This document shows positions 1 to 64,000 of a DNA stretch of 64,000 nt, piece after piece (positions within the stretch are counted from its first letter, which is position 1; each line of letters starts with the position of its first letter). Source of the stretch: a phage. The notes under the pieces were generated by a model. The model searched no databases and was not told the origin of the DNA. It was given only the letters and a program-made list of their open reading frames with translations. A program made the position numbers and the translations under genes. The stretch is taken from the sequence record PZ583738.1. One strand, given 5' to 3'.

Positions 1-1393
<1,393 letters not shown>

Positions 1394-1394
<1 letters not shown>

Positions 1395-1459
1395 TGAAAA
1401 TTCAAATTGCTGGCCTTTTATTCCTGGCTGTAATGGTCGGGCTTAACTTCTTACTATGA
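1394..1459 (+). CDS. hypothetical 21-codon hydrophobic micro-ORF (MKIQIAGLLFLAVMVGLNFLL)
   Basis: ATG overlaps td stop (TAATG) and its stop overlaps the next ATG (ATGA); single predicted TM-like helix; not in ORF track (too short). Confidence 0.25.
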
Positions 1460-1755
1460 AAGCCTGTCGGGTTGTTAACAAATATCAATCCGACTTTGAT
1501 GTGAATATTCAACGGGGTACCATGTGGGGAAACCCATATAAAGATGGTACCCGAGAAGAAAACATAAAGAACTTTAAAGAATATTTCATAGCAAAGATTA
1601 AATCGGGCGAAATCAAAAGAGAACACCTTGAAACCCTTCGCGGAATGCGATTAGCTTGTACATGCAAACCAAAAGCATGTCATGGGGATATCATCGCTCT
1701 GGTCGTTAACAAACTTTTCAAAGACACCTTTTCGCTCGAGGATTTGGGCGCATAA
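1456..1755 (+). CDS. hypothetical protein, DUF4326-like (WGNPY ... CTCKPKACHGD motifs); nrdA.2 position
   Basis: 99-aa ORF; motif pattern recalled for DUF4326; synteny between td and nrdA. Confidence 0.6.
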   Translation: MKACRVVNKYQSDFDVNIQRGTMWGNPYKDGTREENIKNFKEYFIAKIKSGEIKREHLETLRGMRLACTCKPKACHGDIIALVVNKLFKDTFSLEDLGA

Positions 1756-1763
1756 ATACGATT

Positions 1764-1788
1764 CCGCTTCAGGGCACTGTGATATAAT
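1764..1788 (+). promoter_or_regulatory. middle-type promoter (partial MotA box CGCTTCA, ~11-nt spacer, TATAAT)
   Basis: Sequence read directly; upstream of ORF 1815; coordinates +/-2. Confidence 0.4.
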
Positions 1789-1814
1789 TATTTAAAATTT
1801 AATGAGAGGAAATT

Positions 1815-2060
1815 ATGAATTTACGATTTAAACGCCAGTCAGGCGAAGTCATTTTTGAAATGCCACAATTTACCGAACAGGATTTACCTGCACCAAATTC
1901 TTATATCACTATTGACGGAATCAAATTTCTGGCCAAACGACATGAACGTGTCTACTGTCATGATTCAGCCGGTGACGTCCAGTCATATTTTGACATCACT
2001 GTCCAGTCAGAAGAAGAATATAATGATGAAATGACTTCGGAACTACCAGAGACAATTTAA
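1815..2060 (+). CDS. hypothetical protein (nrdA.1 position)
   Basis: 81-aa ORF with GAGAGGA RBS and upstream promoter-like element; synteny. Confidence 0.55.
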   Translation: MNLRFKRQSGEVIFEMPQFTEQDLPAPNSYITIDGIKFLAKRHERVYCHDSAGDVQSYFDITVQSEEEYNDEMTSELPETI

Positions 2061-2093
2061 GGTTCCCAACCCTTTTGAACTATAGAGGAAAAC

Positions 2094-4349
2094 ATGCAAG
2101 TACAAAAAAGTAGTGGTGTATCTCAAGATTTTGATGGCCAGAAAATTATTAAAGTTCTTTCCTGGTCATGTGAAGGAACTAATATCGACCCGTATGAATT
2201 ATACGAAACAATCAAACCACATCTGCGCGATGGCATGACTACTCGCGATATTCAGACGGTTATCATCAAAGTATCCGCTGGGCTTATTTCGGTTGAAGAA
2301 CCAGATTACCAATATGTTGCAGCCAAAGCTACGATGTTTGCTCTGCGTAAAGATGTTTATGGCCAGTTTGAGCCACGTTCTTTTATTGACCAGATTTCTT
2401 ATTGTGTTAATGAAGGTAAATATGACCCAGAGCTGTTGTCAAGCTACTCAGCTGAAGAGATTACTTACCTGGAATCTCGTATTAAGCACGAACGCGATTT
2501 TGACCTGACTTATGCAGGCGCGATGCAGCTTAAAGAGAAATACCTGGTTAAAGATAAAACCACTGGGAAAATCTATGAGACTCCACAGTTCGCTATCATG
2601 GCCATCGGCATGGCACTGCACCAGGATGAACCAACGGACCGTCTGAAGCACATTTGCCGTTTTTATGATGCAGTATCTACGCAGCAGATTTCGTTGCCCA
2701 CACCTATCATGGCGGGCGCCAGAACACCTACCCGACAGTTCAGTTCGTGTGTGGTTATCGAAGCTGCGGACTCCCTGAAGTCAATTAATAAGACTGCTAA
2801 TTCAATCATCGAATATATCAGCAAGCGTGCAGGTATTGGTATCAACGTTGGCATGATTCGTGCTGAAGGTTCGAAAATCGGTATGGGTGAAGTCAAGCAT
2901 ACTGGTGTTATTCCGTTCTGGAAACATTTCCAAACGGCTGTTAAATCATGTTCACAAGGTGGAATCCGTGGCGGCGCTGCTACTGCTTATTATCCTATTT
3001 GGCATTTGGAAGTTGAAAATTTACTCGTTCTGAAGAACAACAAGGGCGTTGAAGAAAACCGCATCAGACATATGGACTATGGTGTCCAGCTGAATAACCT
3101 GATGATGGAACGACTGGCTAAGAATGATTACATCACTCTGTTTAGTCCACACGAAGCTGGCAGTGAATTGTATTATTCATATTTTGATAACCCGGATAAA
3201 TTCCGCGAGTTATATGAAGCCTTAGAAAAAGACCCGACTGTTCGCAAGAAACGCATCAAAGCAAAAGATGTATTTGAATTATTCATGACCGAACGTTCCG
3301 GTACAGCCCGCGTTTATCCGCAGTTCGTTGATAACGTGAATGACTACACTCCGTTCATCCGTGACAAGGCTCCGATTCGTCAATCAAACCTTTGCTGTGA
3401 AATTGCAATCCCGACCACTGATGTAAACAGCGAAGATGCTGAAATCGGATTGTGCACGCTATCAGCATTTGTTCTGGATAGTTTTGACTGGCAGGACCAA
3501 GATAAGATTAACGAGCTGGCTGAAGTTCAAGTTCGTGCTCTTGATAACCTGTTGGACTATCAGGGTTATCCGGTTAAAGAAGCTCTGAAAGCCAAAAAAC
3601 GCCGCAACCTGGGTGTTGGGGTTACTAACTATGCTGCATGGTTGGCAAGCAATTTCGCTTCCTACGCTGATGCAAACGATTTAACGCATGAACTGTTCGA
3701 GAGATTACAATATGGCCTTATCCGAGCATCAATCAAGCTCGCCAAAGAAAAAGGACCTTGCGAATATTATTCAGACACTCGTTGGGCTCGAGGCGAATTA
3801 CCTATCGACTGGTACAATAAAAAGATTGACCAAATCGCAGCTCCAAACTACGTTTGTGACTGGGCGCAGTTGCGGGAAGACCTGGTTGAACATGGCATCC
3901 GTAATAGCACATTATCAGCACTTATGCCTTGTGAGTCATCTTCCCAAGTTTCTAACAGTACAAACGGTATCGAACCTCCGCGTGGACCAGTCTCTATTAA
4001 AGAGTCAAAAGAGGGTTCCTTTAATCAAGTCGTGCCCAATATTGAGCACAATAAAGGATTGTACGATTACGCATGGGTGCTAGCTAAGCAAGGTAACAAA
4101 CCTTATCTGACCCAAGTCGCGATTATGTTGAAATGGATTTGTCAGTCAGCATCAGCCAATACATATTATGACCCGCAGAATTATCCGAAAGGAAAAGTTC
4201 CGATGTCAGTTATGCTTGACGACTTGATGTACAGTTGGTATTTTGGTCTCAAGAATTTATATTATCATAATTCTCGTGATGGTTCTGGTCAAGATGATTA
4301 CGAAATTGAAGTTCCAAAAGCAGATGATTGCTCGGCATGTAAACTGTAA
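2094..4349 (+). CDS. nrdA: aerobic ribonucleoside-diphosphate reductase large subunit
   Basis: 751-aa ORF; class Ia RNR alpha features (ATP-cone N-terminus, C-terminal CSACKL-type tail); colinear with T4 NrdA. Confidence 0.96.
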   Translation: MQVQKSSGVSQDFDGQKIIKVLSWSCEGTNIDPYELYETIKPHLRDGMTTRDIQTVIIKVSAGLISVEEPDYQYVAAKATMFALRKDVYGQFEPRSFIDQISYCVNEGKYDPELLSSYSAEEITYLESRIKHERDFDLTYAGAMQLKEKYLVKDKTTGKIYETPQFAIMAIGMALHQDEPTDRLKHICRFYDAVSTQQISLPTPIMAGARTPTRQFSSCVVIEAADSLKSINKTANSIIEYISKRAGIGINVGMIRAEGSKIGMGEVKHTGVIPFWKHFQTAVKSCSQGGIRGGAATAYYPIWHLEVENLLVLKNNKGVEENRIRHMDYGVQLNNLMMERLAKNDYITLFSPHEAGSELYYSYFDNPDKFRELYEALEKDPTVRKKRIKAKDVFELFMTERSGTARVYPQFVDNVNDYTPFIRDKAPIRQSNLCCEIAIPTTDVNSEDAEIGLCTLSAFVLDSFDWQDQDKINELAEVQVRALDNLLDYQGYPVKEALKAKKRRNLGVGVTNYAAWLASNFASYADANDLTHELFERLQYGLIRASIKLAKEKGPCEYYSDTRWARGELPIDWYNKKIDQIAAPNYVCDWAQLREDLVEHGIRNSTLSALMPCESSSQVSNSTNGIEPPRGPVSIKESKEGSFNQVVPNIEHNKGLYDYAWVLAKQGNKPYLTQVAIMLKWICQSASANTYYDPQNYPKGKVPMSVMLDDLMYSWYFGLKNLYYHNSRDGSGQDDYEIEVPKADDCSACKL

Positions 4350-5074
4350 TGAATTATAAGAAAATATATGATTCTCTAATTGAGAGGCGGAAAGCCTCTC
4401 CTTTAGAAGGCTATACCGAATCCCATCATATTATTCCCAAATGCATGGGCGGCACAGATGACAAATCCAATTTAGTTAAATTATCAGCTCGAGAACATTT
4501 CGTTGCGCATCAATTACTGTACAAAATATATAGAACTCATGGATTACTTTGTGCTATTACATTAATGTGTACGGATAAATTTGGTAATAGATTGAATAAT
4601 CGATTATATGAATGGCATAGACTTAGATTTGCAGAGTCCTCTTCCAAACATATGAAAGAATATTTTAAAAATAATCCACATCCAAAGGGAATGTTAGGTA
4701 AGCATCATTCCGATAAATCTAAAGAACAAGTTTCAATTGCAAATAGAACTTCGGTTCCATCAATTAAAATTTTCAAATTTGATTTAGCCGGAAAATTTAT
4801 TGAAAGCTTCCAGTCAATTGCCGAAGCTGCTCGGCATGTTAACGGTAATGCATCAAATCTAAAATATTGTGCAGAAGGGAAATTCCAATATGCATATGGA
4901 TTCAGATGGTCATATAAACCGGATGCAACCTTTGCAGAAGTCAAGGACCGAGCATATAAAGGAATACGCGGTAAAATTTGGATTAATGATGGCTCATCTT
5001 GTACGCTTATAGAAAAGGGTGGTATTATACCTTCAGGTTGGAAACGTGGAAGAATTTTAAAGAGGAAAAATTAA
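4349..5074 (+). CDS. mobE: freestanding HNH homing endonuclease (MobE-like) between nrdA and nrdB
   Basis: HNH motif (ESHHIIPK...GG.D...N...REH..AH) at N-terminus; C-terminal NUMOD1-like helix (FQSIAEAARHVNGNASNLKYCAEGK...GFRW); same position as T4 mobE; start overlaps nrdA stop, stop overlaps nrdB start. Confidence 0.85.
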   Translation: MNYKKIYDSLIERRKASPLEGYTESHHIIPKCMGGTDDKSNLVKLSAREHFVAHQLLYKIYRTHGLLCAITLMCTDKFGNRLNNRLYEWHRLRFAESSSKHMKEYFKNNPHPKGMLGKHHSDKSKEQVSIANRTSVPSIKIFKFDLAGKFIESFQSIAEAARHVNGNASNLKYCAEGKFQYAYGFRWSYKPDATFAEVKDRAYKGIRGKIWINDGSSCTLIEKGGIIPSGWKRGRILKRKN

Positions 5075-6252
5075 TGAGTACAGTTTTTAATACCACTCCG
5101 GTGAATGTTTTAGCCGAGCCGATGTTCTTCGGTTCTGGATTGGGCATCGCCCGTTATGATATCCAGCGACACAAACAGTTTGAAGAGTTGACAGAGCGTC
5201 AACTCTCGTACTTCTGGCGGCCCGAGGAAGTCAACCTGATGATGGATGGAGCCCAATTTAATAAGCTTCCTGAACATCAACAAAATATTTTTACCAACAA
5301 CCTGAAATACCAATCACTTCTGGATAGTATCCAGGGACGTGCTCCAGCTGCAGCATTAGCCGCATTAGTTTCCGACCCGAGTCTTGATACATGGATTCAG
5401 ACCTGGACATTCAGCGAGACAATTCACTCTCGTTCTTATACGCACATCATGCGAAATCTCTATACTGACCCGGCGAAGGTATTCGACGAAATCCTGTTAG
5501 ATGATGCAATCATGAAGCGCGCAGAATCCATTGGTCATTACTATGATGATGTTCTGAATAAAACTCGTCAATGGCAAAACCAGATTGCTTTTGTTGAACT
5601 GGCCAAAGAAACTCCCGAAGCAGATGAACGTTTGGAACGGGCTATCAAACAAGAAGCTATTGCCAAACGAGCATTGATGAAGTCTCTTTATCTCTGCCTG
5701 CATGTCATTAATGCCCTGGAAGCTATTCGTTTTTATGTATCTTTCGCATGTACTTTCAACTTCCATAAGAACATGGAAATCATGGAAGGCAATGCGAAGA
5801 TAATGAAGTTCATCGCCCGTGATGAACAGCTCCACCTTAAGGGGACCCAATATATTCTTCGTCAGCTGCAGACTGGTGTTGACGGTGACGAATGGGTTAA
5901 AATCGCGCACGAATGTGAAGCAGAAGCCGCAGCCATTTTCATGGAAGTTAATCGCCAGGAAAAAGAATGGGCCATGCATCTGTTTAAAGATGGTGGACTC
6001 CCTGGGTTGAGCGTCGAGATTCTTAACCGGTTCATCGATTACCTTACAGTTTCTCGTATGAAGCAATGCGGTCTCCCGTGTGAAATCGTGTTAGAATCTA
6101 CTAAGCACCCGATTCCATGGATTCGCGAATATCTTAACTCTGATAATGTGCAATCTGCACCACAAGAAGTTGAGTTGTCTGCTTACCTGGTAGCCCAGAT
6201 TGACAATGACGTCGATGAGAATGTTCTTGCTGGTTTCCGTAAATATCTATAA
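5074..6252 (+). CDS. nrdB: ribonucleoside-diphosphate reductase small subunit, uninterrupted (no intron)
   Basis: N-terminus MSTVFNTTPVNVLAEPMFFG matches T4 NrdB; ORF-track start at 4999 rejected in favour of the ATG at 5074 that overlaps the mobE stop. Confidence 0.95.
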   Translation: MSTVFNTTPVNVLAEPMFFGSGLGIARYDIQRHKQFEELTERQLSYFWRPEEVNLMMDGAQFNKLPEHQQNIFTNNLKYQSLLDSIQGRAPAAALAALVSDPSLDTWIQTWTFSETIHSRSYTHIMRNLYTDPAKVFDEILLDDAIMKRAESIGHYYDDVLNKTRQWQNQIAFVELAKETPEADERLERAIKQEAIAKRALMKSLYLCLHVINALEAIRFYVSFACTFNFHKNMEIMEGNAKIMKFIARDEQLHLKGTQYILRQLQTGVDGDEWVKIAHECEAEAAAIFMEVNRQEKEWAMHLFKDGGLPGLSVEILNRFIDYLTVSRMKQCGLPCEIVLESTKHPIPWIREYLNSDNVQSAPQEVELSAYLVAQIDNDVDENVLAGFRKYL

Positions 6253-6256
6253 GGAA

Positions 6257-6274
6257 AGGGCTTCGGCCCTTTTT
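6257..6274 (+). terminator. hairpin (AGGGC-TTCG-GCCCT) plus T5 between nrdB and denA
   Basis: Read directly; T-run abuts denA RBS region. Confidence 0.55.
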
Positions 6275-6278
6275 GCCC

Positions 6279-6689
6279 ATGAAACAAATCGCTGATGAAT
6301 ACAGTTTTATAAAATACGCGGAGTTAGAGTTAGTCGATGGTAAAATCCCTATCCTTACTCTCGCAAACAAGAAAAATGTTATCTATGCTATTTCAGTTGA
6401 TGATGAACTAGTGTATATTGGTAAGACGAACAACCTTAAGAAGCGTATCAACTATTACCGGACTGCAATTAACCGAATCGAACAGACGAGTGATTCAAAC
6501 AAATCCCGGATGATACATGAAGCTTTACAAGAAGGTAAAAAGGTGATATTCTATGCACGACAATGTTTCAATCTGTCAATGACCAATGAACTTGGCACAA
6601 TGTCAGTCGAAACGATGTCTCTAGAAGAGCCGATGTTCATCAAGCTTTTTAATCCCCCGTGGAATTACCAACATAAGGTGAAGAAATGA
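6279..6689 (+). CDS. denA: endonuclease II
   Basis: 136 aa from ATG at 6279 (MKQIADEYSFIKY...GKTNNLKKRINYYRTAINR) closely matches T4 DenA; track start 6273 is a TTG. Confidence 0.93.
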   Translation: MKQIADEYSFIKYAELELVDGKIPILTLANKKNVIYAISVDDELVYIGKTNNLKKRINYYRTAINRIEQTSDSNKSRMIHEALQEGKKVIFYARQCFNLSMTNELGTMSVETMSLEEPMFIKLFNPPWNYQHKVKK

Positions 6690-7822
6690 TTGAATTATAT
6701 GATAACTTAATGAAGCTTTGCGCCGAATCCGATAAAGGTAAGTTTTTCTATACGGATTTTGTTTCTCCATTTGAAACTAAGTTCCGCATCTTTAGCTATA
6801 ACTATGCTTCCTATAGTGATTGGCTTCTTGATGATGCGCTGGAGTGCCGTGGCATTATGTTTGAAATGGATGACAATGGTCCAGTTCGCATTGCTGCCCG
6901 TCCTATGGAAAAATTCTTTAATCTGGGTGAGAATCCAATGACCATGGACCTTAACCTTGATGAGGTTGTCCTGGTTACTGCAAAAGCTGATGGTAGCTTG
7001 GTTTCTACTTATATGGACCAGACTAATATCGCCTTTAAATCCAAAGGGTCAATCAAAAGCTCCCAAGCTGCTGAATCCTTGCAGGTGTTTAAACAAGAGC
7101 ATCGCAGTGCATTCAGGGCTCGCGTAACTGAAATCACTGAAGCTGGTTATACATGCAATATGGAATATGTTGCACCAACCAACCGCATTGTTTTGCCTTA
7201 CCAGGAACGTGACCTGATTTTACTGAACGTTCGTCATAATGAAACTGGCGAATATATTCCTTATCGGGAATTGTTCAAAGATGCTGCACTCCGTCCTTTC
7301 CTGGTTGAAGCATATGACCTGGCGAGCATTGAGAATGTTCGTGGTATGAAAGAGATTGAAGGTTTCGTCTATGAGCTGGCAAGTGGTCAGAAGTTCAAGC
7401 TGAAAACAGAATGGTATTGTGCTCTGCATCATACTAAAGACTCCATTAATAATAATGAGCGTCTGTTTGAAGTTGTTGTTGCTGGCGGGGCAGATGATGT
7501 TATTGCCATGTTTACTGGCGATACTTATGCTCGTGAAAAAGTTACTGCCTTTACTGTAACGCATCTGGATTATCTGTCCAATACACTGGGATTATTGCTT
7601 GATGCTCAGAAACAATTGGCAGGAAAAGACCGCCGCGAGTTTGCGATTAAAGGTCAAGAGTTGTGCAAACCATACCCGGGATTGTTCTCCGTATTAATGA
7701 ACACCTATCAACGCCCACAGGAAACTGAACAAACGATTGCTCAAATCAATAAAGTTTTCCTTAAAAATCATAAACTTTACATTCCGTCGGACTACCAAGC
7801 GGAAGTAATCCTTCCTGAATAA
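6686..7822 (+). CDS. rnlA: RNA ligase 1 (gene 63)
   Basis: 378 aa; KADGSL ligase motif I region and colinearity with T4 Rnl1 (IFSYNYASYSDWLL...ALECRGIMFEMD). Confidence 0.95.
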   Translation: MIELYDNLMKLCAESDKGKFFYTDFVSPFETKFRIFSYNYASYSDWLLDDALECRGIMFEMDDNGPVRIAARPMEKFFNLGENPMTMDLNLDEVVLVTAKADGSLVSTYMDQTNIAFKSKGSIKSSQAAESLQVFKQEHRSAFRARVTEITEAGYTCNMEYVAPTNRIVLPYQERDLILLNVRHNETGEYIPYRELFKDAALRPFLVEAYDLASIENVRGMKEIEGFVYELASGQKFKLKTEWYCALHHTKDSINNNERLFEVVVAGGADDVIAMFTGDTYAREKVTAFTVTHLDYLSNTLGLLLDAQKQLAGKDRREFAIKGQELCKPYPGLFSVLMNTYQRPQETEQTIAQINKVFLKNHKLYIPSDYQAEVILPE

Positions 7823-7825
7823 TAA

Positions 7826-7850
7826 AAAAGGGGTGTACAAGCCCCTTCTT
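7826..7850 (+). terminator. hairpin (AAGGGG...CCCCTT) after rnlA, embedding an early promoter -35
   Basis: Weak T-run (CTTCTTTCT). Confidence 0.45.
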
Positions 7851-7862
7851 TCTATACATAAT
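7833..7862 (+). promoter_or_regulatory. early promoter (GTGTAC -35, 18-nt spacer, CATAAT -10)
   Basis: -35 lies inside the loop of the post-rnlA hairpin; upstream of the alc-paralog ORF. Confidence 0.55.
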
Positions 7863-7893
7863 GGTTCCATCAACTACTGATGAGGACCAAAAC

Positions 7894-8127
7894 ATGTTAA
7901 ACTTAATTACAAATGACAGAGTTACACAGGCATATGGTGACAGAAATGATGGAATCTATGTCTATAAGGGAGACCGCCGGATTGGTTTCATTACTGACCT
8001 AAAGGCCAAATTGTTAAAAGAACTGAAAGCTCAAACAGGTGATTCCGGGTTTAGAGCAAGAGCCAAAAAGAAAGATGAGCGCCTGGGTGCCAACTCTTTT
8101 GGTCCCCGGGGTTATAACCGCTACTAA
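7894..8127 (+). CDS. hypothetical protein, paralog of the Alc N-terminal region
   Basis: 77 aa from internal ATG with GAGGA RBS; shares YGDR(N/H)DGIYVYKG..IG..TDL..KL block with the downstream alc-like ORF, then a Lys/Arg-rich tail. Confidence 0.5.
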   Translation: MLNLITNDRVTQAYGDRNDGIYVYKGDRRIGFITDLKAKLLKELKAQTGDSGFRARAKKKDERLGANSFGPRGYNRY

Positions 8128-8140
8128 TGAGGAAAATATT

Positions 8141-8644
8141 ATGGATATGCAACTGATTTCAAATGAAATGATTGTCAATGAATATGGTGACCGTCATGAC
8201 GGAATTTATGTCTATAAAGGGACCAAGAAAATTGGTCTTATGACTGACCTGCGGAAAAAACTCGCCTCTAACAAAAAGTTGAAGGCGAAACAAAAAGAAT
8301 ATCGCGATAAAAAATCAGAAGAGCGGAAAGAAGCACTGCATGAATCTGTTCCTGAAATGGTTGAATTCTTAAAGAACCATTTGGTTAAATATGATGCAGA
8401 AGTGTTCATTAACCAGACCCAACCTAATGTACATATCAATGGATGTGTTTGTTATGTTGTGGTTGAACCCCTGACACTTCAACACCGCCTGGGAATTAAA
8501 CACCCAGTGTTAACCCAGGATGATATGGCGGATGAAGTTGGTAATCAGTTCCGCATTTCAGCGTCTGACAGTACAAATCACATCCTCCTGAATGGTTTAT
8601 CCCAGGATGATATTGTTGAGGTAATCATCAAGTTATGCAAATAA
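8141..8644 (+). CDS. alc: Alc-like protein (host transcription terminator for cytosine-containing DNA)
   Basis: 167 aa from ATG at 8141 with GAGGA RBS; size and position between rnlA and the spanins match T4 alc; sequence identity to T4 Alc not verified. Confidence 0.65.
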   Translation: MDMQLISNEMIVNEYGDRHDGIYVYKGTKKIGLMTDLRKKLASNKKLKAKQKEYRDKKSEERKEALHESVPEMVEFLKNHLVKYDAEVFINQTQPNVHINGCVCYVVVEPLTLQHRLGIKHPVLTQDDMADEVGNQFRISASDSTNHILLNGLSQDDIVEVIIKLCK

Positions 8645-8988
8645 GTAATCTCACTGCAGGGCTTATGCTCGCCCTGGTAGTAACTGCTGGTAGTGGTTTC
8701 TATCTAAAAGCAAAAGTAGATAATCTCAAGACAGAGGTGGCTGCGGTCACCAAAGTTGCAGAAGATAACGCGAAAAATCTGCAATCAGTAAAAGACCAAA
8801 TTAATCAAATTAATCTCCTTGACCAGGAGCGGCAGGAATATGTTGAACTTCTGCAGAAGGAAAATGATAAACTCCGTGCAGATGCAAAACGTACTAAGGT
8901 TGTGGTAGCGAAGCCTAAATTAGTTGAAAAACAGATTAATCAGTCTTTTGATAAGTTCGCCCGGGACTTCCAGGAGCTCACCAAATGA
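8635..8988 (+). CDS. i-spanin (PseT.3-like)
   Basis: N-terminal TM segment (LTAGLMLALVVTAGSGF) followed by coiled-coil-rich periplasmic region; precedes lipoprotein ORF; T4 pseT.3 position. Confidence 0.75.
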   Translation: MQISNLTAGLMLALVVTAGSGFYLKAKVDNLKTEVAAVTKVAEDNAKNLQSVKDQINQINLLDQERQEYVELLQKENDKLRADAKRTKVVVAKPKLVEKQINQSFDKFARDFQELTK

Positions 8989-9275
8989 TGAAATCTATCA
9001 TGGCAGTATGTTTGGCTATTGGACTCGTTTCATGTGCCCAGAAGCCCGTTGTGGAGCCCACAATCCAAGTTCATCCCAATTGGCCTGTTGCATTGGCTGA
9101 TTACAAACAGCAATGGGAAGTTAAGGTAATTGAGGGTCAAGCCTGGGTTGGTATGCCTTTTGAAGCATCGCAAGAATTCCGGATTTGGATGAATGATGTA
9201 AAAAGATATGTACATGACCAAAAAGGTATGTTATGTTATTATCGTTCTGAACTAAAAGAGGAACGTTGTAAATGA
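8985..9275 (+). CDS. o-spanin lipoprotein (PseT.2-like)
   Basis: Signal peptide with lipobox (AIGLVSC); 96 aa; start overlaps i-spanin stop; T4 pseT.2 position. Confidence 0.8.
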   Translation: MMKSIMAVCLAIGLVSCAQKPVVEPTIQVHPNWPVALADYKQQWEVKVIEGQAWVGMPFEASQEFRIWMNDVKRYVHDQKGMLCYYRSELKEERCK

Positions 9276-9378
9276 TAGAGAACTGTAGCCTTGGTTGGGA
9301 TATTGTTAGATTTGGTGCATTCTGTTTTTGTTTTGGAATTGCGGCCACTTTATGTGTTCAAGGTCTTTTTGGAAAGTA

Positions 9379-9408
9379 GTGTACAAACTCATGGGAGCAG
9401 AGTATAAT
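9379..9408 (+). promoter_or_regulatory. early promoter (GTGTAC -35, TATAAT -10)
   Basis: Upstream of ORF 9442. Confidence 0.5.
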
Positions 9409-9441
9409 GCTCCTACGGATTATAAAATTGGGGAAATTATT

Positions 9442-10663
<1,222 letters not shown>

Positions 10664-10664
<1 letters not shown>

Positions 10665-10864
10665 TGGGCTATTATTGCGATACCTGGGCCATTGTTAATA
10701 TTACCAATCAGAAAAAGATTGTAGTTATTGACGGCCGTTTCTATACGTTCAGTAACGAATCAGACGCCTGGGAAGAATGTCTCCGATTGAAAAAATTGAA
10801 TCCCGAGGTCGAGCTTACTGTAAAACAAACTCGAATCCAATTACCATGGAAAACTTATGAATAA
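10664..10864 (+). CDS. hypothetical protein (cd.x region)
   Basis: 66-aa ORF, start overlaps pseT stop; tightly packed early gene array. Confidence 0.5.
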
Positions 10865-11054
10865 CATTGAAAAAATTTTTCGCACAATCGAAGAGATTGA
10901 AAAACGTTACGAATACTTTTTCAGCGTATGGCCTTTAACTGATGGACGTATTGGCCTGGATGTAATGGACTATAAAGATGAAGACAAGGTCGATGGCGGT
11001 ATCTTTAAATCCGCTCCAGAACTCTTGGCCTTCTTGGAAGAACATTATGTATAA
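10857..11054 (+). CDS. hypothetical protein
   Basis: 65-aa ORF overlapping neighbours by a few nt (translational coupling). Confidence 0.5.
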   Translation: MNNIEKIFRTIEEIEKRYEYFFSVWPLTDGRIGLDVMDYKDEDKVDGGIFKSAPELLAFLEEHYV

Positions 11055-11262
11055 CAAACACCATGAAGTTGAAGAAGAAGCTTATAAAGAGCTTCAGAAA
11101 CTGGTAGGTCAGAATATGTCTCCTGCTCTTATCAATAACCTGGCTGCACTGCGTAATGACATCAACGAACGGTACAAGGGCGAATATTATGTTGAATTCG
11201 TTCCGCTGACTGAAGTCATTGACCGATTTATCGTTAATGTCAAGGTGCATACCGTCCATTAA
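11047..11262 (+). CDS. hypothetical protein
   Basis: ATG at 11047 overlaps previous stop (ATGTATAA); track start 10978 would overlap the upstream ORF extensively. Confidence 0.45.
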   Translation: MYNKHHEVEEEAYKELQKLVGQNMSPALINNLAALRNDINERYKGEYYVEFVPLTEVIDRFIVNVKVHTVH

Positions 11263-11287
11263 CGCTTTAAAAATTTTATGGTATAAT
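11263..11287 (+). promoter_or_regulatory. middle promoter (MotA box GCTTTA, 12-nt spacer, TATAAT) with GGGGTCTAGG extension
   Basis: Matches T4 middle promoter architecture; upstream of ORF 11334. Confidence 0.55.
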
Positions 11288-11333
11288 GGGGTCTAGGTCC
11301 TTTGGATACCCCAATAACTAAGCGAGAAAAGAA

Positions 11334-11612
11334 ATGTTTCCTACATATTCTGAAATTGTTAAAGTACTTTTTAGTCAGATTGTATCTGATTATCTATACG
11401 AAAGCGTCGACGTGTCGACTGAACTAAAAGTGCACGGTCGTTTGTCTGCTATTCTGGAAATCATGTTCCCGGATGCAGTTGATGCAATCACTGTTCAACT
11501 CACGCCTGGTGCAGCATTTGCAATTGTTCCGTTTAAAATTGATAACCACATTTTGGCTATTTCATGCAAAATGGACTTCCAGAAACAAACGGTAGTTGTC
11601 GAAGCAATTTAA
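11334..11612 (+). CDS. hypothetical protein
   Basis: 92-aa ORF downstream of a MotA-box/TATAAT middle-type promoter. Confidence 0.55.
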   Translation: MFPTYSEIVKVLFSQIVSDYLYESVDVSTELKVHGRLSAILEIMFPDAVDAITVQLTPGAAFAIVPFKIDNHILAISCKMDFQKQTVVVEAI

Positions 11613-11614
11613 GT

Positions 11615-11643
11615 GTTTACTTTCACCACGGATGGTGTATAAT
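11615..11643 (+). promoter_or_regulatory. early promoter (GTTTAC -35, 17-nt spacer, TATAAT -10)
   Basis: Upstream of ORF 11673. Confidence 0.6.
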
Positions 11644-11672
11644 GAATTTCATCAACACATGAGGAAAACAAA

Positions 11673-12215
11673 ATGAGTAATTTCTTTGAAGAAGGCAAGT
11701 TTTACAAGTTCGCATCTGAAAATGCCAAAAAACAGTTTATTGCCGGAGGCTGGGCAGCTAATTACCAAATTGCTGGATACATCGGTATGACTCCGTTTGA
11801 AGTGAAAATTGTACCTGATACCGCGAGCGGTGGAAGAAAAGTTTGTGAGATACGTTTGATTGATGAAAATGATTTTGTGGATTTGGCAAAAATATCTGGC
11901 ACACAGAACAGGCATCATGGAGCAATGTTTGTTTCTGCTGGTCCATTGTCTGATGAATTTGATTATTTCATCCAAGCGGAAGTTGGTGTTAAGCCAGAAG
12001 TTGAACCTGTGCCAGTAAAACTTGCATCAGTTTGGAAATTGCTTGTGGTTAAAAATGGCAAGATTGAGATTAACTCTCGTCATGTGTCAAAAGAATATGC
12101 GGAAGGCGAAGCAGAGCGTCTGTTAAACCGCGGTACTGTTGAAGATTGTTATATTATCAAAGGCGATATCACAAAAGCTTCTATCATTAAACAAGTAAAA
12201 CAGGAGACAATCTGA
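11673..12215 (+). CDS. hypothetical protein
   Basis: 180-aa ORF with GAGGAAAA RBS downstream of GTTTAC/TATAAT early promoter. Confidence 0.6.
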   Translation: MSNFFEEGKFYKFASENAKKQFIAGGWAANYQIAGYIGMTPFEVKIVPDTASGGRKVCEIRLIDENDFVDLAKISGTQNRHHGAMFVSAGPLSDEFDYFIQAEVGVKPEVEPVPVKLASVWKLLVVKNGKIEINSRHVSKEYAEGEAERLLNRGTVEDCYIIKGDITKASIIKQVKQETI

Positions 12216-12460
12216 TGCTTAGCGAAACCCCAATTACTGTTGAAGAGTTCCACGAAAAAGTGAAGGCATTTGCCCAAGCGATGATTAACCGCGTATCAGA
12301 GCGATTCCCTGCTGCAACTTTGCAAGTTATTCAGGAATCTACACGCAGTTTTATGATTGTCATTAATCCGAAAATTACTCTAAAAGGTGGTGACCAGTTG
12401 ACCCAACTGAAATTGGGTTCTGATGGTCTGGTTGAAGCGCAGCGAGTGTATATTCAATGA
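12215..12460 (+). CDS. hypothetical protein
   Basis: 81-aa ORF, ATGA overlap with upstream gene. Confidence 0.5.
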   Translation: MLSETPITVEEFHEKVKAFAQAMINRVSERFPAATLQVIQESTRSFMIVINPKITLKGGDQLTQLKLGSDGLVEAQRVYIQ

Positions 12461-12795
12461 TTAGTTTAGTAGAAGCTATTACCACTGCATTACAGGAAGA
12501 CAAGGATGGAGACCATCGCGGTCTCTCTGAAAGTGCTGTACAATTTATCCGGGCTTTGCTGATGAATGATACTCTGTTCAAAAGCATTAACCCCGCTGAT
12601 TATGATGGTGTGTTGTTGACTATGCTACCCGTTGAAATTGGCAATTCATTAGCGGGCGTAGTATTTTTTGATAAGAAAAAACGCTTTAAAGATGGTTATG
12701 GTATATTAACCTCACGTGTGAAATCAATCACGAAATTGCGACATGAATTATATCGTGTTGAAACTGCTAAATCTGCCTATATCATGGTGATGTAA
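12457..12795 (+). CDS. hypothetical protein
   Basis: 112-aa ORF, overlap-coupled to neighbours. Confidence 0.55.
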   Translation: MISLVEAITTALQEDKDGDHRGLSESAVQFIRALLMNDTLFKSINPADYDGVLLTMLPVEIGNSLAGVVFFDKKKRFKDGYGILTSRVKSITKLRHELYRVETAKSAYIMVM

Positions 12796-13377
12796 ATGAA
12801 ACCAACTACTGTTCTGCAAATCGCATACCTTGTATCTCAAGAATCCAAATGTTGCTCCTGGAAAGTGGGAGCTGTTATTGAAAAGAATGGCCGTATTATT
12901 TCTACAGGGTATAATGGTTCCCCTGCAGGTGGGGTTAACTGTTGCGAGCACGCGGAAGAGCAAGGTTGGTTACTGAATAAACCTAAACCTGTTCTCATCC
13001 CTGGTCATAAGCCAGAATGCGTGAGATTCAGTCAGGTTGACCGTTTTGTATTGGCGAAAGCCCATCGCGAAGAACATTCTGCATGGTCAAAGAACAACGA
13101 AATTCATGCCGAGCTTAATGCGATTCTGTTCGCAGCCAGAATGGGTTCGTCAATTGAAGGCGCTACTATGTATGTGACGCTTTCTCCTTGTCCTGATTGC
13201 GCAAAGGCAATTTCTCAATCAGGAATCAAGAAATTGGTTTACTGTGAAACGTATGATAAGAATATTCCTGGTTGGGATGATATCCTGAAGAACGCAGGAA
13301 TTGAGGTGTTCAATGTGCCTAAGCGTAGTCTAGACAAATTGAACTGGGAAAACATTAACGAATTTTGTGGTGAATAA
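12796..13377 (+). CDS. cd: dCMP deaminase
   Basis: Zn-binding deaminase motifs (HAE...PCPDCA); near-identical to T4 Cd over the full length as I recall it. Confidence 0.95.
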   Translation: MKPTTVLQIAYLVSQESKCCSWKVGAVIEKNGRIISTGYNGSPAGGVNCCEHAEEQGWLLNKPKPVLIPGHKPECVRFSQVDRFVLAKAHREEHSAWSKNNEIHAELNAILFAARMGSSIEGATMYVTLSPCPDCAKAISQSGIKKLVYCETYDKNIPGWDDILKNAGIEVFNVPKRSLDKLNWENINEFCGE

Positions 13378-13610
13378 TGAAATTTCGTCTAGTTAAGTTT
13401 TCAGGTCTGAACTCAAAAGGTGAAAACCTGGTAGCCTTTTCAGTAGAATATAAAAAGTACTTTTTCTCTCGTTGGAAATCGTACTATAAATCCGAGTGGG
13501 TTCGCCCCGAAATGAAATATAAAACGGGACCTATTCTTGATAATTGTCATAGCCTATTAAGAGCTCTAAAAGAGCGTAACGCAACCACTATCAAAACTGT
13601 TTTGGAATAA
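13377..13610 (+). CDS. hypothetical protein (31.2 position)
   Basis: 77-aa ORF, start overlaps cd stop. Confidence 0.5.
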   Translation: MKFRLVKFSGLNSKGENLVAFSVEYKKYFFSRWKSYYKSEWVRPEMKYKTGPILDNCHSLLRALKERNATTIKTVLE

Positions 13611-13612
13611 TT

Positions 13613-13912
13613 ATGATTTTAACTGAACAAGAAACAATTCGTCTCCGTGAAAAAGTCAAGACTATTTTGTCTGTTGGTTTTCACGAAGTTCTGTTTGAAA
13701 AAGCAGATGGTAGCATCCGTCGTATGACTTGTACTCGCGACCTGGACCTGCTACCGTATAAAGAAATCCAGGCCCCTGGTCCAGAAGCCAATAAAGAACC
13801 AGTTAGCTATATCCGGGTATTTGATACCAAGCTTAATGAATGGCGTTCATTCTGTTTCAATAAATTGATTTCCGTGAATGGACTACAGACCGAGACTCTG
13901 CTTGTCCTTTAA
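13613..13912 (+). CDS. hypothetical protein (31.1 position)
   Basis: 99-aa ORF between cd and gene 31. Confidence 0.55.
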   Translation: MILTEQETIRLREKVKTILSVGFHEVLFEKADGSIRRMTCTRDLDLLPYKEIQAPGPEANKEPVSYIRVFDTKLNEWRSFCFNKLISVNGLQTETLLVL

Positions 13913-13937
13913 TGCTTCAAACGGTGCGTGTTATTAT
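13913..13937 (+). promoter_or_regulatory. middle promoter (MotA box TGCTTCA, 12-nt spacer, TATTAT)
   Basis: Upstream of gene 31. Confidence 0.55.
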
Positions 13938-13943
13938 TAATAC

Positions 13944-14291
13944 ATGACCAAACAACATGGATTAAATATGGAATTACCAATTAAAGCAGTAGGTGAATAT
14001 ATTATTTTGGTTTCTGAGCCAAAGCAAGCTGGTGATGAAGAAACTACGGCATCAGGTATCGTTATCGGAAAACTCCATCAGGGTGAAATCCCGGAAATGT
14101 GTGAAGTATTTTCGATTGGTCCGGATGTTCCTGAAGGTTTCTGTGAAGTGGGTGATTTGACTCCTCTTCCGGTTGGCAAGATTGCAAACGTTCCGCATCC
14201 TCTGGTTGCTCTGGGACTTAAGCAGGCTAAAGAAGTTAAGCAGAAATTTGTGACTTGTCATTATAAAGCTGTTCCTTGTCTTTATAAGTAA
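13944..14291 (+). CDS. 31: co-chaperonin GroES homolog gp31
   Basis: [16 protein letters not shown]...[15 protein letters not shown]...[15 protein letters not shown] matches T4 gp31; start may be the second ATG (13968); MotA-box promoter upstream. Confidence 0.92.
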
Positions 14292-14300
14292 AATTAGCGT

Positions 14301-14308
14301 TATAAATA
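14301..14308 (+). promoter_or_regulatory. late promoter TATAAATA
   Basis: Exact octamer just downstream of the gene 31 stop; ~155 nt upstream of rIII-like ATG. Confidence 0.5.
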
Positions 14309-14462
14309 ATAATATGGATTGGTTGATGTCATACAGAGCTTTGCTGGTGTATGGGGTTAGCTAATCCTAAACGGTGGACTACAACTGAGAGACTTGTCGA
14401 AAGGAAGTGAAATTCAGAAGAACGTGTCCACCAAATATTCACCTCATATTGAGGCTTCTAAA

Positions 14463-14717
14463 ATGTCTTTAAACAAACAATTACAACACGCTCTCGAACT
14501 GCAACGCACTGCATGGAATAACGGTCACGAAAACTACGGCGCATCTATTGATGTTGAAGCCGAAGCACTGGAAATTCTGCAGTATTTCAAACATCTTAAC
14601 CCGATTCAAACCGACCTTCGCGCAGTGCTCGAAGCAAAAGATGAACTGAAATTTGCTAAGCCGCTGGCATCTGCTGCCCGTAAAGCTGTTCGTCATTTTG
14701 TCGTAACCTTGAAGTAA
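14463..14717 (+). CDS. rIII: rIII-like lysis-inhibition accessory protein (by position and size)
   Basis: 84 aa from ATG at 14463 (track start 14394 is TTG); lies between gene 31 and the gene 30.x array as in T4; a TATAAATA late promoter lies ~155 nt upstream. Confidence 0.5.
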   Translation: MSLNKQLQHALELQRTAWNNGHENYGASIDVEAEALEILQYFKHLNPIQTDLRAVLEAKDELKFAKPLASAARKAVRHFVVTLK

Positions 14718-15046
14718 GTTTTAAGTGGATGTTGGCAGGTACCTCCACTATAATATGATACCTGCTTGTATATTGTCTTTAATATCATCCGAGGAGCCAC
14801 CGAATTATCTGATTAATGGTTTGCGAATCATTATAGTTTTAGACCCCGATAATTTTGTGGTGTACCTCTTGAATGTATTTTGTACTATCACGCGTCAGAA
14901 AAAGGTTATCTGTCTAAGTCGTGGTTGGTATGATGACGAGGTTTATGGTTATCCTGTCGTTAAATATACAAAACCTATGTTCCCCCTTGAGGGCTTGCGC
15001 AGACAATGTCAATAAGTCCTGCATTCTATTTTAAAGAGAATTTAAT

Positions 15047-15208
15047 ATGGCTAAGAAAGAAGTTAAAGTTGTTGATGGCTCTTCCAAACGCGCTGGTTAC
15101 AAGCGTGCGTCCAACCAGCGAATCAATCAGGTAACTGATAAACTTCAGGCTCGTGCTCGTGCGGTATTGCGTGCCGATGCAGCTTGCTTTGGTAAGCCGA
15201 AAGCATAA
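15047..15208 (+). CDS. hypothetical small basic protein (53 aa, MAKKEVKVVDGSSKRAGYKRASNQ...)
   Basis: Not in ORF track (below 60 aa); weak AAGAG RBS; immediately followed by a strong GGGACTC-TTCG-GAGTCCC-T6 terminator. Confidence 0.4.
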   Translation: MAKKEVKVVDGSSKRAGYKRASNQRINQVTDKLQARARAVLRADAACFGKPKA

Positions 15209-15213
15209 GTTCA

Positions 15214-15237
15214 GGGACTCTTCGGAGTCCCTTTTTT
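15214..15237 (+). terminator. intrinsic terminator GGGACTC-TTCG-GAGTCCC-T6
   Basis: Perfect 7-bp GC-rich stem, tetraloop, T6. Confidence 0.8.
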
Positions 15238-15252
15238 ATTTTCCATAAAGGG

Positions 15253-15282
15253 GTTTACAACAGGGTTTGACCAGTGCATAAT
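15253..15282 (+). promoter_or_regulatory. early promoter (GTTTAC -35, 18-nt spacer, CATAAT -10)
   Basis: Upstream of ORF 15326; shares a 22-nt block with the promoter at 37118. Confidence 0.6.
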
Positions 15283-15325
15283 GATTCCATACTGAGTTGC
15301 ACATTAAACAAATGAGGAAAATACT

Positions 15326-15613
15326 ATGTTTATGACTACTTACTTTGATACACGCAAAAATTTCTGTGAAGTTGTTTTCTCTAAAAAAGGCCCTAATGTT
15401 CCTGCTGGGTGTGAACCAACTAAAGAATCCATTAAAAACTATGTGGATATAGTTTGCCCAGTTGAATTCAGGACTGTTAATGGACGTGATACGCTGGCAA
15501 TCACCAAGCTTCGCCGTGACATTGATATTGACCCAATTGCAGCACGTGAAATTAATTCGTCTGATATTAATGGCGGTAATGTTAAATCACACGGTTTCCA
15601 GATGAGGTTCTAA
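15326..15613 (+). CDS. hypothetical protein (30.x array)
   Basis: 95-aa ORF with GAGGAAAA RBS downstream of early promoter. Confidence 0.55.
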   Translation: MFMTTYFDTRKNFCEVVFSKKGPNVPAGCEPTKESIKNYVDIVCPVEFRTVNGRDTLAITKLRRDIDIDPIAAREINSSDINGGNVKSHGFQMRF

Positions 15614-15807
15614 TGCAACTATTTCTATCACAAACTGTTCAGTTAAAAGGCGTAGGTATTCCTGGAATGATTTCTAAGGTCTTGCCTGCTTTTCAATTAG
15701 GCAATATTTCCATTAAAGAAGCATATGCAGTCCTGTGGGTTGACGGAACAGAAGACGTTCGCATGGGTGGTGAGTTGTCTGTAATCAAATGTTTAAAGCG
15801 AGGATAA
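15613..15807 (+). CDS. hypothetical protein
   Basis: 64-aa ORF, start overlaps upstream stop. Confidence 0.5.
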   Translation: MQLFLSQTVQLKGVGIPGMISKVLPAFQLGNISIKEAYAVLWVDGTEDVRMGGELSVIKCLKRG

Positions 15808-15808
15808 T

Positions 15809-16021
15809 ATGTTTAAGAAACTGATTCAGAAAATTTTGGGAACAGAAATGGTTGAAGTTACTTATCGTGTAACAGACGTGAGTCCATGGGCCCGAAATAT
15901 TGAACCATATACTAAAACAATTAAAATGCTGAAATCTGACGGTGGATTGTCTATTAAAGACCGTCTACCTGGTTATGGTCATTGGGCAAACGTTGATGTA
16001 GTAAGTGTCAAAGATGTCTGA
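15809..16021 (+). CDS. hypothetical protein
   Basis: 70-aa ORF with AGGA RBS. Confidence 0.5.
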   Translation: MFKKLIQKILGTEMVEVTYRVTDVSPWARNIEPYTKTIKMLKSDGGLSIKDRLPGYGHWANVDVVSVKDV

Positions 16022-16472
16022 GTTAGAAATCAGAAGCAATTTCCCATGGCCATCATGTGCATTAAGTAACTTTGCTAAATGGCCTTTTGTTATGGATGGC
16101 ATCCAGTTTGGAGGTCTTGAAGGCTTCCTACAAGGGTGCAAGGTGAGAAATAATGAACAACAAAAACGTATATTTGGGATGTCCGGGCTGGTCGCACAAC
16201 AAACTGGAAGAGCTTATGCTAGAGCTGCGGACCGTGGGACGCTTTTCTGGCTTGGAATTCCCTTTTCAAGATACTCTGCATCATGGAAAGAGTTGTATAC
16301 AAATGCTTATTTTGAAGCAGCGCTCCAAAACAAAGGATTCCGCGACGCATTACAAGCTACAAAGGGGAAAGTTTTAAAGCATTCGATGGCGAGCCACCTT
16401 ACTGTTCATGATACAATATTGACTGAACAAGAATTTATTGACATACTTAACCAATTGAGAGATGCATTATGA
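16014..16472 (+). CDS. gene 30.3-like protein with NADAR/YbiA-like motifs (tentative)
   Basis: ATG at 16014 overlaps upstream stop (track start 16005 is GTG); LSNFAKWPF..DG...GLEGFLQGCK pattern resembles the FSNF..WP..DG...EHYFQA.K signature I associate with NADAR (DUF1768) domains; position matches T4 30.3. Confidence 0.55.
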   Translation: MSELEIRSNFPWPSCALSNFAKWPFVMDGIQFGGLEGFLQGCKVRNNEQQKRIFGMSGLVAQQTGRAYARAADRGTLFWLGIPFSRYSASWKELYTNAYFEAALQNKGFRDALQATKGKVLKHSMASHLTVHDTILTEQEFIDILNQLRDAL

Positions 16473-17293
16473 AACCCGTTATTTTAACAGATATTGATGG
16501 CGTATGTTTGTCATGGCAGTCTGGCTTGCCTTATTTCGCCCAAAAATATAATTTACCCCTGGAACATATCCTTAAGATGATTCAGGATGAAAAATTTGTG
16601 ACCCCTGGTAAACTGTTCAATTGTGATGAAGAGTTGGGAGCACAGTTGATTGAGAAATATAACTGTTCAGATTTTATTCGCTATTTGTCTCCTTACGCGG
16701 ATGCGTTAAGGGTTATTAATAACCTCAAAGAGCAATATGATTTTGTGGCTGTTACAGCCCTGGGTGATTCCATTGACGCCCGTCTGAATCGTCAATTTAA
16801 CCTGAATGCTTTGTTCCCTGGAGCGTTTAAAGAAGTGATGATGTGTGGTCATACAGCCTCTAAAGAGGATTTGTTTCAGAAGGCAAAAGACAAATATAAT
16901 GTCATTTGTTATATTGATGACCTTGCACACCATTGCGACCATGCGAGTGAAATTCTTGAGGTTCCGGTTTATTGGATGGCCCGCGGCGAACGTGATGCTA
17001 TTCCTAAAACAGCTTCCAAAGTTTTTAATTGGGACGATGTTGCTGGACAGCTTAAACTGAAACACAAAGATGAACCGGTCAAACCAGAATTCACTCCAGA
17101 TGAACTCCGTAAACTGGAAGAGCTGTTTCGTGAAACTCGACGCCTTCAACAACAAATGCAGCAAGGCTGGCAGCCTGGTCAACCGTGGACTCCTGGATAT
17201 AATCCAGCATATCCATATCAATATGGCCAGCGTGTAGGTACTGGTATTGAATACTGGTACAATCAACCGACCGGTGGCCAAGGGGGTAATTGA
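16469..17293 (+). CDS. HAD-superfamily 5'(3')-deoxyribonucleotidase-like protein (30.2 position) with Q/P/G/Y-rich C-terminal tail
   Basis: N-terminal ILTDIDGV motif typical of HAD phosphatases; C-terminal ~50 aa low-complexity region. Confidence 0.6.
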   Translation: MKPVILTDIDGVCLSWQSGLPYFAQKYNLPLEHILKMIQDEKFVTPGKLFNCDEELGAQLIEKYNCSDFIRYLSPYADALRVINNLKEQYDFVAVTALGDSIDARLNRQFNLNALFPGAFKEVMMCGHTASKEDLFQKAKDKYNVICYIDDLAHHCDHASEILEVPVYWMARGERDAIPKTASKVFNWDDVAGQLKLKHKDEPVKPEFTPDELRKLEELFRETRRLQQQMQQGWQPGQPWTPGYNPAYPYQYGQRVGTGIEYWYNQPTGGQGGN

Positions 17294-17571
17294 TGTTTGT
17301 CGTTCATACTATTTCTGACCGTGGTCCAACTACCACGATGGATTACGGTCATGTTAACCAGTTTATTCGTCATGTGAATCATAATTACTCGTTTGATATT
17401 AATCCGGCTAAAGATAACCCCGTTTGGCGTGAATGCGTTGAGCAAGGATTTATCTATGTTCACTTCATGACCAAAATGAAACCAGACGGGGCAACTAAAT
17501 TTGTGTTCACTTATCATAAGCGGCTGGATTTGCTTTTGGAAGACGTGGCATATAATAGAGTCAACGACTAA
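17293..17571 (+). CDS. hypothetical protein (30.1 position)
   Basis: ATG at 17293 overlaps upstream stop (TGATG); 92 aa. Confidence 0.5.
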   Translation: MFVVHTISDRGPTTTMDYGHVNQFIRHVNHNYSFDINPAKDNPVWRECVEQGFIYVHFMTKMKPDGATKFVFTYHKRLDLLLEDVAYNRVND

Positions 17572-17581
17572 GAGGTGATTA

Positions 17582-19114
17582 ATGATTTTAGATATTTTAA
17601 ATGAAATTGCTGCAACCGATTCTACTAAAGAGAAACAAGCTATCTTGGAATCGTATTCTGATAATGAAACCCTTAAACGCGTGTATCGTTTGACATATTC
17701 CAAAGGCATCCAGTTCTATATAAAGAAATGGCCAAACGCTGGGTTAACTACCCAAAGTTTTGGAATGCTGAATATCGATGATATGCTTGACTTTATAGAA
17801 TTCACATTAGCCGCGCGTAAATTAACAGGTAATGCTGCAATCGAGGAATTATCTGGCTATATTGCAGATGGTAAAAAAGATGATGTTGAAGTCTTGCGCC
17901 GCGTGATGATGCGTGACCTGGAATGTGGTGCGTCTGTATCAATTGCGAATAAGGTTTGGAAAGGTTTAATTCCTGAACAACCGCAGATGCTCGCTTCTTC
18001 TTATGATGAAGCTGGCATTGCTAAGAACATTAAGTTCCCGGCCTTTGCACAATTGAAAGCCGACGGCGCCCGATGTTTTGCAGAAGTTCGTGGCGATGAG
18101 TTGGATGATGTTCGATTGTTATCCCGAGCTGGTAACGAATACCTCAAGCTTGACCTCCTTAAGAAGGAATTGATTGAAGCCACCCGTGAAGCGCGTGAGA
18201 GACATCCTGAGGGCGTTTTAATTGATGGCGAGTTAGTATATCACGAACAGAAAATAGCTCCCCAGAATGACGGTTTGGGCTTCCTTTTTGACGATTCAGA
18301 TGAGATTGCTCCTGCAAAAGAAACTGCTGAATCAAGAACCTTTTCAAATGGTCTGGCAAACAAATCATTGAAAGGAACTATTTCTGCAGCAGAAGCTTCT
18401 TGTATGAAATTCCAGGTTTGGGATTATGTTCCACTGATTGAAGTCTATTCTGATGTTAAGATTCTCAATCCGCTGAAATATGATGTGCGTTTTGCTGTTC
18501 TGGAAAAGATGATTGCAGATAACGTGGTGCTACATGGTTTCGACCGCATGATTCTGATTGAAAACCATGTTGTTAACAATCTCGATGAAGCGAAGGTTAT
18601 CTATAAGAAATATGTAGATGAAGGCCTTGAAGGTATTATCCTTAAAAACATGGCATCGATTTGGGAAAACAAGCGCTCAAAGAACCTGTATAAGTTCAAA
18701 GAAGTAATTGACATTGCAATGGAAATCATTGGATATTACGAGCACGATAAAGACCCGAATAAGATTGGTGGCGTTGTGCTTCGTTCTTCTTGTGGTAAGA
18801 TTACAAATAACTGTGGTTCTGGTTTTAAAGACACAACTCAAGTTAAAGATAAGAAAACCAAAAAATGGGTTACTATTCCGATTGAGGAGCGTCATGAAAT
18901 GGACCGTGAAGCCTTAATGGTTAAAGCCCGTAAAGGTGAATTGGTTGGAATGATTGCCGACTGTGAATGTAATGGTTGGTTGACTTCCGAGACTCGTAAA
19001 GATAATACGGTTGCATTGTTCCTGCCGATTATCAAAGGGTTCCGTTTCGATAAAGACCATGCAGACACATTCGAAGATGTATTTGGCGACTGGTCAAAGA
19101 CCGGGTTAAAATAA
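17582..19114 (+). CDS. 30: ATP-dependent DNA ligase
   Basis: 510 aa; adenylation motif (KADGARCFA) and extensive identity to T4 DNA ligase (MILDILNEIA...EDVFGDW). Confidence 0.96.
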   Translation: MILDILNEIAATDSTKEKQAILESYSDNETLKRVYRLTYSKGIQFYIKKWPNAGLTTQSFGMLNIDDMLDFIEFTLAARKLTGNAAIEELSGYIADGKKDDVEVLRRVMMRDLECGASVSIANKVWKGLIPEQPQMLASSYDEAGIAKNIKFPAFAQLKADGARCFAEVRGDELDDVRLLSRAGNEYLKLDLLKKELIEATREARERHPEGVLIDGELVYHEQKIAPQNDGLGFLFDDSDEIAPAKETAESRTFSNGLANKSLKGTISAAEASCMKFQVWDYVPLIEVYSDVKILNPLKYDVRFAVLEKMIADNVVLHGFDRMILIENHVVNNLDEAKVIYKKYVDEGLEGIILKNMASIWENKRSKNLYKFKEVIDIAMEIIGYYEHDKDPNKIGGVVLRSSCGKITNNCGSGFKDTTQVKDKKTKKWVTIPIEERHEMDREALMVKARKGELVGMIADCECNGWLTSETRKDNTVALFLPIIKGFRFDKDHADTFEDVFGDWSKTGLK

Positions 19115-19116
19115 CA

Positions 19117-19137
19117 AAAGGGCTTCGGCCCTTTTTT
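19117..19137 (+). terminator. intrinsic terminator GGGC-TTCG-GCCC-T6 after DNA ligase
   Basis: Stem-loop plus T6; A-run upstream. Confidence 0.75.
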
Positions 19138-19139
19138 AG

Positions 19140-19147
19140 TATAAATA
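19140..19147 (+). promoter_or_regulatory. late promoter TATAAATA for alt
   Basis: Exact octamer ~30 nt upstream of alt ATG, directly after the ligase terminator. Confidence 0.7.
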
Positions 19148-19172
19148 CATCATATTTTATAAGGAACCTATT

Positions 19173-21239
19173 ATGTCTGAACAATTAAATGAACTCTTTG
19201 ACACCGATACAGAAGGTCTGAACTACCCTGTCATTGATATGAACCCGAAATATAAAGTACCACAGGTGTGGCACTTCGCTGTTCCTGGTACAGATTCTCT
19301 TATGGCTCGTTTGATGCAATTCACGGGCAAAGAAACTGTTAAACAATATAAACGTGGCGATGCGATTGCTGAGGTATTCCTGCTCTCCGGTACTTCACAC
19401 GGTCATGCTGTTCCTCTGAAAGGCGGTTTAGGTGAAAAACCTATTGATGCGATTAACCTGATTTTTACTACTGTCTGGGAAAGCATTAAACTAGGCAAAC
19501 CAGATGTAGTATTGTTCCGTTTCCCATCCAAAAAGATGAAAGGACAAGAGCAAGCTGTTATTCGTATTATGACTCGACTGATTCAGATGAAAACTGGTGG
19601 CCGTTATCGTGTTCTTCCGAATGCTTCTGGCCTTGGTAAAAAGAACGCATACGTAATTATGTACAAAAAAGGTGTTGACCTGCTTTCGGTTGATGGTATG
19701 CCACCAGTCCCTGCGAAATATCAAAAAGTCGAAACTAAAGTTGGCGATGTATTCACTGATAAAGATACAGGTACACAGGTTTCCAACCAAGAAATCGCGG
19801 CCGAGATTCTGATTGATGCAGCAAACAAAAAGACTGATGCTTCTGTTGCGCAGAAAACAAAAATCAGTCGCAGAGCTATCGCACAGGCCCAGTATGCACT
19901 TCGAGATGAAGTTCCCGAAGGTTGGGATGAAATTGATGCAGAAGCTGCTAAATTTAGCAAACCGGTAACTGCTGAACCAATAAAGAATTATAAAGAATTA
20001 CAAACTATTATTAAACCATCGGATGCTAATGCGATGTTCCGTATGAAAGCAGCAGATTATGCTATGCGTTCTAACGGGGTGTGGAAAGAAGAAATTCGTA
20101 TTGAAGATACTGACCCTATTTTTAATCGCATGCACCGTGAACTTAAACGTGCTCCGGTTGGCAGTATGAAGCAGATGCAGATTTTTGCTGAGTCATGTGC
20201 TGAGGTTCTTAATCTACGTAAAGCCGCATTTATCGAAAAACAAATGGCTTCTGCTCCACCAAATCTAAATGCAGCCGAATATGCAGCAGAGCTTTGGGAA
20301 AAAGAATATACTGCGGGAATTCGTGCGGCAGTTAATGATTTTGCAGACGACTCCACCGAAAGTATCTTGAATTTCGTTAGTAGCTACAATGAAGCCGCCC
20401 GTTTTACCGTAAGTCAAAAAGGAACAATCATGGGTTATTGTGGCGTTAACTATATTGACATCAACAATTATTTGATGGGTAATTATTACGAGGAAGAAGC
20501 TGAATTCCTTAATAGCGCTAAAGATGTTGCACATAAAATAAAAGTGATGGACTCGGCATTTGAGGTTGGTCAAAAACTACCTCCAGATATTACTCTATGG
20601 CGTGGTCAATATCTAAACGTTCCTACGTTTAATAAAATTAAGCAGTCGAAGTTATTTTATTTCCGTAACTATGTATCAACATCCCTTAAACCGATTATCT
20701 TTGGCGGTTGGGTTGCAAACGTTGCTATGGCTGCAGTTCATCAGGATTATCGCGATGGAACCACTTTCCAGGGTGACGAGGAAATTGTGCTTCCTAATAT
20801 TCCTGGGGCAAATCCTGATAATGCAATGATGCATGTCGGTTGGAAAATCTCTGGAGCTGATTTAATTAACGTCATTCTTCCTGGTCAATTATCTAACAAC
20901 ACATCCGAGCAGGAAGTTATTCTTCCTCGTGGGACTGTAGTTAAGATTACCAAGATTACCGATGCATCGTATAAAGGAAACGCAAACGTCAAACTGTTGG
21001 AAGCTGATATCCAGACTACCGAAATGCTGGATGAAAATGCAGTTATCTATGATGGTGATGTGTTGATGGAAACTGGTGAGCTTGTCGTTTATCAGGGCGA
21101 GGAATCAGAAGAGCCAGTAGAATCTGTTGACTTTGCATCGTTTGCATCCTCTGGGGTAACGAAGAAAGTCAATCAAGGTCTTGGTATTCTTGCTAGTTGT
21201 ATTAATTTGGAAGCTATTCCTCCTAAATTCCTTTCGTAG
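19173..21239 (+). CDS. alt: Alt-like ADP-ribosyltransferase (virion-packaged)
   Basis: 688 aa; blocks matching T4 Alt as I recall it (KISRRAIAQ, FYFRNYVSTSL, EVILPRG, DFASF); TATAAATA late promoter ~30 nt upstream. Confidence 0.9.
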   Translation: MSEQLNELFDTDTEGLNYPVIDMNPKYKVPQVWHFAVPGTDSLMARLMQFTGKETVKQYKRGDAIAEVFLLSGTSHGHAVPLKGGLGEKPIDAINLIFTTVWESIKLGKPDVVLFRFPSKKMKGQEQAVIRIMTRLIQMKTGGRYRVLPNASGLGKKNAYVIMYKKGVDLLSVDGMPPVPAKYQKVETKVGDVFTDKDTGTQVSNQEIAAEILIDAANKKTDASVAQKTKISRRAIAQAQYALRDEVPEGWDEIDAEAAKFSKPVTAEPIKNYKELQTIIKPSDANAMFRMKAADYAMRSNGVWKEEIRIEDTDPIFNRMHRELKRAPVGSMKQMQIFAESCAEVLNLRKAAFIEKQMASAPPNLNAAEYAAELWEKEYTAGIRAAVNDFADDSTESILNFVSSYNEAARFTVSQKGTIMGYCGVNYIDINNYLMGNYYEEEAEFLNSAKDVAHKIKVMDSAFEVGQKLPPDITLWRGQYLNVPTFNKIKQSKLFYFRNYVSTSLKPIIFGGWVANVAMAAVHQDYRDGTTFQGDEEIVLPNIPGANPDNAMMHVGWKISGADLINVILPGQLSNNTSEQEVILPRGTVVKITKITDASYKGNANVKLLEADIQTTEMLDENAVIYDGDVLMETGELVVYQGEESEEPVESVDFASFASSGVTKKVNQGLGILASCINLEAIPPKFLS

Positions 21240-21242
21240 GGG

Positions 21243-21272
21243 GTTTACAAGCACAAGGAAGTGCGATACAAT
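21243..21272 (+). promoter_or_regulatory. early promoter (GTTTAC -35, 18-nt spacer, TACAAT -10)
   Basis: Upstream of ORF 21304. Confidence 0.55.
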
Positions 21273-21303
21273 GTTCATATCAATTGCACATGAGGAAAAC
21301 AAA

Positions 21304-21594
21304 ATGAAATCATCTTTTCGCTTTAATGGTCAGGAACTGGTAGTTGAGAATGTTATCCCGGCTTCAGAAGAGTTTGACAGCGCGGTAGGTAATGAACTGC
21401 GGCGAGTGTTTGGCGAAGATAAGAAGTTTGACCTTCGCCCTGTTGAAAACTTTGTAAATTCTGAACAAACAGAAAATATTTTTAATGGTGTAGTAACTGG
21501 ACAACTTGAATCTGAAGCACCAATTGCAATTACAGTCTTTGTTAAGAAAGAAGCTGTCATGACTGCAGCAGGTTTCATTTCATTCCGCAAATAA
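21304..21594 (+). CDS. hypothetical protein (alt.-x position)
   Basis: 97 aa from ATG with GAGGAAAA RBS after an early promoter; followed by bidirectional terminator. Confidence 0.55.
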   Translation: MKSSFRFNGQELVVENVIPASEEFDSAVGNELRRVFGEDKKFDLRPVENFVNSEQTENIFNGVVTGQLESEAPIAITVFVKKEAVMTAAGFISFRK

Positions 21595-21598
21595 AAAA

Positions 21599-21620
21599 GG
21601 GACCTTCGGGTCCCTTTCTT
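21599..21620. terminator. bidirectional terminator GGGACC-TTCG-GGTCCC flanked by A-run and T-run
   Basis: Between convergent ORF 21304 (plus) and gene 54 (minus). Confidence 0.8.
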
Positions 21621-21621
21621 T

Positions 21622-22581
21622 TTATAATATACGTTGACTTCCACCGGAGATTGTTCTCCCAGAACCAGTGAACGTATTGTATAGACTTGTTAACCCAGAT
21701 TGAGCACCAGACAAGCGACTCAATTTGGCAACTTCTGAGTTCAAGTTGTTATCTGAACTAATACCAGATACACCCTTAATAACCTTATCTTCCAACCATT
21801 CCAATGCCGCAGCTCTTCCCACCGCACCAGTTGACATAACGCGATAAGCAAAAGTCACATCAAATGTAGCTATCTGATTATCCCCTTCATAGCTCAATTC
21901 AGGCGCTGATACACTTACAGGAACACAACCAGTTAACATAACAACCGTATGCGGTAACCCATTACGCGAATGAAGGTTAACCTGAATATCAGCTTCAACG
22001 TCTTCAGGCAAGGCCCTTAGCTGGGTAACTGGGTCCTGTACAGAGTTGACCCAATCGTTAAATGCTCTAAAGTTCCCTGCCTCTGAATCCATTCTAAAAC
22101 TCAATACCAACGGAGAATATTCTCTCCCGGTTATCTTGATATTTGGTGCATTATGGTTAAGGTCCATTTCGTAGTTCAATGTGTTATCTGGAAGCTTAAC
22201 AGAGTGAACTAATAGACCAGCCGTTGGATAAGCCATATTAAAGAAATCAAGCAGGTAAGTACCAACCTCAAATTCCCCTAATAACGATTGCACAACACGG
22301 TTACTCATTGCCCCGATAAGATATTTGCTTATCCCTGATTTGCGAATAAGCTTTTGTGTCCCGGCAGTAACAAGAGTTGTTATCCCCTGAGTTAAGTCAC
22401 CTTGAGTTAATCCGAACCAATCTGAGTTAACAGGAAGGTTACTGAATAATGCGCCGCCGAACTGGTCCAGAAGATTCTGAGATTTGGAGGAAGGCGTGGT
22501 CGCGAAGACCACACTAAAAAGGTTATTCCTCTGCAAGTCGATATTAATCGCTTGTGTTTGAAATTCTTGTAAAGTAAACAT
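21622..22581 (-). CDS. 54: baseplate tail-tube initiator gp54
   Basis: 319 aa; strong colinearity with T4 gp54 (RNNLFSVVFATTPS...GITTLVTAGTQKLIRKSG...). Confidence 0.93.
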   Translation of the reverse strand: MFTLQEFQTQAINIDLQRNNLFSVVFATTPSSKSQNLLDQFGGALFSNLPVNSDWFGLTQGDLTQGITTLVTAGTQKLIRKSGISKYLIGAMSNRVVQSLLGEFEVGTYLLDFFNMAYPTAGLLVHSVKLPDNTLNYEMDLNHNAPNIKITGREYSPLVLSFRMDSEAGNFRAFNDWVNSVQDPVTQLRALPEDVEADIQVNLHSRNGLPHTVVMLTGCVPVSVSAPELSYEGDNQIATFDVTFAYRVMSTGAVGRAAALEWLEDKVIKGVSGISSDNNLNSEVAKLSRLSGAQSGLTSLYNTFTGSGRTISGGSQRIL

Positions 22582-23675
22582 TAGAAACCTTCCGCATATA
22601 GTGAGCCACGGTTAAGCGTAATGATTTCACGGAAAGTGATTTCAAGTACAAAAGTCGATGGCAGGTTAGGAGCAATAGCTAATCCACCGAAATGACCATC
22701 CGGAGATTTATCGAATCTTATGCTCTGAATCTGACATGGCCCAAATAGCTCCCCACGACCATCGTATGAGCTTGTATCACCGAAGTTGCGGATATACCAG
22801 ATGGTAGGGTTAGAGACCACCAGAACGTTCGTTAGGAAGCTTGTTATCTCTTCACCGAGCAACTTGCCATCAAAGTTATCGATTGCTTCCTTTTTAAAGG
22901 TGGATTTATACCATGTATCGATTTTATCTTTCAGCTCGGAAGCAAACGAACTTTTACCGGTTTCCCCATAGGAGTAATAGTTAAAAATCTCGTATATCTT
23001 CACTATCTGGATTAAGTCTTGGGCCGAACGTGGAGTCATTTCCCAGGTATAAACTTTTGTCCTGTTATCCGGACCAGCATACATGCTTCGTGCGGTTGTG
23101 TAAATCTGTTCGCCATGGTCAGCCATTACACCGTTTGTAACTGATTCGAGTGCGCCGAAAACTGCAGTCGATGCGATGTTACTAAGAATACCTGTAGCTG
23201 AGCCGCCACCTTTCGTAATAAGAGATTCACCAACATCGTTGAATCGGTGCGATACGGATTCTACATCAGACTTCGAACGAGGCAACAGGATATTTGCAAC
23301 AGCGTTTGAATCAAAACTTTTACCTGTTGAGCCAGCGCCGGTTAATTTCGATTTAGCAAAAGATGTTAAACTTTTAACCGGGTTAAATGAAGCACCATTG
23401 GAAACTTTCTTTAATGAAGTCAATTGGCTTGACCTGTCTGAGCGTAATTCCGGAGATGTTCTTGAACTGAAATTGTATGCCGTGAATAACAGACCATTTT
23501 TATAAAGGTCATTAACTCGCATATCATCTGAAGAATCATTACCGGAAGCTCGTTCTGCTGGATATTGCGCCACAATAGTAGCTTGAGTCTGGGCAGCTTT
23601 TGACTGCCCAGCGGAGGTCTTAGAACCTCCGTTAAATAAACCCGCAATATCAATATCGAGTTCTTTTACTTTCAT
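22581..23675 (-). CDS. 48: baseplate tail-tube cap gp48
   Basis: 364 aa; matches T4 gp48 (SAGQSKA...VAQYPAERASGND...MRVNDLYKNGLLFTAYNFSSRTSP). Confidence 0.93.
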   Translation of the reverse strand: MKVKELDIDIAGLFNGGSKTSAGQSKAAQTQATIVAQYPAERASGNDSSDDMRVNDLYKNGLLFTAYNFSSRTSPELRSDRSSQLTSLKKVSNGASFNPVKSLTSFAKSKLTGAGSTGKSFDSNAVANILLPRSKSDVESVSHRFNDVGESLITKGGGSATGILSNIASTAVFGALESVTNGVMADHGEQIYTTARSMYAGPDNRTKVYTWEMTPRSAQDLIQIVKIYEIFNYYSYGETGKSSFASELKDKIDTWYKSTFKKEAIDNFDGKLLGEEITSFLTNVLVVSNPTIWYIRNFGDTSSYDGRGELFGPCQIQSIRFDKSPDGHFGGLAIAPNLPSTFVLEITFREIITLNRGSLYAEGF

Positions 23676-23683
23676 GTTATTCC

Positions 23684-25429
23684 TTAGTTAATTCTCGTGG
23701 CCTGTCTCATGCCAGGGGCAGGGGTTGAACTTTGAGGAGGCATATTGTATTGCGTCCTGGAAGTCTTCTGAATATTATTGACCGTGTTAATTTGTGCCTG
23801 AGCTGGTACATCCTTGTATTTATTTTCTTTGGCCTTCATGCCTTCGTCAACCTTCGCAGCTTGTTGTGCATCCGGAGAAGTCTTAACATCCGGCGGTTTA
23901 ACTTTCGGTTCGTCTTTGAACTTCTCGAGAGACTTATCAAGTTTTTCCAACAGGGCGCGCATATTCAGGTCTTTCGGAGCTCCACCTTTTGCCATAGCTG
24001 GGTCAGCTAATTGTTTTTCAATGTTAGCTCTCATTTCCATCGCATTCTTTTTATCGGTTGCGTCTGGCTTCATTAGGTTGTCAGCAGTTTGTGTCAAACG
24101 AATAATATCAGCCTGTGCTTTGTCACGCTTCTTGAAATAGTCCAGACGTTCTTCTTCCGGAAGGTCTCTGAAGCTTGTGTCAATCCCACCTGCGCGAAGC
24201 TGGTCAGCTTGTTCCTTGGTAAGGTTACCATATTTTTCGGCTTGATTAATTAGTTCAGGTTTATCCTTATACTTCTTATTCATCTTCTCTGCAGCTTCCA
24301 TTGCTTCGGCCGAACGTTTGTCATGATATTTTGCTATCTTGGTTTGGTCTTCATCATCCAGAGTTGCCCCTGTATTTTGCTGATAAGACATCAATGCAGA
24401 GGCTTCCACATTATCTGCTAAATCACCCATCCCAGGGATTTTGCTTAAGATAGCTGAAATCAGTTTCGAAATACCGAGCATAAGAAGTTGAGCCATGTTC
24501 TTCGTTAAGTTGACCATCCCACGGATAATAGCTTCAGCTAATCCCAACCAGTTCCTTTCACTAAACATCGCTTCGGCGTTCTTAGCCCAGGTCATTAGTC
24601 CTTCAAGCAGCGGTCCCCATTCTTTGAACTTGTCATTAAATTCGGCCCATCCTTTTTCGAATTGCTTCATGAAATATTGGAAGTAAACTCGTATCGCATC
24701 GATACCAAATACCAACAACAATAATCCACCAATAAGCTTGGCTGCTTCGGCTGCTGCCGTAATTGTATATTTGAACAGCATCCCGGAGATTCGGTCAGCA
24801 ACAGAAACCGATGCCTTAAATCCTTTTTCGGTTATCTTCGAAAGGGTGTCAAGCTTATCACCAAGTGACCAGGTATTAGTCTCTTTACCTTCTGCATCGT
24901 TTTTTGGCTGTTCTGGTTCCGGAATGAAGTCAGCGTCGGGCTTTTGTTCTTCTGGCGGTATGAGCGCTGGAACGCTCGCTGTGGGCTTATTCTCTTCAGG
25001 CTCTGGTAGTGCATCCTCCACAGGTTTAAGGCTTTCAGAACCAGCCACAGGAGACGTGACGCCTATTTTACCGCTTATCATTGCACTGAGTTTGTCGAGC
25101 TTATCCGAGAGAATATCCGTGAGGTTTTTAATCCCTTGTTGAGTCTTCTCGGTGGCTTCGGCCGTTAGTTCGACCCCAGCACTGATATCCTGGAGGACTC
25201 CATTGTTGGTCTGGATATTCTCAATAATCTGATTACCCTTATCCTCAATAGCTTCCGATACAAGTTCGGTTGCAGCCTGAGTATTTGTAAGAGTTGTATT
25301 CAGATTCGATAATTCATCATTCTGTTCAGCAGAGAGGGCTTCCGCCCTCCTTTGTGGTGCTAATTCTTCGATAAGCTTTTTATTCGGTCCACCGCGTCTG
25401 AAGCTTGTTTGTTCGGAGTTCTTATTCAT
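23684..25429 (-). CDS. 29: baseplate hub / tail-length determinator gp29
   Basis: 581 aa, coiled-coil/Ala-rich tape-measure-like composition; position between gp48 and gp28. Confidence 0.88.
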   Translation of the reverse strand: MNKNSEQTSFRRGGPNKKLIEELAPQRRAEALSAEQNDELSNLNTTLTNTQAATELVSEAIEDKGNQIIENIQTNNGVLQDISAGVELTAEATEKTQQGIKNLTDILSDKLDKLSAMISGKIGVTSPVAGSESLKPVEDALPEPEENKPTASVPALIPPEEQKPDADFIPEPEQPKNDAEGKETNTWSLGDKLDTLSKITEKGFKASVSVADRISGMLFKYTITAAAEAAKLIGGLLLLVFGIDAIRVYFQYFMKQFEKGWAEFNDKFKEWGPLLEGLMTWAKNAEAMFSERNWLGLAEAIIRGMVNLTKNMAQLLMLGISKLISAILSKIPGMGDLADNVEASALMSYQQNTGATLDDEDQTKIAKYHDKRSAEAMEAAEKMNKKYKDKPELINQAEKYGNLTKEQADQLRAGGIDTSFRDLPEEERLDYFKKRDKAQADIIRLTQTADNLMKPDATDKKNAMEMRANIEKQLADPAMAKGGAPKDLNMRALLEKLDKSLEKFKDEPKVKPPDVKTSPDAQQAAKVDEGMKAKENKYKDVPAQAQINTVNNIQKTSRTQYNMPPQSSTPAPGMRQATRIN

Positions 25430-25940
25430 TTAGGAGTTCCATTATTTTCAGTAACCCCTTAACAGGACCATTCGGACCCGGGATTGCTAATGTGCTTGTG
25501 ATATTGTCTGCCCACTTAGCAACAAAAGCAGGCATATCCAGAAAGTCTGGAACATCTTCCCCGAGATAAAGGGTCTCCAGGAGATTGTCAACTGGTCCGA
25601 ATTCTTCATACGGTTTATTGGAGCGGAATTTAAAGGTCTTTCCTTGATAAGAGAATTCAAGGCGCTGACAGATATAAACATCATCCAGCTTATATGTAAA
25701 TCCATTAATCTCGCGTTTGTCTTTTAGCTTACCATTGAATTCCAGAAGATGTAAAGATACAAAGTCGGATTCGGCTGCTGTGAGATTAGGGAATATCGAT
25801 TGCATAATCTTTCTTAATGCCGCATAAGGGTTAGCTTCATTTTTAATCAGATTGTGATGCTTGAGACCAAGCTTAGGAACATGAATCTCTTTATCACCCA
25901 GCTGTATTTTCTTCGTCGGCAGAATCAGTTTTAAGTTCAT
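25422..25940 (-). CDS. 28: baseplate hub distal subunit gp28
   Basis: Start set at [16 protein letters not shown] (GAAGG RBS), matching the T4 gp28 N-terminus; track start 25982 would add 14 aa; overlaps the gp27 3' end. Confidence 0.85.
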
Positions 25941-27063
25941 TTTTAACCTTCGGTGGTTCTTCAACTTCGATAGGCTTACCATTGGTAAACATATAGAGGT
26001 TTGTAATTGATGTATTGTTACTCACTTCATGAATAACTTCGTCTACGTAAAAATCATATTTGAATTGGTTCTTAGGGTCAAAGAAATTTATCTTATCGCC
26101 CGGGGTCAGTTCAAAGTTCCCGTATGTTTTGCAATGTGCATAACCGTCGTATTGTGACATAGTTATCAATCGTTGTGCTTCCTCGAAACCATTTCGGTAT
26201 GTGTAATCTGCATAGCCCCCGGAACGAGATACCAGAATACTGTTTTGTCCTTCCCCAAAAGTTATTCTGGTTGCGTTCTTATCAAGGAATGAATGTGCAT
26301 ACACAGTTGCGTTTTCGTATGGTTTTCTTGTGTGTTGGTTTGCCTTTGTTAACCATTCAAAATCGAAGGCCAATGGAGTCTCGAGGTTTTGTATAAACTG
26401 ACCAACCAATCGAGGTTCCCCCACCACAAAATTAATTGGCTCTTGTGATGTTAACCATTCATAATCCTGGATACTTATTCCATCAATATCTTCCCATACA
26501 AAAACAAATTTATCAGTTTCTACCGCCAGACCAACTTCCCTTATGAATTCCATATATTGGTTCATCGAATCACACCATGGAACGTTAGGAGCATAAACGT
26601 TTATGCCGTTTATTGGTGGGGAAAGTAATGGTCTATCTTGATAAATTACCCCGGTCATTTCGACTAATGTTTCCTGTACGCTCGGGTAAAACATACGACT
26701 AAATTTCAAGTCTTCAATTTCGTGAATAGGAGCCAGCTGAATTGTAATTATGTTATCACCCTTTGAATCCACGGAAACAGCAAAGTGTTTACTTCCATAT
26801 ATTCTGGATTGGGTTCGGTCAGAGTTGGCATTCTTAACGGAAATCTGAATAACCTGTTCACCATTCATTTTTGTATGCAGGTTTTTCGTATCATAGAATT
26901 GCAAGAGCCCCTCGTTTCTTCCATAAAGGGAATCGCGCATGGTTAACGTTGTAAAGGTGGCAGCTAGTTCCACAAAACGGTGTTCAAGCCATGCATCATA
27001 ATCTTCGTAAAGGCGGATGCTGATATTAGGAAAGCCTTCACGCTGCATAGATTTAACTGTCAT
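25894..27063 (-). CDS. 27: baseplate hub subunit gp27
   Basis: 389 aa; colinear with T4 gp27 ([23 protein letters not shown]...). Confidence 0.93.
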
Positions 27064-27812
27064 TTTTTCAAGTCCTTCTCAACTAGTGATAAAGCAATAC
27101 CTCGTTCAATAGGAATCATATGCATGATGCTATCTAGCGAATATTGATTCTTTACCAGCAAGTGGTTAATTTGATAAAATATAAAGACTTCATCCGGGTT
27201 AAGGATAAGCTTAAAGACGTCAAGCAGGTCAGTATATTCGGTTTTGTGTTTTTCACAACAGCCATATGTAAATGGGATATAAACTGAATGCATTTTCTTA
27301 AGGAGTGCTTCAAGGCTCTCTATATCAATTGCATCGATAACCTGCATCTTTGTTTCTTCGGGGAGGTCTTCCCAATTGTATTTTTGTTCCGAGTCTTCGA
27401 CAGTCTGGATGGTGTTTAGAACAAGCTCTGACTTATCTTTATATTCCACTTCAGGGAACTTAAACTGTATTTTTATCCCGGCGGTTTCCATCGTTGGATT
27501 TACTAATGGACCCTGATTCATGTTAAACAAAGTCTGCTTTGTCTTTTTACATTTTTGACATTCAAACGCTACCGGGACTTTTGTCTTACCGATAGAGGAA
27601 GTGAATACCTTCAGGAATATGTAAGGCCTCCATGCTTTTGGATACTCTCCAAAATAATCTTCCAACAGTTCGTCTAATAATTGTTTTTGTTCTTCGACGG
27701 GTTTGTTGTTCATGTCGTTTCGCACAAGCAGTAAATCACGGTAATCAGCGACTGTAAACGGTTTGAAACGATGAACTCCGTCTGGCATTTCACATCTTAC
27801 GATATTGGCCAT
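27060..27812 (-). CDS. 51: baseplate hub assembly catalyst gp51
   Basis: 250 aa Cys-rich ORF; position and size as T4 gp51; TATAAATA immediately upstream on minus strand. Confidence 0.85.
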
Positions 27813-27836
27813 AGAATCCCCTTTTATCTTTATTGA

Positions 27837-27848
27837 TATTTATAAATA
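27837..27848. promoter_or_regulatory. overlapping divergent late promoters (palindromic TATTTATAAATA)
   Basis: Reads TATAAATA on both strands; between divergent genes 51 (minus) and 26 (plus). Confidence 0.65.
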
Positions 27849-27865
27849 CAGTAAAGGAGCAAATT

Positions 27866-28489
27866 ATGACTTATGAATTTATTGTCCAAATTAAAAATAA
27901 AACTATAAATTGTAGGGCTTTTACCTTGCGCGAATACAAAGATTTGCTTCAGGCAAAATTAGAAAAGCGTATGGAACCTGCAATAATTGAACTGCTTAAT
28001 AAATGCACTGATGCTAAAGGGTTAAACAAACAGGAAGCTGAACTGCTTCTTATTAATCTCTGGGCAAATAGTCTCGGAGCTGTTAACGTCGAGCATACAT
28101 GGGTATGTGAGTGCGGAAAGGAACAAGATATTCCTGTGACTATAAGTCGCGCAAGCATCGTGGATGAGTCTGAAGTTATTCGTGATTTCGGGGCGTTTAA
28201 AATTAAATTCCGTTATCCTGGACTGTTTGAAGATGGTGATAAAGGAAAAATGATTGCTTGTTGTATCGAATATATTATCACGGAAGGCGGTGAGCGCATC
28301 GTTGTTGATGACTTAAATGAGGCTGAAATCGAGGACCTGTACAATGCAATTACCCTCGATGATATAAATGCACTAACAGAAGAACTTCTCAAGCCGCAGG
28401 TCCAAATGGCTATTCCTATCTCTTGCGAGTGTGGAGCACATTCTGTCCATGTAATTAAGGGGCTTAAAGAATTCTTTAAGTTTATGTAA
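27866..28489 (+). CDS. 26: baseplate hub subunit gp26
   Basis: 207 aa from ATG with AAGGAG RBS (track start 27833 is TTG and would include the late promoter); divergent from gene 51. Confidence 0.85.
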   Translation: MTYEFIVQIKNKTINCRAFTLREYKDLLQAKLEKRMEPAIIELLNKCTDAKGLNKQEAELLLINLWANSLGAVNVEHTWVCECGKEQDIPVTISRASIVDESEVIRDFGAFKIKFRYPGLFEDGDKGKMIACCIEYIITEGGERIVVDDLNEAEIEDLYNAITLDDINALTEELLKPQVQMAIPISCECGAHSVHVIKGLKEFFKFM

Positions 28490-28879
28490 ATGAATATAAA
28501 CAAAATGTATAGCGATGTGTCTCCCGACTTATCTACAAGTTGGGATAAAGACGTTGCTAAAGTAACCGGGGCAAGGTCTGTTAAGAACAGTCTTTTGGGA
28601 ATAATCACCACAAGAAAAGGGTCAAGGCCTTTTATGCCTGAATTTGGATGTGATATAAGTAATCAGCTTTTTGAGAATATCACTCCATTAATCACAGATA
28701 CCATTAAACGCAACATCGTCTCCGCGGTGCGGAACTTTGAACCAAGGATAAGCAATCTGCAGGTTGCAGTTGTCCCCATGTATGATGATAACTCTATTAT
28801 CGTAACAGTTCAGTTCAGCATTGTTGATGACCCCGATACCCTCGAACAAATCAGGATTCAGCTAAGTCAAAACGGTTAA
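28490..28879 (+). CDS. 25: baseplate wedge protein gp25
   Basis: 129 aa; NSLLGIITTRKGSRPF.PEFGCD block matches T4 gp25. Confidence 0.93.
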   Translation: MNINKMYSDVSPDLSTSWDKDVAKVTGARSVKNSLLGIITTRKGSRPFMPEFGCDISNQLFENITPLITDTIKRNIVSAVRNFEPRISNLQVAVVPMYDDNSIIVTVQFSIVDDPDTLEQIRIQLSQNG

Positions 28880-28904
28880 TGCTTTAATTTTATGGCTGTA
28901 TAAT
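28880..28904 (+). promoter_or_regulatory. middle promoter for uvsY (MotA box TGCTTTA, 12-nt spacer, TATAAT) with GGTTCTAGACC extension
   Basis: T4 uvsY is a known middle gene. Confidence 0.6.
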
Positions 28905-28932
28905 GGTTCTAGACCCTTACATTGGATACATT

Positions 28933-29367
28933 ATGAAAACAGAGATTGAATATAAGTTAGAAGTCTTTCAGGATGAGTTGGATGCAGATTTAAAAATTGA
29001 TGGTACACAACTTCAATATGAAACACAAAACAACGTTTTGTTGCATAGCAAATGGTTGAGATTGTATACCAACTGCAAGAAAGAAATAATGCGTCTTGAG
29101 ATTCAGAAGAAAACTGCACTGAAAAAACGACTAGACCATTATACAGGAAGGGGTGACCCAGGGGAAGAAGTATGCATGGATGTGTACGAGAAGTCAGAAT
29201 TGAAAACAGTCATGGCCGCAGATTCAAGCGTACTGAAGATTGATACGTCAATTCAGTATTGGACACTGCTCCAGGACTTCTGTAGCGCTGCATTAGATGG
29301 TGTTAAGTCACGAAGTTTCGCACTTAAACATATGTTAGAAATAAGACAATTTGAGGCGGGCAAGTAA
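28933..29367 (+). CDS. uvsY: recombination mediator UvsY
   Basis: 144 aa from ATG at 28933; LQYE..NNV.L.SKWL...KK...R.E.QKK.ALK.RLD.Y.GRGD matches T4 UvsY; MotA-box middle promoter upstream. Confidence 0.93.
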   Translation: MKTEIEYKLEVFQDELDADLKIDGTQLQYETQNNVLLHSKWLRLYTNCKKEIMRLEIQKKTALKKRLDHYTGRGDPGEEVCMDVYEKSELKTVMAADSSVLKIDTSIQYWTLLQDFCSAALDGVKSRSFALKHMLEIRQFEAGK

Positions 29368-29600
29368 TGCGATATTCTATCGACGATGCGTTTAACCAAG
29401 ACGAAGAGTTCGAAGAAGAAATTAAGTATATGATGAAGGAATGGAAATTGAATCGTGCAGATATTCGTATCTGCGCTGACCACCCTTGTGGTGAAGATGT
29501 TATCTATGTTAAAGGTAAATTTGCAGGATACATCGATGATGCGTTCTATTCTCACAATATGGGAATAGATACTGGTATGAGATACTTTAAGGAAAATTAA
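29367..29600 (+). CDS. hypothetical protein (uvsY.-1 position)
   Basis: 77-aa Cys-containing ORF, start overlaps uvsY stop. Confidence 0.6.
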   Translation: MRYSIDDAFNQDEEFEEEIKYMMKEWKLNRADIRICADHPCGEDVIYVKGKFAGYIDDAFYSHNMGIDTGMRYFKEN

Positions 29601-29711
29601 ATGAAAAATATTAGTAAGATTCTCGACGAGATGGTTATCTCTGCAAACCGAATAACCGAAATTGTTAATGAGATGAAAGCTCGTGCTGCTATTATGAAGA
29701 GCACTAAATAG
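29601..29711 (+). CDS. hypothetical 36-aa ORF
   Basis: ATG immediately after upstream stop; below track size cut-off; weak support. Confidence 0.3.
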   Translation: MKNISKILDEMVISANRITEIVNEMKARAAIMKSTK

Positions 29712-29739
29712 ATATGTAAGTTTAACTGAGGAGACAATC

Positions 29740-29907
29740 ATGTCAGATAAGATTTGTGTTGTCTGTAAAACTCCAATCGATTCTGCATTGGTTGTGGATA
29801 CAGACCAAGGTCCGGTGCATCCGGGCGCCTGTTATAATTATGTTCAGAGTTTGCCAGTTACGGAAAATACAGAAGAGCAACTGAACGAGACCCAACTTTT
29901 AATTTAG
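29740..29907 (+). CDS. hypothetical 55-aa protein with CxxC motif (CVVCKTP ... HPGAC)
   Basis: GAGGAG RBS at good spacing; followed by hairpin/T-run terminator. Confidence 0.4.
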   Translation: MSDKICVVCKTPIDSALVVDTDQGPVHPGACYNYVQSLPVTENTEEQLNETQLLI

Positions 29908-29935
29908 CTAGTGTTGTTAACCATTTTTTGGTTTT

Positions 29936-29968
29936 GCCCCTTCCTTTTGGTTGGGGCCTTTTTATTTA
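29936..29968 (+). terminator. imperfect hairpin (GCCCC...GGGGC) plus T-run after ORF 29740
   Basis: Large loop; T5 follows. Confidence 0.45.
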
Positions 29969-30193
29969 GAAATCTTCGTCTTCGTCTTCGTCCATATCCT
30001 CAAGCTCGGCACGTTTACCGGCAAGAGCGTCACGAACACTGATATCATCGGAATCTTTCAGTTCAGCTTCTTTGCTGCGTTTCTTATAATAGCCTTCCAA
30101 CTCCTTCAGACCGTCCATGGTCTGACAGGAACCAATCTTAGACATAAAGCTTTCGATTGATGCTTCGTACATAATTTCTTCGAAGGATTTCAT
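29966..30193 (-). CDS. UvsW.1-like small acidic protein
   Basis: 75 aa with acidic C-terminal tail (DMDEDEDEDF); located downstream of uvsW as in T4, but separated from it by an HNH gene. Confidence 0.6.
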   Translation of the reverse strand: MKSFEEIMYEASIESFMSKIGSCQTMDGLKELEGYYKKRSKEAELKDSDDISVRDALAGKRAELEDMDEDEDEDF

Positions 30194-30978
30194 TATATTT
30201 CCACCTGTTTAATAAATTTATCGACCATTTTCCCATAGTGTACTTTAGGATATCCAGCTTCGACAGCGATTTTGGTAAATCCCGTTACTTTAGGTTTATT
30301 GTTATTTATCCAAAGTAAAAATAACTCGTCATATAATAGCCAATGCGGATATTTTTTGGCATGAGTCTCTTTCCAATTTTTGGAATGGTCTTCACTTCTA
30401 AAAGATTTTTTAACACCTTTATTTGCCTTTCCCGCCTTAGAACATGTCGCATAATCACCCGCCTTGACAGGAGTAAATCCTTTCATAGCTTTAGATTTTT
30501 TGTCACGCGTTTCCTGAGACTGTTTGGACCCGGTGTTTTTTGCCCAGGCCTTTTCCAAAGCTTTTAATTTCGCGGGAGTGAATCCGACTTTTCGCATGGC
30601 GTCAATATGTATTTGGAGACGTTCTGCGGACCATTCATATGAACCATGATTATTACCCATCAAAGCTTCACTAATTAAATGTGATGCCTTTTCTTTAAGC
30701 AGTGTAATGGTTCTTGAACTAACTTCTTTTAGGCGTCGACCGTTTGTCATACCAAATGCTGCGCGCCATAATTTACCACCTTGTGCTTTTGCTAAAATAA
30801 CATGAGCTAATATATGTTCACGAACTGTTAAAGCAACTAAATTATTAGGATGGTTGGAACCTCCAACCGACTTTGGTATAATATGATGTATTTCAATTCG
30901 ACAAGGAGCAGAGGTCTTTGTCCAACCCCTTGTCCTTGCATTTGAAATTAAATCATCGTAAATTTTTTGATAATTCAT
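30193..30978 (-). CDS. freestanding HNH homing endonuclease (paralog of the mobE-like gene at 4349)
   Basis: HNH motif (IHHIIPKSVGGSNHPNNLVALTVREHILAH); N-terminus MNYQKIYDDLI parallels MNYKKIYDSLI of the 4349 ORF; NUMOD3-like SQETRDKKSKAMKG; overlap-coupled between uvsW and uvsW.1. Confidence 0.85.
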   Translation of the reverse strand: MNYQKIYDDLISNARTRGWTKTSAPCRIEIHHIIPKSVGGSNHPNNLVALTVREHILAHVILAKAQGGKLWRAAFGMTNGRRLKEVSSRTITLLKEKASHLISEALMGNNHGSYEWSAERLQIHIDAMRKVGFTPAKLKALEKAWAKNTGSKQSQETRDKKSKAMKGFTPVKAGDYATCSKAGKANKGVKKSFRSEDHSKNWKETHAKKYPHWLLYDELFLLWINNNKPKVTGFTKIAVEAGYPKVHYGKMVDKFIKQVEI

Positions 30979-32474
30979 AGTTCCACATGTTTCACTACAT
31001 AGTTAAAACGTTCATCAGCATATCGTTGAATACGTTCAAGGCCGTGTTTAAGAAGATAGTTCAAATGAACATATTTCTTTTTAGCGTTTGCTGATTTAGG
31101 ACGGACCCCCATGTCGTCAACGATATCCCAAACATTTGCTTGCGATTTGGATGCGTGTTTTCGAAGTACACGACCGATTGTTTGAAGGACAATTACCTTT
31201 GATTTTACACCGTGAGCGAAAATAATATGATGGAGGTTTTTAACGGAAATCCCCGTTGAGAATACACCATATGAAGCTACAACAATAATTCCCTTTCCAT
31301 TCTCTGCCATGACCTTCAGAGCATTACGGGTTTCGGTATCAACTTCACCAGAAACATAATACACTTTCTCATGACCAGCTTCCTTAAGCATTTCAAACAT
31401 CGATTTACCGTGCTCGATATTCTTAAACATCAAAAAGACGTTTTCATCTTTTTTAGAAAGCTTGAGTGCAAGATTTGTTACCCATTTATTTCGGCGTGTA
31501 GCTTTTGTAATTACCTTGATTTCATCCTGATAAGTTTTACCTTTCATTTTAACGGTGAATTCATCAGGGTATCGAAGGAAAATACTATTTATTTTAAGGT
31601 CAGTAACCTGGCCATCTTCCATCAATTTGGATGTTGATACTGGTTTAAAGATATCACCAAACAGACCCATATATTGCATAAGGTTGGCTTTGCCATCACG
31701 GAGTGAACCTGACAGACCAAATTTAAACATGCAATTCGTAAGGCCTTCGATAACCGTCGAAATCGATTTACCGGTCGCCATATGACATTCGTCATTCATA
31801 AACTGACCGAACTGTTCAAACCATTCTTTATGTTGTTTTACAGCCGTCTGATAAGTCGATACATAAATCATCGCATCAGAATCACGTTTAGTCCCGGAAC
31901 GAATACCCAGACAAGCTGCACGAGGGAAAAGCCGATAATCAACAAAGTCATTAATCATCTGGTCAACAAGGGCAGTTGTAGGAACAAGGATAAGCACCTT
32001 GCCTTCATAGTTCTCGAGATAATATCGCGCCAGAAGCGCCTGGATGAGGCTTTTACCTGCAGACGTAGGTAAGTTCAGAATCTTTCTTCTGTTGACCAGA
32101 CCATCATATACGGCGTCAGATTGATACCAATGGGGCGTTATCTTGGTATTGCCTGAATAGATTTCTTTTGACTCGACCCATTTGTCGAATTCTTCGCGAG
32201 AGATTTCTTCTTTCTCGGTGATTTGTGGGTCAATCCAGAATGAATAACCAAACTGGTCAGCGAACTTTTTAATTTGATTAACCAAACCGTATGGTAATTT
32301 ACGATTGTAATCCAGGAGGCGGATTCGTCCGTCCCAAACTCCCTGCTTGAACTTTGGATTGAAGCGATAGTTTTCAGCTTCGAAGCTGAAGTAATCACGG
32401 AGTTCGTAGAAGATTCCATCTTCGCATTCAACATGCACGTGACTAAAATTTAGAAAGTTGATTTTAATATCCAT
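30975..32474 (-). CDS. uvsW: UvsW ATP-dependent DNA/RNA helicase
   Basis: Start set at MDIKINF to match the T4 UvsW N-terminus; SF2 helicase motifs (LPTSAGKS, DECH); TATAAATA late promoter ~30 nt upstream. Confidence 0.95.
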   Translation of the reverse strand: MDIKINFLNFSHVHVECEDGIFYELRDYFSFEAENYRFNPKFKQGVWDGRIRLLDYNRKLPYGLVNQIKKFADQFGYSFWIDPQITEKEEISREEFDKWVESKEIYSGNTKITPHWYQSDAVYDGLVNRRKILNLPTSAGKSLIQALLARYYLENYEGKVLILVPTTALVDQMINDFVDYRLFPRAACLGIRSGTKRDSDAMIYVSTYQTAVKQHKEWFEQFGQFMNDECHMATGKSISTVIEGLTNCMFKFGLSGSLRDGKANLMQYMGLFGDIFKPVSTSKLMEDGQVTDLKINSIFLRYPDEFTVKMKGKTYQDEIKVITKATRRNKWVTNLALKLSKKDENVFLMFKNIEHGKSMFEMLKEAGHEKVYYVSGEVDTETRNALKVMAENGKGIIVVASYGVFSTGISVKNLHHIIFAHGVKSKVIVLQTIGRVLRKHASKSQANVWDIVDDMGVRPKSANAKKKYVHLNYLLKHGLERIQRYADERFNYVVKHVEL

Positions 32475-32502
32475 GATGATTCCAAGGTAATAAATATATC
32501 TA

Positions 32503-32510
32503 TATTTATA
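32503..32510 (-). promoter_or_regulatory. late promoter TATAAATA for uvsW
   Basis: Exact octamer on minus strand ~30 nt upstream of uvsW ATG. Confidence 0.65.
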
Positions 32511-32528
32511 CACTAACCGAGGTTCATC

Positions 32529-33194
32529 ATGATTGACAAGAACTACATTGAGGAAATTCGTGTCCTCGAGAAAAAAGAAGCCAAAGAAAAATTAGCCGAA
32601 TATGCAGCATCACTTGGTGTTGATGTTAAGAAAACAAAAACCTTTGATAATATGTTGGCTGACCTGGAAGCAGGACTTAAAGCATTTGCTGACATGCCTA
32701 TGCCTGATGATAATGAAGGCCTGAGCATCACTGACCTTATCGATGCCGATGATGAATTGTCAGGTGCTAAATTTGATGGCGATGAGTCAGCTAAAGAAGA
32801 AGCTAAACTCTTATTTGATGCTCCAACCGAAGCAAAGGTTGAAGTTGTTGAAATCGAAGAACCAGTTGTTGTGGTTGAAGAAGATGTTCCTTTTGTCGAA
32901 GAAAAGTTCGAAGCTGCTGTTGCTAAGGTTATCGAATCTGAAAAACCTGTATTTGCTCTGCCAAAAAACTTTAGTCCAAATCTTATGCTTATTGGTAAGA
33001 ACCCTGGATTCTGTACTGTTCCATGGTGGATTTATCAGTGGATTGCCGAGACTCCAGATTGGAAAGAACGTCCAACTGCTTTCCCACATCCCACCGCACA
33101 CCAAACTCTATTCAGTTTGATTTATTACATCAATCGTAATGGGTCTGTTCTAGTACGAGAAACTCGTAACTCATCTTTTGTCACTTTAAAATAA
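32529..33194 (+). CDS. Inh-like protein (inhibitor of prohead protease), by position
   Basis: 221-aa acidic protein between uvsW and hoc, the position of T4 inh; sequence identity not verified. Confidence 0.45.
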   Translation: MIDKNYIEEIRVLEKKEAKEKLAEYAASLGVDVKKTKTFDNMLADLEAGLKAFADMPMPDDNEGLSITDLIDADDELSGAKFDGDESAKEEAKLLFDAPTEAKVEVVEIEEPVVVVEEDVPFVEEKFEAAVAKVIESEKPVFALPKNFSPNLMLIGKNPGFCTVPWWIYQWIAETPDWKERPTAFPHPTAHQTLFSLIYYINRNGSVLVRETRNSSFVTLK

Positions 33195-33203
33195 GGGTTT
33201 ATT

Positions 33204-34052
33204 ATGGCTTATACCGTAACTATTGCTCCTTTGGCGGCTACGGCCGTTATTGGAGCAACAACCAATTTCACTGCGACCGGTTCCGGTGCTGCAGCTGAAG
33301 GTACCGAATCATTTGTCTGGACCGTTGATGGCGTTCCTCAATCTTCTGTGACTGCTGCAATGGATTATGTTGCTGTTGGTCCAGCAGGCAGTAAGACTAT
33401 TAAAGTTGTTGCAACAACTACACCAGCGGACGGCGAACCAGAAACAGCTGAAGCCGAAACAACTTTAACTATCCAGAATAAAACAATGTCTGGTGTTTCT
33501 GTGACATTAACCCCAGAATCAATTAATGTTCCGGAAGACACCCTAGCTTCATTTAAAGCAGATGTAGTTGGCGCACCGAGTGGAGCTACTTTTGCCTATT
33601 CATGGAAGAAAGACGGTTCTCCTGTAGTTGGCACCACGGATACTCTAGCAATCGATACAAGCACCGAAGGTTCCCAGGTAATTGAAGTTTCTGTTGTTGT
33701 ATCTGCGACTGATTATAACCCTGTAACCGTTACAAAAACTGGTAATGTAACAGTCACGGCTAAAGTAGCTCCTGAACCAGAGGGCGAACTACCTTACGTT
33801 CATCCGCTGCCAGTTCGTAATTCAGCTTATATCTGGTGTGGTTGGTGGGTTATGGACGAAATTCAGAAAATGACTCTTGCTGGGCAAGACTGGAAAACTG
33901 ATGCTCCAGATAGCCCGTATTATTTGCACCGATATACACTTCAAAAAATGATTACCGACTATCCAGAGGTTGATGTACAGGAATCTCGTAATGGTCGAAT
34001 TATTCATCGCACCGCTTTAGAAGCTGGTATTATATACGATTACGTTTATTAA
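33204..34052 (+). CDS. hoc: Hoc outer capsid decoration protein (two Ig-like domains plus capsid-binding C-terminus)
   Basis: C-terminal ~110 aa (TATDYNPVTVTKTGNVTVTAKVAPEPEGELPYVHPLP...WCGWWVMDEIQKMT...YYLHRYTLQKM) matches T4 Hoc; Thr/Val-rich Ig-like repeats upstream. Confidence 0.88.
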   Translation: MAYTVTIAPLAATAVIGATTNFTATGSGAAAEGTESFVWTVDGVPQSSVTAAMDYVAVGPAGSKTIKVVATTTPADGEPETAEAETTLTIQNKTMSGVSVTLTPESINVPEDTLASFKADVVGAPSGATFAYSWKKDGSPVVGTTDTLAIDTSTEGSQVIEVSVVVSATDYNPVTVTKTGNVTVTAKVAPEPEGELPYVHPLPVRNSAYIWCGWWVMDEIQKMTLAGQDWKTDAPDSPYYLHRYTLQKMITDYPEVDVQESRNGRIIHRTALEAGIIYDYVY

Positions 34053-34059
34053 TTAAAAA

Positions 34060-34084
34060 GGGACCTTCGGGTCCCTTTGTTTTT
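34060..34084 (+). terminator. intrinsic terminator GGGACC-TTCG-GGTCCC-TTTGTTTTT after hoc
   Basis: Same stem sequence as 21599. Confidence 0.8.
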
Positions 34085-34121
34085 ATGGTACTGTACAAAC
34101 GTCGCCTGGCATAAAAACCCT

Positions 34122-34151
34122 GTTTACAAGTTAAAAATTCCATGTTAAGAT
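34122..34151 (+). promoter_or_regulatory. early promoter (GTTTAC -35, 18-nt spacer, TAAGAT -10)
   Basis: Upstream of ORF 34169. Confidence 0.45.
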
Positions 34152-34168
34152 AGCTTCACTAACTCAAC

Positions 34169-34372
34169 ATGAGAATCATTATGGATAAGGTTAAAGTACA
34201 TTTTCTGCATGAATCTGGCATGACATTTATTGAAATTGCCAAGGTATTAGGCGGGACTGCTAAAGAGATGGCAAAGGCCTGGGTTGATGTAGAACAGGCC
34301 AAAGCTAAATTTAAAGCAAAAGAAAAGATTGTTTATCGTAAACGTTTGAATAACAAAAAGGTGAAGAAATGA
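34169..34372 (+). CDS. hypothetical protein (24.3 position)
   Basis: 67-aa basic ORF downstream of early promoter; start could be second ATG (34181). Confidence 0.45.
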   Translation: MRIIMDKVKVHFLHESGMTFIEIAKVLGGTAKEMAKAWVDVEQAKAKFKAKEKIVYRKRLNNKKVKK

Positions 34373-34632
34373 CATTCGCAGAAGAACTACGTCAAATCGC
34401 AAAAGAATCCCAAGATAAAGTTGCAAATGACTTTATTGCTATATTTCGCAAAGTGGCTATTGCCGCCGCCGAGAATGGCAAAGATGCTGTTAATATGGCA
34501 GTTTCTGAAAAAGAGTATGAAGAAGGAAACCGCGCGAAGATATCTGATTTTCTGCGAGCAGAAAAATTTACATCATTTACCTGGAATTATGATTGGCAAG
34601 AAGCCAAGCCAATGCTGTATGTAAAATTCTGA
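34369..34632 (+). CDS. hypothetical protein (24.2 position)
   Basis: 87-aa ORF overlapping upstream stop. Confidence 0.5.
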   Translation: MTFAEELRQIAKESQDKVANDFIAIFRKVAIAAAENGKDAVNMAVSEKEYEEGNRAKISDFLRAEKFTSFTWNYDWQEAKPMLYVKF

Positions 34633-34639
34633 CCCTTTT

Positions 34640-34665
34640 TGCTTCAAATAAAATTGTGGTATAAT
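34640..34665 (+). promoter_or_regulatory. middle promoter (MotA box TGCTTCA, 13-nt spacer, TATAAT) with GGTTCTAGACC extension; second TATAATGGGTCTA copy at ~34713
   Basis: Upstream of rnlB. Confidence 0.55.
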
Positions 34666-34763
34666 GGTTCTAGACCCCTTTGTGACTATTAATTCCTTTC
34701 AGAGAAAGAAAGTATAATGGGTCTAATTTATAATGATATTTATAACATCAAAAGTGAGAGATT

Positions 34764-35771
34764 ATGTTTAAGAAATACAACAGCCTTGAAAATCACTATA
34801 ACAACAAGTTCATTGAAAAGATTCGCCTGCAAGGCTTCACCAGCGGTGAATGGGTAGCTCGCGAGAAGATTCATGGTACCAACTTTTCATTAATCATTGA
34901 ACAAGACAATGTGACATGTGCGAAACGCACTGGACCTATCCTGCCTGCAGAAGATTTCTATGGTTATGAAATTGTATTAAAGAATTATGCTGATTCTATT
35001 AAATCTGTGCAGAAACTTTTGCAGGATATTAATTACCAGGCATACCAGATTTATGGTGAGTTTGCCGGGGCAGGTATCCAGAAGAATGTGGATTACGGTG
35101 ATAAAGATTTTTATGTATTTGATATCCGCGTTACTAAAGAAGATGGTTTTGAATCCGTCCTGACTGACACCTTGATGGAAGCATTCTGTATTATCCATAA
35201 GTTTAAGGTTGCACCGCGCCTGGCTACAGGTAGTTTTGAAGAATTAATTAAGCTCCCTAATGACCTGGATTCTGTTGTCCCTGATTACAATTTTACAGTG
35301 GATAACGCAGGTTTGACTACAGCAAATACCACTGATTTTGATGCAAAGGCGGAAGGTAAAGTATTCACTGCTGAAGGATTTGTATTAAAACCTGATGTTC
35401 CTGCATGGTTACCTAACGGCGAGCGTGTAGCGATTAAATGTAAGAACTCTAAATTCAGTGAAAAGAAAAAGTCTGATAAGCCTATTAAGGCTGCAGTGGT
35501 TCTGAGCCAAAATGATATGGATTTACTGTGGAATTTCACTGATTATGTGACTGTTAACCGTATCAACAATGTTATCAGTAAAATTGGGGAAGTAACACCG
35601 AAGGATTTTGGAAAGGTAATGGGGTTAACAGTCCAAGATATTCTGGAAGAAGCGGGGCGCGAAGGTCTTGAATTATCCCTGACGGAAAATCCTGTTGAAG
35701 TTAAAAAGCAACTCATCACAAATGTAAGAGAAACATTAAGACATGTTTGGATTGCATTAGTTAGTGAATAA
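34764..35771 (+). CDS. rnlB: RNA ligase 2
   Basis: 335 aa; nucleotidyltransferase motif (KIHGTNFS) and near-colinear identity to T4 Rnl2 ([13 protein letters not shown]...). Confidence 0.95.
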
Positions 35772-35778
35772 AAATAAA

Positions 35779-35799
35779 GGGACCCGAAGGTCCCTTTTT
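35779..35799. terminator. bidirectional terminator GGGACC-CGAA-GGTCCC between rnlB and gene 24
   Basis: A-run upstream, T5 downstream. Confidence 0.8.
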
Positions 35800-37078
35800 A
35801 ATTTATTTCAGTCAGAACTTTAGGAAGTTTCACACCAAGCAGTACAGACATATCTGAACGTCCTGCCATCAAATCCATATTTGTTGCATCAATAATACGA
35901 GCTTGTTTATCATCAGCAGTCACTGTATAAGGGTTAGCTGCTAACGCATAACGAACCATTAATGCAATAGACGGCTGCAAACTTTCTGGGTCAACGACAA
36001 CTTTGAACGAACCAACATGTTCAGGGTCTTCCAGGTCAAGACCTTCGGTATAAGGTGCATAAAACAGTGAACCCACCATCTCTTTCCCACCGAAATCTTC
36101 TTTAACACCAACAGTCACATAATCAAATGGAGTGTTCGTATCACAATAAAGCGGTAGACCATTATCCAAGAAACCATACGCATTATCGGAGAGATATTTC
36201 TCATCTTGTGGACGATGCTTCAACCAACCGGAACCAGCCAAAACTGCAGCTACACGCGTAGAAGCAACAACGTATGTTGCGGTGTAAGAAGTTGCCCGCT
36301 GAATATGGGAGACCATCTCACACATGATTTCGTACAACTTGCGTGAAGCTTCCGGAGAGTTAGTATAAGACAGGTCAATCAGGCCATCATCACAGAGCCC
36401 AGCAACTTTATAACGCTTGGAAACTGTTACCAGGGATTGCAGGATATCTTTGTTAATTTCATCAGCCATTTCGGTAGCTAACAGGTCTTCCAGGAAGTTT
36501 GGAGCGTCAAAACCGTTTGCTTCCAGGTCCTGGGCCAGTTCCACTGTAACAGTGCTTTTCAGCTTACGAGATTTAACCGGAGCATTCCATTTGTTAACCA
36601 AAAATTTAGCTTCGGCAATTTCGACTTCCTGTGGTCCTTCAAAACGTTCGGTGATTGCAGCTTCGGACATAATACGGATGGTCAATTTAACCATCGCTTC
36701 TTGAAGCTGGTCATACTCATCGCCCGTTGCTCCAGCAAATGGAGTTGCTACCAGCGCTTTATAAACTACATTTTCAAACTGGAACAAATCGTCTTTAGCA
36801 TAAACTGCGCCAGCAACAAAAACCGGAATGGTCGCACGGTCTTTTGCTGATACTGCACCAGAATAGGTTGCACCAGTCTGGAAAGATAATTCATCTTGCT
36901 GAGTCAGGTATTTAAGACCGTATAATGCCGCCAGTGGCTGGGATGTGCGCTGTTGTGCTACTAAATCGGTGTAAATCAGTTTAGTCGTAGCTCTGGTTAA
37001 AGCTACTAGATTCGGTCGACCAATCGAAGAACTTGTGGTCGTGGTCGACTCTTTTAAGAGTTCGTTAATTTTAGCCAT
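35798..37078 (-). CDS. 24: head vertex protein gp24
   Basis: 426 aa with gp23-like fold signature; position; TATAAATA ~26 nt upstream. Confidence 0.95.
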   Translation of the reverse strand: MAKINELLKESTTTTSSSIGRPNLVALTRATTKLIYTDLVAQQRTSQPLAALYGLKYLTQQDELSFQTGATYSGAVSAKDRATIPVFVAGAVYAKDDLFQFENVVYKALVATPFAGATGDEYDQLQEAMVKLTIRIMSEAAITERFEGPQEVEIAEAKFLVNKWNAPVKSRKLKSTVTVELAQDLEANGFDAPNFLEDLLATEMADEINKDILQSLVTVSKRYKVAGLCDDGLIDLSYTNSPEASRKLYEIMCEMVSHIQRATSYTATYVVASTRVAAVLAGSGWLKHRPQDEKYLSDNAYGFLDNGLPLYCDTNTPFDYVTVGVKEDFGGKEMVGSLFYAPYTEGLDLEDPEHVGSFKVVVDPESLQPSIALMVRYALAANPYTVTADDKQARIIDATNMDLMAGRSDMSVLLGVKLPKVLTEIN

Positions 37079-37103
37079 TGCTATTTCCTTTTGTGATATA
37101 CTT

Positions 37104-37111
37104 TATTTATA
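37104..37111 (-). promoter_or_regulatory. late promoter TATAAATA for gene 24
   Basis: Exact octamer on minus strand ~26 nt upstream of gene 24 ATG. Confidence 0.7.
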
Positions 37112-37117
37112 AAAGTT

Positions 37118-37147
37118 GTTTACAACCAGATTAAGATAAGACATAAT
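37118..37147 (+). promoter_or_regulatory. early promoter (GTTTAC -35, 18-nt spacer, CATAAT -10)
   Basis: Adjacent and divergent to the gene 24 late promoter; upstream of ORF 37189. Confidence 0.6.
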
Positions 37148-37188
37148 GATTCCATACTGAGTTAACAAACAAAACCTGGAGTTTAAAA

Positions 37189-37470
37189 ATGAACAAAGCA
37201 ACTTTCCTTCTGAACACCTTTAAAAATCTGGAAATTGAAGTTATTGCCTTGGTCAACAAATACCCAAATGGTGTTAATGGTAATGCTCTGAACAAACTAG
37301 TTAAAAAATATGAAAACTTAGCATATGACACTGATTTCTGGTGGAATGGTAATTATTCTACTCACACTAAAGATAAAAATGGTAACTGGTTGAAACTTCA
37401 AGAAAACAATGTTAACTTCAGAGACCTCATCAAGCGCCGGGTAGAAGTTCATTTAAATGGTATGGTATGA
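37189..37470 (+). CDS. hypothetical protein (early cassette between genes 24 and 23)
   Basis: 93-aa ORF with own early promoter and bidirectional terminator, opposite in orientation to the flanking late genes. Confidence 0.55.
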   Translation: MNKATFLLNTFKNLEIEVIALVNKYPNGVNGNALNKLVKKYENLAYDTDFWWNGNYSTHTKDKNGNWLKLQENNVNFRDLIKRRVEVHLNGMV

Positions 37471-37480
37471 AAACAAGAAA

Positions 37481-37502
37481 GGGACCTCAAGGGTCCCTTT
37501 TT
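37481..37502. terminator. bidirectional terminator GGGACC-TCAAG-GGTCCC between ORF 37189 and gene 23
   Basis: T5 downstream; A-rich upstream. Confidence 0.75.
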
Positions 37503-37520
37503 ATTTAACTTAATCTAGGA

Positions 37521-39080
37521 TTAAATTCCTTTAACATATACGCGGCGGAAGTAACCGTTCAAGCCAAGGCTGTTAACGATGTCCGGCATGCCGTTCTGAA
37601 TGCGCTTGGTCGGAGCCTGAGCAGCAGGGTCAGCAAACGGGTTGATACCGATACCGTAACGGGTTTTGAAGCCCATAACCGGCTGGAAGTTTTTCGGGTC
37701 AGAACCACGCAGCGGGGTCAGTGCAACATATGGTGCGTAGTAGATACCAGCATCCATTTCGTTAGCGCCTTTGTAACCGATGGTGAAGTAATCTGCACGA
37801 GCATACTGGTCGATATAGACACGGTATTTGCCACCCAGAACACCAGCGAACACAGCTTTAGTGGTGTCAACGTTGAAACCTTTACCCAGACCCTGAGCAG
37901 CATAACTAACAGAAGTATCAACAGCAGCCAGCACGTTAACTACGTTACGGGAAGCGATGATGAAGTTACCTGCACCACGACCGGTCTGACGAGCGATTTC
38001 AGCGGCTTCTTTATCAATCTGGAACAGTAAAGCTTTGAAGCTTTCACCAGCCCAACGAGCACCACGGATATCAATTGGGTCCTGGAAGTCAAACACACCA
38101 GCTTTAGCGCCAACGGTGTTGGTCATACCAGATTTACCAACCTGTGCGGAGTAGTTAATCCAATCGATAACTTCGCGGTTGATTTCCAGCATAATTTCGG
38201 TAGCCAGAATACCACTCAATTCGGCATCAGCATCCATACCGTGAACAGCGCGGAGGTCCTGTGCCAGTTCGATGGAGTAGCTTGCTTTCAGCTGACGGGA
38301 TTTAGCTTCGATAACTTGTTTGTCGATGCGGAAGCCCATTTCGTTCCACGGGTTATCAGAGGAACCGTTAAAACCTTCTTGCAGTTCGGCGATGGAGGTA
38401 GCCATACCTTCAGCCAGTTCAGCCAGCTGACCAGCTTCCAACAGAGCGGTTACAGCGGCATCCAGTTTAGCAGCATCAGTAGCAGCAGCATCAACAGTTA
38501 CAGCTTCAACAGCCTGGAAGTGTGCGGAACCTGTTGCTTCAAAGAAGTGAGAATAAATTTTACCAACTTCCAGAACTTTGCTTGCAGCCAGTGCTTCAAA
38601 AGTCTTAGCAGCGCCCTGACCAGAGAACATAGCGTTCGGAGCATACATCGGATGGAAAGCTTCTTTAGCACCAGCAGCGACAGGGTCTTTACCGTAAACT
38701 GCACGCAGGGCAAATACCTGGCCAGTCGGGTTGTTCAGAGGCTGTACGCCGCAAATATCAAACGCAATCAGATGCGGGATAGCACGACGAACCATACCCA
38801 TAACTGCCGGCCCAATCTGAGTTACTGCACCAGAGGTCTGGCCGGCAGCAATATTGGTAGCATCATAACCATGGTCACCACCGATTTCAGCTTCGGTCAG
38901 GAAAGAACCAAATGCTTCAGAGATTTTTTCGTCACGGTATTCAGGAGCGGTCAGAATATCTTGTTCCTGGTTTTCAAAGATTTTAGCGATGATAGCTTGT
39001 TTAGAAGCACCAACGATTTCAGGAAGAGCTTCGTTTTCCAGCAGAGCGGACCATTTTTGAACTAATGCATTCTTTTTCAT
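37521..39080 (-). CDS. 23: major capsid protein gp23
   Basis: 519 aa; long identical blocks with T4 gp23 (QAIIAKIFENQE, FGSFLTEAEIGGDHGY, ILATEIMLEINREV, GMTNTVGAKAGVFDFQDPIDIRGARWAGESFKALLFQIDKEA). Confidence 0.98.
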   Translation of the reverse strand: MKKNALVQKWSALLENEALPEIVGASKQAIIAKIFENQEQDILTAPEYRDEKISEAFGSFLTEAEIGGDHGYDATNIAAGQTSGAVTQIGPAVMGMVRRAIPHLIAFDICGVQPLNNPTGQVFALRAVYGKDPVAAGAKEAFHPMYAPNAMFSGQGAAKTFEALAASKVLEVGKIYSHFFEATGSAHFQAVEAVTVDAAATDAAKLDAAVTALLEAGQLAELAEGMATSIAELQEGFNGSSDNPWNEMGFRIDKQVIEAKSRQLKASYSIELAQDLRAVHGMDADAELSGILATEIMLEINREVIDWINYSAQVGKSGMTNTVGAKAGVFDFQDPIDIRGARWAGESFKALLFQIDKEAAEIARQTGRGAGNFIIASRNVVNVLAAVDTSVSYAAQGLGKGFNVDTTKAVFAGVLGGKYRVYIDQYARADYFTIGYKGANEMDAGIYYAPYVALTPLRGSDPKNFQPVMGFKTRYGIGINPFADPAAQAPTKRIQNGMPDIVNSLGLNGYFRRVYVKGI

Positions 39081-39101
39081 GTGTTGTATAACCTTATTAA
39101 A

Positions 39102-39920
39102 TTAAGAAATTCGTGATGCTGCGAGAGCAGACAAGTCCGCGAAGGACAGGGTAGGCTTGGCGCCTTTTTCTTCAACTGCTTCTGAAATGTAATTCAGTGC
39201 CGCAGCATCGTCTACATTTTTATTTATAGCGGCTTCGGTGATTGGTTTGTCGGTGGGTTCTACCTGACCTTTAACCATTTCAACGATAGCGCCAATTTTG
39301 GTACCGAATGCATCAGAGTATTCCATGCCTTCTACCAGAGAACCAACTTTTTCTTTCTGAGATTCAGTCAGGTCTTTAGTTGCTTCAGTCAACGCAACTT
39401 CACGTTGGACATAATTGATATAAGCATCACGCTTAGAAACTTCTTCGAACAGGTTAGCGGTTTCTTCTTTCTGTTCAGCCAGTTCTTCCTGCATTTCTGC
39501 AACAACATCAACAGATTCTTCCGGAACAACAACGTTGTGCTCAACGAACAGTTCTTTCATGCTGGTGAACATGGATTCGAACAGGTCAGCTTTAATGCCA
39601 CGGTCGACAGCCAGTTTATTTTCAGCAAGCCATTCTTTAGCAACGTGGTCCAGGAATTTAGCTGCAGATTCTTTCAGTTTTTTCTCTGCTTTTTCGTCGG
39701 ATTCTTCTTTATTCTTTTCGACTTCTTCTTCAGCTTTTTCAGCGATGGCGTGAATGTGAGATTCTGCCAGTTTGATGGCGTGTTGCTTGACGGTAGCTTC
39801 GAATACAGTGCCGAAGGTAGCTTTCGCTTCCGGGGACAAATTAACTGATTCGAAAATACTATCGAGAGCAACGGAAGCATCGATATTCTGAGCTTCGGCA
39901 ATGAGTTGTTCTTTAAGCAT
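39102..39920 (-). CDS. 22: prohead core scaffold protein gp22
   Basis: 272-aa Glu/Lys-rich coiled-coil protein; matches T4 gp22 N-terminus (MLKEQLIAEAQ.IDASVALDSIFESV). Confidence 0.93.
   Translation of the reverse strand: MLKEQLIAEAQNIDASVALDSIFESVNLSPEAKATFGTVFEATVKQHAIKLAESHIHAIAEKAEEEVEKNKEESDEKAEKKLKESAAKFLDHVAKEWLAENKLAVDRGIKADLFESMFTSMKELFVEHNVVVPEESVDVVAEMQEELAEQKEETANLFEEVSKRDAYINYVQREVALTEATKDLTESQKEKVGSLVEGMEYSDAFGTKIGAIVEMVKGQVEPTDKPITEAAINKNVDDAAALNYISEAVEEKGAKPTLSFADLSALAASRIS
39220..39227 (-). promoter_or_regulatory. late promoter TATAAATA (within gene 22 3' region) for gene 23
   Basis: Exact octamer on minus strand ~140 nt upstream of gene 23 ATG. Confidence 0.5.
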
Positions 39921-39949
39921 TTTGTAGTCCTGTTGTTAAGATATACATT

Positions 39950-39957
39950 TATTTATA
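39950..39957 (-). promoter_or_regulatory. late promoter TATAAATA for gene 22
   Basis: Exact octamer overlapping the gene 21 stop, ~30 nt upstream of gene 22 ATG. Confidence 0.65.
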
Positions 39958-40591
39958 ACGTCTTTAAAGCCTCTGCGAGAGCCATAAAGGCGTCATCGGC
40001 ACTGGTATCGGCAACAGCCGTTTGTGATTCTGTAATCTGCTTTGGTTTGACCCAAGCGTCCGGAGCACTTGGCCCCCATACTGCGTCTACTCCAACCGTC
40101 AATTTAAAACCTTCATTAACGATGCTATAACCTTTTGCTGATTTAGTCAGGGAACCAAGTCCACGACTAGATACACCAGGAATCCAACCTGCTCTTATAT
40201 TTGCAGCAAGTTTATCACCTGGACCATGGTCGCCTTCGATAATACGCGCGCGGCCATATACATCATTCCCTTTCCACCACATTTCCTCGATAATAATTGC
40301 CGCCTGCATAGGGTCAACGTTTGCACGAGGTGGATGGTTTAATTCTCCAAGAGACTGCTTGGTTTCAACCTGTTCGGCGATATAGTCCGCAACGGCTTTT
40401 TCCAAAATATGTTTAGGATAAAGTCGTTTATTACGGTTAACAACTTCAGCTTGTAGGAAAATACCTTCAATATAAAGTCCTGGCTTTAAACCGCTGCTGG
40501 AACCATCATGAGATTCCAACATCGGTACACCATCTTTAATTTCGCCCGGTTGACCCCAGTGTTCGATTAGTAACTCTGGTTTCTGTTCCAT
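39953..40591 (-). CDS. 21: prohead protease gp21
   Basis: 212 aa; ELNHPPRANVDPMQAAIIIE.MWWKGNDVYGRAR.IEGDHGPGDKLAANIRAGWIPGVSSRGLGS matches T4 gp21. Confidence 0.96.
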   Translation of the reverse strand: MEQKPELLIEHWGQPGEIKDGVPMLESHDGSSSGLKPGLYIEGIFLQAEVVNRNKRLYPKHILEKAVADYIAEQVETKQSLGELNHPPRANVDPMQAAIIIEEMWWKGNDVYGRARIIEGDHGPGDKLAANIRAGWIPGVSSRGLGSLTKSAKGYSIVNEGFKLTVGVDAVWGPSAPDAWVKPKQITESQTAVADTSADDAFMALAEALKTL

Positions 40592-41019
40592 TAATCAAGT
40601 CCGAATGCTTTACGCTTAGCTCGAGCTTTTTTGCGCTTGCGCTCTGCTCTAATTTGCGTAGATGGGTTTGCTCTTTTCGTTTTAGTAGCCAGACGGGCAA
40701 TTTGACGACGTTTAGCTTTAGAAAGACCAGTTGTTTGGAAAGCATTACGCTTACGAGTAGCTCGGTCTTTTGTGCGGGTTAACTCACCGCGAGACGATAC
40801 ATGTTTAACGATAAATTCGTTAAGCTGAACACCTTCATTCAGAGCGCCGATAACCGTTGCTTTTTCGTATTCACCGGCTGCAAACATGTTTTCTACAATA
40901 ATATTTATATCGTCTTTTTCTAAGGCTTCAGATAATGAATCAAATTGTCCCTGAGCTTCTTCGGAAACACTTTCGATGTTTTCAAGAGTTAATTCGTAAT
41001 CATCAGGGATAATAAACAT
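40591..41019 (-). CDS. 68: prohead core protein gp68
   Basis: 142 aa; position between 67 and 21; basic C-terminus. Confidence 0.8.
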
Positions 41020-41273
41020 TATTCATCGTCCTCATCTTCATCGTCGTCGCCTTCGTCAGCGTCATCAGATTCTTTTTTGTCTTTCTTTTCTGCTTTACCG
41101 TCGTCTTCATCTTCATCATCTTTAGGCTCTTCGCCTTCAATCATGATGGAACGTGCAATTTCAATCTTACGTTCTTCAATCAAACTACCGCATACTGGGC
41201 CAATGTTTTCAGCAAAATATTTGCGAACGGCTACGAGGTCGTTTGATTTAATGGCTTCAAATAAATCATCCAT
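41019..41273 (-). CDS. 67: prohead core protein gp67
   Basis: 84 aa with highly acidic tail ([33 protein letters not shown]); position. Confidence 0.75.
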
Positions 41274-42847
41274 TAGAAATCCTCTTCTTCTTCTTCAGGG
41301 TTTTGGAAACGAGCCTCTTTGGACTCCAATTCAATTTGCTTAGCTTCTTGATTAATTTCTTCATCAGACATCTGGAGGAAATCCTTCATAGCCGTTTGAT
41401 GCGAAATATATTTACCGATAAACGGTTCAGCCATCGTTAGCATATTGATTCTGCGTTCCATGATTTCTGCATCTTTCATTTCAGTGAAATAGCTATCACG
41501 GTTGAACGTAACTTTAATATTATTTAGTTCCTTTTCCCATTCCTCTTCTGAAATAATTTTTTTCAGGATAAGGTTGGTTTTAAGTGGGTCGAGGAAAACT
41601 TCTTCAAATTTATTCTGTAGCTGTCGAATCCATTTAGAGAAATTCAATTCATCGCGAGTAATTGTCGCGCCCGCATCAAACATAACACCACTGTTTTGGT
41701 CATTAGGGATACGAGATAATGGAATTCGGAGCGCCTGATATAGGTTGTTCTTAAACCAGCGAACATCGTCCATATCCGACATGCCTTGTGCACCCGGGAG
41801 TGTATCAACTTCAGTGACTGCTTTACCATCACGACGTTGCAACCAATAGTCTTCTGTCATTGACATGTTGTGCTGTTGGTTTTTGATTTTACCCGTAGTT
41901 GCATCATATACGACACGGTTTTTCATCGTGTTCATAATATGTTGCATGTGTGCTGCTGCTTTACGGGACGGCATATTCCCGGTATCGATATAAAAGACTC
42001 GGCGGTCTGGGGCACGAGTTATACGATAAATGACTAAAGCATCTTCTAATAGTTTTAATTGGTTTGCAGGTTTAATTGCTCGTTGCAAGTATCCGATGAT
42101 ATTCTTGCCACAACAATCGAGTAATCCAGAATGCGCATATACAATCGCCGCACGAGGAATTTTTATTTTAGTACCTGCTTCATATATACGACCATCGGCA
42201 CAATAACTTTCATGGCCAGTATCGTATACAAAATATTCTCTGTAACCGTCGACAATTTTTGTACCGTTTTCCATGCGTGTAACGATTTCACGGATGAACT
42301 GGATTTGTCTTGGGTCAAGGCGACGAAGTTCTTGAACTCCATCTTTAAGTTTTGATGGGTTGATAATTTTGTGGAAGAAAATTCGAGAATCCACATACCA
42401 ACGTTTAAAGTGGTCAGAACCTTTGCGCTCGAAATTAAGGAGGTTATTGACTTCCGAGAATTCTTCGAGGATTCGGTCTTTAATTTTCTGACTAAATTCG
42501 GTAGCATCAAGGTTAAGAGCTACAACATCTTTACCGTCTTCAAAAACGATAGCATCAGACACAATTTCTTGCACTGCGTTATCAACTTCATAATTATTTA
42601 GTAAGTTGCGGTAGGTGTCAATTAATTCCCTGGTATTTTTTACTTCAGGTTCATTGCTCCCGAACATCTGTTGCATCAATGCATTATACGGGACGTTTTG
42701 TTCTTGTGACTCAATTTCACGAGCCCCATCATCAAACTTCGGCCCGGTCATTGACTCTAAATTATTTTTTTCTTGTTGCTTATATTCTTGTTCATCTTCT
42801 TTAGCCCAAGGCTTAAGAAAATTTAGTATTGTGTTAAAACCTGCCAT
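41273..42847 (-). CDS. 20: portal vertex protein gp20
   Basis: 524 aa; extensive identity to T4 gp20 ([60 protein letters not shown]). Confidence 0.97.
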
Positions 42848-42895
42848 TAGAGTCTCCGAAGTTTGGGAAATGAGGCCGAAGCCTCATAATAACTT

Positions 42896-42903
42896 TATTT
42901 ATA
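42896..42903 (-). promoter_or_regulatory. late promoter TATAAATA for gene 20, followed by 5'-proximal hairpin
   Basis: Exact octamer on minus strand; GAGGC-CGAA-GCCTC hairpin at ~42872-42886 lies between promoter and RBS. Confidence 0.65.
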
Positions 42904-42904
42904 C

Positions 42905-43396
42905 TTATTCCCACCAGTCAATTGCGAACGTTGTTTCAAACGTCTCAATCTCATTATTGGAGTCCCAATCCATCTGGACTTCCCCAACGTTGGTTGGCCA
43001 CATGCCGGTAATAACAACTTCTTTCGTAATGGTCTTGCCATCACGATGGAACTGGCGGACAGTAGCGGTTTTCTTATAATCAGCAGGAGCTGCACCAGTG
43101 ATTTCGTTAGTCATACCGTGACACAGGTTTTGCCAATCAACAATTGCTTGACGAACTTTATGAGCATCGTCGTTATAAATCGTAATAGTCCAGTCATCAA
43201 ATGTACGGTCACCCGCCACGTTGATTTTACGGTTCATGTAACCGACCGGAACTTTTTCTACAATGCCTGCTGGCATCGGGGCTGCTTTACAATGGAAAGC
43301 AAAGTTTTTACCCAGGAATGGGATTTCGACTTCGAACAGGTTAGGGCGAGCAAAGTCCCCTGACTCGAAGGCCCTGGTGATATCAGTAAGTTCCAT
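42905..43396 (-). CDS. 19: tail tube protein gp19
   Basis: 163 aa; TRAFESGDFARPNLF.VEI...MNRKINVAGDRTFDDWT matches T4 gp19. Confidence 0.96.
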   Translation of the reverse strand: MELTDITRAFESGDFARPNLFEVEIPFLGKNFAFHCKAAPMPAGIVEKVPVGYMNRKINVAGDRTFDDWTITIYNDDAHKVRQAIVDWQNLCHGMTNEITGAAPADYKKTATVRQFHRDGKTITKEVVITGMWPTNVGEVQMDWDSNNEIETFETTFAIDWWE

Positions 43397-43399
43397 AAG

Positions 43400-44083
43400 T
43401 TATTGTTTCCTATGATAATTTTCTATAAATTCTTGTAAATCACGTAAAGATATACTATTATTTATATCCTTCGAACGATTCAATTCCCACGGAATCATTT
43501 CAAGATTTTCAATGTGTCCAATGATTTCGGGGTCGATATTATTGTCAAATCCATACTTGATGGAAACCTTGTGGTCTAATTGATATGCACCTTCAATTCC
43601 AGCTCTTCCGGTCTTTTCAAAATTTGGGAGATTTTGCACTTCAGATTTAAAATTTAATGCGGTGAATTGACGAACTGCATATGCATATCGTTTGAATTCT
43701 CTTAATCTTGGATTATATCGTCCGTTTAATTCCCCTCGAGTATTTATATTGGGAATACCCTTTTTGGATTTGGAGATTTTTACGCCTTTAGATTTTCGAA
43801 TTTTTAGTCCATCTGGTGTGTTCCAAAATTCTTTACGCAAATCCGAATAAATTTCCCATCTATGGCTTTTGCAGAATTGGATATTGATGTTATTTATTTT
43901 ATCTCGTGTAACTGTATATTCAGCTCCACATTCATCACATTTACAATCAACTTTGACTCGGCATCCCAAATGTTCAATGTTGATTAAATGTGTTGTTCCT
44001 ACTGAAACATCATAACCTTGCTCACGCAAATTTGTCACATTTCTATTAGTTACATTAACGAGTTGTTTATCACTTACTATCAT
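43400..44083 (-). CDS. freestanding HNH endonuclease with N-terminal Zn-ribbon, inserted between genes 18 and 19
   Basis: C-terminal HNH core (YQLDHKVSIKYGFDNNIDPEIIGHIENLEMIPWELNRSK); CxxC...CxxH cysteines in N-terminal half; TATAAATA late promoter ~115 nt upstream. Confidence 0.8.
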   Translation of the reverse strand: MIVSDKQLVNVTNRNVTNLREQGYDVSVGTTHLINIEHLGCRVKVDCKCDECGAEYTVTRDKINNINIQFCKSHRWEIYSDLRKEFWNTPDGLKIRKSKGVKISKSKKGIPNINTRGELNGRYNPRLREFKRYAYAVRQFTALNFKSEVQNLPNFEKTGRAGIEGAYQLDHKVSIKYGFDNNIDPEIIGHIENLEMIPWELNRSKDINNSISLRDLQEFIENYHRKQ

Positions 44084-44192
44084 AGTAGCCTCAAATCGCG
44101 CACCAGAGCGATTCTGGGACGATTTTATCCGTGTTATGTATAAACACCTTACTTAAAGGTTGCGTGCTCTATAATCGTTTATAGGAGCTTTA

Positions 44193-44218
44193 TGCTTTTA
44201 TTTATAACACGGTATAAT
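44193..44218 (+). promoter_or_regulatory. middle-promoter-like element (TGCTTTT box, 13-nt spacer, TATAAT, GGGTCTAAT extension) antisense to gene 18
   Basis: Same motif family as 11263, 28880, 34640; no plus-strand gene downstream. Confidence 0.4.
44199..44206 (-). promoter_or_regulatory. late promoter TATAAATA for the HNH gene at 43400..44083
   Basis: Exact octamer on minus strand ~115 nt upstream of the HNH ATG. Confidence 0.5.
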
Positions 44219-44291
44219 GGGTCTAATCTATTCCGTTAAGCAATTACACTCAACCATAATAGGTAAGAGGGGACTTTCATCCCCTAATTTA

Positions 44292-46271
44292 TTATTGTGG
44301 CCCAATCAGCTCATCGAAATTAGCACCGGTGCTTGTTGCTACGAAATTAAGCGTGATGTAGTTGATGCTGCGCGCCGGTTTGAAATAAATGCTGGCAACA
44401 AACTCATTTCGGTCTATGACCGACGGGGTGTTGTTGGTAGTATCACAAACCACACGACCTTCATAAATGCCACCGAGCGCACGAATACCATCCAAGTATT
44501 GAGAAGTTTCCATACGGAATGATGCACGAGTGAAGTTATCGTTAAGCTCAAACAGTTTATATTTGGATGCGTCACCGATATTTTTCTTCAGCATATTCGT
44601 AAGACGGCGAACGTTGATATGGTCCATCGGAGATGGAACTTTAGTTGCAGTCTTATCACCATACAGAACAAAACCATCACCACCTGCGAAACCAACAACC
44701 GGGTTGATAGCTTCCTGATACATGCGGTCACGTTGGGTCTGACGTGGTTCAACAGCCAATTTCAGAACGTTCAGAATCTGACCGCGGTTATAACCTGCCG
44801 GAGACATCCAAGGCTGAGAAACATCATCAGTACGAGCACACAGACCAGCCATATCAGCTGCCAGAGGAACCCAACGGTTAACGTCGTTATATTTATCATA
44901 CTGATATTTATAGTTGCCATCAATCGCTGCATAAGTCGTGCTGATATTCATGTTATCAGTATCAAATGCACCAGCACCTGTACGCCAGTCAATCAGGTTA
45001 TCCACTGCACGGGTCAGAGGAACGTTAACCAACAGACCTTTCGGCGGGGAAATGAATGCCAAGCAATCCTGACGTTCGTCAGCAATAGAAACTACGTGCT
45101 TCTGAACAGTGGAAGCGGTCGCATCACCTTCACCAGCACAAGCACCAGCGATAAGTAGGTTGATATGCAGAGCTTCACGGTCAGCGAACAGGTCCCAACC
45201 TTGCATCAAATCACCAGCGGTAATCTTATCGTTTGCAGAAATACCACCAGACAGATTGATGATACCACTGAAGCCTACAGGCCAGTTGCGAGATGTTGCA
45301 TAGATGTAGTTGGAAGTACCTTTTGCAAAGTAGTCATCCAGGTAAATGTTATTACCATAAACATCTTTTTCGCCCTGCTTAGTAGACAAAACAACGTTTT
45401 CGACGATTGCACCATCGCGGCGAACGATAATTGCATATTGGTTTTCGGTCTGAGGACCATAGTTAAACACTGCACGAGCTATAGAAGCGCGGGAACCACC
45501 ACCGGGGAAAATATCCAGATTTGCAGTTGCGCCTTTTTCAAATTCAGCTTTGGATACGATTTCAACTTCAAGAGTCGAACCAATTTCACCAGGATAAAGA
45601 GCAACAACACCCGGCATTACATATTTTGCCAATGATGCCTGGAATTCCAGAGAAGTAATTGCTTCTTCACTGTTTTCTGCTTCAGTCAACAGAATGCCAG
45701 AATCGGTAACAATTTTTCCGACAGTGATGGTACCAGATACACCGGAAGAAGTGGTCGTAACTTCTGCAGTCCATGCACTGCCCAAATTAGGATACTGATT
45801 AATAGTTTTAGCAAATGCAATAATCTTATTGGTAGGAATAAAGATTGCCAGAATTTTACCATCAACATCGACCTTGGTCACACGGCCAGCTGGTTCAACA
45901 ACAGTCTGGTTGTGTTTAACCTGAATAACATCACCGACAGCATAGTTTGTACCAGCAGTTACGATGGTAGTTTCAATATTGCCAGCAATAGGGGATGCGT
46001 TTTTAGCTTCGTCACGGTTAACAACACGTACAGTACGGAGGTCATTACCATATTGCAGGAAGTTCATCCCACTCATAAAGTAATCTGCTGTTTCATTATT
46101 CGGACCACCAAACAAATCAACAAGTTCAACTTCGTTTGTAATCTGAGTTACCTGGAAAGCTGGGCCCCACTGGAATTTACCAACCAGCGCCGCACGACCC
46201 GTCGCGTTACGAACAACAGTGCTTTGGACCGTTGTTTCTTTGAGCTCAATGCCCGGAGATAATAAAGCCAT
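44292..46271 (-). CDS. 18: tail sheath protein gp18
   Basis: 659 aa; colinear with T4 gp18 (MALLSPGIELKETTVQSTVV..., NVRRL.NMLK.NIG, NYITLNFVATSTGA). Confidence 0.98.
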   Translation of the reverse strand: MALLSPGIELKETTVQSTVVRNATGRAALVGKFQWGPAFQVTQITNEVELVDLFGGPNNETADYFMSGMNFLQYGNDLRTVRVVNRDEAKNASPIAGNIETTIVTAGTNYAVGDVIQVKHNQTVVEPAGRVTKVDVDGKILAIFIPTNKIIAFAKTINQYPNLGSAWTAEVTTTSSGVSGTITVGKIVTDSGILLTEAENSEEAITSLEFQASLAKYVMPGVVALYPGEIGSTLEVEIVSKAEFEKGATANLDIFPGGGSRASIARAVFNYGPQTENQYAIIVRRDGAIVENVVLSTKQGEKDVYGNNIYLDDYFAKGTSNYIYATSRNWPVGFSGIINLSGGISANDKITAGDLMQGWDLFADREALHINLLIAGACAGEGDATASTVQKHVVSIADERQDCLAFISPPKGLLVNVPLTRAVDNLIDWRTGAGAFDTDNMNISTTYAAIDGNYKYQYDKYNDVNRWVPLAADMAGLCARTDDVSQPWMSPAGYNRGQILNVLKLAVEPRQTQRDRMYQEAINPVVGFAGGDGFVLYGDKTATKVPSPMDHINVRRLTNMLKKNIGDASKYKLFELNDNFTRASFRMETSQYLDGIRALGGIYEGRVVCDTTNNTPSVIDRNEFVASIYFKPARSINYITLNFVATSTGANFDELIGPQ

Positions 46272-46299
46272 TTTGAGTCCTCTAATAGTTTGCTTTACT

Positions 46300-48607
<2,308 letters not shown>

Positions 48608-48611
<4 letters not shown>

Positions 48612-49483
48612 AATGGTACCCTATTTTTTCTTGGGGCTGGAGGTGCTGGGTCAACCGGTACAGGAATATCCTGCGAGTAGGTTTGAACAGATTCACCTTG
48701 CCAGTCTTCTTGGTCGACGTCTCGTGGAACGGCTTCCGAATCAACAGATTCGAAATTACCTTCCGGTGCAAGCTCTCTAGAATTTGCAAAGAAGTCAAGA
48801 TAGATAGTACGGATTTCCCCGGCTACTTCCTTAACCGGTGGATATAACCAACCGTTGACTTCGAACATAATGGACCATTCGAGTCTACGACGAGTCATTG
48901 CATCACCTTCAATTTGCTCATCCATAGCAATGGACTGGAGCACGATTCTTATATCACGTTCGAATGTAATTTCATTCGTGTAAAGTTCAGTGATGGTTGT
49001 ATTAAAATGTGGCTGGAAGTAAGGCATGATTTGTTCGATAATCTGGAACATATCATCTTGATGCCTTGTATATATTCCAAGCTCGAAAATCATTTTGACC
49101 GGCACAGGAGAATATTGAGATATCTGCTTGCGAGGGTCGTTATTAGCAAATCGCGCTTGTGTGTGATTCTGGAGAGCCGTTTTATATTGCCCGTTATACA
49201 TCAAGTCAACCATATGTAGGTTCATACGGGGCAATACGGTCTCGATTTTAGCCTTCTGAGCAGCACGTTCTTGTGGTGTCATGTCAGGAGTAGGTGTATT
49301 CTGAATAGCGGTCCATTTTCCAAGCTGCATCATGAATTTTTCTTTTGAAGCATAAGAAATAGGGACCTTAATATATTTAAGTCCAGTGTCTTCTCTGGTT
49401 CTGGCCACTTGTACATGGGAAAATAAATCGCCCATTAAAACGATATAGCGACGCAGAGACGAATTATAAAAATGCCCAAACAA
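48608..49483 (-). CDS. 15: tail sheath stabilizer / tail completion protein gp15 (apparent TTG start)
   Basis: N-terminus (M)[12 protein letters not shown] parallels T4 gp15 MFGYFYNSSFRRY; first codon reads TTG preceded by GGAGG at ~5 nt. Confidence 0.9.
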
Positions 49484-49526
49484 AGTAACCTCCAGGCGCC
49501 CAGTTCGGGCGCATTAATAAATGTAT

Positions 49527-50315
49527 TTATTCATCAAAGAAACTATCGTCAAAGCTATCCTGTTTTGCCTTCGGAGGAGCCTCAAGTCCACGACCATTCT
49601 GCACAAAATATGGTTTAACATATTCAGCTGCTTCTGTGTTAATCTCATCAGATTCTGCATAAGGGATATCGCTGATATCTGTAAGGCCATCAATATTGTG
49701 GATTGGTTGTAAATCGAGCTCGCTGAATTCTGAAATATTAATACCTTCATTCCGTTGCAATTCAGGTTTAAGTTCTTCTCCGGAGTAAATGTATTTGCTC
49801 GCGGTGATTTTACGAATGGCGTTTTGACCTACCTGATAGAATGGGTCGTAAGGTTGCACCCATGTAATTTCGAACAGGCTGTTATCAAGAGGGAAATAAA
49901 TCAAATCCCCTGCAATAGGTTCGGTTCCGTTGCATTGATGTTTAAACAGATTAGGGTTAATCGATATTGTGATTTCATCATTCACAGTCATACCGAATTT
50001 ACTAAAGATAGAACCATCCCCCTGATAAGCATCGAACGTATCCAGATAGCCAGCAAATTTCCATGCTTTATCAAATTTACTCTGGAGGTCTTCACCGAAT
50101 AACAAATCCGGTTTAACGAATTGTCTTGGGATATAATAGAGAGACATTCCGCGCATCTGAATACTTTCAGCAACAATAGCATCAGCTAAAGTCTGGGTAT
50201 TTTCATGATGCATAAAGTTTACATATTGGTTGAGTATCTCTGACGAGTTTGTATTGTCATACCCGGTCCCGTCTTCAAGCCGGGCGAATAAGCTTGCATC
50301 ATAAGAATTACGCAT
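49527..50315 (-). CDS. 14: neck protein gp14
   Basis: 262 aa; position between 13 and 15; acidic C-terminus. Confidence 0.88.
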
Positions 50316-50943
50316 AATTCCATAATTTCCATTTTTCGGCTGTACTTTTACATCTGTAAATGACCGCAGCCGGAGTTATTGAATAATATTCTGCACATTT
50401 TCTTCCGGTACAAAATTCTAGGTCGCCAGTAATAATTTTACGTGCCGCCGGATTTTTATCATCAGAAAAATCAGGATGTCGGTCCTTAAAATCAATCCAC
50501 ATTCGCGCCGTTGACTCTTTACGACGTTTTAATCCTTCTTCGGACCATTCTCTTTGTTTTGCGGCTTCCGACATTCGTTTTCTTGATTCAGCTGTTCTCT
50601 TTTTACCAAAAGCAGGAGAATCTTCTGGACGACTATAACCTTCTGGACCACCTCCCCCTGTTGGATGTAAATTTGCACAATTATCAAAACTTTCTAAAAG
50701 TTCACTAACTAGTAAAGCTTCGGCTTCCTTTAATAGAGCAGGTGATTCAAAAGGTTTAGACCAGGTAATATCGACTAAACATTTTCTTCCATATTTTTGT
50801 TTAGCTCGTTTAACAATAGTACCCGACCCAAAATAACTATCCGCTTTAAAATCTTCATATGGCGAATGACGTTTACCGCCATACACCATTACCCCACCAG
50901 ATGTTTCAAATGTCGACACATAAAGTCTATAATAAGTAGCCAT
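50308..50943 (-). CDS. putative GIY-YIG-type homing endonuclease with NUMOD-like DNA-binding motifs, between genes 13 and 14
   Basis: N-terminal Y-x-L-Y ... VYGG pair at GIY/YIG spacing (~11 aa) followed by R, E and N positions; [13 protein letters not shown] (NUMOD3-like) and [24 protein letters not shown] (NUMOD1-like); overlaps both neighbours. Confidence 0.6.
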
Positions 50944-51881
50944 TAGCCCACCAATATAGGAGTCGGTGCATCCAGCAGGTCAAGTTCTTCACGAAGACGT
51001 TCTTTTTCCATACGAGCTTCTTCAATTAAACGAACACCATCAACTGTGACGCCACCTGGCATCATCATTCCCTGGTGTTTAGCTAATACGTTGCCATTAA
51101 CTTCCTTAACGAGCGCCGTGGCATAGTCTTTCACCCAACGGTTGTTGTATGCACCATCTTGAAGTCCAAGGTCCTCACCTGCTCTCATGCCGCTTATTCT
51201 GCGCGCCGGGTTATCCCACTGTGCACCAGCATTCCATGGATTATCACAATCGGCCGAAGCAAAACCATAGCCAGCTGTATTGCCTACCATTGAATCCACA
51301 CCGTTATATGATTTGGTATAAACTTCAATTACAATCACATCTCCCTGACGGAAGTTGCCCATAATTTTAAGTTGTTCAGTATCGTCATTATACCAGTAAT
51401 CTGGCAGCGGAACCATCAGGTCTTGCATCATTGAACGGTATTGCATAAGCTGTGTAAAATAACCAAGGTCTGCACCAAAAGCATTTGGTCCAAAGCTGTT
51501 ACATGAGCTACCCATTCCACCGTTAATCCCAGCAAGTCCCAGAACAAAATCTGTGAACCACGGATATGTGGCTTGCCCGTCCATCGAAGTTAATGAACCG
51601 ACGTTAGTACGAATAATCTGCGTTACTGCAAAAATATTACGGCCTTTTAAATCGAAAACACCATCGCGGAATTTCTGCTGTGAAACTTCATCATGGCCAA
51701 TATAAAAAGCCTGATAACCTTTGTTATAACCATTATAGTGATATTCGCCATATAATTCTAATGCGCGCTGGATGCAATCATAAACCTGTTCGGTCGTAAC
51801 TTCGATATTCGTGATTGGCGCACCAAGACGACGAAGGATTGCATCTTTTAATTGTTTCGGGTTGTATGATTCAGTTGCCAT
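50943..51881 (-). CDS. 13: neck protein gp13
   Basis: 312 aa; position; TATAAATA ~20 nt upstream. Confidence 0.9.
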
Positions 51882-51899
51882 ATGTTTTCCTCTTTACTG

Positions 51900-51907
51900 T
51901 ATTTATA
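51900..51907 (-). promoter_or_regulatory. late promoter TATAAATA for gene 13
   Basis: Exact octamer on minus strand ~20 nt upstream of gene 13 ATG, directly after the wac terminator. Confidence 0.7.
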
Positions 51908-51910
51908 CGA

Positions 51911-51934
51911 AAAAAGGGCCGAAGCCCTTTTATT
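51911..51934 (-). terminator. terminator GGGC-CGAA-GCCC with flanking A6/T-run after wac
   Basis: On minus strand the hairpin is followed by T6, then the gene 13 late promoter. Confidence 0.75.
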
Positions 51935-53564
51935 ATGGTGCTGGATTTAATGTCACAAATGTTGACAAAAGAACCCATGCATTATCAACTAGAACATACG
52001 GGAGGCCATCGGCCACAGGAGCGACAGGAGGCCTTTTGGCGAGCTCTGTTTCTAAGGCTGATACTTTACCTTCTAAAGTAGTTATCTTCGTCTCGGCCGC
52101 ATCCAGGCGACCAGGAAGCGGAGTTACTGTACCTTCAAGAGTTGTCACACGAGTAGTTAATGGTGCGATTTTTGCAGTATCGAGTTTAATTGCATCAATC
52201 TCGGTTTTAGCATCGATAATTTCAGCCCAGGTTCCTTGCTTACGTCCATATAGCTTATTATCCAGTGGTGCATCGTTCAGCTTGGACGCCATCAGCATAT
52301 CCAAGTTAATTACAACCGGAAGAACACCACGTTCAGCCACAGTAGCACCGTTAGGGTTTGTACCATTCATCTGACTAGTTAAAGTCAAAATAGAACCTTT
52401 CATACCAGTGTTATTTGTACCAATTTCAGCTTGTACATCCTGGAGACCTGATGCAGTTTCGTTAGCCAGCGTAGTGGTTGCATTCAACTTATACGTGATA
52501 GTGTTTGGCTCTGGAGATTGCTCTGTACCGATTCTCTGAGAAAGCCATGCAGTGGTACCACGCAAACCGGAACTTGAATCCTGGCCAACAACAACCTGTA
52601 ATCCATTGACATCCGCTCGTAAAGCACTGATTCGACCATTAATTGTCAATGGCTCCAGTGCTGTTCCAATATCAGCTTCAACCTTAGTGAGTCTTGGTTT
52701 GATATTCGCAATATCTGTTTCATTGACCGAAACACGCCCACCAAGATTTTCAACGCGGGTTGTAATTGCAATCCCTGTACCAAAACCAATAGCTTCTTGA
52801 ATGTTGGCAATATCTTCGTCAATTTCGACTGCTTTACCATCAAGAGTATTCAGTCTAACAAATACAGCCGGTTTACCTATTGCTAAAGTAGACTCACCTA
52901 ATTCTTCGCGAATTTTAATTACTTTTACGTTAAGAGAACCAACATCAGAATCATGGTAATTGTCCTCAAGAGTCTTAATACGAACTCCATGAGCAACAAT
53001 AGCAGAACTGTTATCGATGATGCGGCGTTTCATGCCTTTTGATGGATTGCCGATAACCTGGAGACCATTTATATCTTGGTCAACATACTGACCTAATTCA
53101 TTTTTAATCCATACGAGGTCATTACGAACTGTGCGATAATATGAATCGGTTAACGGGTCATAAGCACCAACATCTTCTTTTAACGTTTTAAGACCTTCGG
53201 ATGTTTCACTTGACAGCAATTCGGTATTAAATTGACGTTCATCAAGGTCAAGAATATCCGTACGGTTTTTTTCAATTTGTTTAACAACTTCTGTGTTAGT
53301 TGTTATATCCAAAGCTTCCTGAATATTATTGACGTTATCAATAATTTCGTTGATTTTTTCTTTAGATGCATTTGAGTTGTCGTCGAGTGTATCTACGTTT
53401 GTTTGAACGCCAACTGCAGCGGCGTTCAAATTACCATCATAACCATATTTGGTACTGGCCGCAGTCATACAATCGCCGTTTTGTATCCAACGAATTCTCT
53501 GTTGACCTTCGTCTGGAATACCGATGCTATACGGCAGCTCTTTGAGACTGAGTTTATTAATCAT
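51933..53564 (-). CDS. wac: fibritin (whisker antigen control protein)
   Basis: Start set at MINKLSLKELPYSIGIPDEGQQRIRWI (AAGGA RBS), matching the T4 Wac N-terminus; coiled-coil body; C-terminal foldon-like (GLPYVLVDNAWVLLSTF). Confidence 0.92.
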   Translation of the reverse strand: MINKLSLKELPYSIGIPDEGQQRIRWIQNGDCMTAASTKYGYDGNLNAAAVGVQTNVDTLDDNSNASKEKINEIIDNVNNIQEALDITTNTEVVKQIEKNRTDILDLDERQFNTELLSSETSEGLKTLKEDVGAYDPLTDSYYRTVRNDLVWIKNELGQYVDQDINGLQVIGNPSKGMKRRIIDNSSAIVAHGVRIKTLEDNYHDSDVGSLNVKVIKIREELGESTLAIGKPAVFVRLNTLDGKAVEIDEDIANIQEAIGFGTGIAITTRVENLGGRVSVNETDIANIKPRLTKVEADIGTALEPLTINGRISALRADVNGLQVVVGQDSSSGLRGTTAWLSQRIGTEQSPEPNTITYKLNATTTLANETASGLQDVQAEIGTNNTGMKGSILTLTSQMNGTNPNGATVAERGVLPVVINLDMLMASKLNDAPLDNKLYGRKQGTWAEIIDAKTEIDAIKLDTAKIAPLTTRVTTLEGTVTPLPGRLDAAETKITTLEGKVSALETELAKRPPVAPVADGLPYVLVDNAWVLLSTFVTLNPAP

Positions 53565-53572
53565 TTTGGTCC

Positions 53573-55123
53573 TTAGTAATGAATTTTGATAATATAGTTT
53601 AAAGACATATTCCATGGGCGAGTTTCATAACCAATAAGACCTTCACGGTTTAATGTACCTAAAGCATCTCTGCCGCCACCGAGTTCAAATCCATCGTTAG
53701 TAAAATATGAAGCGTTATCCCAGTCTGCATATTTTCTTGTGCCCAGATAACCCTGATAAACTGATGCACCAAATGGAGCTTCGTTGCGTTGGTATTCACC
53801 CCAGCCACCCGCGTGTTTATGATATGACATTTGCTGAGCTTGTACACCACCGACCCATGAACCATCACAACCAACACCCAAACGGTCTTTGCCATAACCA
53901 TCTTGACCGCGGTTATTCAGAATATGTCCACCGGTACCAGCACCGCGAACAAACAAACCGCGCATATCAGGAATACCGACGTTAGTCCAATCGCCACCAA
54001 AACGAGTTCCAACAGTATTTCGATAGTCAGGGAATTGGTCACCATTAACGGTGCCACCATGACACATAATCCAACCAGGAGGAGCACTATCACCCGCGAA
54101 CATCATCACTGTTCCGACAGGAACGCGTTCGGAAGCATAACGCTGTGTGGAAAGTAATTGGCCACCCATATGGGCCGTATTAGAATCAAAATTGCCGGTG
54201 GAAATATAATCTAAAGAAAGACTTCCATTAATTCGTTGACCGCCGCGAGTGTTGATTACATCGGCGTTCCAAGCCAGCGCCCCGGCACCGTCACCACCAG
54301 GAGCAACCCCAGCCTGAGTAGTTAATCTAACAACACCGCGAATATCGGTTGTAGCACCACGACCATTAAGAGTTGCTCCGGTTACCGCAACACCATCAGC
54401 ACTGTTATTAATCTCTGACTGAGTACCAAGACGAATAATCCCCGCGCGGTCTTGTGTTGCTGTACGAGCATTTAAACCAGCCGGAGAAATTGCTACACCG
54501 TCACCCAGAGTTCCTGCTTGCACTTCAGCATTTGTAGCAATTCGTACTAAACCAGAAACAGTTTGTGTGGCAGTTGAATAAGTCGGAAGAGCTGCTGTTG
54601 CTTTGCCAATTGCCAGAGCAACTTTCAACGGAGACATAGCGGTTGTATCATCTGTACCAGCTAAAGCTGCATCCTCGGTACTAATACGAAGAACACCCAA
54701 ATTATTTTCGGTACCGACACGAACAGCAAAAACATCATCAATTGTTGCTTTTAATGAAGACGGAACAATAGCCGCATCGGTTAATGTCCCGGCAATTGCT
54801 TCAGCATTGGTTGCATAACGGGTAATACCTACATAAGTTTCTGTGGCTTGCGTAGGGATGTCTAAACGAGCTTTTAAGGTCGCTGGAGTAACTGCAGAGT
54901 CTGGACTAATACCATCAATAACTTCTTGTGTGGTGGCTAGTCTGATGAGTCCTGCAGTCGTTTCGGAAGAGGCTGGGATATATCCATCTAACGCAATTTT
55001 ATTAAGAGACCCTAAAGCCTCTTGTACGTTGGTAACAGTCGACGGGAAAGCTGTCCCCGTCGGGTCGAACGTTTTATATTCAGATTTATCGCTAATGTGT
55101 TTTAGCGTGTTAGTCGTTGTCAT
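53573..55123 (-). CDS. 12: short tail fiber protein gp12
   Basis: 516 aa; C-terminal receptor-binding region matches T4 gp12 (QQMSYHKHAGG.GEY, RPWN.SLNYIIK). Confidence 0.95.
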   Translation of the reverse strand: MTTTNTLKHISDKSEYKTFDPTGTAFPSTVTNVQEALGSLNKIALDGYIPASSETTAGLIRLATTQEVIDGISPDSAVTPATLKARLDIPTQATETYVGITRYATNAEAIAGTLTDAAIVPSSLKATIDDVFAVRVGTENNLGVLRISTEDAALAGTDDTTAMSPLKVALAIGKATAALPTYSTATQTVSGLVRIATNAEVQAGTLGDGVAISPAGLNARTATQDRAGIIRLGTQSEINNSADGVAVTGATLNGRGATTDIRGVVRLTTQAGVAPGGDGAGALAWNADVINTRGGQRINGSLSLDYISTGNFDSNTAHMGGQLLSTQRYASERVPVGTVMMFAGDSAPPGWIMCHGGTVNGDQFPDYRNTVGTRFGGDWTNVGIPDMRGLFVRGAGTGGHILNNRGQDGYGKDRLGVGCDGSWVGGVQAQQMSYHKHAGGWGEYQRNEAPFGASVYQGYLGTRKYADWDNASYFTNDGFELGGGRDALGTLNREGLIGYETRPWNMSLNYIIKIHY

Positions 55124-55788
55124 TACGATACTCGCTTATAATGGTAAAGTGAAATTGCGCCATTTGCTGTGCCACCTGATAATGTCTGGGTTGAAGTTCC
55201 AAGATATTCCCAGGAACCATAACCACCGCGCGGTTGCTGTGTAATAATCTGGCTAAGCGTACAACCATATTGAGCGAAAGGTGCAAAATTATGGTTTTGG
55301 TAGTCGTTATATGTAATATTTAATATAGACTGGTCCACACTATCAATTGCAGAGCTTGACACAATTAAACTATCAGCAACAGCCGTCAGCAAAGCATCGT
55401 TAACCTTGGAAGCAACCAATACAGCCGAATCCCCGACAATAACCTCAACCGGAATACCAAAAATGAAAAACAAAACAGTATCACCGACCCCAGCGCCAGA
55501 AATAGACCCGGTGAATTTAATTTTATCCGACTGACTAATTGCAGCAGGAGAAAGGTTATTTGTATTAGTAATTACACTGCCAACCGGAAGCTCACATCGA
55601 AACGCAATATCATCTATTGCGCTCTGAACTGTTGGATAAAAAATACCCTCGGTTGTTTGTGTTGCGGATGGGCCGCCGATTGCTCGTTGACCCATGACAG
55701 CCGTAATATTTTTTGATGTATTTTGAAATTCTAAGTAACTAGCAAGGCGGGAAATTACTCCAGCCTTTTTATTCGTTAATGTTTTCAT
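55123..55788 (-). CDS. 11: baseplate wedge / short tail fiber connector gp11
   Basis: 221 aa; NKKAGVISRLA N-terminus resembles T4 gp11; position. Confidence 0.88.
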   Translation of the reverse strand: MKTLTNKKAGVISRLASYLEFQNTSKNITAVMGQRAIGGPSATQTTEGIFYPTVQSAIDDIAFRCELPVGSVITNTNNLSPAAISQSDKIKFTGSISGAGVGDTVLFFIFGIPVEVIVGDSAVLVASKVNDALLTAVADSLIVSSSAIDSVDQSILNITYNDYQNHNFAPFAQYGCTLSQIITQQPRGGYGSWEYLGTSTQTLSGGTANGAISLYHYKRVS

Positions 55789-57599
55789 TAAGCAATCCTT
55801 ACCCAGCGATGAGCAATCAAATATGGAGGCATTGTATAAACCGGTTGAGCTTGAGGGTCTTGCGCCTGATTAATAGTGGCTTTGTCTTCTCTGTATTTGG
55901 TATAGGCTGGACCTTGTGCATCTGGGTCTACCTGACAACCGCCGACAACAATCGGACCATTATCATCAACAACCAAAAATTTCTCATCGGTTTCAAGTTT
56001 AGGTACGTTTATATCTTTAATATGAACTTCAACACTACCACCTGTGCCACCCGCCGTCGCTTGTGGGTTACCACCAGAATCCAGGTCATTATTGTTTGTA
56101 TGGAAGTTTGAGGCAGGGTCGTCCGACCAGGCAACAATTACACGTTCTTTCAAACGTTTCCATGAACCAAACCCCATATAAGTAACCGGGTTATTCGGGT
56201 TAACCGTATTTTCGTAAATTGTACCAACCGGATAGAATAATTCAAAGATAGCGCCAACAGAAGATGGAACAACTTCCTGAAGACCGACTGGTTCAACGTT
56301 TGGTGCAAACGGATTATCAAAATCTGTAATACGTACACGACCGGTTAAGCTCAATGTATTTCCCTGAGAAACATAAAGAGTGTCAGTCTCATCACGGATT
56401 TCATCCATGGTCATAGTTGTGCCGATATCGTTATTGTACCAAATGACCGACAGAATATCACCATCTTCAAATTCACGATAAATGCTAATACCTTCGATGC
56501 GGTTGTCATCATCAAATTGCAGCAAATAATCCTGGGTTGATTCAGACCAACTGCCACCATTTGCGCTACATTCTGCCGCAGTGGAACCTTGCGCACCTTC
56601 GCAATAAAATACTGGAGTTCCTGCAGTCCCGGCTTGGTGTTGTAAAATACTGTTAATGAATACCTGACATGCATTTGGGTTAATTGGGCTACCCGGAGAG
56701 ATACCAAGTTCTTCAATTGTAAAGGTGTGTTTGGATGTCAAATCTGTAACAATCAAAGAACCATTAATTGTTGTTTCTTTGGTCCTGTCCTGACTACGAA
56801 CAAGTACATCACGACGATTATACGAACTACGCCATTGAGCAATACCATCATTAAATGTTCGGATGATAACAGTATCACCTTCAGCACATGGCATTTTCAG
56901 ACGGATGCTTTTACCATCAAGCGCAACGATTTCACCAGGGTTTGCACCAGGGGAACCAAATTCAGCATTCACCGGGTCGAAAATATCATCTTTACCATAA
57001 AACAGGTCGTTACCACGATGTTTGACTTCTAAGTTCGATACGCTATACGGAATAGCACCAAACACATTGATAAAGTCAGTTTGTCCTTCGGTAGCAATAA
57101 ACTGTTGGGATGCAACTGTAGCAACGTCGTTATTTGAAATTTTATCGACTTGTTTATTATCGATATATTCCCAACGACCTGGTGAACAATATACAAGTTC
57201 AAGGTCAGCTAAGTTGCGTTTAATTTCTACTGGATTTGGTGAGCCTTTAATCGTATCCCCGACTGCAGGAACAATTGTCACCGGGTTGATTTGCCAGGTA
57301 GCAAACACGTCACGCAAGCGAATTACATAATTGTATTCTTGAGTTGTTCCTTTCGGGAGGACGACTCGAACAGCACCGGCTGATGTATCGATGGTATAGC
57401 TTCGACCCATAACAGCAGACAACTCGGTGCCTTCTTGTGTAGTCCAAGTTTTCCATGCACCAGCCGCATGAGGATTTTCACCGTCACCCAGCTGATAATA
57501 AAGGTCGTCAAAGTTATTGTTTATTTTTTGACCGCCGAGACGAAGGTAATCACCAGTACCATCATCAACCATATTGCCAATTTTTAAATTCTGTTTCAT
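55788..57599 (-). CDS. 10: baseplate wedge protein gp10
   Basis: 603 aa; matches T4 gp10 (MKQN..IGN.VDDGTGDYLR.GG.KIN.NFD.LYY.LGDG, PNNPVTYMGFGSWK). Confidence 0.95.
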   Translation of the reverse strand: MKQNLKIGNMVDDGTGDYLRLGGQKINNNFDDLYYQLGDGENPHAAGAWKTWTTQEGTELSAVMGRSYTIDTSAGAVRVVLPKGTTQEYNYVIRLRDVFATWQINPVTIVPAVGDTIKGSPNPVEIKRNLADLELVYCSPGRWEYIDNKQVDKISNNDVATVASQQFIATEGQTDFINVFGAIPYSVSNLEVKHRGNDLFYGKDDIFDPVNAEFGSPGANPGEIVALDGKSIRLKMPCAEGDTVIIRTFNDGIAQWRSSYNRRDVLVRSQDRTKETTINGSLIVTDLTSKHTFTIEELGISPGSPINPNACQVFINSILQHQAGTAGTPVFYCEGAQGSTAAECSANGGSWSESTQDYLLQFDDDNRIEGISIYREFEDGDILSVIWYNNDIGTTMTMDEIRDETDTLYVSQGNTLSLTGRVRITDFDNPFAPNVEPVGLQEVVPSSVGAIFELFYPVGTIYENTVNPNNPVTYMGFGSWKRLKERVIVAWSDDPASNFHTNNNDLDSGGNPQATAGGTGGSVEVHIKDINVPKLETDEKFLVVDDNGPIVVGGCQVDPDAQGPAYTKYREDKATINQAQDPQAQPVYTMPPYLIAHRWVRIA

Positions 57600-58468
57600 T
57601 ATACCGGTACTCCGATTGTTTGGGCGGAAATTACTTTAATAGCGAGCTTCATGGCAGTGGGTGAGCTTATAGCCGCCTGAATGATATCCTGGTTATCAAT
57701 TCTAAAATCGATGGCATATATCTCATCTTCTTCATTAGTTTGTCCACGTCTGATTACAGCGTATTCTGTGCTATATACCTTGCGGTCCTTAAGGTCGATG
57801 TAAAGTAATATTTCTGATGCTTTGTATTTAGTTTCGTCTGTTGAAATAGCTGTCAGCATCAATTTGATAGTTTTATAATCTGCGCGGAAAGCAAGTGGAA
57901 TATCACGAACAACCGAGCTCATATTGTATGTTTTGTCGAGCAATACAGATTGGTTGCCAAACATACTTTCAATTTTGTAGTCCCAGGTCCCTACGCCGTT
58001 AGCATCGTCAATACACCACAATGTAATTTTTGTATAAGGCTGAGTAAATTTCATTTTGTTCGTTGCAGCAGTCAGGAATGAATCCGTGCCTTGTAGTTCA
58101 ACTTCCAGAGGCAACGAGGTGGATAATGAACCATTGGAGTTAATAAAGATAACACCTTCGCCTGCTTTACCTTTTGCAATTCTTGCAGTGATAACACCTT
58201 CGGCAGTATTGACATCTCGCATAGAACCGAGAGCAACAGTCGAGTTCCATTCGATGATATTTGTGGCTTTTTGATAGTAGCCAGTCGCATGAAGTACCTG
58301 GGAGTTTTCTCCATTGTTCACAGAGTACAGACGCTGGTCGCCGAATGTATTATACAAACTGTCTAAATCCACGTTCAGTTTACGACCGCCTTCATATAGA
58401 ATATCACCGGTGCTGGCGTTACCAATCTCGCCGATGTCTACTAATAATTTTGGGGTTTGATTAATCAT
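57599..58468 (-). CDS. 9: baseplate wedge protein gp9 (long tail fiber socket)
   Basis: 289 aa; position; own TATAAATA late promoter. Confidence 0.9.
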   Translation of the reverse strand: MINQTPKLLVDIGEIGNASTGDILYEGGRKLNVDLDSLYNTFGDQRLYSVNNGENSQVLHATGYYQKATNIIEWNSTVALGSMRDVNTAEGVITARIAKGKAGEGVIFINSNGSLSTSLPLEVELQGTDSFLTAATNKMKFTQPYTKITLWCIDDANGVGTWDYKIESMFGNQSVLLDKTYNMSSVVRDIPLAFRADYKTIKLMLTAISTDETKYKASEILLYIDLKDRKVYSTEYAVIRRGQTNEEDEIYAIDFRIDNQDIIQAAISSPTAMKLAIKVISAQTIGVPV

Positions 58469-58495
58469 AGGTAAGCCTCGTTATTGATATAGCTA

Positions 58496-58503
58496 TATTT
58501 ATA
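58496..58503 (-). promoter_or_regulatory. late promoter TATAAATA for gene 9
   Basis: Exact octamer on minus strand ~30 nt upstream of gene 9 ATG, after the gene 8 terminator. Confidence 0.7.
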
Positions 58504-58508
58504 GAATA

Positions 58509-58533
58509 AAAAAGGGACCCGAAGGTCCCTTGT
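58509..58533 (-). terminator. terminator GGGACC-CGAA-GGTCCC after gene 8
   Basis: On minus strand followed by T6, then the gene 9 late promoter. Confidence 0.8.
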
Positions 58534-59537
58534 TAGAATTCAAAAATAATGTTAACTTCTTCTGTCTGGTCCATTGCACGAATAATCGGTGGGCGGTTTT
58601 CCATATAAATCATTTCCCCGGAATGACGGTCCAAATCAATTGCATCGTAGTATTCTTTGATTGCTTTGATATTTGGGTCATTAGGATGTACTTTAACTTC
58701 AAGTGGGTTGGATATAATCGACAGCTGGCGGAAGCCTTTGTTCCCTGGAAGACTGAACTCTGGGAAATAAATGGAATCCATAAATGCTTTAAATCTGATT
58801 GTATATCCTTTGATTCTGTATATTAAACCGAAATCATCTTGTTGCCAGCTGATATTGTCTTTGTAACCCCAACGTGATGGGTCTTCTTCAATTTCTTCAG
58901 GCCATGGAACAACAATATATTCGTTAGTACAACGGTTGATGGATACATCAGGTGGAATCTCATACAAATATTCCCAGAGATAACCATCGCCCATATCGAC
59001 TCGTCCTTCTGTATCACCAGTCCCAGCTGGAGCTCTCGTCGAGTTATATTCAGCAGTCCATTTACCACCGAGTTTTAAACACTCTTCTTTATTGATAATA
59101 GAATAAATGGAGCAAGTCCCAACATCAGGAACGTCTACACAACGATAAACCATCCAACCTTTACCAACATCAGTTCGGTTATACGGAGCACTGTTAGCTA
59201 CAACAATTTCCCCTACCTGGAAGTTAAGCGGATTGGGATATCTGATATCGCCCCAGTCTTTACGTGGGACAACACAATCAAGCATTGACTTATAAACTTT
59301 GACTGCACCCATCATATTTGTCCAAGTATCTTCAACACCTTGTGCTGTGTCAACCGGATAAGGAGGGGCGAACCCCGGGTCATTCTCATTCGAAGCCCAG
59401 GGTTCAGCACGACCGAACGTTACATACATCGTATTCTGGTCGGGCTCATTACCAATCATTTTATAAAAGTTATACATTTTTTCAGTTCGAAATTTCGAGG
59501 TAATTATCGAACGATAAACTACAGATGAATTATTCAT
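58533..59537 (-). CDS. 8: baseplate wedge protein gp8
   Basis: 334 aa; near-colinear with T4 gp8 (YRSIITSKFRTEKM.NFY, RCTNEYIVVPWPEE, GFRQLSIISNPLE). Confidence 0.95.
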   Translation of the reverse strand: MNNSSVVYRSIITSKFRTEKMYNFYKMIGNEPDQNTMYVTFGRAEPWASNENDPGFAPPYPVDTAQGVEDTWTNMMGAVKVYKSMLDCVVPRKDWGDIRYPNPLNFQVGEIVVANSAPYNRTDVGKGWMVYRCVDVPDVGTCSIYSIINKEECLKLGGKWTAEYNSTRAPAGTGDTEGRVDMGDGYLWEYLYEIPPDVSINRCTNEYIVVPWPEEIEEDPSRWGYKDNISWQQDDFGLIYRIKGYTIRFKAFMDSIYFPEFSLPGNKGFRQLSIISNPLEVKVHPNDPNIKAIKEYYDAIDLDRHSGEMIYMENRPPIIRAMDQTEEVNIIFEF

Positions 59538-62500
59538 TTACCTTTACCTGTGATGGGTCTTTCGGGTCGCGTGGATTACCAATATCATCCTTAAGACGTT
59601 GATTAACCAAATTGCGCCAGTTCGCAAAAGTCACGGCAGACTGGTCAAACAATGGACTGTATTTTTTACGACGTTCAGACGGGAGAGTCCCATGAAAATC
59701 TGAAAAATCGTTTTCGGCATCATAATCTGCCGGTAATGGGAACGGTAAACCTGCGTTAGGAGCAATATTATATACTGCTTCGCCTGTAACAGCATTATGC
59801 TCAATGTTTCCATCGGCTCCAATAACTGCAATACGGTCACACCATTCTGACGGAATACCCGACGACCAACGATAGTTGTTCAGTTTATTGATAATGGTTT
59901 CTGTATGTTTTAATGACAGACCAGCATTAACAAACATTGTCAATAATGTAATTCCAACAAATCCAAATCCAACCGGATGAACAAATCGCAATACGTCATT
60001 ACGATAACGAGATGTCGGGAGACTTGATTTAATGGTCATTACATAGTAAGAACGATTTCGGTTGATATAATCGATGTTGTTGCTAAGCAATTCTTTCCCG
60101 CGAACGCCCTGAACAATCATGCCTCCAAAGGAAGTCCTTTCGGATTTAATTTCTTGCCCAACAATAAAGCGACCAAGCAAGTTATGAATCGTGATACGCC
60201 ATCTCAATTTACCCTGTTTGTAGTCACGCTCCATATAGGTAACGTTACTGCGGCCGGTTGGTGTGTAAATTGTTTGCCCAACAATATCTTCGCTGATATT
60301 ATCAGATTCGACAATTATGTCATACTCGGTTCCGTTCTTGGATTCAATATCGATTTCAACGTCTTCATTATATAACAATTTGAATAAAAACTTATAGGAT
60401 GCTTCAGTCCCCTTGGTTGCCCAAAAATCAGACTGTCTTGCTTCAAAGAAACGAACTACTTCGTCACGCTTGGTCTTTGACAAATATATGTTTCTTTTGT
60501 ACATTTCACTCCAAAGGTATTCCCATGCATCTTCCTCGCGTGGGTACTGGTTGCGAATCAAGTTCAAAAGGTTGTTATAATATGTGCCAGAACCATCACT
60601 GATAAACTGTAAATAATATTCACAGAATTTTTCGAAGTTGCTATCCTGGAGCAAATAACTATCCGGAACCATCTTTGTTAAAAGAGGACGCAAGTCCGGG
60701 TCTTTCTCTTGTTCATCATTATCCGGGGTCCATGGAATATCATGTTCCTGGTTCTGTAATTCTGCAGTGAACATAACTTCTTTCGGTTTCCAGATTAATC
60801 TAACTTCATCACGCATACGATAGTCGAATTCAAAATAACCAATAAGCTCACCAGTATTTTTATGTAACATAATACCCGAGGCATATTTTTTAAAGCCATT
60901 GAATTCGATGTTAGGAGAAGTAACTTTCACTTGACCTTTATTCCAGTATTCGTGCACAATACGTTCAGGGGATGAACCACCAAAGGTATCGATAATCTTT
61001 TGATACAGCATGTCATTATATACAACCAGAGCTCTGTCTGATGTGGTAATCCAACAACGAGTATCATCACGGCGAGACCAGTTAAAGAACGGTTCAGCGT
61101 AATATGACATACGTCCAGGTTTAAACTCTTCCCAACCTGAATCTTTATTCGACCTAAAACTCATCATCAAATAATGCTTGTCATGTATCCATTGTTCATC
61201 ATACACATATTTGACTGCTTCGTTAACTTCTTCAGGATACTTAGCAGGGAGTTCGGTATCTGGCTCAACGGAATAACGGAAGTTACTTGAACTGATAAAA
61301 AGTTCAATTCCATCAGTTGACATGCTTGTGTAACCATGTTCAATACGGCGACGTTCATCCTCTGTATTACCAAAAACTCGTGTCCATGTATCGGTATCGG
61401 TATTTAATTTATAAACGCCCTTTGATAATGAATCGACAACGTTTTCAGGCTTAGTCGGGTCTTGGCGTTCTTCCTTTACTTCACCCGTGATTAATGCAAA
61501 CACTTCACCGTCAATTGAATCCATCTTGTAACAAACAGCTTTTGGGTTGCCGCTTATTGTGCTATATCCAGCTTCAAATAATTTTTCACCGAATGTTGGA
61601 GAGTTAGGGTCATTATCAATTGGAGCATCAGAAGATTTAGCTTTGTATACACGGTCGCGGCCAGCAACGTAAATCATGGAATCGGTCGTAGTAATTGCTT
61701 CGGCAATTGTTGAGATATATGCCGGGAGTCTTGCGTATGTGCCAAATATTTCAATATCAAATCCGAGATTGAAATCCGAACCAATTTTTGCAAATGTTAT
61801 ATCCTGAGAACTGAATCGAACATCATCAGCAGACCATCTTATGTCACTTGATTTACGACCGTAAAAAATTCGGTCATATCCGAGTACATAAGTTGTCGTA
61901 TCTGATTGATAATAAATTGTGCGCGATACTGGGTTACCGATACGGTCATTAAACAATTTTACATAATACCAGTTCTGCCCTTTATCATTGGAGACTTTGA
62001 CAGTTGTCTGGAATCGTTCAAACAAATACAGTACGCCACCAAGTTCAGCAATCATTGTACGATTAACATCATTACACACCGGCTGAATACTACCCTGAAT
62101 TTCGTGATATTGGTCTTCTTTTAATACATAGTTTGAAATTGAAGACAAATGAGAATAAGCAGGAGTAAAGCTAAAATCTTCAGACATCAGCGATGCCATA
62201 ATTGCATCATTATTAAAGTTGATATAAGCCTGGTTATTGTTTGTGAATTTTTCTTCGATGAATTTATTTGTTAATGTAAACTCACGCATGTGTTCAAATG
62301 TGTATGCGTTAGTTGCAAAGGTTTCAAATTCTTCGGTATAAACCCAATCAGATTGTTCAAAACCCATTGCTGCAACAGCAACACGCATTTTGTAAAATGA
62401 TACTGGACGAATAAAATCTTGTTCGAACCATTCATTGTCTGGAGTATAACCTAAATTCCTCCATAACAGATTTTCTTCTGGAATAGCAACACCATTTTCT

Positions 62501-62628
62501 TTTGTCGGAGCAATCTCAACAAAATAATAAAAGTTGGCGCCAACATTATCCCATTTTATGCTAACCTGGTTAGCAGATAGTTTATCAATCCGTAAGCTGG
62601 TTACATAAGGGGCTTTAACACTCATCAT
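59530..62628 (-). CDS. 7: baseplate wedge initiator gp7
   Basis: Start set at MMSVKAPYVTSLRIDKLSANQ (AAGGA RBS) to match T4 gp7 MTVKAPSVTSLRISKLSANQ; track ORF extends 31 codons further upstream; long identity blocks. Confidence 0.95.
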   Translation of the reverse strand: MMSVKAPYVTSLRIDKLSANQVSIKWDNVGANFYYFVEIAPTKENGVAIPEENLLWRNLGYTPDNEWFEQDFIRPVSFYKMRVAVAAMGFEQSDWVYTEEFETFATNAYTFEHMREFTLTNKFIEEKFTNNNQAYINFNNDAIMASLMSEDFSFTPAYSHLSSISNYVLKEDQYHEIQGSIQPVCNDVNRTMIAELGGVLYLFERFQTTVKVSNDKGQNWYYVKLFNDRIGNPVSRTIYYQSDTTTYVLGYDRIFYGRKSSDIRWSADDVRFSSQDITFAKIGSDFNLGFDIEIFGTYARLPAYISTIAEAITTTDSMIYVAGRDRVYKAKSSDAPIDNDPNSPTFGEKLFEAGYSTISGNPKAVCYKMDSIDGEVFALITGEVKEERQDPTKPENVVDSLSKGVYKLNTDTDTWTRVFGNTEDERRRIEHGYTSMSTDGIELFISSSNFRYSVEPDTELPAKYPEEVNEAVKYVYDEQWIHDKHYLMMSFRSNKDSGWEEFKPGRMSYYAEPFFNWSRRDDTRCWITTSDRALVVYNDMLYQKIIDTFGGSSPERIVHEYWNKGQVKVTSPNIEFNGFKKYASGIMLHKNTGELIGYFEFDYRMRDEVRLIWKPKEVMFTAELQNQEHDIPWTPDNDEQEKDPDLRPLLTKMVPDSYLLQDSNFEKFCEYYLQFISDGSGTYYNNLLNLIRNQYPREEDAWEYLWSEMYKRNIYLSKTKRDEVVRFFEARQSDFWATKGTEASYKFLFKLLYNEDVEIDIESKNGTEYDIIVESDNISEDIVGQTIYTPTGRSNVTYMERDYKQGKLRWRITIHNLLGRFIVGQEIKSERTSFGGMIVQGVRGKELLSNNIDYINRNRSYYVMTIKSSLPTSRYRNDVLRFVHPVGFGFVGITLLTMFVNAGLSLKHTETIINKLNNYRWSSGIPSEWCDRIAVIGADGNIEHNAVTGEAVYNIAPNAGLPFPLPADYDAENDFSDFHGTLPSERRKKYSPLFDQSAVTFANWRNLVNQRLKDDIGNPRDPKDPSQVKVNE

Positions 62629-62640
62629 GGTTTCCTTAAA

Positions 62641-62658
62641 AAGCCTCCGAAGAGGCTT
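62641..62658 (-). terminator. hairpin AAGCCTC-CGAA-GAGGCTT plus T5 between gene 6 and gene 7 (attenuator-like)
   Basis: Overlaps gene 6 stop; T-run merges into the gene 7 RBS (AAGGAAA). Confidence 0.5.
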
Positions 62659-64000
62659 ATAGTGTAATTGGTTCAAGGTCAATCTTTGTATATTGCGGAC
62701 GAAGGTCATTCTCAAATACAATCAGTGAACCATCTTGCGTGTATATATTATCTTGGTTAGGACTTGCATAAAGTTCGATTGATTGAACTTCAAAGCGGTC
62801 GGAGGTCAATCCAATCGCAGCGATATCCCAAAAAATATAATCAGAGTAATAGTCAATTTCGCCAATTGTGTAATAAACTGTTTGGTCAGCCGGAGCTTCC
62901 ATTTTATTAAAGTCATCTTGCAGGTAAGGCTGGATGTTTACATTTTCAATAACATCACCCGGACGGAATGGACCAATTACCATTTTACCATCACCACGAG
63001 AATCTTTATCAGTTGCAACAATGCGAACGTTATAGGCTTCACCTGTGGTCGGAACAAATTCAAATTCACTTGATTCGACTGAACGGTTGCCATACTGGTT
63101 ATAGTATTTAATGCCGGATTCTGGAGTCTTAAAGAAGTTCAGGACTTCACGCACCATCGAAATGGTTGCAGACGAACCAAGAATACTATGGTCGGTATTA
63201 TCCACATATGTAAGCATTTTTGACTTAGCAAAACTTCTGTTAAAGATTTCAACTTCATCGATATAATAACGGTCAATCTGATTAATGATTTGTGCTTGCA
63301 ACCATTGTTCAGATTCTTGTAATTTGTTCAGCGCATAAGATACTTTGATATTATGTTTAAGGAACAAATAATCCGGAGAAATAACCGATGGTGTAATTGT
63401 TGATACGTTGAACTCGCTAAGGTAGTTCTGGATGTCCTCACGTTGCACTGCGGTGAGATACAAGCCCGATTTAGGCTTAACTGATATAAACGCATACCCA
63501 GGTTTATTTGCGTCTGTAAACGTCTGTACGGCTTGCACGATTGAGCCAAATCTTTCGGATACGAAGGTATCATAATCCGTCCCGGTGACAGCACGCATCT
63601 GTGCTTCACGTTTAACAACAGCCAGTTCGCGGATTCGTTCGATATCTTCCGGGTCACCACCACCATCGGCACCGACATAATCAGGGTCGTTGTTGTAGTT
63701 TTCGGTAATTTTATCCACTGTAATATAAGACAAAGTATCAGCATAACTAAAATCAACAGCGCCGTTTGCATCTGCCCCGGAAGTACGAAGATACTCAATA
63801 ACAATTGTTGAATCTTGCACAGGTTTAAGACCGCCAATATAGTTGGCTTCCATAACGCCACCGGCCACAGATTTGGTGGATTCACCTTCACCGAAGAAAA
63901 ATTCGGTATAGCCATCGATTGTTTCACGCATATAAAATATGGTGGAAGTCGAACCAGCATGAACCATTGATTTGTTCGTCCAGTCATCCCACTCAACACC
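62657..64000 (-). CDS. 6: baseplate wedge protein gp6, C-terminal part (5' end beyond window)
   Basis: Frame is open to the window edge; lies immediately upstream of gene 7 as in T4; the 447 codons here are consistent with the C-terminal two thirds of a ~660-aa gp6. Confidence 0.85.
   Translation of the reverse strand, partial: GVEWDDWTNKSMVHAGSTSTIFYMRETIDGYTEFFFGEGESTKSVAGGVMEANYIGGLKPVQDSTIVIEYLRTSGADANGAVDFSYADTLSYITVDKITENYNNDPDYVGADGGGDPEDIERIRELAVVKREAQMRAVTGTDYDTFVSERFGSIVQAVQTFTDANKPGYAFISVKPKSGLYLTAVQREDIQNYLSEFNVSTITPSVISPDYLFLKHNIKVSYALNKLQESEQWLQAQIINQIDRYYIDEVEIFNRSFAKSKMLTYVDNTDHSILGSSATISMVREVLNFFKTPESGIKYYNQYGNRSVESSEFEFVPTTGEAYNVRIVATDKDSRGDGKMVIGPFRPGDVIENVNIQPYLQDDFNKMEAPADQTVYYTIGEIDYYSDYIFWDIAAIGLTSDRFEVQSIELYASPNQDNIYTQDGSLIVFENDLRPQYTKIDLEPITL

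Follow-up and report, generated by a model that had tools for sequence, protein, structure and literature searches.

A candidate free-standing homing endonuclease gene of the T6 ORF19.1 family between the tail sheath and tail tube genes of a T4-like phage

Introduction

Free-standing selfish nuclease genes are well known in T4-like phages. As a class, free-standing homing endonucleases shape the mosaicism and mutual exclusion of these phages, many of which are used in phage therapy. T4 MobA and MobE are free-standing HNH homing endonucleases, encoded by optional intergenic genes of T-even phages and targeting a neighboring conserved gene; Mob proteins have an N-terminal HNH domain followed by C-terminal NUMOD-type modules. 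In a process termed intronless homing, the products of other free-standing genes, SegF and SegG of T4 and SegH and Hef of T4 relatives, cut a nearby conserved gene in phages that lack them, and flanking markers are co-converted (PMC2993671, PMC2988022). SegF, SegG and SegH are enzymes of the GIY-YIG type; Hef has been described as a unique endonuclease. HNH nuclease and zinc-finger DNA binding are combined in a T-even phage by I-TevIII of phage RB3 (PMC1865063), an intron-encoded protein with its HNH_3 domain at the N-terminus (residues 4-48) and its zinc fingers at the C-terminus.

The locus described here lies in 64,000 nucleotides of phage DNA (sequence record PZ583738.1), the whole of which is referred to as the window. 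Between the tail sheath and tail tube genes is an open reading frame (ORF) that we regard, with a probability of about 0.78, as a free-standing homing endonuclease gene of the T6 ORF19.1 family, with a predicted cleavage activity and target site. Like the genes for MobA and MobE, it is optional, intergenic and adjacent to the conserved gene that it would target, although the order of its domains is reversed. Like I-TevIII, it appears to join an HNH-type nuclease with zinc-finger-type DNA binding, but it is free-standing rather than intron-encoded. Unlike Seg and Hef, its product is HNH-like, and whereas cleavage and co-conversion have been demonstrated for those enzymes, here both are read from sequence polymorphism only.

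Layout of the gene 18–gene 19 junction

The genes of the junction are all on the minus strand. The flanking genes were identified from the ORF list and annotated homologues.

44292-46271, minus strand: gene 18 (tail sheath), 659 aa, the upstream flank
44089-44092, minus strand: Shine-Dalgarno sequence GAGG of the endonuclease ORF, 5 nt 5ʹ of the ATG, read from the sequence
43400-44083, minus strand: candidate endonuclease ORF, 227 aa, ATG start and TAA stop, from the ORF list
42905-43396, minus strand: gene 19 (tail tube), 163 aa, the downstream flank and presumed target gene

A spacer of 208 nt (44084-44291) separates gene 18 from the ORF, and a gap of 3 nt (43397-43399) separates the ORF stop codon from the gene 19 ATG; on these points, and on the 227-aa length, the initial annotation agrees exactly with the ORF list. 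The junction belongs to the late structural operon, in which the large terminase gene is two genes upstream of the ORF.

Membership of the T6 ORF19.1 family

The window ORF is, by sequence comparison, a member of the T6 ORF19.1 family (PHROG 5104): the phrog_5104 profile matches residues 1-227 with E = 5.2e-71, and tblastn aligns residues 23-218 with T6 ORF19.1 at 34% identity (E = 1e-23). The two share the 18-19 locus as well as the family, and both have a zinc ribbon and a C-terminal domain with a DH...N...N motif. They nevertheless represent distinct types. The T6/VR7 type is only 33-36% identical to the window ORF, is about 201 aa long rather than 227 aa, frequently has a GTG start, and adjoins gene 18, with the native gene 19 promoters downstream of it, whereas the window type abuts gene 19.

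Family members occupy the sheath-tube position in Tequatro-, Dhaka-, Winkler-, Gelderland-, Karam- and Hadassahvirus and also in Klebsiella, Shewanella and Aeromonas phages, as well as in five of seven sampled metagenomic contigs. Very distant myoviruses with the family at this junction include metagenomic phages of non-T4 gene order, and some members at the junction carry another N-terminal domain. A literature search for experimental work, including cleavage or homing data, on any member of the family found none.

Distribution and breakpoints among close relatives

Within 33 close Gaprivervirus records, the window-type ORF was found in VR26 alone. Four phages (VR7, DK-13, RZ and TH57) have the different 201-aa relative, 36% identical and adjoining gene 18, and about 24 have an empty site with a 205-nt spacer, although the flanks of genomes with and without the ORF are 95-97% identical. 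Both ORF types are present in tandem in Karamvirus KMB20. The initial annotation suggested comparing the junction across relatives and asked whether the ORF is a conserved structural component in all of them; it is missing from most close relatives.

Homology with empty-site relatives breaks exactly at the gene 18 stop codon and restarts at CTT(A)ATG of gene 19, and the entire spacer is replaced in the window save a 36-nt late-promoter block. Judged by these breakpoints, the window allele is not a simple insertion; the VR7-type ORF, in contrast, is a clean 678-nt insertion in place of 18 nt after the gene 18 stop. An optional intergenic ORF with sharp boundaries, as found here, is a mark of free-standing homing endonuclease genes. 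On the upstream side, the last ~100 nt of gene 18 are a mosaic hot spot, in which the window and VR26 are 75% identical over the last 100 nt compared with 93-99.5% further upstream. No gene 18-side haplotype linked to the ORF was found there, as the window matches P479 and VR26 matches VR7.

The ORF is under purifying selection, with a dN/dS of 0.15 (dS 0.42) relative to the VR26 copy and values of 0.18 and 0.13 for the N-terminal and C-terminal halves. These two copies are more diverged than the neighboring genes, and no very recent transfer is documented for this reason. A full-length copy 96% identical to the window ORF was found elsewhere, in P0001.

A synonymous block at the start of gene 19

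The first codons of gene 19 carry a haplotype that accompanies the ORF.

43352-43396, minus strand: first 45 nt of gene 19, the ORF-linked synonymous block, from comparison of the window with DK13 and IME540

Between the window and DK13, nt 1-45 of gene 19 are 75.6% identical and nt 46-492 are 99.6% identical. The same holds for all eight sampled genomes without this ORF type (four with an empty site and four of the VR7 type), at 75.6% for the block and 94.6-99.6% for the remainder. Against the Dhakavirus IME540 the relation is inverted: the block is 93.3% identical and the rest of gene 19 is 82.8% identical. Every change in the block is synonymous. Moreover, Dhakaviruses with and without the ORF differ in the same manner as their Gaprivervirus counterparts (GAA-CTT...AGR-GCC-TTC versus GAG-TTG...CGY-GCK-TTY). 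A flanking polymorphism linked to the ORF, of the kind that a co-conversion tract or a target site would leave, was thereby found in Gaprivervirus and Dhakavirus. Because the first 45 nt of gene 19 are closer to another genus than to their own, the ORF and its flank must have been transferred laterally as a unit. The linkage is not strict, since SP18 combines an empty site with the ORF-linked haplotype; Bp7 is a hybrid. From these comparisons, the block is best described as a putative co-conversion tract, a candidate cleavage-resistant version of the target, or both.

Presence/absence polymorphism, exact breakpoints, the linked gene 19 block and purifying selection together bear out the initial annotation's suggestion of a mobile element in the late operon, and the comparisons argue strongly that the family has moved in the past, with unusually clear traces. 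The alternative that survives best is an unlikely one, namely that the ORF is a resident accessory nuclease that does not home: an old, vertically inherited gene of the late tail module, lost in many lineages and retained where it is useful, for example for cutting competitor genomes (exclusion) or for a role in sheath or tube gene expression. An ancient gene passed on vertically and lost time and again could account for the constant location of the family at the sheath-tube junction, even in very distant myoviruses, and would fit both the clear purifying selection and the greater divergence of the two Gaprivervirus copies compared with their flanks. It fits poorly with a sporadic distribution and exact breakpoints between nearly identical flanks, with a gene 19 start that matches another genus better than its own, with two distinct family members at different points of the same spacer, and with the partner domains described below, which are typical of homing endonucleases. 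In T-even phages, exclusion and homing are not mutually exclusive (PMC2993671).

Promoters, ribosome-binding sites and RNA structure

The cassette contains the following expression signals.

44225-44291, minus strand: two hairpins just 3ʹ of gene 18, the first with a GAAA loop at 44268-44285, from RNA folding
44190-44225, minus strand: late-promoter block of 36 nt, shared with empty-site relatives, containing TATAAATA at 44199-44206
43459-43466, minus strand: TATAAATA within the ORF (codons D-I-N), 70 nt upstream of the gene 19 ATG
43406-43411, minus strand: gene 19 Shine-Dalgarno sequence AGGAAA, made by ORF codons R225 and K226

The late-promoter block is the sole part of the spacer common to empty-site relatives, with 33 of 36 nt identical to SP18, and is also present in VR7. 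The minus-strand late motif of the initial annotation corresponds to TATAAATA at 44199-44206, a motif that is enriched in the window (19 matches versus 4.2 expected; none of 100 shuffles reached 19) and falls on the coding (minus) strand in 17 of the 19 cases. A late promoter lies upstream of every ORF copy examined. Rather than being specific to the endonuclease, it was probably the promoter of gene 19 in the ancestor and has come to drive both the ORF and gene 19. The second TATAAATA, inside the ORF, is found in Gaprivervirus copies only and is a possible secondary late promoter for gene 19; in SP18, TATAAATA is at -60 from gene 19. The sequence ATAGGAAACAMTAACTTATG at the 3ʹ junction is kept in all copies of this ORF type across three genera (window, VR26, IME540 and CBH8). 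With a late promoter and the gene 19 ribosome-binding site both inside the cassette, tail-tube expression would be undisturbed by the insertion. The locus suggests how a selfish element can reside harmlessly in an essential late operon, with its own promoter and with the ribosome-binding site of the downstream gene in its last codons. A plus-strand promoter-like motif, also proposed initially, did not hold up: it consists of an isolated TATAAT (44213-44218) that lacks a -35 element, did not pass the sigma-70 scan and is no more than expected by chance.

The several inverted repeats reported for the spacer proved real in part. The 76 nt at 44225-44300 after the gene 18 stop fold into the two hairpins at -22 kcal/mol (z = -3.4), with none of 200 shuffles as stable; the remaining leader is at chance level. 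This two-hairpin version of the spacer is confined to the window and VR26, and analogous hairpins follow gene 18 in T6, IME540, CBH8 and Mokit. They are probably a transcript 3ʹ end or an mRNA-stabilizing structure. A terminator-like site was noted at the hairpins; the consensus terminator scan gave 1 site versus 1.0 expected, and an Rfam search of the spacer found no RNA family. RNA hairpins that hide a ribosome-binding site are known from mobE and I-TevI. Such masking of the ORF ribosome-binding site was considered here and is not supported, as the leader at 44050-44195 is no more structured than shuffled sequences (z = -1.0).

Protein domains and the HNH question

The predicted protein is divided into two halves.

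43862-43945, minus strand: zinc-ribbon-like cysteine cluster of the N-terminal half (C47, C49, C52 ... C71, H74), from residue conservation
43403-43750, minus strand: C-terminal domain, residues 112-227, the family-defining predicted nuclease domain, from profile search and AF2
43469-43576, minus strand: HNH-like (beta-beta-alpha-metal) core, D170 to K205, with H171, N193 and N202

The N-terminal cysteine cluster noted at the outset is real: C49, C52 and C71 are invariant within the family, and residue 74 is H or C. Zinc-finger and zinc-ribbon profiles match it only weakly, and the AF2 model of the region has a pLDDT of ~90. This half is presumed to be the DNA-binding part and may well bind zinc.

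The C-terminal domain, modeled with a pLDDT of 95.5, was detected in 4866 cluster representatives at E <= 1e-3. In relatives, the same domain is joined to DUF7487, DUF4379, HTH, NUMOD3 and treble-clef modules, of which NUMOD3, HTH and treble-clef are typical partners in homing endonucleases. The C-terminal HNH core claimed in the initial annotation stands at the level of the motif: among 150 diverse relatives, D170 and H171 never vary and N193, N202 and K205 each reach at least 90% conservation, and D170, H171, N193 and N202 are all invariant in a 52-sequence alignment of the domain. It does not stand at the level of profiles. The initial annotation named failure of the motif in profile searches as a refutation, and, taken literally, this is what was observed: neither Pfam nor NCBIfam gave a significant HNH match for the ORF, and HMM searches of PDB sequences, run with profiles of the whole protein and of the C-domain, yielded nothing beyond chance matches to zinc-finger, leucine-rich-repeat and capsid proteins. 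Among the 52 relatives, the commonest sub-threshold Pfam matches are HNH (3/52), HNH_4 (3/52), GH-E (2) and HNH_5 (1), the best at E = 0.0076.

Foldseek against the PDB found nothing. The closest fold matches, all weak, are the Cas9 HNH domain (Pfam HNH_4) and the small HNH nickases Gme HNH (4h9d) and GVE2 HNH (5h0o). An hhalign comparison of the family alignment with the Cas9 HNH_4 alignment was marginal (P = 9.5e-4, probability 22%), aligning YQLDH with YDVDH, ENL with DNK and NRSK with NRGK in the catalytic register. The Cas9 HNH domain has the same D-H ... N ... N-R-x-K arrangement in the same register, and we take the SpCas9 counterparts of the ORF residues to be D839/H840, N854 and N863. 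The motif invariance, weak fold matches and marginal profile-profile match are weaker evidence than a profile hit, and they agree in pointing to an HNH-type assignment.

Kinship with the T-even Mob and I-TevIII HNH proteins was considered and rejected, as hhalign against single sequences of RB3 I-TevIII and MobE gave no meaningful match. The reference Mob and I-TevIII proteins do match HNH_3, HNH and NUMOD1 in profile searches, and the ORF lacks the arrangement of an N-terminal HNH domain with NUMOD modules that defines the T4 Mob and I-HmuI type. Pfam, NCBIfam and PADLOC searches with the ORF and its relatives yielded no nuclease or defense match of significance; among PADLOC defense-protein models, the sole match was PDC-M47B (E = 0.035).

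Divergence of the nuclease motif beyond the reach of curated HNH models could also mean that the ORF is what remains of a homing endonuclease gene, decaying or inactive and unable to cut DNA any more, at a late stage of the homing cycle. This would suit the lack of a documented recent transfer and SP18, which resembles a site that has lost the ORF or resists it. However, the ORF is full length, D170, H171, N193, N202, K205, C49, C52 and C71 are all intact, dN/dS is low in both halves, and a full-length 96%-identical copy exists in P0001, which make a remnant quite improbable. Least probable is a virion, morphogenetic or packaging-associated protein, such as the terminase-assisting HNH proteins of some cos phages: despite the location of the ORF among the late structural genes, with the large terminase gene two positions upstream, and the RefSeq product name of the T6 homologue ('putative head morphogenesis protein'), most close relatives build the same virions without it, it matches no structural-protein family, the T6 name was carried over from another automated annotation, and T4-type terminases have their own nuclease (T4 gp17).

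Proposed mode of homing

If the ORF is a homing endonuclease gene, its mobile cassette would begin at the gene 18 stop codon and end shortly after the start of gene 19. It would include the hairpins that follow gene 18, the late promoter TATAAATA, the ORF itself and a ribosome-binding site that replaces the original one of gene 19. The N-terminal half, predicted to consist of a small beta domain, a zinc ribbon and a basic helix, would bind DNA, and the C-terminal half would act as a divergent HNH-type (beta-beta-alpha-metal) nuclease of the 'DH...N...N' kind found in the Cas9 HNH domain. The protein would be produced late in infection and, in a mixed infection, would nick or cut the empty 18-19 junction of a co-infecting relative, most likely within or beside the first ~30 nt of gene 19. 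The donor would then serve as template for recombination-dependent repair, by which the ORF and a short stretch of its flank would be copied. Nuclease activity, target site, expression timing and current mobility are what we infer from the features described above. The scheme offers a concrete candidate target, the first ~30 nt of the tail-tube gene, for which presumed natural sensitive and resistant alleles differ by synonymous changes only.

A possible nuclease lineage tied to the sheath-tube junction

A broader and on balance doubtful idea is that the ORF19.1-type nuclease is a lineage that has kept to the sheath-tube site, both in Straboviridae and in metagenomic myoviruses unrelated to them, with its DNA-binding half swapped (zinc ribbon versus DUF7487) and its function tied to the locus. 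That function may be a weapon against the tail-tube gene of competitors, to which the synonymous recoding of gene 19 codons 2-10 would confer immunity. In that case, the C-terminal domain would represent a large, unrecognized branch of HNH-like nucleases, of ~4,900 clusters at 50% identity.

The family comprises 244 phage records and ~4,900 protein clusters (50% identity), and its C-terminal domain escapes every curated HNH profile although the family is widespread. Members are currently annotated as 'hypothetical', 'head morphogenesis protein' or 'type II restriction endonuclease'. In Salmonella phage S16, a supposed pseudogene was considered as evidence of decay and rejected, as a full 206-aa ORF with a GTG start is present; the 321-nt annotation in that record is too short.

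Locus layout and source phage

The window belongs to a T4-like Gaprivervirus phage, with vB_EcoM_VR26 as the closest record over 42800-44800 (92.7% identity). Its tail sheath and tail tube genes are separated by a 227-aa ORF of the T6 ORF19.1 family (PHROG 5104), and the genes flanking this ORF are 95-97% identical to those of many Gapriverviruses. The ORF lies 208 nt from gene 18, and 3 nt lie between its stop codon and the ATG of gene 19; the ORF list and a reading of the sequence agree exactly with the coordinates and spacing in the initial annotation.

46304-48136, minus strand, gene 17 (large terminase)
44292-46271, minus strand, gene 18 (tail sheath)
43400-44083, minus strand, 227-aa ORF
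42905-43396, minus strand, gene 19 (tail tube)
41273-42847, minus strand, gene 20 (portal)

Presence, absence and breakpoints

Comparison of the 18-19 junction supports the earlier proposal of a mobile-element insertion, revealing a presence/absence polymorphism with exact breakpoints. Three versions of the Gaprivervirus spacer exist: empty (205 nt; SP18, P479, CJ20, VR20, VR25 and others, about 24 of the 33 records), with the window-type ORF (the window and VR26), or with a 201-aa VR7-type ORF (VR7, DK-13, RZ and TH57). When the window is aligned with an empty site, homology stops at the gene 18 stop codon and restarts at the CTT(A)ATG of gene 19. The sole part retained between these breakpoints is a 36-nt late-promoter block (33/36 identical), so the spacer was replaced rather than merely interrupted. 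With the VR7-type ORF, 678 nt have been cleanly inserted immediately 3ʹ of the gene 18 stop codon, upstream of the promoter block. The two types do not exclude each other, since Karamvirus KMB20 (Enterobacter phage vB-EclM_KMB20) carries both in tandem in one spacer (L012:1207-2608), the 199-aa one beside gene 18 and the 230-aa one overlapping the start of gene 19. Among Dhakaviruses, IME540 and vB_EcoM_005 have the window-type ORF; JS98, WG01 and many others are ~683 nt shorter, roughly the ORF length.

The ORF is under purifying selection in both halves (dN/dS 0.15). Between the window and VR26, it is more diverged (dS 0.42) than the surrounding spacer (199/208 identical), so the two ORFs are not recent copies of each other.

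Flanking sequences in genes 19 and 18

Over nt 46-492, gene 19 of the window shares 99.6% identity with DK-13 and 94.6-97.5% with the other Gapriverviruses. Over nt 1-45, it is 75.6% identical to every sampled genome without the window-type ORF, SP18 excepted. Against Dhakavirus IME540, identity is 93.3% over nt 1-45 and 82.8% over the remainder. The differences in nt 1-45 are all synonymous and fall in codons 2, 3, 7-9 and 11-13, and the same contrast parts ORF-carrying IME540 from ORF-lacking JS98 and WG01.

Carrier haplotype of the gene 19 start: GAA-CTT...AGR-GCC-TTC
Non-carrier haplotype of the gene 19 start: GAG-TTG...CGY-GCK-TTY

Judged from these alignments, the tract looks like foreign-donor co-conversion, a target version that resists cleavage, or a combination of the two. 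Two genomes break the linkage. Shigella phage SP18 (L002) has an empty spacer, yet its nt 1-45 are of the carrier haplotype; a precise loss of the ORF or a naturally resistant allele may account for this. Escherichia phage Bp7 encodes a 223-aa chimeric member (L031:536-1207), window-type in its N-terminal half and different in its C-terminal half, which ends 37 nt before a gene 19 of hybrid haplotype (GAG-TTG, then AGG-GCC-TTC).

On the gene 18 side, no ORF-linked haplotype was found. Gene 18 is nevertheless a mosaic hot spot over its final 100 nt, where the window and VR26 share 75% identity, compared with 93-99.5% farther upstream. No fewer than three strongly diverged haplotypes exist in this stretch (44292-44391 and the same region of retrieved loci L001-L004 and L016-L021), up to 25% different over 100 nt and mostly synonymously so. 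They do not track the adjacent spacer state, and VR26 and VR7, with different ORF types, have a common haplotype.

Domains of the encoded protein

The unit common to the family is the C-terminal ~115 residues, elsewhere fused to an N-terminal DUF7487, a DUF4379 treble-clef zinc finger, several helix-turn-helix domains or NUMOD3; such swapping of N-terminal modules is a build typical of phage homing endonucleases. Pfam, NCBIfam and PADLOC profile searches gave no significant match, an outcome that the initial annotation had named as refuting its reading, and HMM searches of PDB sequences returned only noise. Weaker observations nevertheless converge on an HNH nuclease. In 150 diverse relatives, D170 and H171 never vary, and N193, N202 and K205 reach at least 90% conservation; an alignment of 52 C-domains shows no variation at any of the four catalytic-type residues. 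A confident AlphaFold model of this domain (pLDDT 95.5, pTM 0.84) places DH at a strand end and N...N on the following strand and helix. Below threshold, the Pfam families that C-domains match most often are HNH, HNH_4, GH-E and HNH_5. Furthermore, hhalign against a Cas9 HNH (PF13395) fragment alignment gave P = 9.5e-4, at a probability of only 22%, in catalytic register (YQLDH with YDVDH, ENL with DNK, NRSK with NRGK, and an 8-residue insertion). Taken together, these results make the C-domain very probably a divergent HNH-type nuclease and a putative member of the HNH superfamily.

The cysteine cluster described in the N-terminal half is present, with C49, C52 and C71 invariant in the family and H/C at 74 in a zinc-ribbon-like arrangement; zinc-finger profiles match it weakly.

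Expression signals in the spacer and ORF

The late-promoter motif noted earlier was found again, and it is enriched in the window, with 19 copies of TATAAATA against 4.2 expected (17/19 on the coding strand).

44199-44206, coding (minus) strand, TATAAATA, T4 late-promoter consensus

The 36-nt block (44190-44225) is conserved past this octamer, in genomes with or without an ORF, and includes an ATTATAC that precedes TATAAATA by 8 nt. Read on the plus strand, this gives the TATAAT previously described as promoter-like, a lone motif that did not pass a promoter scan. Of the reported inverted repeats, those in the 76 nt 3ʹ of the gene 18 stop codon hold up: this stretch forms a pair of hairpins, one of them capped by a GAAA loop, whose stability clearly exceeds that of shuffles (z = -3.4); the remaining ORF leader has no notable structure (z = -1.0). 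Comparable hairpins follow gene 18 in T6, IME540, CBH8 and Mokit. An Rfam search of the spacer gave no match.

Every window-type copy (window, VR26, IME540, CBH8) has TATAAATA upstream and terminates with ATAGGAAACAMTAACTTATG, so that its R-K codons make up the gene 19 Shine-Dalgarno sequence AGGAAA and its stop codon precedes the gene 19 ATG by 3 nt, which explains the protein's conserved C-terminal (D/H)RK(Q/H). In the window and VR26, a second TATAAATA within the ORF (43459-43466), 70 nt upstream of gene 19, is a candidate gene 19 promoter, near the position of the proximal promoter at -60 in empty-site phages. The cassette would thereby spare its host phage by supplying its own late promoter and gene 19 ribosome-binding site. 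In IME540 and CBH8 (L006 and L007), TATAAATA ends just 5-6 nt before the ORF ATG, and no Shine-Dalgarno sequence is visible there. Transcripts started at this promoter would barely translate the endonuclease and still translate gene 19, which may be a means of holding nuclease levels low.

Distribution beyond close relatives

T6, IME540, CBH8, Roth78, S16, Mokit, KMB20, Shewanella phage Thanatos-2 and Aeromonas phage AS-zj all carry a family member between the sheath and tube genes. The same placement occurs in 5/7 metagenomic contigs, a sample skewed to close relatives of the query profile; among the five are contigs whose gene order differs and members whose N-terminus is DUF7487. The other two carry the gene elsewhere. 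Such placement agrees with a homing endonuclease lineage that would follow a highly conserved target gene. It is also the chief support for the alternative in which the ORF has long been resident at this locus.

Contig SRR20217175_2380409 (L022, 3208-6528) packs three endonuclease-like ORFs into this region. Two lie between the sheath and tube genes, namely a PHROG 314 'homing endonuclease' and P0014, the DUF7487 family member; the third, a further PHROG 314/NUMOD3 ORF, comes after the tube gene. In IME540 (L006:2681-3262) and KMB20 (L012:3104-3685), genes 19 and 20 are separated by an additional ORF of 193 aa. It matches SegE_GIY-YIG and NUMOD3 weakly and is probably another homing endonuclease gene of this tail-gene cluster, seg-like in type. 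The window has no counterpart, its genes 19 and 20 being 57 nt apart (42848-42904).

Proposed mechanism and known systems

Homing is the preferred reading, at a probability of roughly 0.78. The protein would be produced late, from the late promoter and by read-through from gene 18. Its N-terminal half would bind DNA and its HNH-like domain nick or cut. During mixed infection, it would attack the 18-19 junction of an ORF-lacking phage, most probably in or beside gene 19 codons 2-10, and the cut genome, mended by the phage's recombination-dependent repair, would acquire the cassette together with a tract of some dozens of nucleotides.

By mechanism, the closest analogues are the free-standing T4 endonucleases Mob, Seg and Hef, and the zinc-finger HNH enzyme I-TevIII (PMC2988022, PMC1865063, PMC2993671). 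Membership of the Mob or I-TevIII sequence families was rejected, as comparison with the T-even HNH enzymes I-TevIII and MobE found no similarity. The ORF is thus a new, uncharacterised example of a well-known element type, ordinary in principle; its usefulness is that the sequence data indicate a specific target site and an immunity haplotype, both testable. A literature search found no paper on the T6 ORF19.1 family. In a census from 2010 (PMC2993671), T6 is credited with a single unnamed 'other HNH' gene, which may or may not be ORF19.1. In the annotations compared (NC_054907.1, T6; PQ657822.1, Roth78; NC_020416.1, S16; PQ181262.1), family names range over 'putative head morphogenesis protein', 'type II restriction endonuclease', 'homing endonuclease' and 'hypothetical protein'. 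The S16 CDS is annotated at 321 nt, though a 206-aa GTG-start ORF is intact.

Follow-up and report, generated by a model that had tools for sequence, protein, structure and literature searches.

A predicted MotA/AsiA-type middle promoter facing the late genes in the gene 18-19 spacer of Gapriverviruses

In T4-type phages, middle promoters normally serve genes. To our knowledge, T4 has one well-studied exception without a gene, the promoter of oriG, which faces a late gene. The older hybridisation literature describes an anti-late RNA of T4, consisting of bulk early and middle transcripts complementary to late messages, and the T4 origins coincide with recombination hot spots. Our own literature search on anti-late RNA found nothing. 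According to the published definition, a middle promoter has its MotA box 12 ± 1 bp from a TAtaaT sequence, and cytosine modification is able to silence or alter look-alike sites (PMC2988021). A middle-mode promoter is also a requirement of origins of the oriF/oriG type, and the rules by which R-loop origins form are listed as an open question in the review of Kreuzer and Brister (PMC3016281). In another described arrangement, the PmSL, a stem-loop is followed by a Mot-box promoter; these cassettes mark indel sites and, in the conserved core, adjoin plastic, non-essential genes (PMC4122927). For VR7, VR26, and other Gapriverviruses, a literature search returned nothing on promoters and neither transcriptome nor primer-extension data, nor any 5'-end map of a T4 relative that spans the spacer between genes 18 and 19, the locus considered here.

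In the window, i.e., the whole stretch of 64,000 nucleotides that was analysed (PZ583738.1), this spacer contains on the plus strand, at 44190-44225, the succession ttaTGCTTtt, a 13-bp spacer, TATAAT, and gggtctA, which on inspection fits the consensus of the T4 MotA/AsiA middle promoters, the box of which is centred near -30 (Table 1). The mismatch in the MotA box is at the final position, a T where the consensus has a weakly conserved A, and the box is invariant among the nine Gaprivervirus genomes compared. The predicted start is placed by analogy with two mapped T4 starts, 115371 (PuvsY, TATAATGAATCT-A) and 153011 (P34i, TATAATGGTCCC-A), with which the element has the 13-bp spacing and the start context TATAATG..TC(T/C)-A in common. 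The original prediction had proposed a plus-strand promoter-like element with an upstream TGCTTTT box; such an element is indeed present, and in silico it is a very good match to the MotA/AsiA middle class.

Table 1. Coordinates of the element, its surroundings, and related promoters of the window.
Feature	Position	Strand	Remarks
MotA box ttaTGCTTtt	44190-44199	+	TGCTT at 44193-44197; 9/10 positions match (a/t)(a/t)(a/t)TGCTT(t/c)A, consensus from PMC2988021
Spacer between MotA box and -10	44200-44212	+	13 bp
-10 hexamer, perfect TATAAT	44213-44218	+	G at -14; spacing as in T4 PuvsY and P34i
GGGTCTA directly after the -10	44219-44225	+	
Predicted transcription start A	44225	+	7 nt past the -10, context TCT-A; by analogy with mapped T4 starts
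Predicted non-coding transcript	44225-44296	+	~66-72 nt if ended at the hairpin, otherwise antisense into gene 18
Hairpin AGGGGA-CTTTCA-TCCCCT	44268-44285	unassigned	6 nt past the gene 18 stop codon
AT-rich stem-loop GCTCTATAA-tcgt-TTATAGGAGC, one bulge	44166-44188	unassigned	adjoins the MotA box upstream; weak stem, predicted on the minus-strand RNA
T4-type late promoter TATAAATA	44206-44199	-	within the middle-promoter spacer; aimed at the 227-aa ORF and gene 19
Gene 18, tail sheath, 659 aa	44292-46271	-	stop codon 44294-44292; late gene faced by the predicted promoter
227-aa ORF, gp19.1 family (PHROG 5104)	43400-44083	-	between the element and gene 19
Gene 19, tail tube, 163 aa	42905-43396	-	
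Sister promoter upstream of uvsY	28880-28911	+	TGCTTTA-12-TATAATGGTTCTA; counterpart of T4 PuvsY/oriF
Sister promoters upstream of rnlB	34640-34725	+	one with box (34640-34672); second -10 at 34713 (TATAATGGGTCTA) without box

No usable sigma70 -35 was found at the element, the hexamer at the 17-bp position (TTATGC) matching in two of six positions, and the sigma70 scan passes over the site. An early promoter of the -35/-10 type was ruled out on these grounds, and the silence of the scan fits a middle rather than an early promoter. VR26, the nearest relative to share this spacer, has annotated asiA and motA genes; in the present phage, the two genes would lie beyond the 64-kb window. The small stem-loop ahead of the MotA box, which belongs to the window-type spacer, has a bulged, AT-rich stem of 9 bp, whereas the inverted repeat of the P479-type spacer encloses the promoter.

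The element had originally been described as the fifth copy of a motif, and this is roughly right. Four copies of TATAATGGGTCTA with at most one mismatch are found in the window, two of them exact (34713 and 44213) and two with one mismatch (28899 and 34660), but the fifth, at 51725, is a minus-strand match with two mismatches that falls within a coding region, has no TGCTT box, and is probably due to chance. At two mismatches or fewer, the window has 5 matches compared with 1.47 expected, and 5 were reached in 3 of 100 shuffles. An additional relative of the motif, TATAATGGGGTCTAGG, lies at 11282.

The composite pattern TGCTT-N12-17-TATAAT provides a better test than the copy count. It has four matches in the window, all on the plus (early) strand, compared with 0.55 expected on both strands, and this number was reached in 1 of 100 shuffles. 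The three matches other than the element are located directly upstream of plus-strand genes, namely a 510-aa ORF, the VR26 counterpart of which is annotated as DNA ligase, uvsY, and rnlB. For the strict motif, the early and late strands of the window have four and zero copies, respectively, and the complete VR26 genome (171 kb) has 14 on the early and 1 on the late strand, where ~0.7 would be expected on each. The early-gene blocks of VR26 hold 12 of its 14 early-strand copies. Inside the late-gene blocks, only two strict motifs lie antisense: the element of the 18-19 spacer and the homolog of T4 P34i/oriG in gene 34.

Each of 34 Gaprivervirus records has a single copy of the 36-bp core of the element (-36 to +1), and in every case this copy is located between genes 18 and 19. 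It sits there in three contexts whose flanks cannot be aligned with one another: an empty spacer, a spacer whose gp19.1 ORF is on the side of gene 18, and one with a 227-aa ORF on the side of gene 19. Spacers without an inserted ORF that have the element are those of P479, SP18, VR20, and VR25. In the nine Gaprivervirus genomes, variation of the core is limited to positions -19, -16, -15, and -4, all of which are outside the box, the late promoter octamer TATAAATA, and the -10. Five P479-type genomes have 1 variable column out of 36 in the core, compared with 12 out of 39 from +2 to the gene 18 stop. In these genomes, the gene 19 leader on the left of the core comes close to it in conservation (10 of 143 columns variable), so conservation within one context is unspecific.

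The diverged Dhakavirus homolog, TGGTATAATGGTTTTAGG with cGCTgTA (51 records), is likewise spaced by 13 bp but lacks the late promoter, suggesting that the feature common to both genera is the promoter of the early strand and not the late one. Spacer comparison detected no middle promoter between genes 18 and 19 of T4, Mosigvirus, Jiaodavirus, Winklervirus, MY742, and GAP161, and none is listed for T4 between 75 and 110 kb. The element is thus dispensable for T4-like phages in general. A pattern scan of IMG/VR matched three contigs and added no new contexts. Among metagenome homologs of the 227-aa ORF, contig L022 shares both the leader and the promoter, and contigs of the Enterobacter-phage and Winklervirus types have the ORF homolog and no such promoter.

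The late promoter that overlaps the element lies ~110 nt upstream of the 227-aa ORF, and its octamer is found 16 times on the late and 3 times on the early strand of the window. The overlap had been noticed before and was ascribed to a late promoter of the HNH gene. The overlap itself stands, but the late promoter is not specific to that gene, since the same octamer occurs in phages without a spacer ORF; it is found at the identical place in P479, SP18, and DK-13. Given the overlap, it is reasonable to infer that the middle and late promoters may interfere with each other.

As to the 227-aa ORF itself, it may possibly encode an HNH-like endonuclease. Residues D170, H171, N181, N193, and N202 are invariant among 17 homologs; no Pfam match was obtained even at E = 10, no sequence match in the PDB, and nothing by Foldseek. 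The idea that the element is an operator or homing site of the adjoining endonuclease-like ORF, in the style of I-TevI, was set aside because the element occurs without any ORF; a second point against it is that the DK-13-type ORF has a late promoter of its own elsewhere.

On its downstream side, the element points toward the 3' end of gene 18 and is followed by no plus-strand gene, both as originally proposed. Two ORFs had to be discounted in this respect. The first, a 101-aa plus-strand ORF at 44217-44522, begins within the -10, upstream of the predicted start, and runs antisense to gene 18; it is open in relatives but with non-conservative changes, and the wobble positions of gene 18 coincide with its first codon positions. 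The second, a 44-aa ORF annotated in UPEC07, starts upstream of the promoter and finishes just past +1, and therefore lies across the promoter instead of downstream of it. Past +1, none of the three contexts (window, P479, and DK-13) showed a start codon accompanied by a ribosome-binding site.

The hairpin at 44268-44285 had been suggested to delimit a short antisense RNA. It is present as described, but in position and structure it is the equivalent of the hairpin past the gene 18 stop codon of other T4-like phages, and it is missing in the spacers of the P479 and DK-13 types, both of which have the same promoter. It is thus best read as the 3' hairpin of the gene 18 mRNA and not as a conserved partner of the promoter. 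On the plus strand, the hairpin has a stem of 6 bp (4 G-C) with an energy of -9.7 kcal/mol and is followed by AATTTATTATTG, with the tail AAUUUAUUAUU and an AA ahead of the U-rich part. On the late strand, the energy is -11.1 kcal/mol, the higher stability being due to a GAAA tetraloop closed by U.G, which is possible only there. This asymmetry in favor of the late strand was found in seven of the eight phages compared. The terminator scan flags the hairpin, yet it finds 2 in 2 kb vs 1.2 expected, which is not above chance, and as a plus-strand terminator the hairpin would be weak. A search with the Rfam covariance models gave no match at the gathering score over the whole window and only chance-level matches within 44050-44450 (E above 4), so that no known RNA family is recognised in the predicted transcript at that score. 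Neither GC nor AT skew, in 50-bp windows, has anything local at the element. A discrete RNA of 66-72 nt is possible in this phage, but it would not be a conserved property of the element.

It is rather likely, judging from the sequence comparisons, that the element is a working MotA/AsiA-dependent middle promoter of the early strand, arranged back to back with and overlapping the late promoter, and that it yields a non-coding anti-late transcript with an unconstrained sequence. According to this proposal, MotA and the RNA polymerase with AsiA-remodelled sigma70 would bind the box and the -10 some minutes post infection and initiate at about A44225, and the product would be a non-coding RNA directed opposite to the late genes. 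Many of the transcripts of this phage would probably end at the gene 18 3' hairpin or be trimmed to it, while the remaining ones would read on antisense into gene 18. In relatives that do not have the hairpin, the transcript would go directly into gene 18 or the gp19.1 ORF.

Across the three spacer types, the promoter stays but the transcribed sequence is wholly different, suggesting that the selected property is initiation at this site and no particular RNA sequence. Such initiation could matter through occupancy by the polymerase, local unwinding of the DNA, formation of an RNA:DNA hybrid, or anti-late RNA of a generic kind. A middle complex bound at -36 to +1 would cover the octamer TATAAATA at -26 to -19, such that the two promoters could not be occupied simultaneously. 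The use of the site should thereby shift from middle to late once MotA-dependent transcription fades.

We have also considered that the promoter might constitute a replication origin of the T4 oriF/oriG type, for which we see a small but real chance. The transcript would in this case remain paired, as an R-loop, with readily unwound DNA immediately downstream and, after processing by RNase H, prime the leading strand toward gene 18; late in infection, the origin would be shut off through the loss of middle transcription and through UvsW. The element would supply the middle-mode promoter that such origins need, while the formation of the R-loop requires no specific sequence (PMC3016281). A promoter that is kept while the sequence downstream is free indeed suits a primer or an R-loop better than an sRNA. 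The T4 record moreover describes oriG as a middle promoter within the late gene 34 with a primer RNA opposite to that gene, and it is the homolog of this very sequence that constitutes the only other antisense strict motif in the late blocks of VR26. The location of the element in a gene-insertion hot spot points in the same direction. The GC content of +1 to +40, 30-32% vs 40% for the genome, would also fit an origin, but the same range is spanned by 11 ordinary middle promoters of VR26, and in an unwinding-element test the composition downstream of 14 VR26 promoters, T4 oriF/oriG, and the three spacer types gave no discrimination. The stable hairpin 43 nt downstream in this phage and the presence of homologs of both oriF and oriG argue further against this possibility. 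It is thus with considerable reserve that we suggest a previously unrecognised Gaprivervirus origin, with a diverged form in the Dhakaviruses, that would be oriG-like and located in the middle of the structural-gene block at a hot spot of ORF insertion.

An active or half-active promoter cassette left behind by modular shuffling, similar to the PeSLs and PmSLs and with a functionless transcript, would be another, not very probable, explanation. The element would then be retained only through its position between essential genes and its overlap with a useful late promoter. It does lie where a PmSL, as a marker of indel sites beside plastic non-essential genes (PMC4122927), would be expected, namely right at the boundary of optional ORFs, inserted on one side or the other, and it has the small stem-loop of 44166-44188 ahead of it. 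Unlike in the PeSLs, however, a Shine-Dalgarno sequence and an ORF are absent downstream. The segment from about -14 to +1, (G/T)GTATAATGG(G/T)TCTA, recurs at other promoters of the same phage (4-5 promoters), but the recurrence is confined to this -10/start part, the whole 36-bp core being single-copy in each genome. Invading endonuclease genes can carry promoters that produce antisense transcripts (Edgell et al., PMC2988022), but the element is present also in the four ORF-free spacers named above. The consensus positions that are invariant in the 34 records and the retention in a second genus exceed what a neutral relic would lead one to expect.

It is also conceivable, although we consider it distinctly unlikely, that the block is no promoter of the early strand at all but works for the late strand, either as the distal late promoter, as the apex of the gene 18 3' stem-loop in late mRNA, or as both, with an incidental likeness to middle promoters. 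The octamer TATAAATA is located at the middle of the conserved block. In the spacers of the P479 type and of Dhakavirus, the late-strand RNA folds into a long hairpin with the element in its apical part, and this hairpin could be the constrained feature instead; the stems that enclose the block are CCGTAGAACC/GGTTCTACGG and CCCAGGC/GCCTGGG, with z values of -3.2 and -3.5. The window-type spacer, however, has the block without the enclosing stem, and the Dhakavirus homolog lacks the octamer but keeps the -10/TGn part. In addition, T4 late promoters need the octamer alone, which leaves unexplained why TGCTT and TATAAT, located 6-12 bp away on each side, are invariant. In 171 kb, a full box with the correct spacing and a perfect -10 would be expected only ~0.7 times on each strand, and the element is on the strand that has 14 of the 15 matches.

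Finally, a sequence-specific regulatory sRNA of ~70 nt with its own terminator, base-pairing with a defined target, is very improbable: the promoter, hairpin, and U-rich tail are at a suitable distance and the predicted RNA (44225-44296, -14.1 kcal/mol) folds somewhat better than shuffles (z -2.5), but the transcribed sequence and hairpin are missing in the other two spacer types with the same promoter, the segment from +2 to the stop varies more than any other part of the spacer in P479-type phages, the 5' stem differs between the window and VR26 by two changes that do not compensate for one another, a match in Rfam is absent, and the gene 18 mRNA explains the hairpin better.

With the favored reading, i.e., a middle promoter that produces unconstrained anti-late RNA, the spacer would hold a second orphan promoter of the oriG kind, genus-wide, absent from T4, and overlapping a late promoter. 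It would offer a concrete site for two old questions, one being the source of anti-late RNA and whether this RNA does anything, and the other the gain and loss of replication origins among T4 relatives. The site is also a compact natural case of two opposed promoter classes on one stretch of DNA, useful for studying the hand-over of the polymerase from middle to late transcription. Should the promoter be inactive or neutral, the finding would amount to an annotation note only.

Among the known systems, T4 P34i (oriG/ori34) shares with the element a MotA-box promoter on the early strand amid late genes, with a non-coding transcript, a predicted one in the case of the element, opposite a late gene. 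The two also agree in the 13-bp distance between box and -10, in a perfect TATAAT followed by GG, and in a start A located 7 nt downstream. They differ in that oriG lies within the coding sequence of gene 34, while the element is in an intergenic spacer, shares its place with a late promoter, and in this phage has a hairpin downstream. Moreover, oriG has a demonstrated origin activity, which for the 18-19 element is at most a possible one. T4 PuvsY (oriF) belongs to the same promoter class, with nearly identical start contexts (GGTATAATGAATCT-A in T4, GGTATAATGGGTCT-A in the element, and TGTATAATGGTTCT-A in the uvsY copy of the window), but it doubles as the promoter of the uvsY mRNA, while the element has no downstream gene.

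The PeSL and PmSL cassettes (Arbiol 2010; Comeau 2014, PMC4122927) resemble the locus in the succession of a stem-loop, although only a weak one here, and a Mot-box promoter at a border of presence and absence of non-essential ORFs inside the conserved core. The element differs from them in having neither a ribosome-binding site nor a gene, in being a single-copy cassette, and in pointing against the neighbouring genes. With respect to the anti-late RNA of T4, the element would be a defined source of late-complementary RNA under delayed-early (middle) control, whereas the T4 list has no specific promoter in the 18-19 region. The hairpin, in turn, is comparable to the gene 18 3' hairpins of T4-like phages, whose late-strand tetraloops are UUCG or GNRA: like them, it is located 6 nt past the stop, and its 4-nt loop forms on the late strand only, as in T4, PP01, JN02, and GAP161. 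What sets it apart is that its reverse complement is located 43-60 nt downstream of a promoter and is followed by a U-rich tail, so that the hairpin of this phage may act in both directions.

The window belongs to the genome of a T4-like myovirus, a member of Gaprivervirus, whose late genes 20, 19, 18, and 17 are on the minus strand and whose early and middle genes are on the plus strand. All of the features described in the original prediction are found in the sequence where it had placed them (see the table). Middle promoters combine a MotA box, (a/t)(a/t)(a/t)TGCTT(t/c)A, with a sigma70 -10 element 12 ± 1 bp away and have no -35 element (PMC2988021), and the element, located in the spacer between gene 18 (tail sheath) and gene 19 (tail tube), conforms to this published definition in all but the last, weak position of the box. 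It shares the spacing and start context of the T4 promoters PuvsY (TGCTTCA-13-TATAATGAATCT-A, start 115371) and P34i (TGCTTCA-13-TATAATGGTCCC-A, start 153011), and by this analogy the start would lie at A44225. AsiA and MotA are both encoded by VR26, the nearest relative with the same spacer type. The original observation is confirmed and its interpretation partly supported; the element is a MotA-type middle promoter of predicted activity whose position is unusual in that it serves no gene, runs antisense, and overlaps another promoter.

Features of the gene 18-19 spacer around the predicted middle promoter
Feature	Coordinates	Strand	Basis or remark
MotA-type box ttaTGCTTtt	44190-44199	+	sequence
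13-bp spacer between box and -10		+	sequence
-10 element TATAAT	44213-44218	+	sequence
GGGTCTA after the -10	ending at A44225	+	sequence
Late promoter TATAAATA	44206-44199	-	within the middle-promoter spacer
Hairpin, then AATTTATTATTG	44268-44285		sequence
Gene 18 stop codon	44294-44292	-	

Judging from the sequence, we consider it rather probable that the element is an active middle promoter, initiation from which would yield a non-coding anti-late transcript. The original interpretation is retained in so far as the element is promoter-like, antisense, and serves no gene, while its assignments of the hairpin and the late promoter are revised.

The element had been noticed as the fifth copy of the 13-mer TATAATGGGTCTA. 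Five matches do occur in the window, but this is weakly above chance (1.47 expected), and the minus-strand match at 51725 is intragenic and has no box. A better test is the composite TGCTT-N12-17-TATAAT, with 4 matches in the window vs 0.55 expected, all four on the plus strand. The remaining three lie directly 5' of plus-strand genes, i.e., the 510-aa ligase-like ORF, uvsY, and rnlB, and the corresponding T4 genes have the mapped middle promoters P30, PuvsY, and PrnlB (PMC2988021). On the whole rebuilt VR26 genome, the strict motif was counted 14 times on the early strand and once on the late strand, with ~0.7 expected per strand, which makes it a specific predictor in the genus. The lone late-strand motif is at record position 71871, between genes 3 and 2 and antisense into gene 2.

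At window 34640-34760, rnlB is preceded by two -10 elements at a distance of 53 bp from each other, a MotA box accompanying the first only and the second being TATAATGGGTCTA, with a CTTTC-aga-GAAAG hairpin between them; a minus-strand TATAAATA near these promoters (34744-34737) is directed away from gene 24. A promoter of the same subtype, cGCTTTA-12-TATAATGGGGTCTAGG, is present at window 11264-11300, 50 nt 5' of a 92-aa plus-strand ORF (11334-11612). The shared GG(G/T)TCTA(G) that follows the -10 comes close to a palindrome at uvsY and rnlB (GGTTCTAGACCC).

Sensitive blastn with the 36-bp core, exactly -36 to +1, finds one copy per record in 34 Gaprivervirus records, every time in the 18-19 spacer. 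The core is present in three spacer architectures with mutually unalignable flanks: an empty 200-bp spacer (P479, SP18, VR20, VR25, UPEC07), a 201-aa gp19.1 ORF separating the element from gene 18 (DK-13, VR7), and a 227-aa paralog located on the other side, towards gene 19 (the window, VR26, and the metagenomic contig L022). Across nine genomes, only positions -19, -16, -15, and -4 of the core vary. A recognizable homolog with the same 13-bp spacing, gtaCGCTGTAaccaaactcaTGGTATAATGGTTTTAGG, is carried by Dhakaviruses and is present in 51 records, and in this genus the ORF likewise lies on one side of it or the other; all three spacer forms recur there. Because TATAAATA is absent from the Dhakavirus 18-19 spacer, it is the early-strand promoter and not the late one that is common to both genera. 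Nothing comparable is found in the 18-19 spacers of T4, Mosigvirus, Jiaodavirus, Winklervirus, MY742, and GAP161.

The statement that no plus-strand gene lies downstream holds, no credible coding sequence being found 3' of the promoter. Antisense to gene 18 at its 3' end, a 101-aa plus-strand ORF (44217-44522) reaches the same stop codon uninterrupted in VR26, P479, SP18, and DK-13; owing to its non-conservative changes it was rejected as a gene, and it probably arises from the codon usage of gene 18. The predicted transcript has no Rfam match. The transcribed sequence is unrelated among the three architectures, and in five P479-type genomes no part of the spacer varies more than the segment 3' of the core (12 of 39 columns vs 1 of 36 in the core), which argues against a sequence-specific small RNA. 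The pattern suggests that initiation itself is the property retained at the element.

The hairpin begins 6 nt past the gene 18 stop codon, and its late-strand form, AGGGGAU-GAAA-GUCCCCU, has an energy of -11.1 kcal/mol, compared to -9.7 kcal/mol for the early-strand form with a 6-nt loop. A hairpin at the same position also exists in T4, PP01, JN02, GAP161, MY742, LC53, and Kp5N, the loop being UUCG in T4, PP01, and JN02 and GAAA in GAP161 and the window, and the late-strand form is the more stable in seven of the eight phages compared (equal in the eighth). This position and stability across relatives indicate that the hairpin belongs first to the gene 18 mRNA. The proposal that it delimits a short antisense RNA is weakened by its absence from the other spacer types and by a terminator call not above chance, but its reverse complement with the U-rich tail could stop part of the plus-strand transcripts, giving a predicted RNA of 66-72 nt. 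P479-type and Dhakavirus spacers have a long late-strand RNA hairpin right after gene 18 (comparison loci L003, 1398-1600 minus, and L008, 1250-1440 plus), in which the stems CCGTAGAACC/GGTTCTACGG and CCCAGGC/GCCTGGG surround the reverse complement of the promoter (z -3.2, -3.5).

The overlap with a minus-strand late promoter is confirmed, but its attribution to the HNH gene is not, since the same octamer occurs in phages without any 18-19 spacer ORF; it is thus a distal late promoter that the spacer had ancestrally and that the ORF did not bring in. In the window, it is the sole TATAAATA between gene 18 and the 227-aa ORF. As the middle and late promoters stand back to back and share DNA, their geometry would exclude simultaneous occupancy.

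Among the functional readings, an oriG-type replication origin alone has a direct precedent. T4 oriF and oriG require just a middle promoter followed by a segment that unwinds easily, R-loop formation not being sequence-specific (PMC3016281), and the oriG primer RNA of T4 is directed opposite to gene 34. VR26 has only two strict motifs antisense within late blocks: the element itself and, in gene 34, the homolog of oriG. The latter, TGCTTCAAGAATATTCAGGTTATAATGGTCCCAGAG (record position 153583, early strand), is homologous to T4 P34i, so that the oriG promoter is conserved in Gaprivervirus. We nevertheless consider such an origin unlikely at the element, because the unwinding-element test was uninformative for it. 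The other rival readings, likewise rated unlikely and each with weaknesses, are a PmSL-like shuffling relic and, for the conserved block, a late-strand structural element.

For sequence outside the 18-19 spacer, DK-13 and P479 are the nearest records (~98-99% identity), while for the spacer (43397-44291) VR26 is the sole match among deposited phages, with 90% identity over 1 kb and 96% in its non-coding portion. The 42000-46300 region is a mosaic, genes 20, 19, and 18 being 98-99% identical to DK-13/P479 and the spacer cassette VR26-like only, which implies that the intergenic module was exchanged as a whole. The limits of the swapped segment coincide exactly with the stop codon of gene 18 and the start codon of gene 19, as seen in the window and comparison loci L001-L005, L008, and L017.

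The 227-aa ORF (43400-44083, minus) shows 76-89% nucleotide identity among the window, VR26, and L022, lower than the upstream non-coding spacer (96-98%) and the flanking genes 18 and 19 (94-95%). Its product belongs to PHROG 5104, as does gp19.1, and has a confident AlphaFold model (pLDDT 86), with no Pfam match and no PDB sequence match; the HNH identity is a plausible candidate. Two further TATAAATA lie within the ORF at window 43748 and 43466 (minus), the second 70 nt 5' of gene 19, and this pair matches a layout described for the T4 seg and mob genes, in which the endonuclease gene contains the host promoter.

Follow-up and report, generated by a model that had tools for sequence, protein, structure and literature searches.

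The open reading frame (ORF) situated between neck genes 13 and 14 of the phage studied here is very probably a free-standing, Seg-type homing endonuclease gene that is likely still active. The window, that is, the whole analysed stretch of 64,000 nucleotides, belongs to Gaprivervirus. The ORF occupies positions 50308..50943 of the minus strand, on which all other features described below lie as well; according to the ORF listing it starts with ATG and encodes 211 amino acids (aa), and its assignment to the Seg-type GIY-YIG endonucleases relies on the ORF call, the match to PHROG 314 and the identity to annotated relatives. On its upstream side lies gene 13 (50943..51881), encoding the 312-aa neck protein or head–tail adaptor Ad2 (PHROG 211, E 4.4e-42, and annotations in relatives). 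On the downstream side lies gene 14 (49527..50315), encoding the 262-aa neck protein or head closure protein Hc2 (Pfam T4_neck-protein, E 4e-102), whose N-terminus, when compared with that of relatives, is altered, MRNSYDAS instead of MATYDSR. There is no intron around the ORF: the flanks are protein-coding, and the ORF stands alone between genes 13 and 14, overlapping both of them, while in the relatives without it the two genes abut.

The ORF does overlap the stop of gene 13 and the start of gene 14, as mentioned already in the preliminary description. The gene 13 stop codon TAA (50945–50943) and the endonuclease ATG (50943–50941) have one base in common, yielding TAATG, and this overlap is followed by ATGGCTACTTAT, encoding M-A-T-Y (50932..50945 in total). 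The junction alignments demonstrate that M-A-T-Y of the endonuclease is the native start and codons 1–4 of gene 14 in the relatives without the element. Indeed, gene 14 of the non-carriers opens with ATGGCTACTTATGAC (MATYD), and so does that of T4; at the protein level, the gp14 N-terminus is MATYD in DK-13, VR7, a20 and T4. In the window, the same initial 12 nt open the endonuclease ORF, which reads MATYYRLY…. At the other border, the endonuclease stop codon TAA (50310–50308) sits in ATGCGTAA (50308..50315), and the same 8 nt hold the gp14 ATG (50315–50313), which is the earliest start codon in the gp14 ORF. Direct reading of the sequence places this replacement start within the Y-A-stop codons of the endonuclease, and gene 14 restarts at the 3′ end of the endonuclease ORF as ATGCGTAATTCTTATGAT (MRNSYD). 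The arrangement indicates an element that was inserted after codon 4 of gene 14, took over the start of this gene and donated a replacement start from its own 3′ end.

In Gaprivervirus, the ORF is present in nine phage records (six phages and RefSeq duplicates) with 96–99% aa identity, and it is annotated as an endonuclease at the same site in VR26, SP18, RZ, P8 and M719, either as 'segC homing endonuclease' or as 'putative endonuclease'. About two dozen close relatives have no such ORF. The gp13–gp14 segment is 2355 nt long in the window versus 1724 nt in DK-13, VR7, TH41, P479, EAWsc9 and VR20, and the junction alignment defines a net insertion of 631 bp (50301..50931) relative to the relatives without the element, with a 5-bp direct repeat CTTAT at 50932–50936 and 50301–50305. 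Presence and absence are precise, as at least 22 records lack exactly 631 bp, their flanks being 94–99% identical.

This distribution bears on the possibility that the ORF encodes a non-nuclease accessory protein of the neck, or some other structural protein, as its location inside the neck gene cluster might suggest. A comparison of synteny at the 13–14 junction had been proposed as a check, and it demonstrates that the ORF is missing from most close relatives, and hence this is not a conserved structural locus. The ORF is also missing from T4, which has no ORF between genes 13 and 14, while the neck genes of these phages are otherwise intact. With so many close relatives doing without the ORF, a structural role is excluded; besides, the fold and the profiles point to the GIY-YIG and I-TevI DNA-binding families. 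The structural reading is already contradicted by these data, and we give it almost no credence.

The GIY-YIG catalytic domain is assigned to the N-terminal half of the protein, from aa 1 to about 100 (50644..50943), and features the motifs RLY8, VY21GG, D35xY37xGSG, KYG52, E75, N91 and GGGG. The full-length ORF is matched by PHROG 314 (phrog_314), described as 'homing endonuclease', with E 8.6e-30. On the other hand, the search with profile HMMs that had been recommended for this protein produced no direct match to the Pfam or NCBIfam GIY-YIG models. The models PF01541 and PF19835 do not match at E ≤ 1 in the window protein or in its nine closest relatives, the NCBIfam match to TIGR01453 (group I intron endonuclease) is weak (E 0.014), and a single-sequence phmmer search of the window protein against the PDB gave no match. 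As the direct profile searches failed, we deduced the membership by means of family profiles, a comparison of folds and sequences intermediate between the window protein and the curated models.

The best PDB match of the predicted fold is the I-TevI catalytic domain, and this predicted fold is of the beta-beta-alpha-beta-alpha type that characterizes the GIY-YIG superfamily. The hhalign alignment with I-TevI has E 7.7e-7 for the full length and 7.3e-8 for the N-domain. It pairs Y8 with Y6, Y21 with Y17, E75 with E75 and N91 with N90, so that R6-L7-Y8 is situated opposite G4-I5-Y6, and V20-Y21-G22-G23 opposite V16-Y17-V18-G19. The spacing of the GIY and YIG tyrosines is within the usual 10–13 residues, with a hairpin two residues longer than that of I-TevI. 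Among 149 family representatives, Y21 and G23 do not vary, and at least 90% conservation is seen for Y8, for E75, corresponding to the metal-binding Glu of I-TevI, and for N91, the equivalent of the structural Asn N90. The pair formed by Y5-R-L-Y8 and V20-Y-G-G23, initially compared with GIY and YIG by spacing, is thus beyond a chance resemblance, being conserved in the 149 representatives and aligned to the catalytic residues of I-TevI.

The conserved Arg of I-TevI, R27, has no aligned Arg in the window protein, a low-confidence alignment placing D31 at this position. The residues K24, R25 and H26, situated directly after YGG and conserved within the subfamily, are candidates for the Arg27 counterpart. 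The arrangement around the missing Arg27 equivalent is the same in T4 SegC.

The intermediate sequences were provided by a search with the N-domain profile (residues 1–108) against 1.84 billion representatives at E ≤ 1e-3, which matched 2124 proteins. Among the best 148 of these 2124 N-domain homologues, SegE_GIY-YIG (PF19835) was found in 58, GIY-YIG (PF01541) in 33 and NUMOD3 in 43; the PF19835 and PF01541 domains fall in the same N-terminal region as the profile match. Judging by these matches, the link to the curated GIY-YIG models is transitive only, via remote homologues.

The C-terminal half contains two candidate DNA-binding modules, both of which had been noticed as motifs, at residues 117–129 (NUMOD3-like) and 177–200 (NUMOD1-like), and both motifs are there. 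The NUMOD3-like DNA-binding helix spans aa 109–125 (50569..50619). In the window protein its Pfam NUMOD3 score is 17.4 bits (E 0.0044), that is, below the cut-off of 20.4; still, NUMOD3 matches all ten aligned family members at E ≤ 1, the best E being 3.9e-4, and the assignment holds for the family while remaining sub-threshold for this particular protein. In the alignment this stretch pairs with the NUMOD3 segment of T4 SegC. A second similar stretch, at aa about 134–149, follows next and was identified by inspection only.

The second module, at aa about 162–209 (50317..50460), is a predicted I-TevI-type helix-turn-helix DNA-binding subdomain. The family profile matches PDB 1i3j, the I-TevI DNA-binding domain, with E 3.5e-5 over the C-terminal helix-turn-helix; PF20987 (I-TevI DNA-binding domain) is found in eight of the ten aligned relatives; and hhalign places aa 162–209 opposite I-TevI 197–244. 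The relatives for this C-terminal analysis, nine in number with 53–97% identity, came from a collection of 5.8 billion proteins. The region had been likened to NUMOD1, and it does look like a DNA-binding module, but of the I-TevI helix-turn-helix kind, as the Pfam NUMOD1 model itself has no match.

Taken as a whole, these features describe a predicted endonuclease of a divergent, SegC/SegE-like GIY-YIG kind, in which a segment containing NUMOD3 connects the nuclease domain to a DNA-binding tail of the I-TevI type, without a zinc finger. It would act in the manner of the T4 Seg enzymes and I-TevI. The testable properties of a Seg-type GIY-YIG homing endonuclease appear to be present, apart from a direct match to a curated profile and from the conserved Arg, to which no Arg of the window protein aligns. 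The initial assignment to Seg-type GIY-YIG/NUMOD endonucleases is supported by PHROG 314 and by the profile alignments with I-TevI and SegC, save for the two Pfam model names.

The copies closest to the window gene are those of VR26 (AIZ02810, 'putative endonuclease, similar to SegC'), SP18 (ADO19516, 'segC homing endonuclease'), RZ, P8, pEC-M719-6WT.2 and TH40. All of them share with it the locus, the length of 211 aa and 96–99% identity, and in these Gaprivervirus copies, as in the window, the ORF overlaps the start of gene 14 by 8 nt and is accompanied by the linked tract in gene 14 described below. The collection of 15 billion proteins contains no exact copy of the window endonuclease sequence, and our literature searches turned up no experimental work on an endonuclease from the 13/14 junction.

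T4 SegC, listed among mobile endonucleases (PMC2988022), resembles the window protein in having the SegC/SegE-like variant of the motifs, Y-x-G, D-x-Y-x-GSG, KYG, E and Y/C-N-x-x-GG-x-GG, followed by the NUMOD3 segment. The hhalign probability for this pair is 96.8% (E 3e-10), with identity of about 27% over 122 columns. When the window protein was used as a tblastn query, T4 gave no match at E ≤ 1e-5, and the likeness is at the profile level only. Both T4 segC and the window gene are promoter-less cassettes overlapping the neighbouring ORFs, and such arrangements were described for T4 segC, segF and mobE (PMC2988022). However, T4 segC is situated between genes 5.1 and 5.3, its product has 140 aa, and the C-terminal helix-turn-helix is absent. 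As both the locus and the architecture differ, we rejected the possibility that the window gene is the T4 segC orthologue, and the 'segC' label in the SP18 and Phi1 records seems to be a tag of similarity, not of orthology. No similarity to T4 SegG was detected by hhalign.

I-TevI, the td intron endonuclease of T4 (PDB 1ln0, 1i3j), has the same general plan, with GIY-YIG at the N-terminus and a minor-groove helix and a helix-turn-helix at the C-terminus, and its catalytic Tyr, Tyr, Glu and Asn pair with those of the window protein. Unlike the window gene, it is encoded in an intron and has a zinc-finger linker. The linker of the window protein is shorter and has no zinc finger, residues of I-TevI from about 130 to 185 falling in hhalign gaps. 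The class of I-TevI-like intron endonucleases, defined by the group I intron and the zinc-finger linker, was considered and set aside, since the window gene has neither.

All seven Gaprivervirus copies are intact and encode 211 aa. They form two allelic lineages, window/VR26 and SP18-type, separated by dS 0.39 and dN 0.019, with dN/dS of about 0.05 (0.04–0.05). The window protein retains every position that is invariant or at least 90% conserved among the 149 family representatives. The divergence of the catalytic motifs, suspected from the start, is real, given that there is no direct Pfam GIY-YIG match; the further suggestion that they may be degenerate finds no support, with dN/dS at about 0.05 and every conserved position retained. 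By these measures, the endonuclease gene looks non-degenerate and subject to purifying selection.

The same data allow us to assess whether the gene is an inactive relic, whose nuclease is dead and whose ORF is retained only since the gene 14 start and the translational coupling need ribosomes reading through it. This would fit the position of the gp14 ATG within the last codons of the ORF with no good Shine–Dalgarno sequence at the normal spacing, and also the facts that no equivalent of Arg27 was found and that Pfam GIY-YIG does not match directly. However, a need for translation alone would not constrain the amino acids, and dN/dS stays at about 0.05 across the entire ORF, catalytic domain included; Y8, Y21, G23, E75 and N91 are all kept; and the discordant ancestry of the gene and its flanks points to a recent transfer. 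An inactive relic is thus quite improbable.

The insertion of the endonuclease gene is accompanied by a linked tract at the 5′ end of gene 14 (50226..50298), with a core patch at 50226–50250, as seen in the alignment of carriers and non-carriers. All ten of the ten fixed differences between the two groups fall at 50226–50298, at most 75 nt from the insertion, and there are none in the other approximately 1650 aligned columns. A probe consisting of the 41-nt carrier-type patch matches exactly nine records, all of them with the endonuclease gene, while none of the 22 records with the non-carrier-type patch has this gene, that is, the linkage is perfect. Such a polymorphism in the flanking target gene, linked to the element, is what co-conversion produces.

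The target site would have to be located at the 13/14 junction or in the first approximately 90 nt of gene 14. Candidates for the basis of self-immunity are disruption of the junction, the substitutions at 50292–50298 and the 25-bp patch at 50226–50250. Alternatively, the linked tract could be hitch-hiking donor sequence instead of an immunity determinant. The change of Pro in gp14 'EILNPY' (Q here and K in the carriers from Mosigvirus and Slopekvirus) was considered as a general immunity rule and rejected, because NKY is likewise present in two phages without the gene, Mosigvirus a20 and Slopekvirus Rpl1; only the wider tract of 50–90 nt is consistently tied to the endonuclease gene.

The DK-13 genome has no element, yet its flanks are nearly identical to those of the window, with dS of 0.04–0.07 for genes 13 and 14. 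The window endonuclease gene is closest to that of VR26 (dS 0.15), while the VR26 flanks are at dS of about 0.3. The upstream junctions match the local non-carrier backgrounds, being DK-13-like in the window and VR7-like in VR26. The SP18-type genomes have a divergent 3′ end of gene 13 (…GILIG*) and a 3-nt spacer, whereas in the window and VR26 the end is of the non-carrier type and the junction is TAATG. The ancestry of the endonuclease gene, as estimated from these comparisons, is discordant with that of its flanks and points to a recent transfer. We also considered the loss of the element from DK-13 by simple deletion, and rejected it, as such an event could not bring back the MATYD start and the patch of the non-carrier type; for the same reason, be it a gain or a loss, recombination with another phage is needed. 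The combination of empty sites, a linked tract and discordant ancestry bears, at the sequence level, the signatures of intronless homing with co-conversion of the flanks.

Under homing, the events would proceed as follows. A carrier and a non-carrier phage would meet in one co-infected cell. The enzyme would bind and cut the empty allele at or near the 13/14 junction, within the first approximately 90 nt of gene 14. Recombination repair using the carrier as the template would then copy in the endonuclease gene and, along with it, the neighbouring 5′ end of gene 14. The carrier genome itself would be spared, its junction being interrupted by the insertion and its linked tract in gene 14 bearing substitutions.

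The same slot is occupied in other genera. Relatives with 49–59% identity are found between genes 13 and 14 in Dhakavirus (MX01), Mosigvirus (RPN187, F2, mogra), Slopekvirus (phT4A and Klebsiella phages) and Krischvirus (G5211), and in every case the gp14 ATG lies within the codons of the conserved C-terminal W-x-Y. The carriers are in the minority: 13 of about 150 records in Mosigvirus, 16 of about 100 in Slopekvirus and three of about 60 in Krischvirus. In these three genera carriers and non-carriers differ strongly over the first 50–90 nt of gene 14, beyond which their sequences are near-identical.

Krischvirus has two further GIY-YIG genes at the 13/14 junction, of the Phi1 type and of the KFS-EC type. 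The Phi1 'SegC' is free-standing, occupies the same slot, has 31% identity to the window protein over the full length, and its last codons contain the gp14 ATG; it differs in having the canonical YLYQIT…VYVG and a 66-nt upstream spacer with a hairpin. The KFS-EC gene is also a free-standing GIY-YIG gene in this slot, but with the canonical YVYKIT…IYVG, 271 aa and many NUMOD3 repeats, and it is situated upstream of an intact gene 14 start. The 13/14 junction is a site of recurrent invasion in at least five genera of T4-like phages.

The minority status of the carriers is relevant to one more explanation, namely that the protein is a domesticated nuclease or DNA-binding protein, kept for the benefit of the phage, for example for marker exclusion or for regulation of the neck operon, and not for its own spread. 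Strong purifying selection and the probable expression from a late structural operon are consistent with this, and there are precedents: in T4, marker exclusion against T2 is brought about by SegF and SegG, and I-TevI also serves as its own repressor (PMC2988022). However, carriers form a minority of each genus (nine with versus 22 without in Gaprivervirus), which is typical of a selfish element. Moreover, the mechanism of marker exclusion is that of homing, and here the difference is of emphasis only. We regard domestication as unlikely and retain the free-standing homing endonuclease as the best description.

A single T4-type late promoter motif, TATAAATA (51900..51907), was identified by the motif search 18 nt upstream of gene 13, and there is no other before gene 14; inside the region, neither promoter-like nor terminator-like signals exceed the shuffled expectation. 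With one late motif upstream of gene 13 and no internal signals, late co-transcription of gene 13 with the endonuclease gene and gene 14 is probable. The overlaps suggest translational coupling of the endonuclease to gp13 via TAATG and of gp14, whose ATG has the poor Shine–Dalgarno context noted above, to the endonuclease ORF via ATGCGTAA. It is conceivable, although we propose it only tentatively, that synthesis of gp14, an essential neck protein, depends on translation of the endonuclease ORF, which would have captured both the start and the coupling to gp13; this would make the element hard to lose and would allow the endonuclease gene and the 5′ end of gene 14 to move between genera as a unit.

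Annotations of near-identical genes at this site go back to the SP18 record (GQ981382), and in this sense the gene is already known. The capture of a start codon and a flank tract in perfect linkage make neat details, but hold no surprise for specialists, and the importance beyond annotation is little. In practical terms, the analysis can be used to correct the misleading 'segC' labels and the mis-called starts of gp14 and of the endonuclease in public records, and the protein is a candidate site-specific nuclease. For the family, the analysis confirms as genuine Seg-type homing endonucleases a divergent branch of GIY-YIG proteins that escapes the Pfam GIY-YIG models. For the T4-like phages, the 13/14 junction provides a clean natural case of intronless homing, with precise empty sites, a linked tract, start-codon capture and recurrent invasion.

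The start codons of two relevant genes look wrong in the public annotations. In SP18, gp14 (L002:1028-1714) is annotated from an internal Met, so that 34 conserved residues at its N-terminus are left out. For the VR26 endonuclease (L005:1809-2390), the annotated frame is 18 codons too short; the complete 211-aa ORF is intact and shows 99.1% identity with the window ORF. The alignment of the VR26 locus (L005) to the window consists of two pieces, spanning 4037 nt vs 3500 nt of the query. The surplus of about 540 bp is situated in the wac (fibritin) gene, window region 51933-53615, and is a neck whisker length polymorphism that has no relation to the endonuclease gene.

Across the whole window there are 19 copies of the T4 late-promoter motif TATAAATA, vs 4.2 expected from shuffles; examples are those at 51900-51907, 46800-46807 and 46301-46308. 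Seventeen of the 19 copies lie on the minus strand, a bias consistent with transcription of a block of late structural genes on that strand.

Within the element-linked tract at the 5' end of gene 14, the window has non-carrier-type bases (the type of relatives without the endonuclease gene) at 50283, 50271 and 50268, flanked on either side by carrier-type sites, at 50298 and at 50226-50250. This small mosaic (50268-50283) could have resulted from heteroduplex repair in a past homing event.

The gene 13/14 spacer of RB49 contains a hairpin, GGGGGAGTATTCCCCC (L021:770-805). In G5211 only its left arm and loop are retained, TTTATTGGGGGAGTATT (L017:1469-1485), immediately 5' of the endonuclease ATG, and therefore the left insertion boundary lies inside an RB49-type hairpin. 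Comparison of the Krischvirus loci yields four states of this junction. It is empty in RB49 (L021), and in G5211 it is occupied by a gene of the same family as the window endonuclease (L017:1486-2130). Phi1 has the Phi1-type 'SegC', 31% identical to the window endonuclease (L016:1495-2079), and KFS-EC has a 271-aa canonical GIY-YIG protein with many NUMOD3 repeats (L022:823-1638). The Krischvirus gene 13/14 junction is a site where different GIY-YIG lineages land recurrently.
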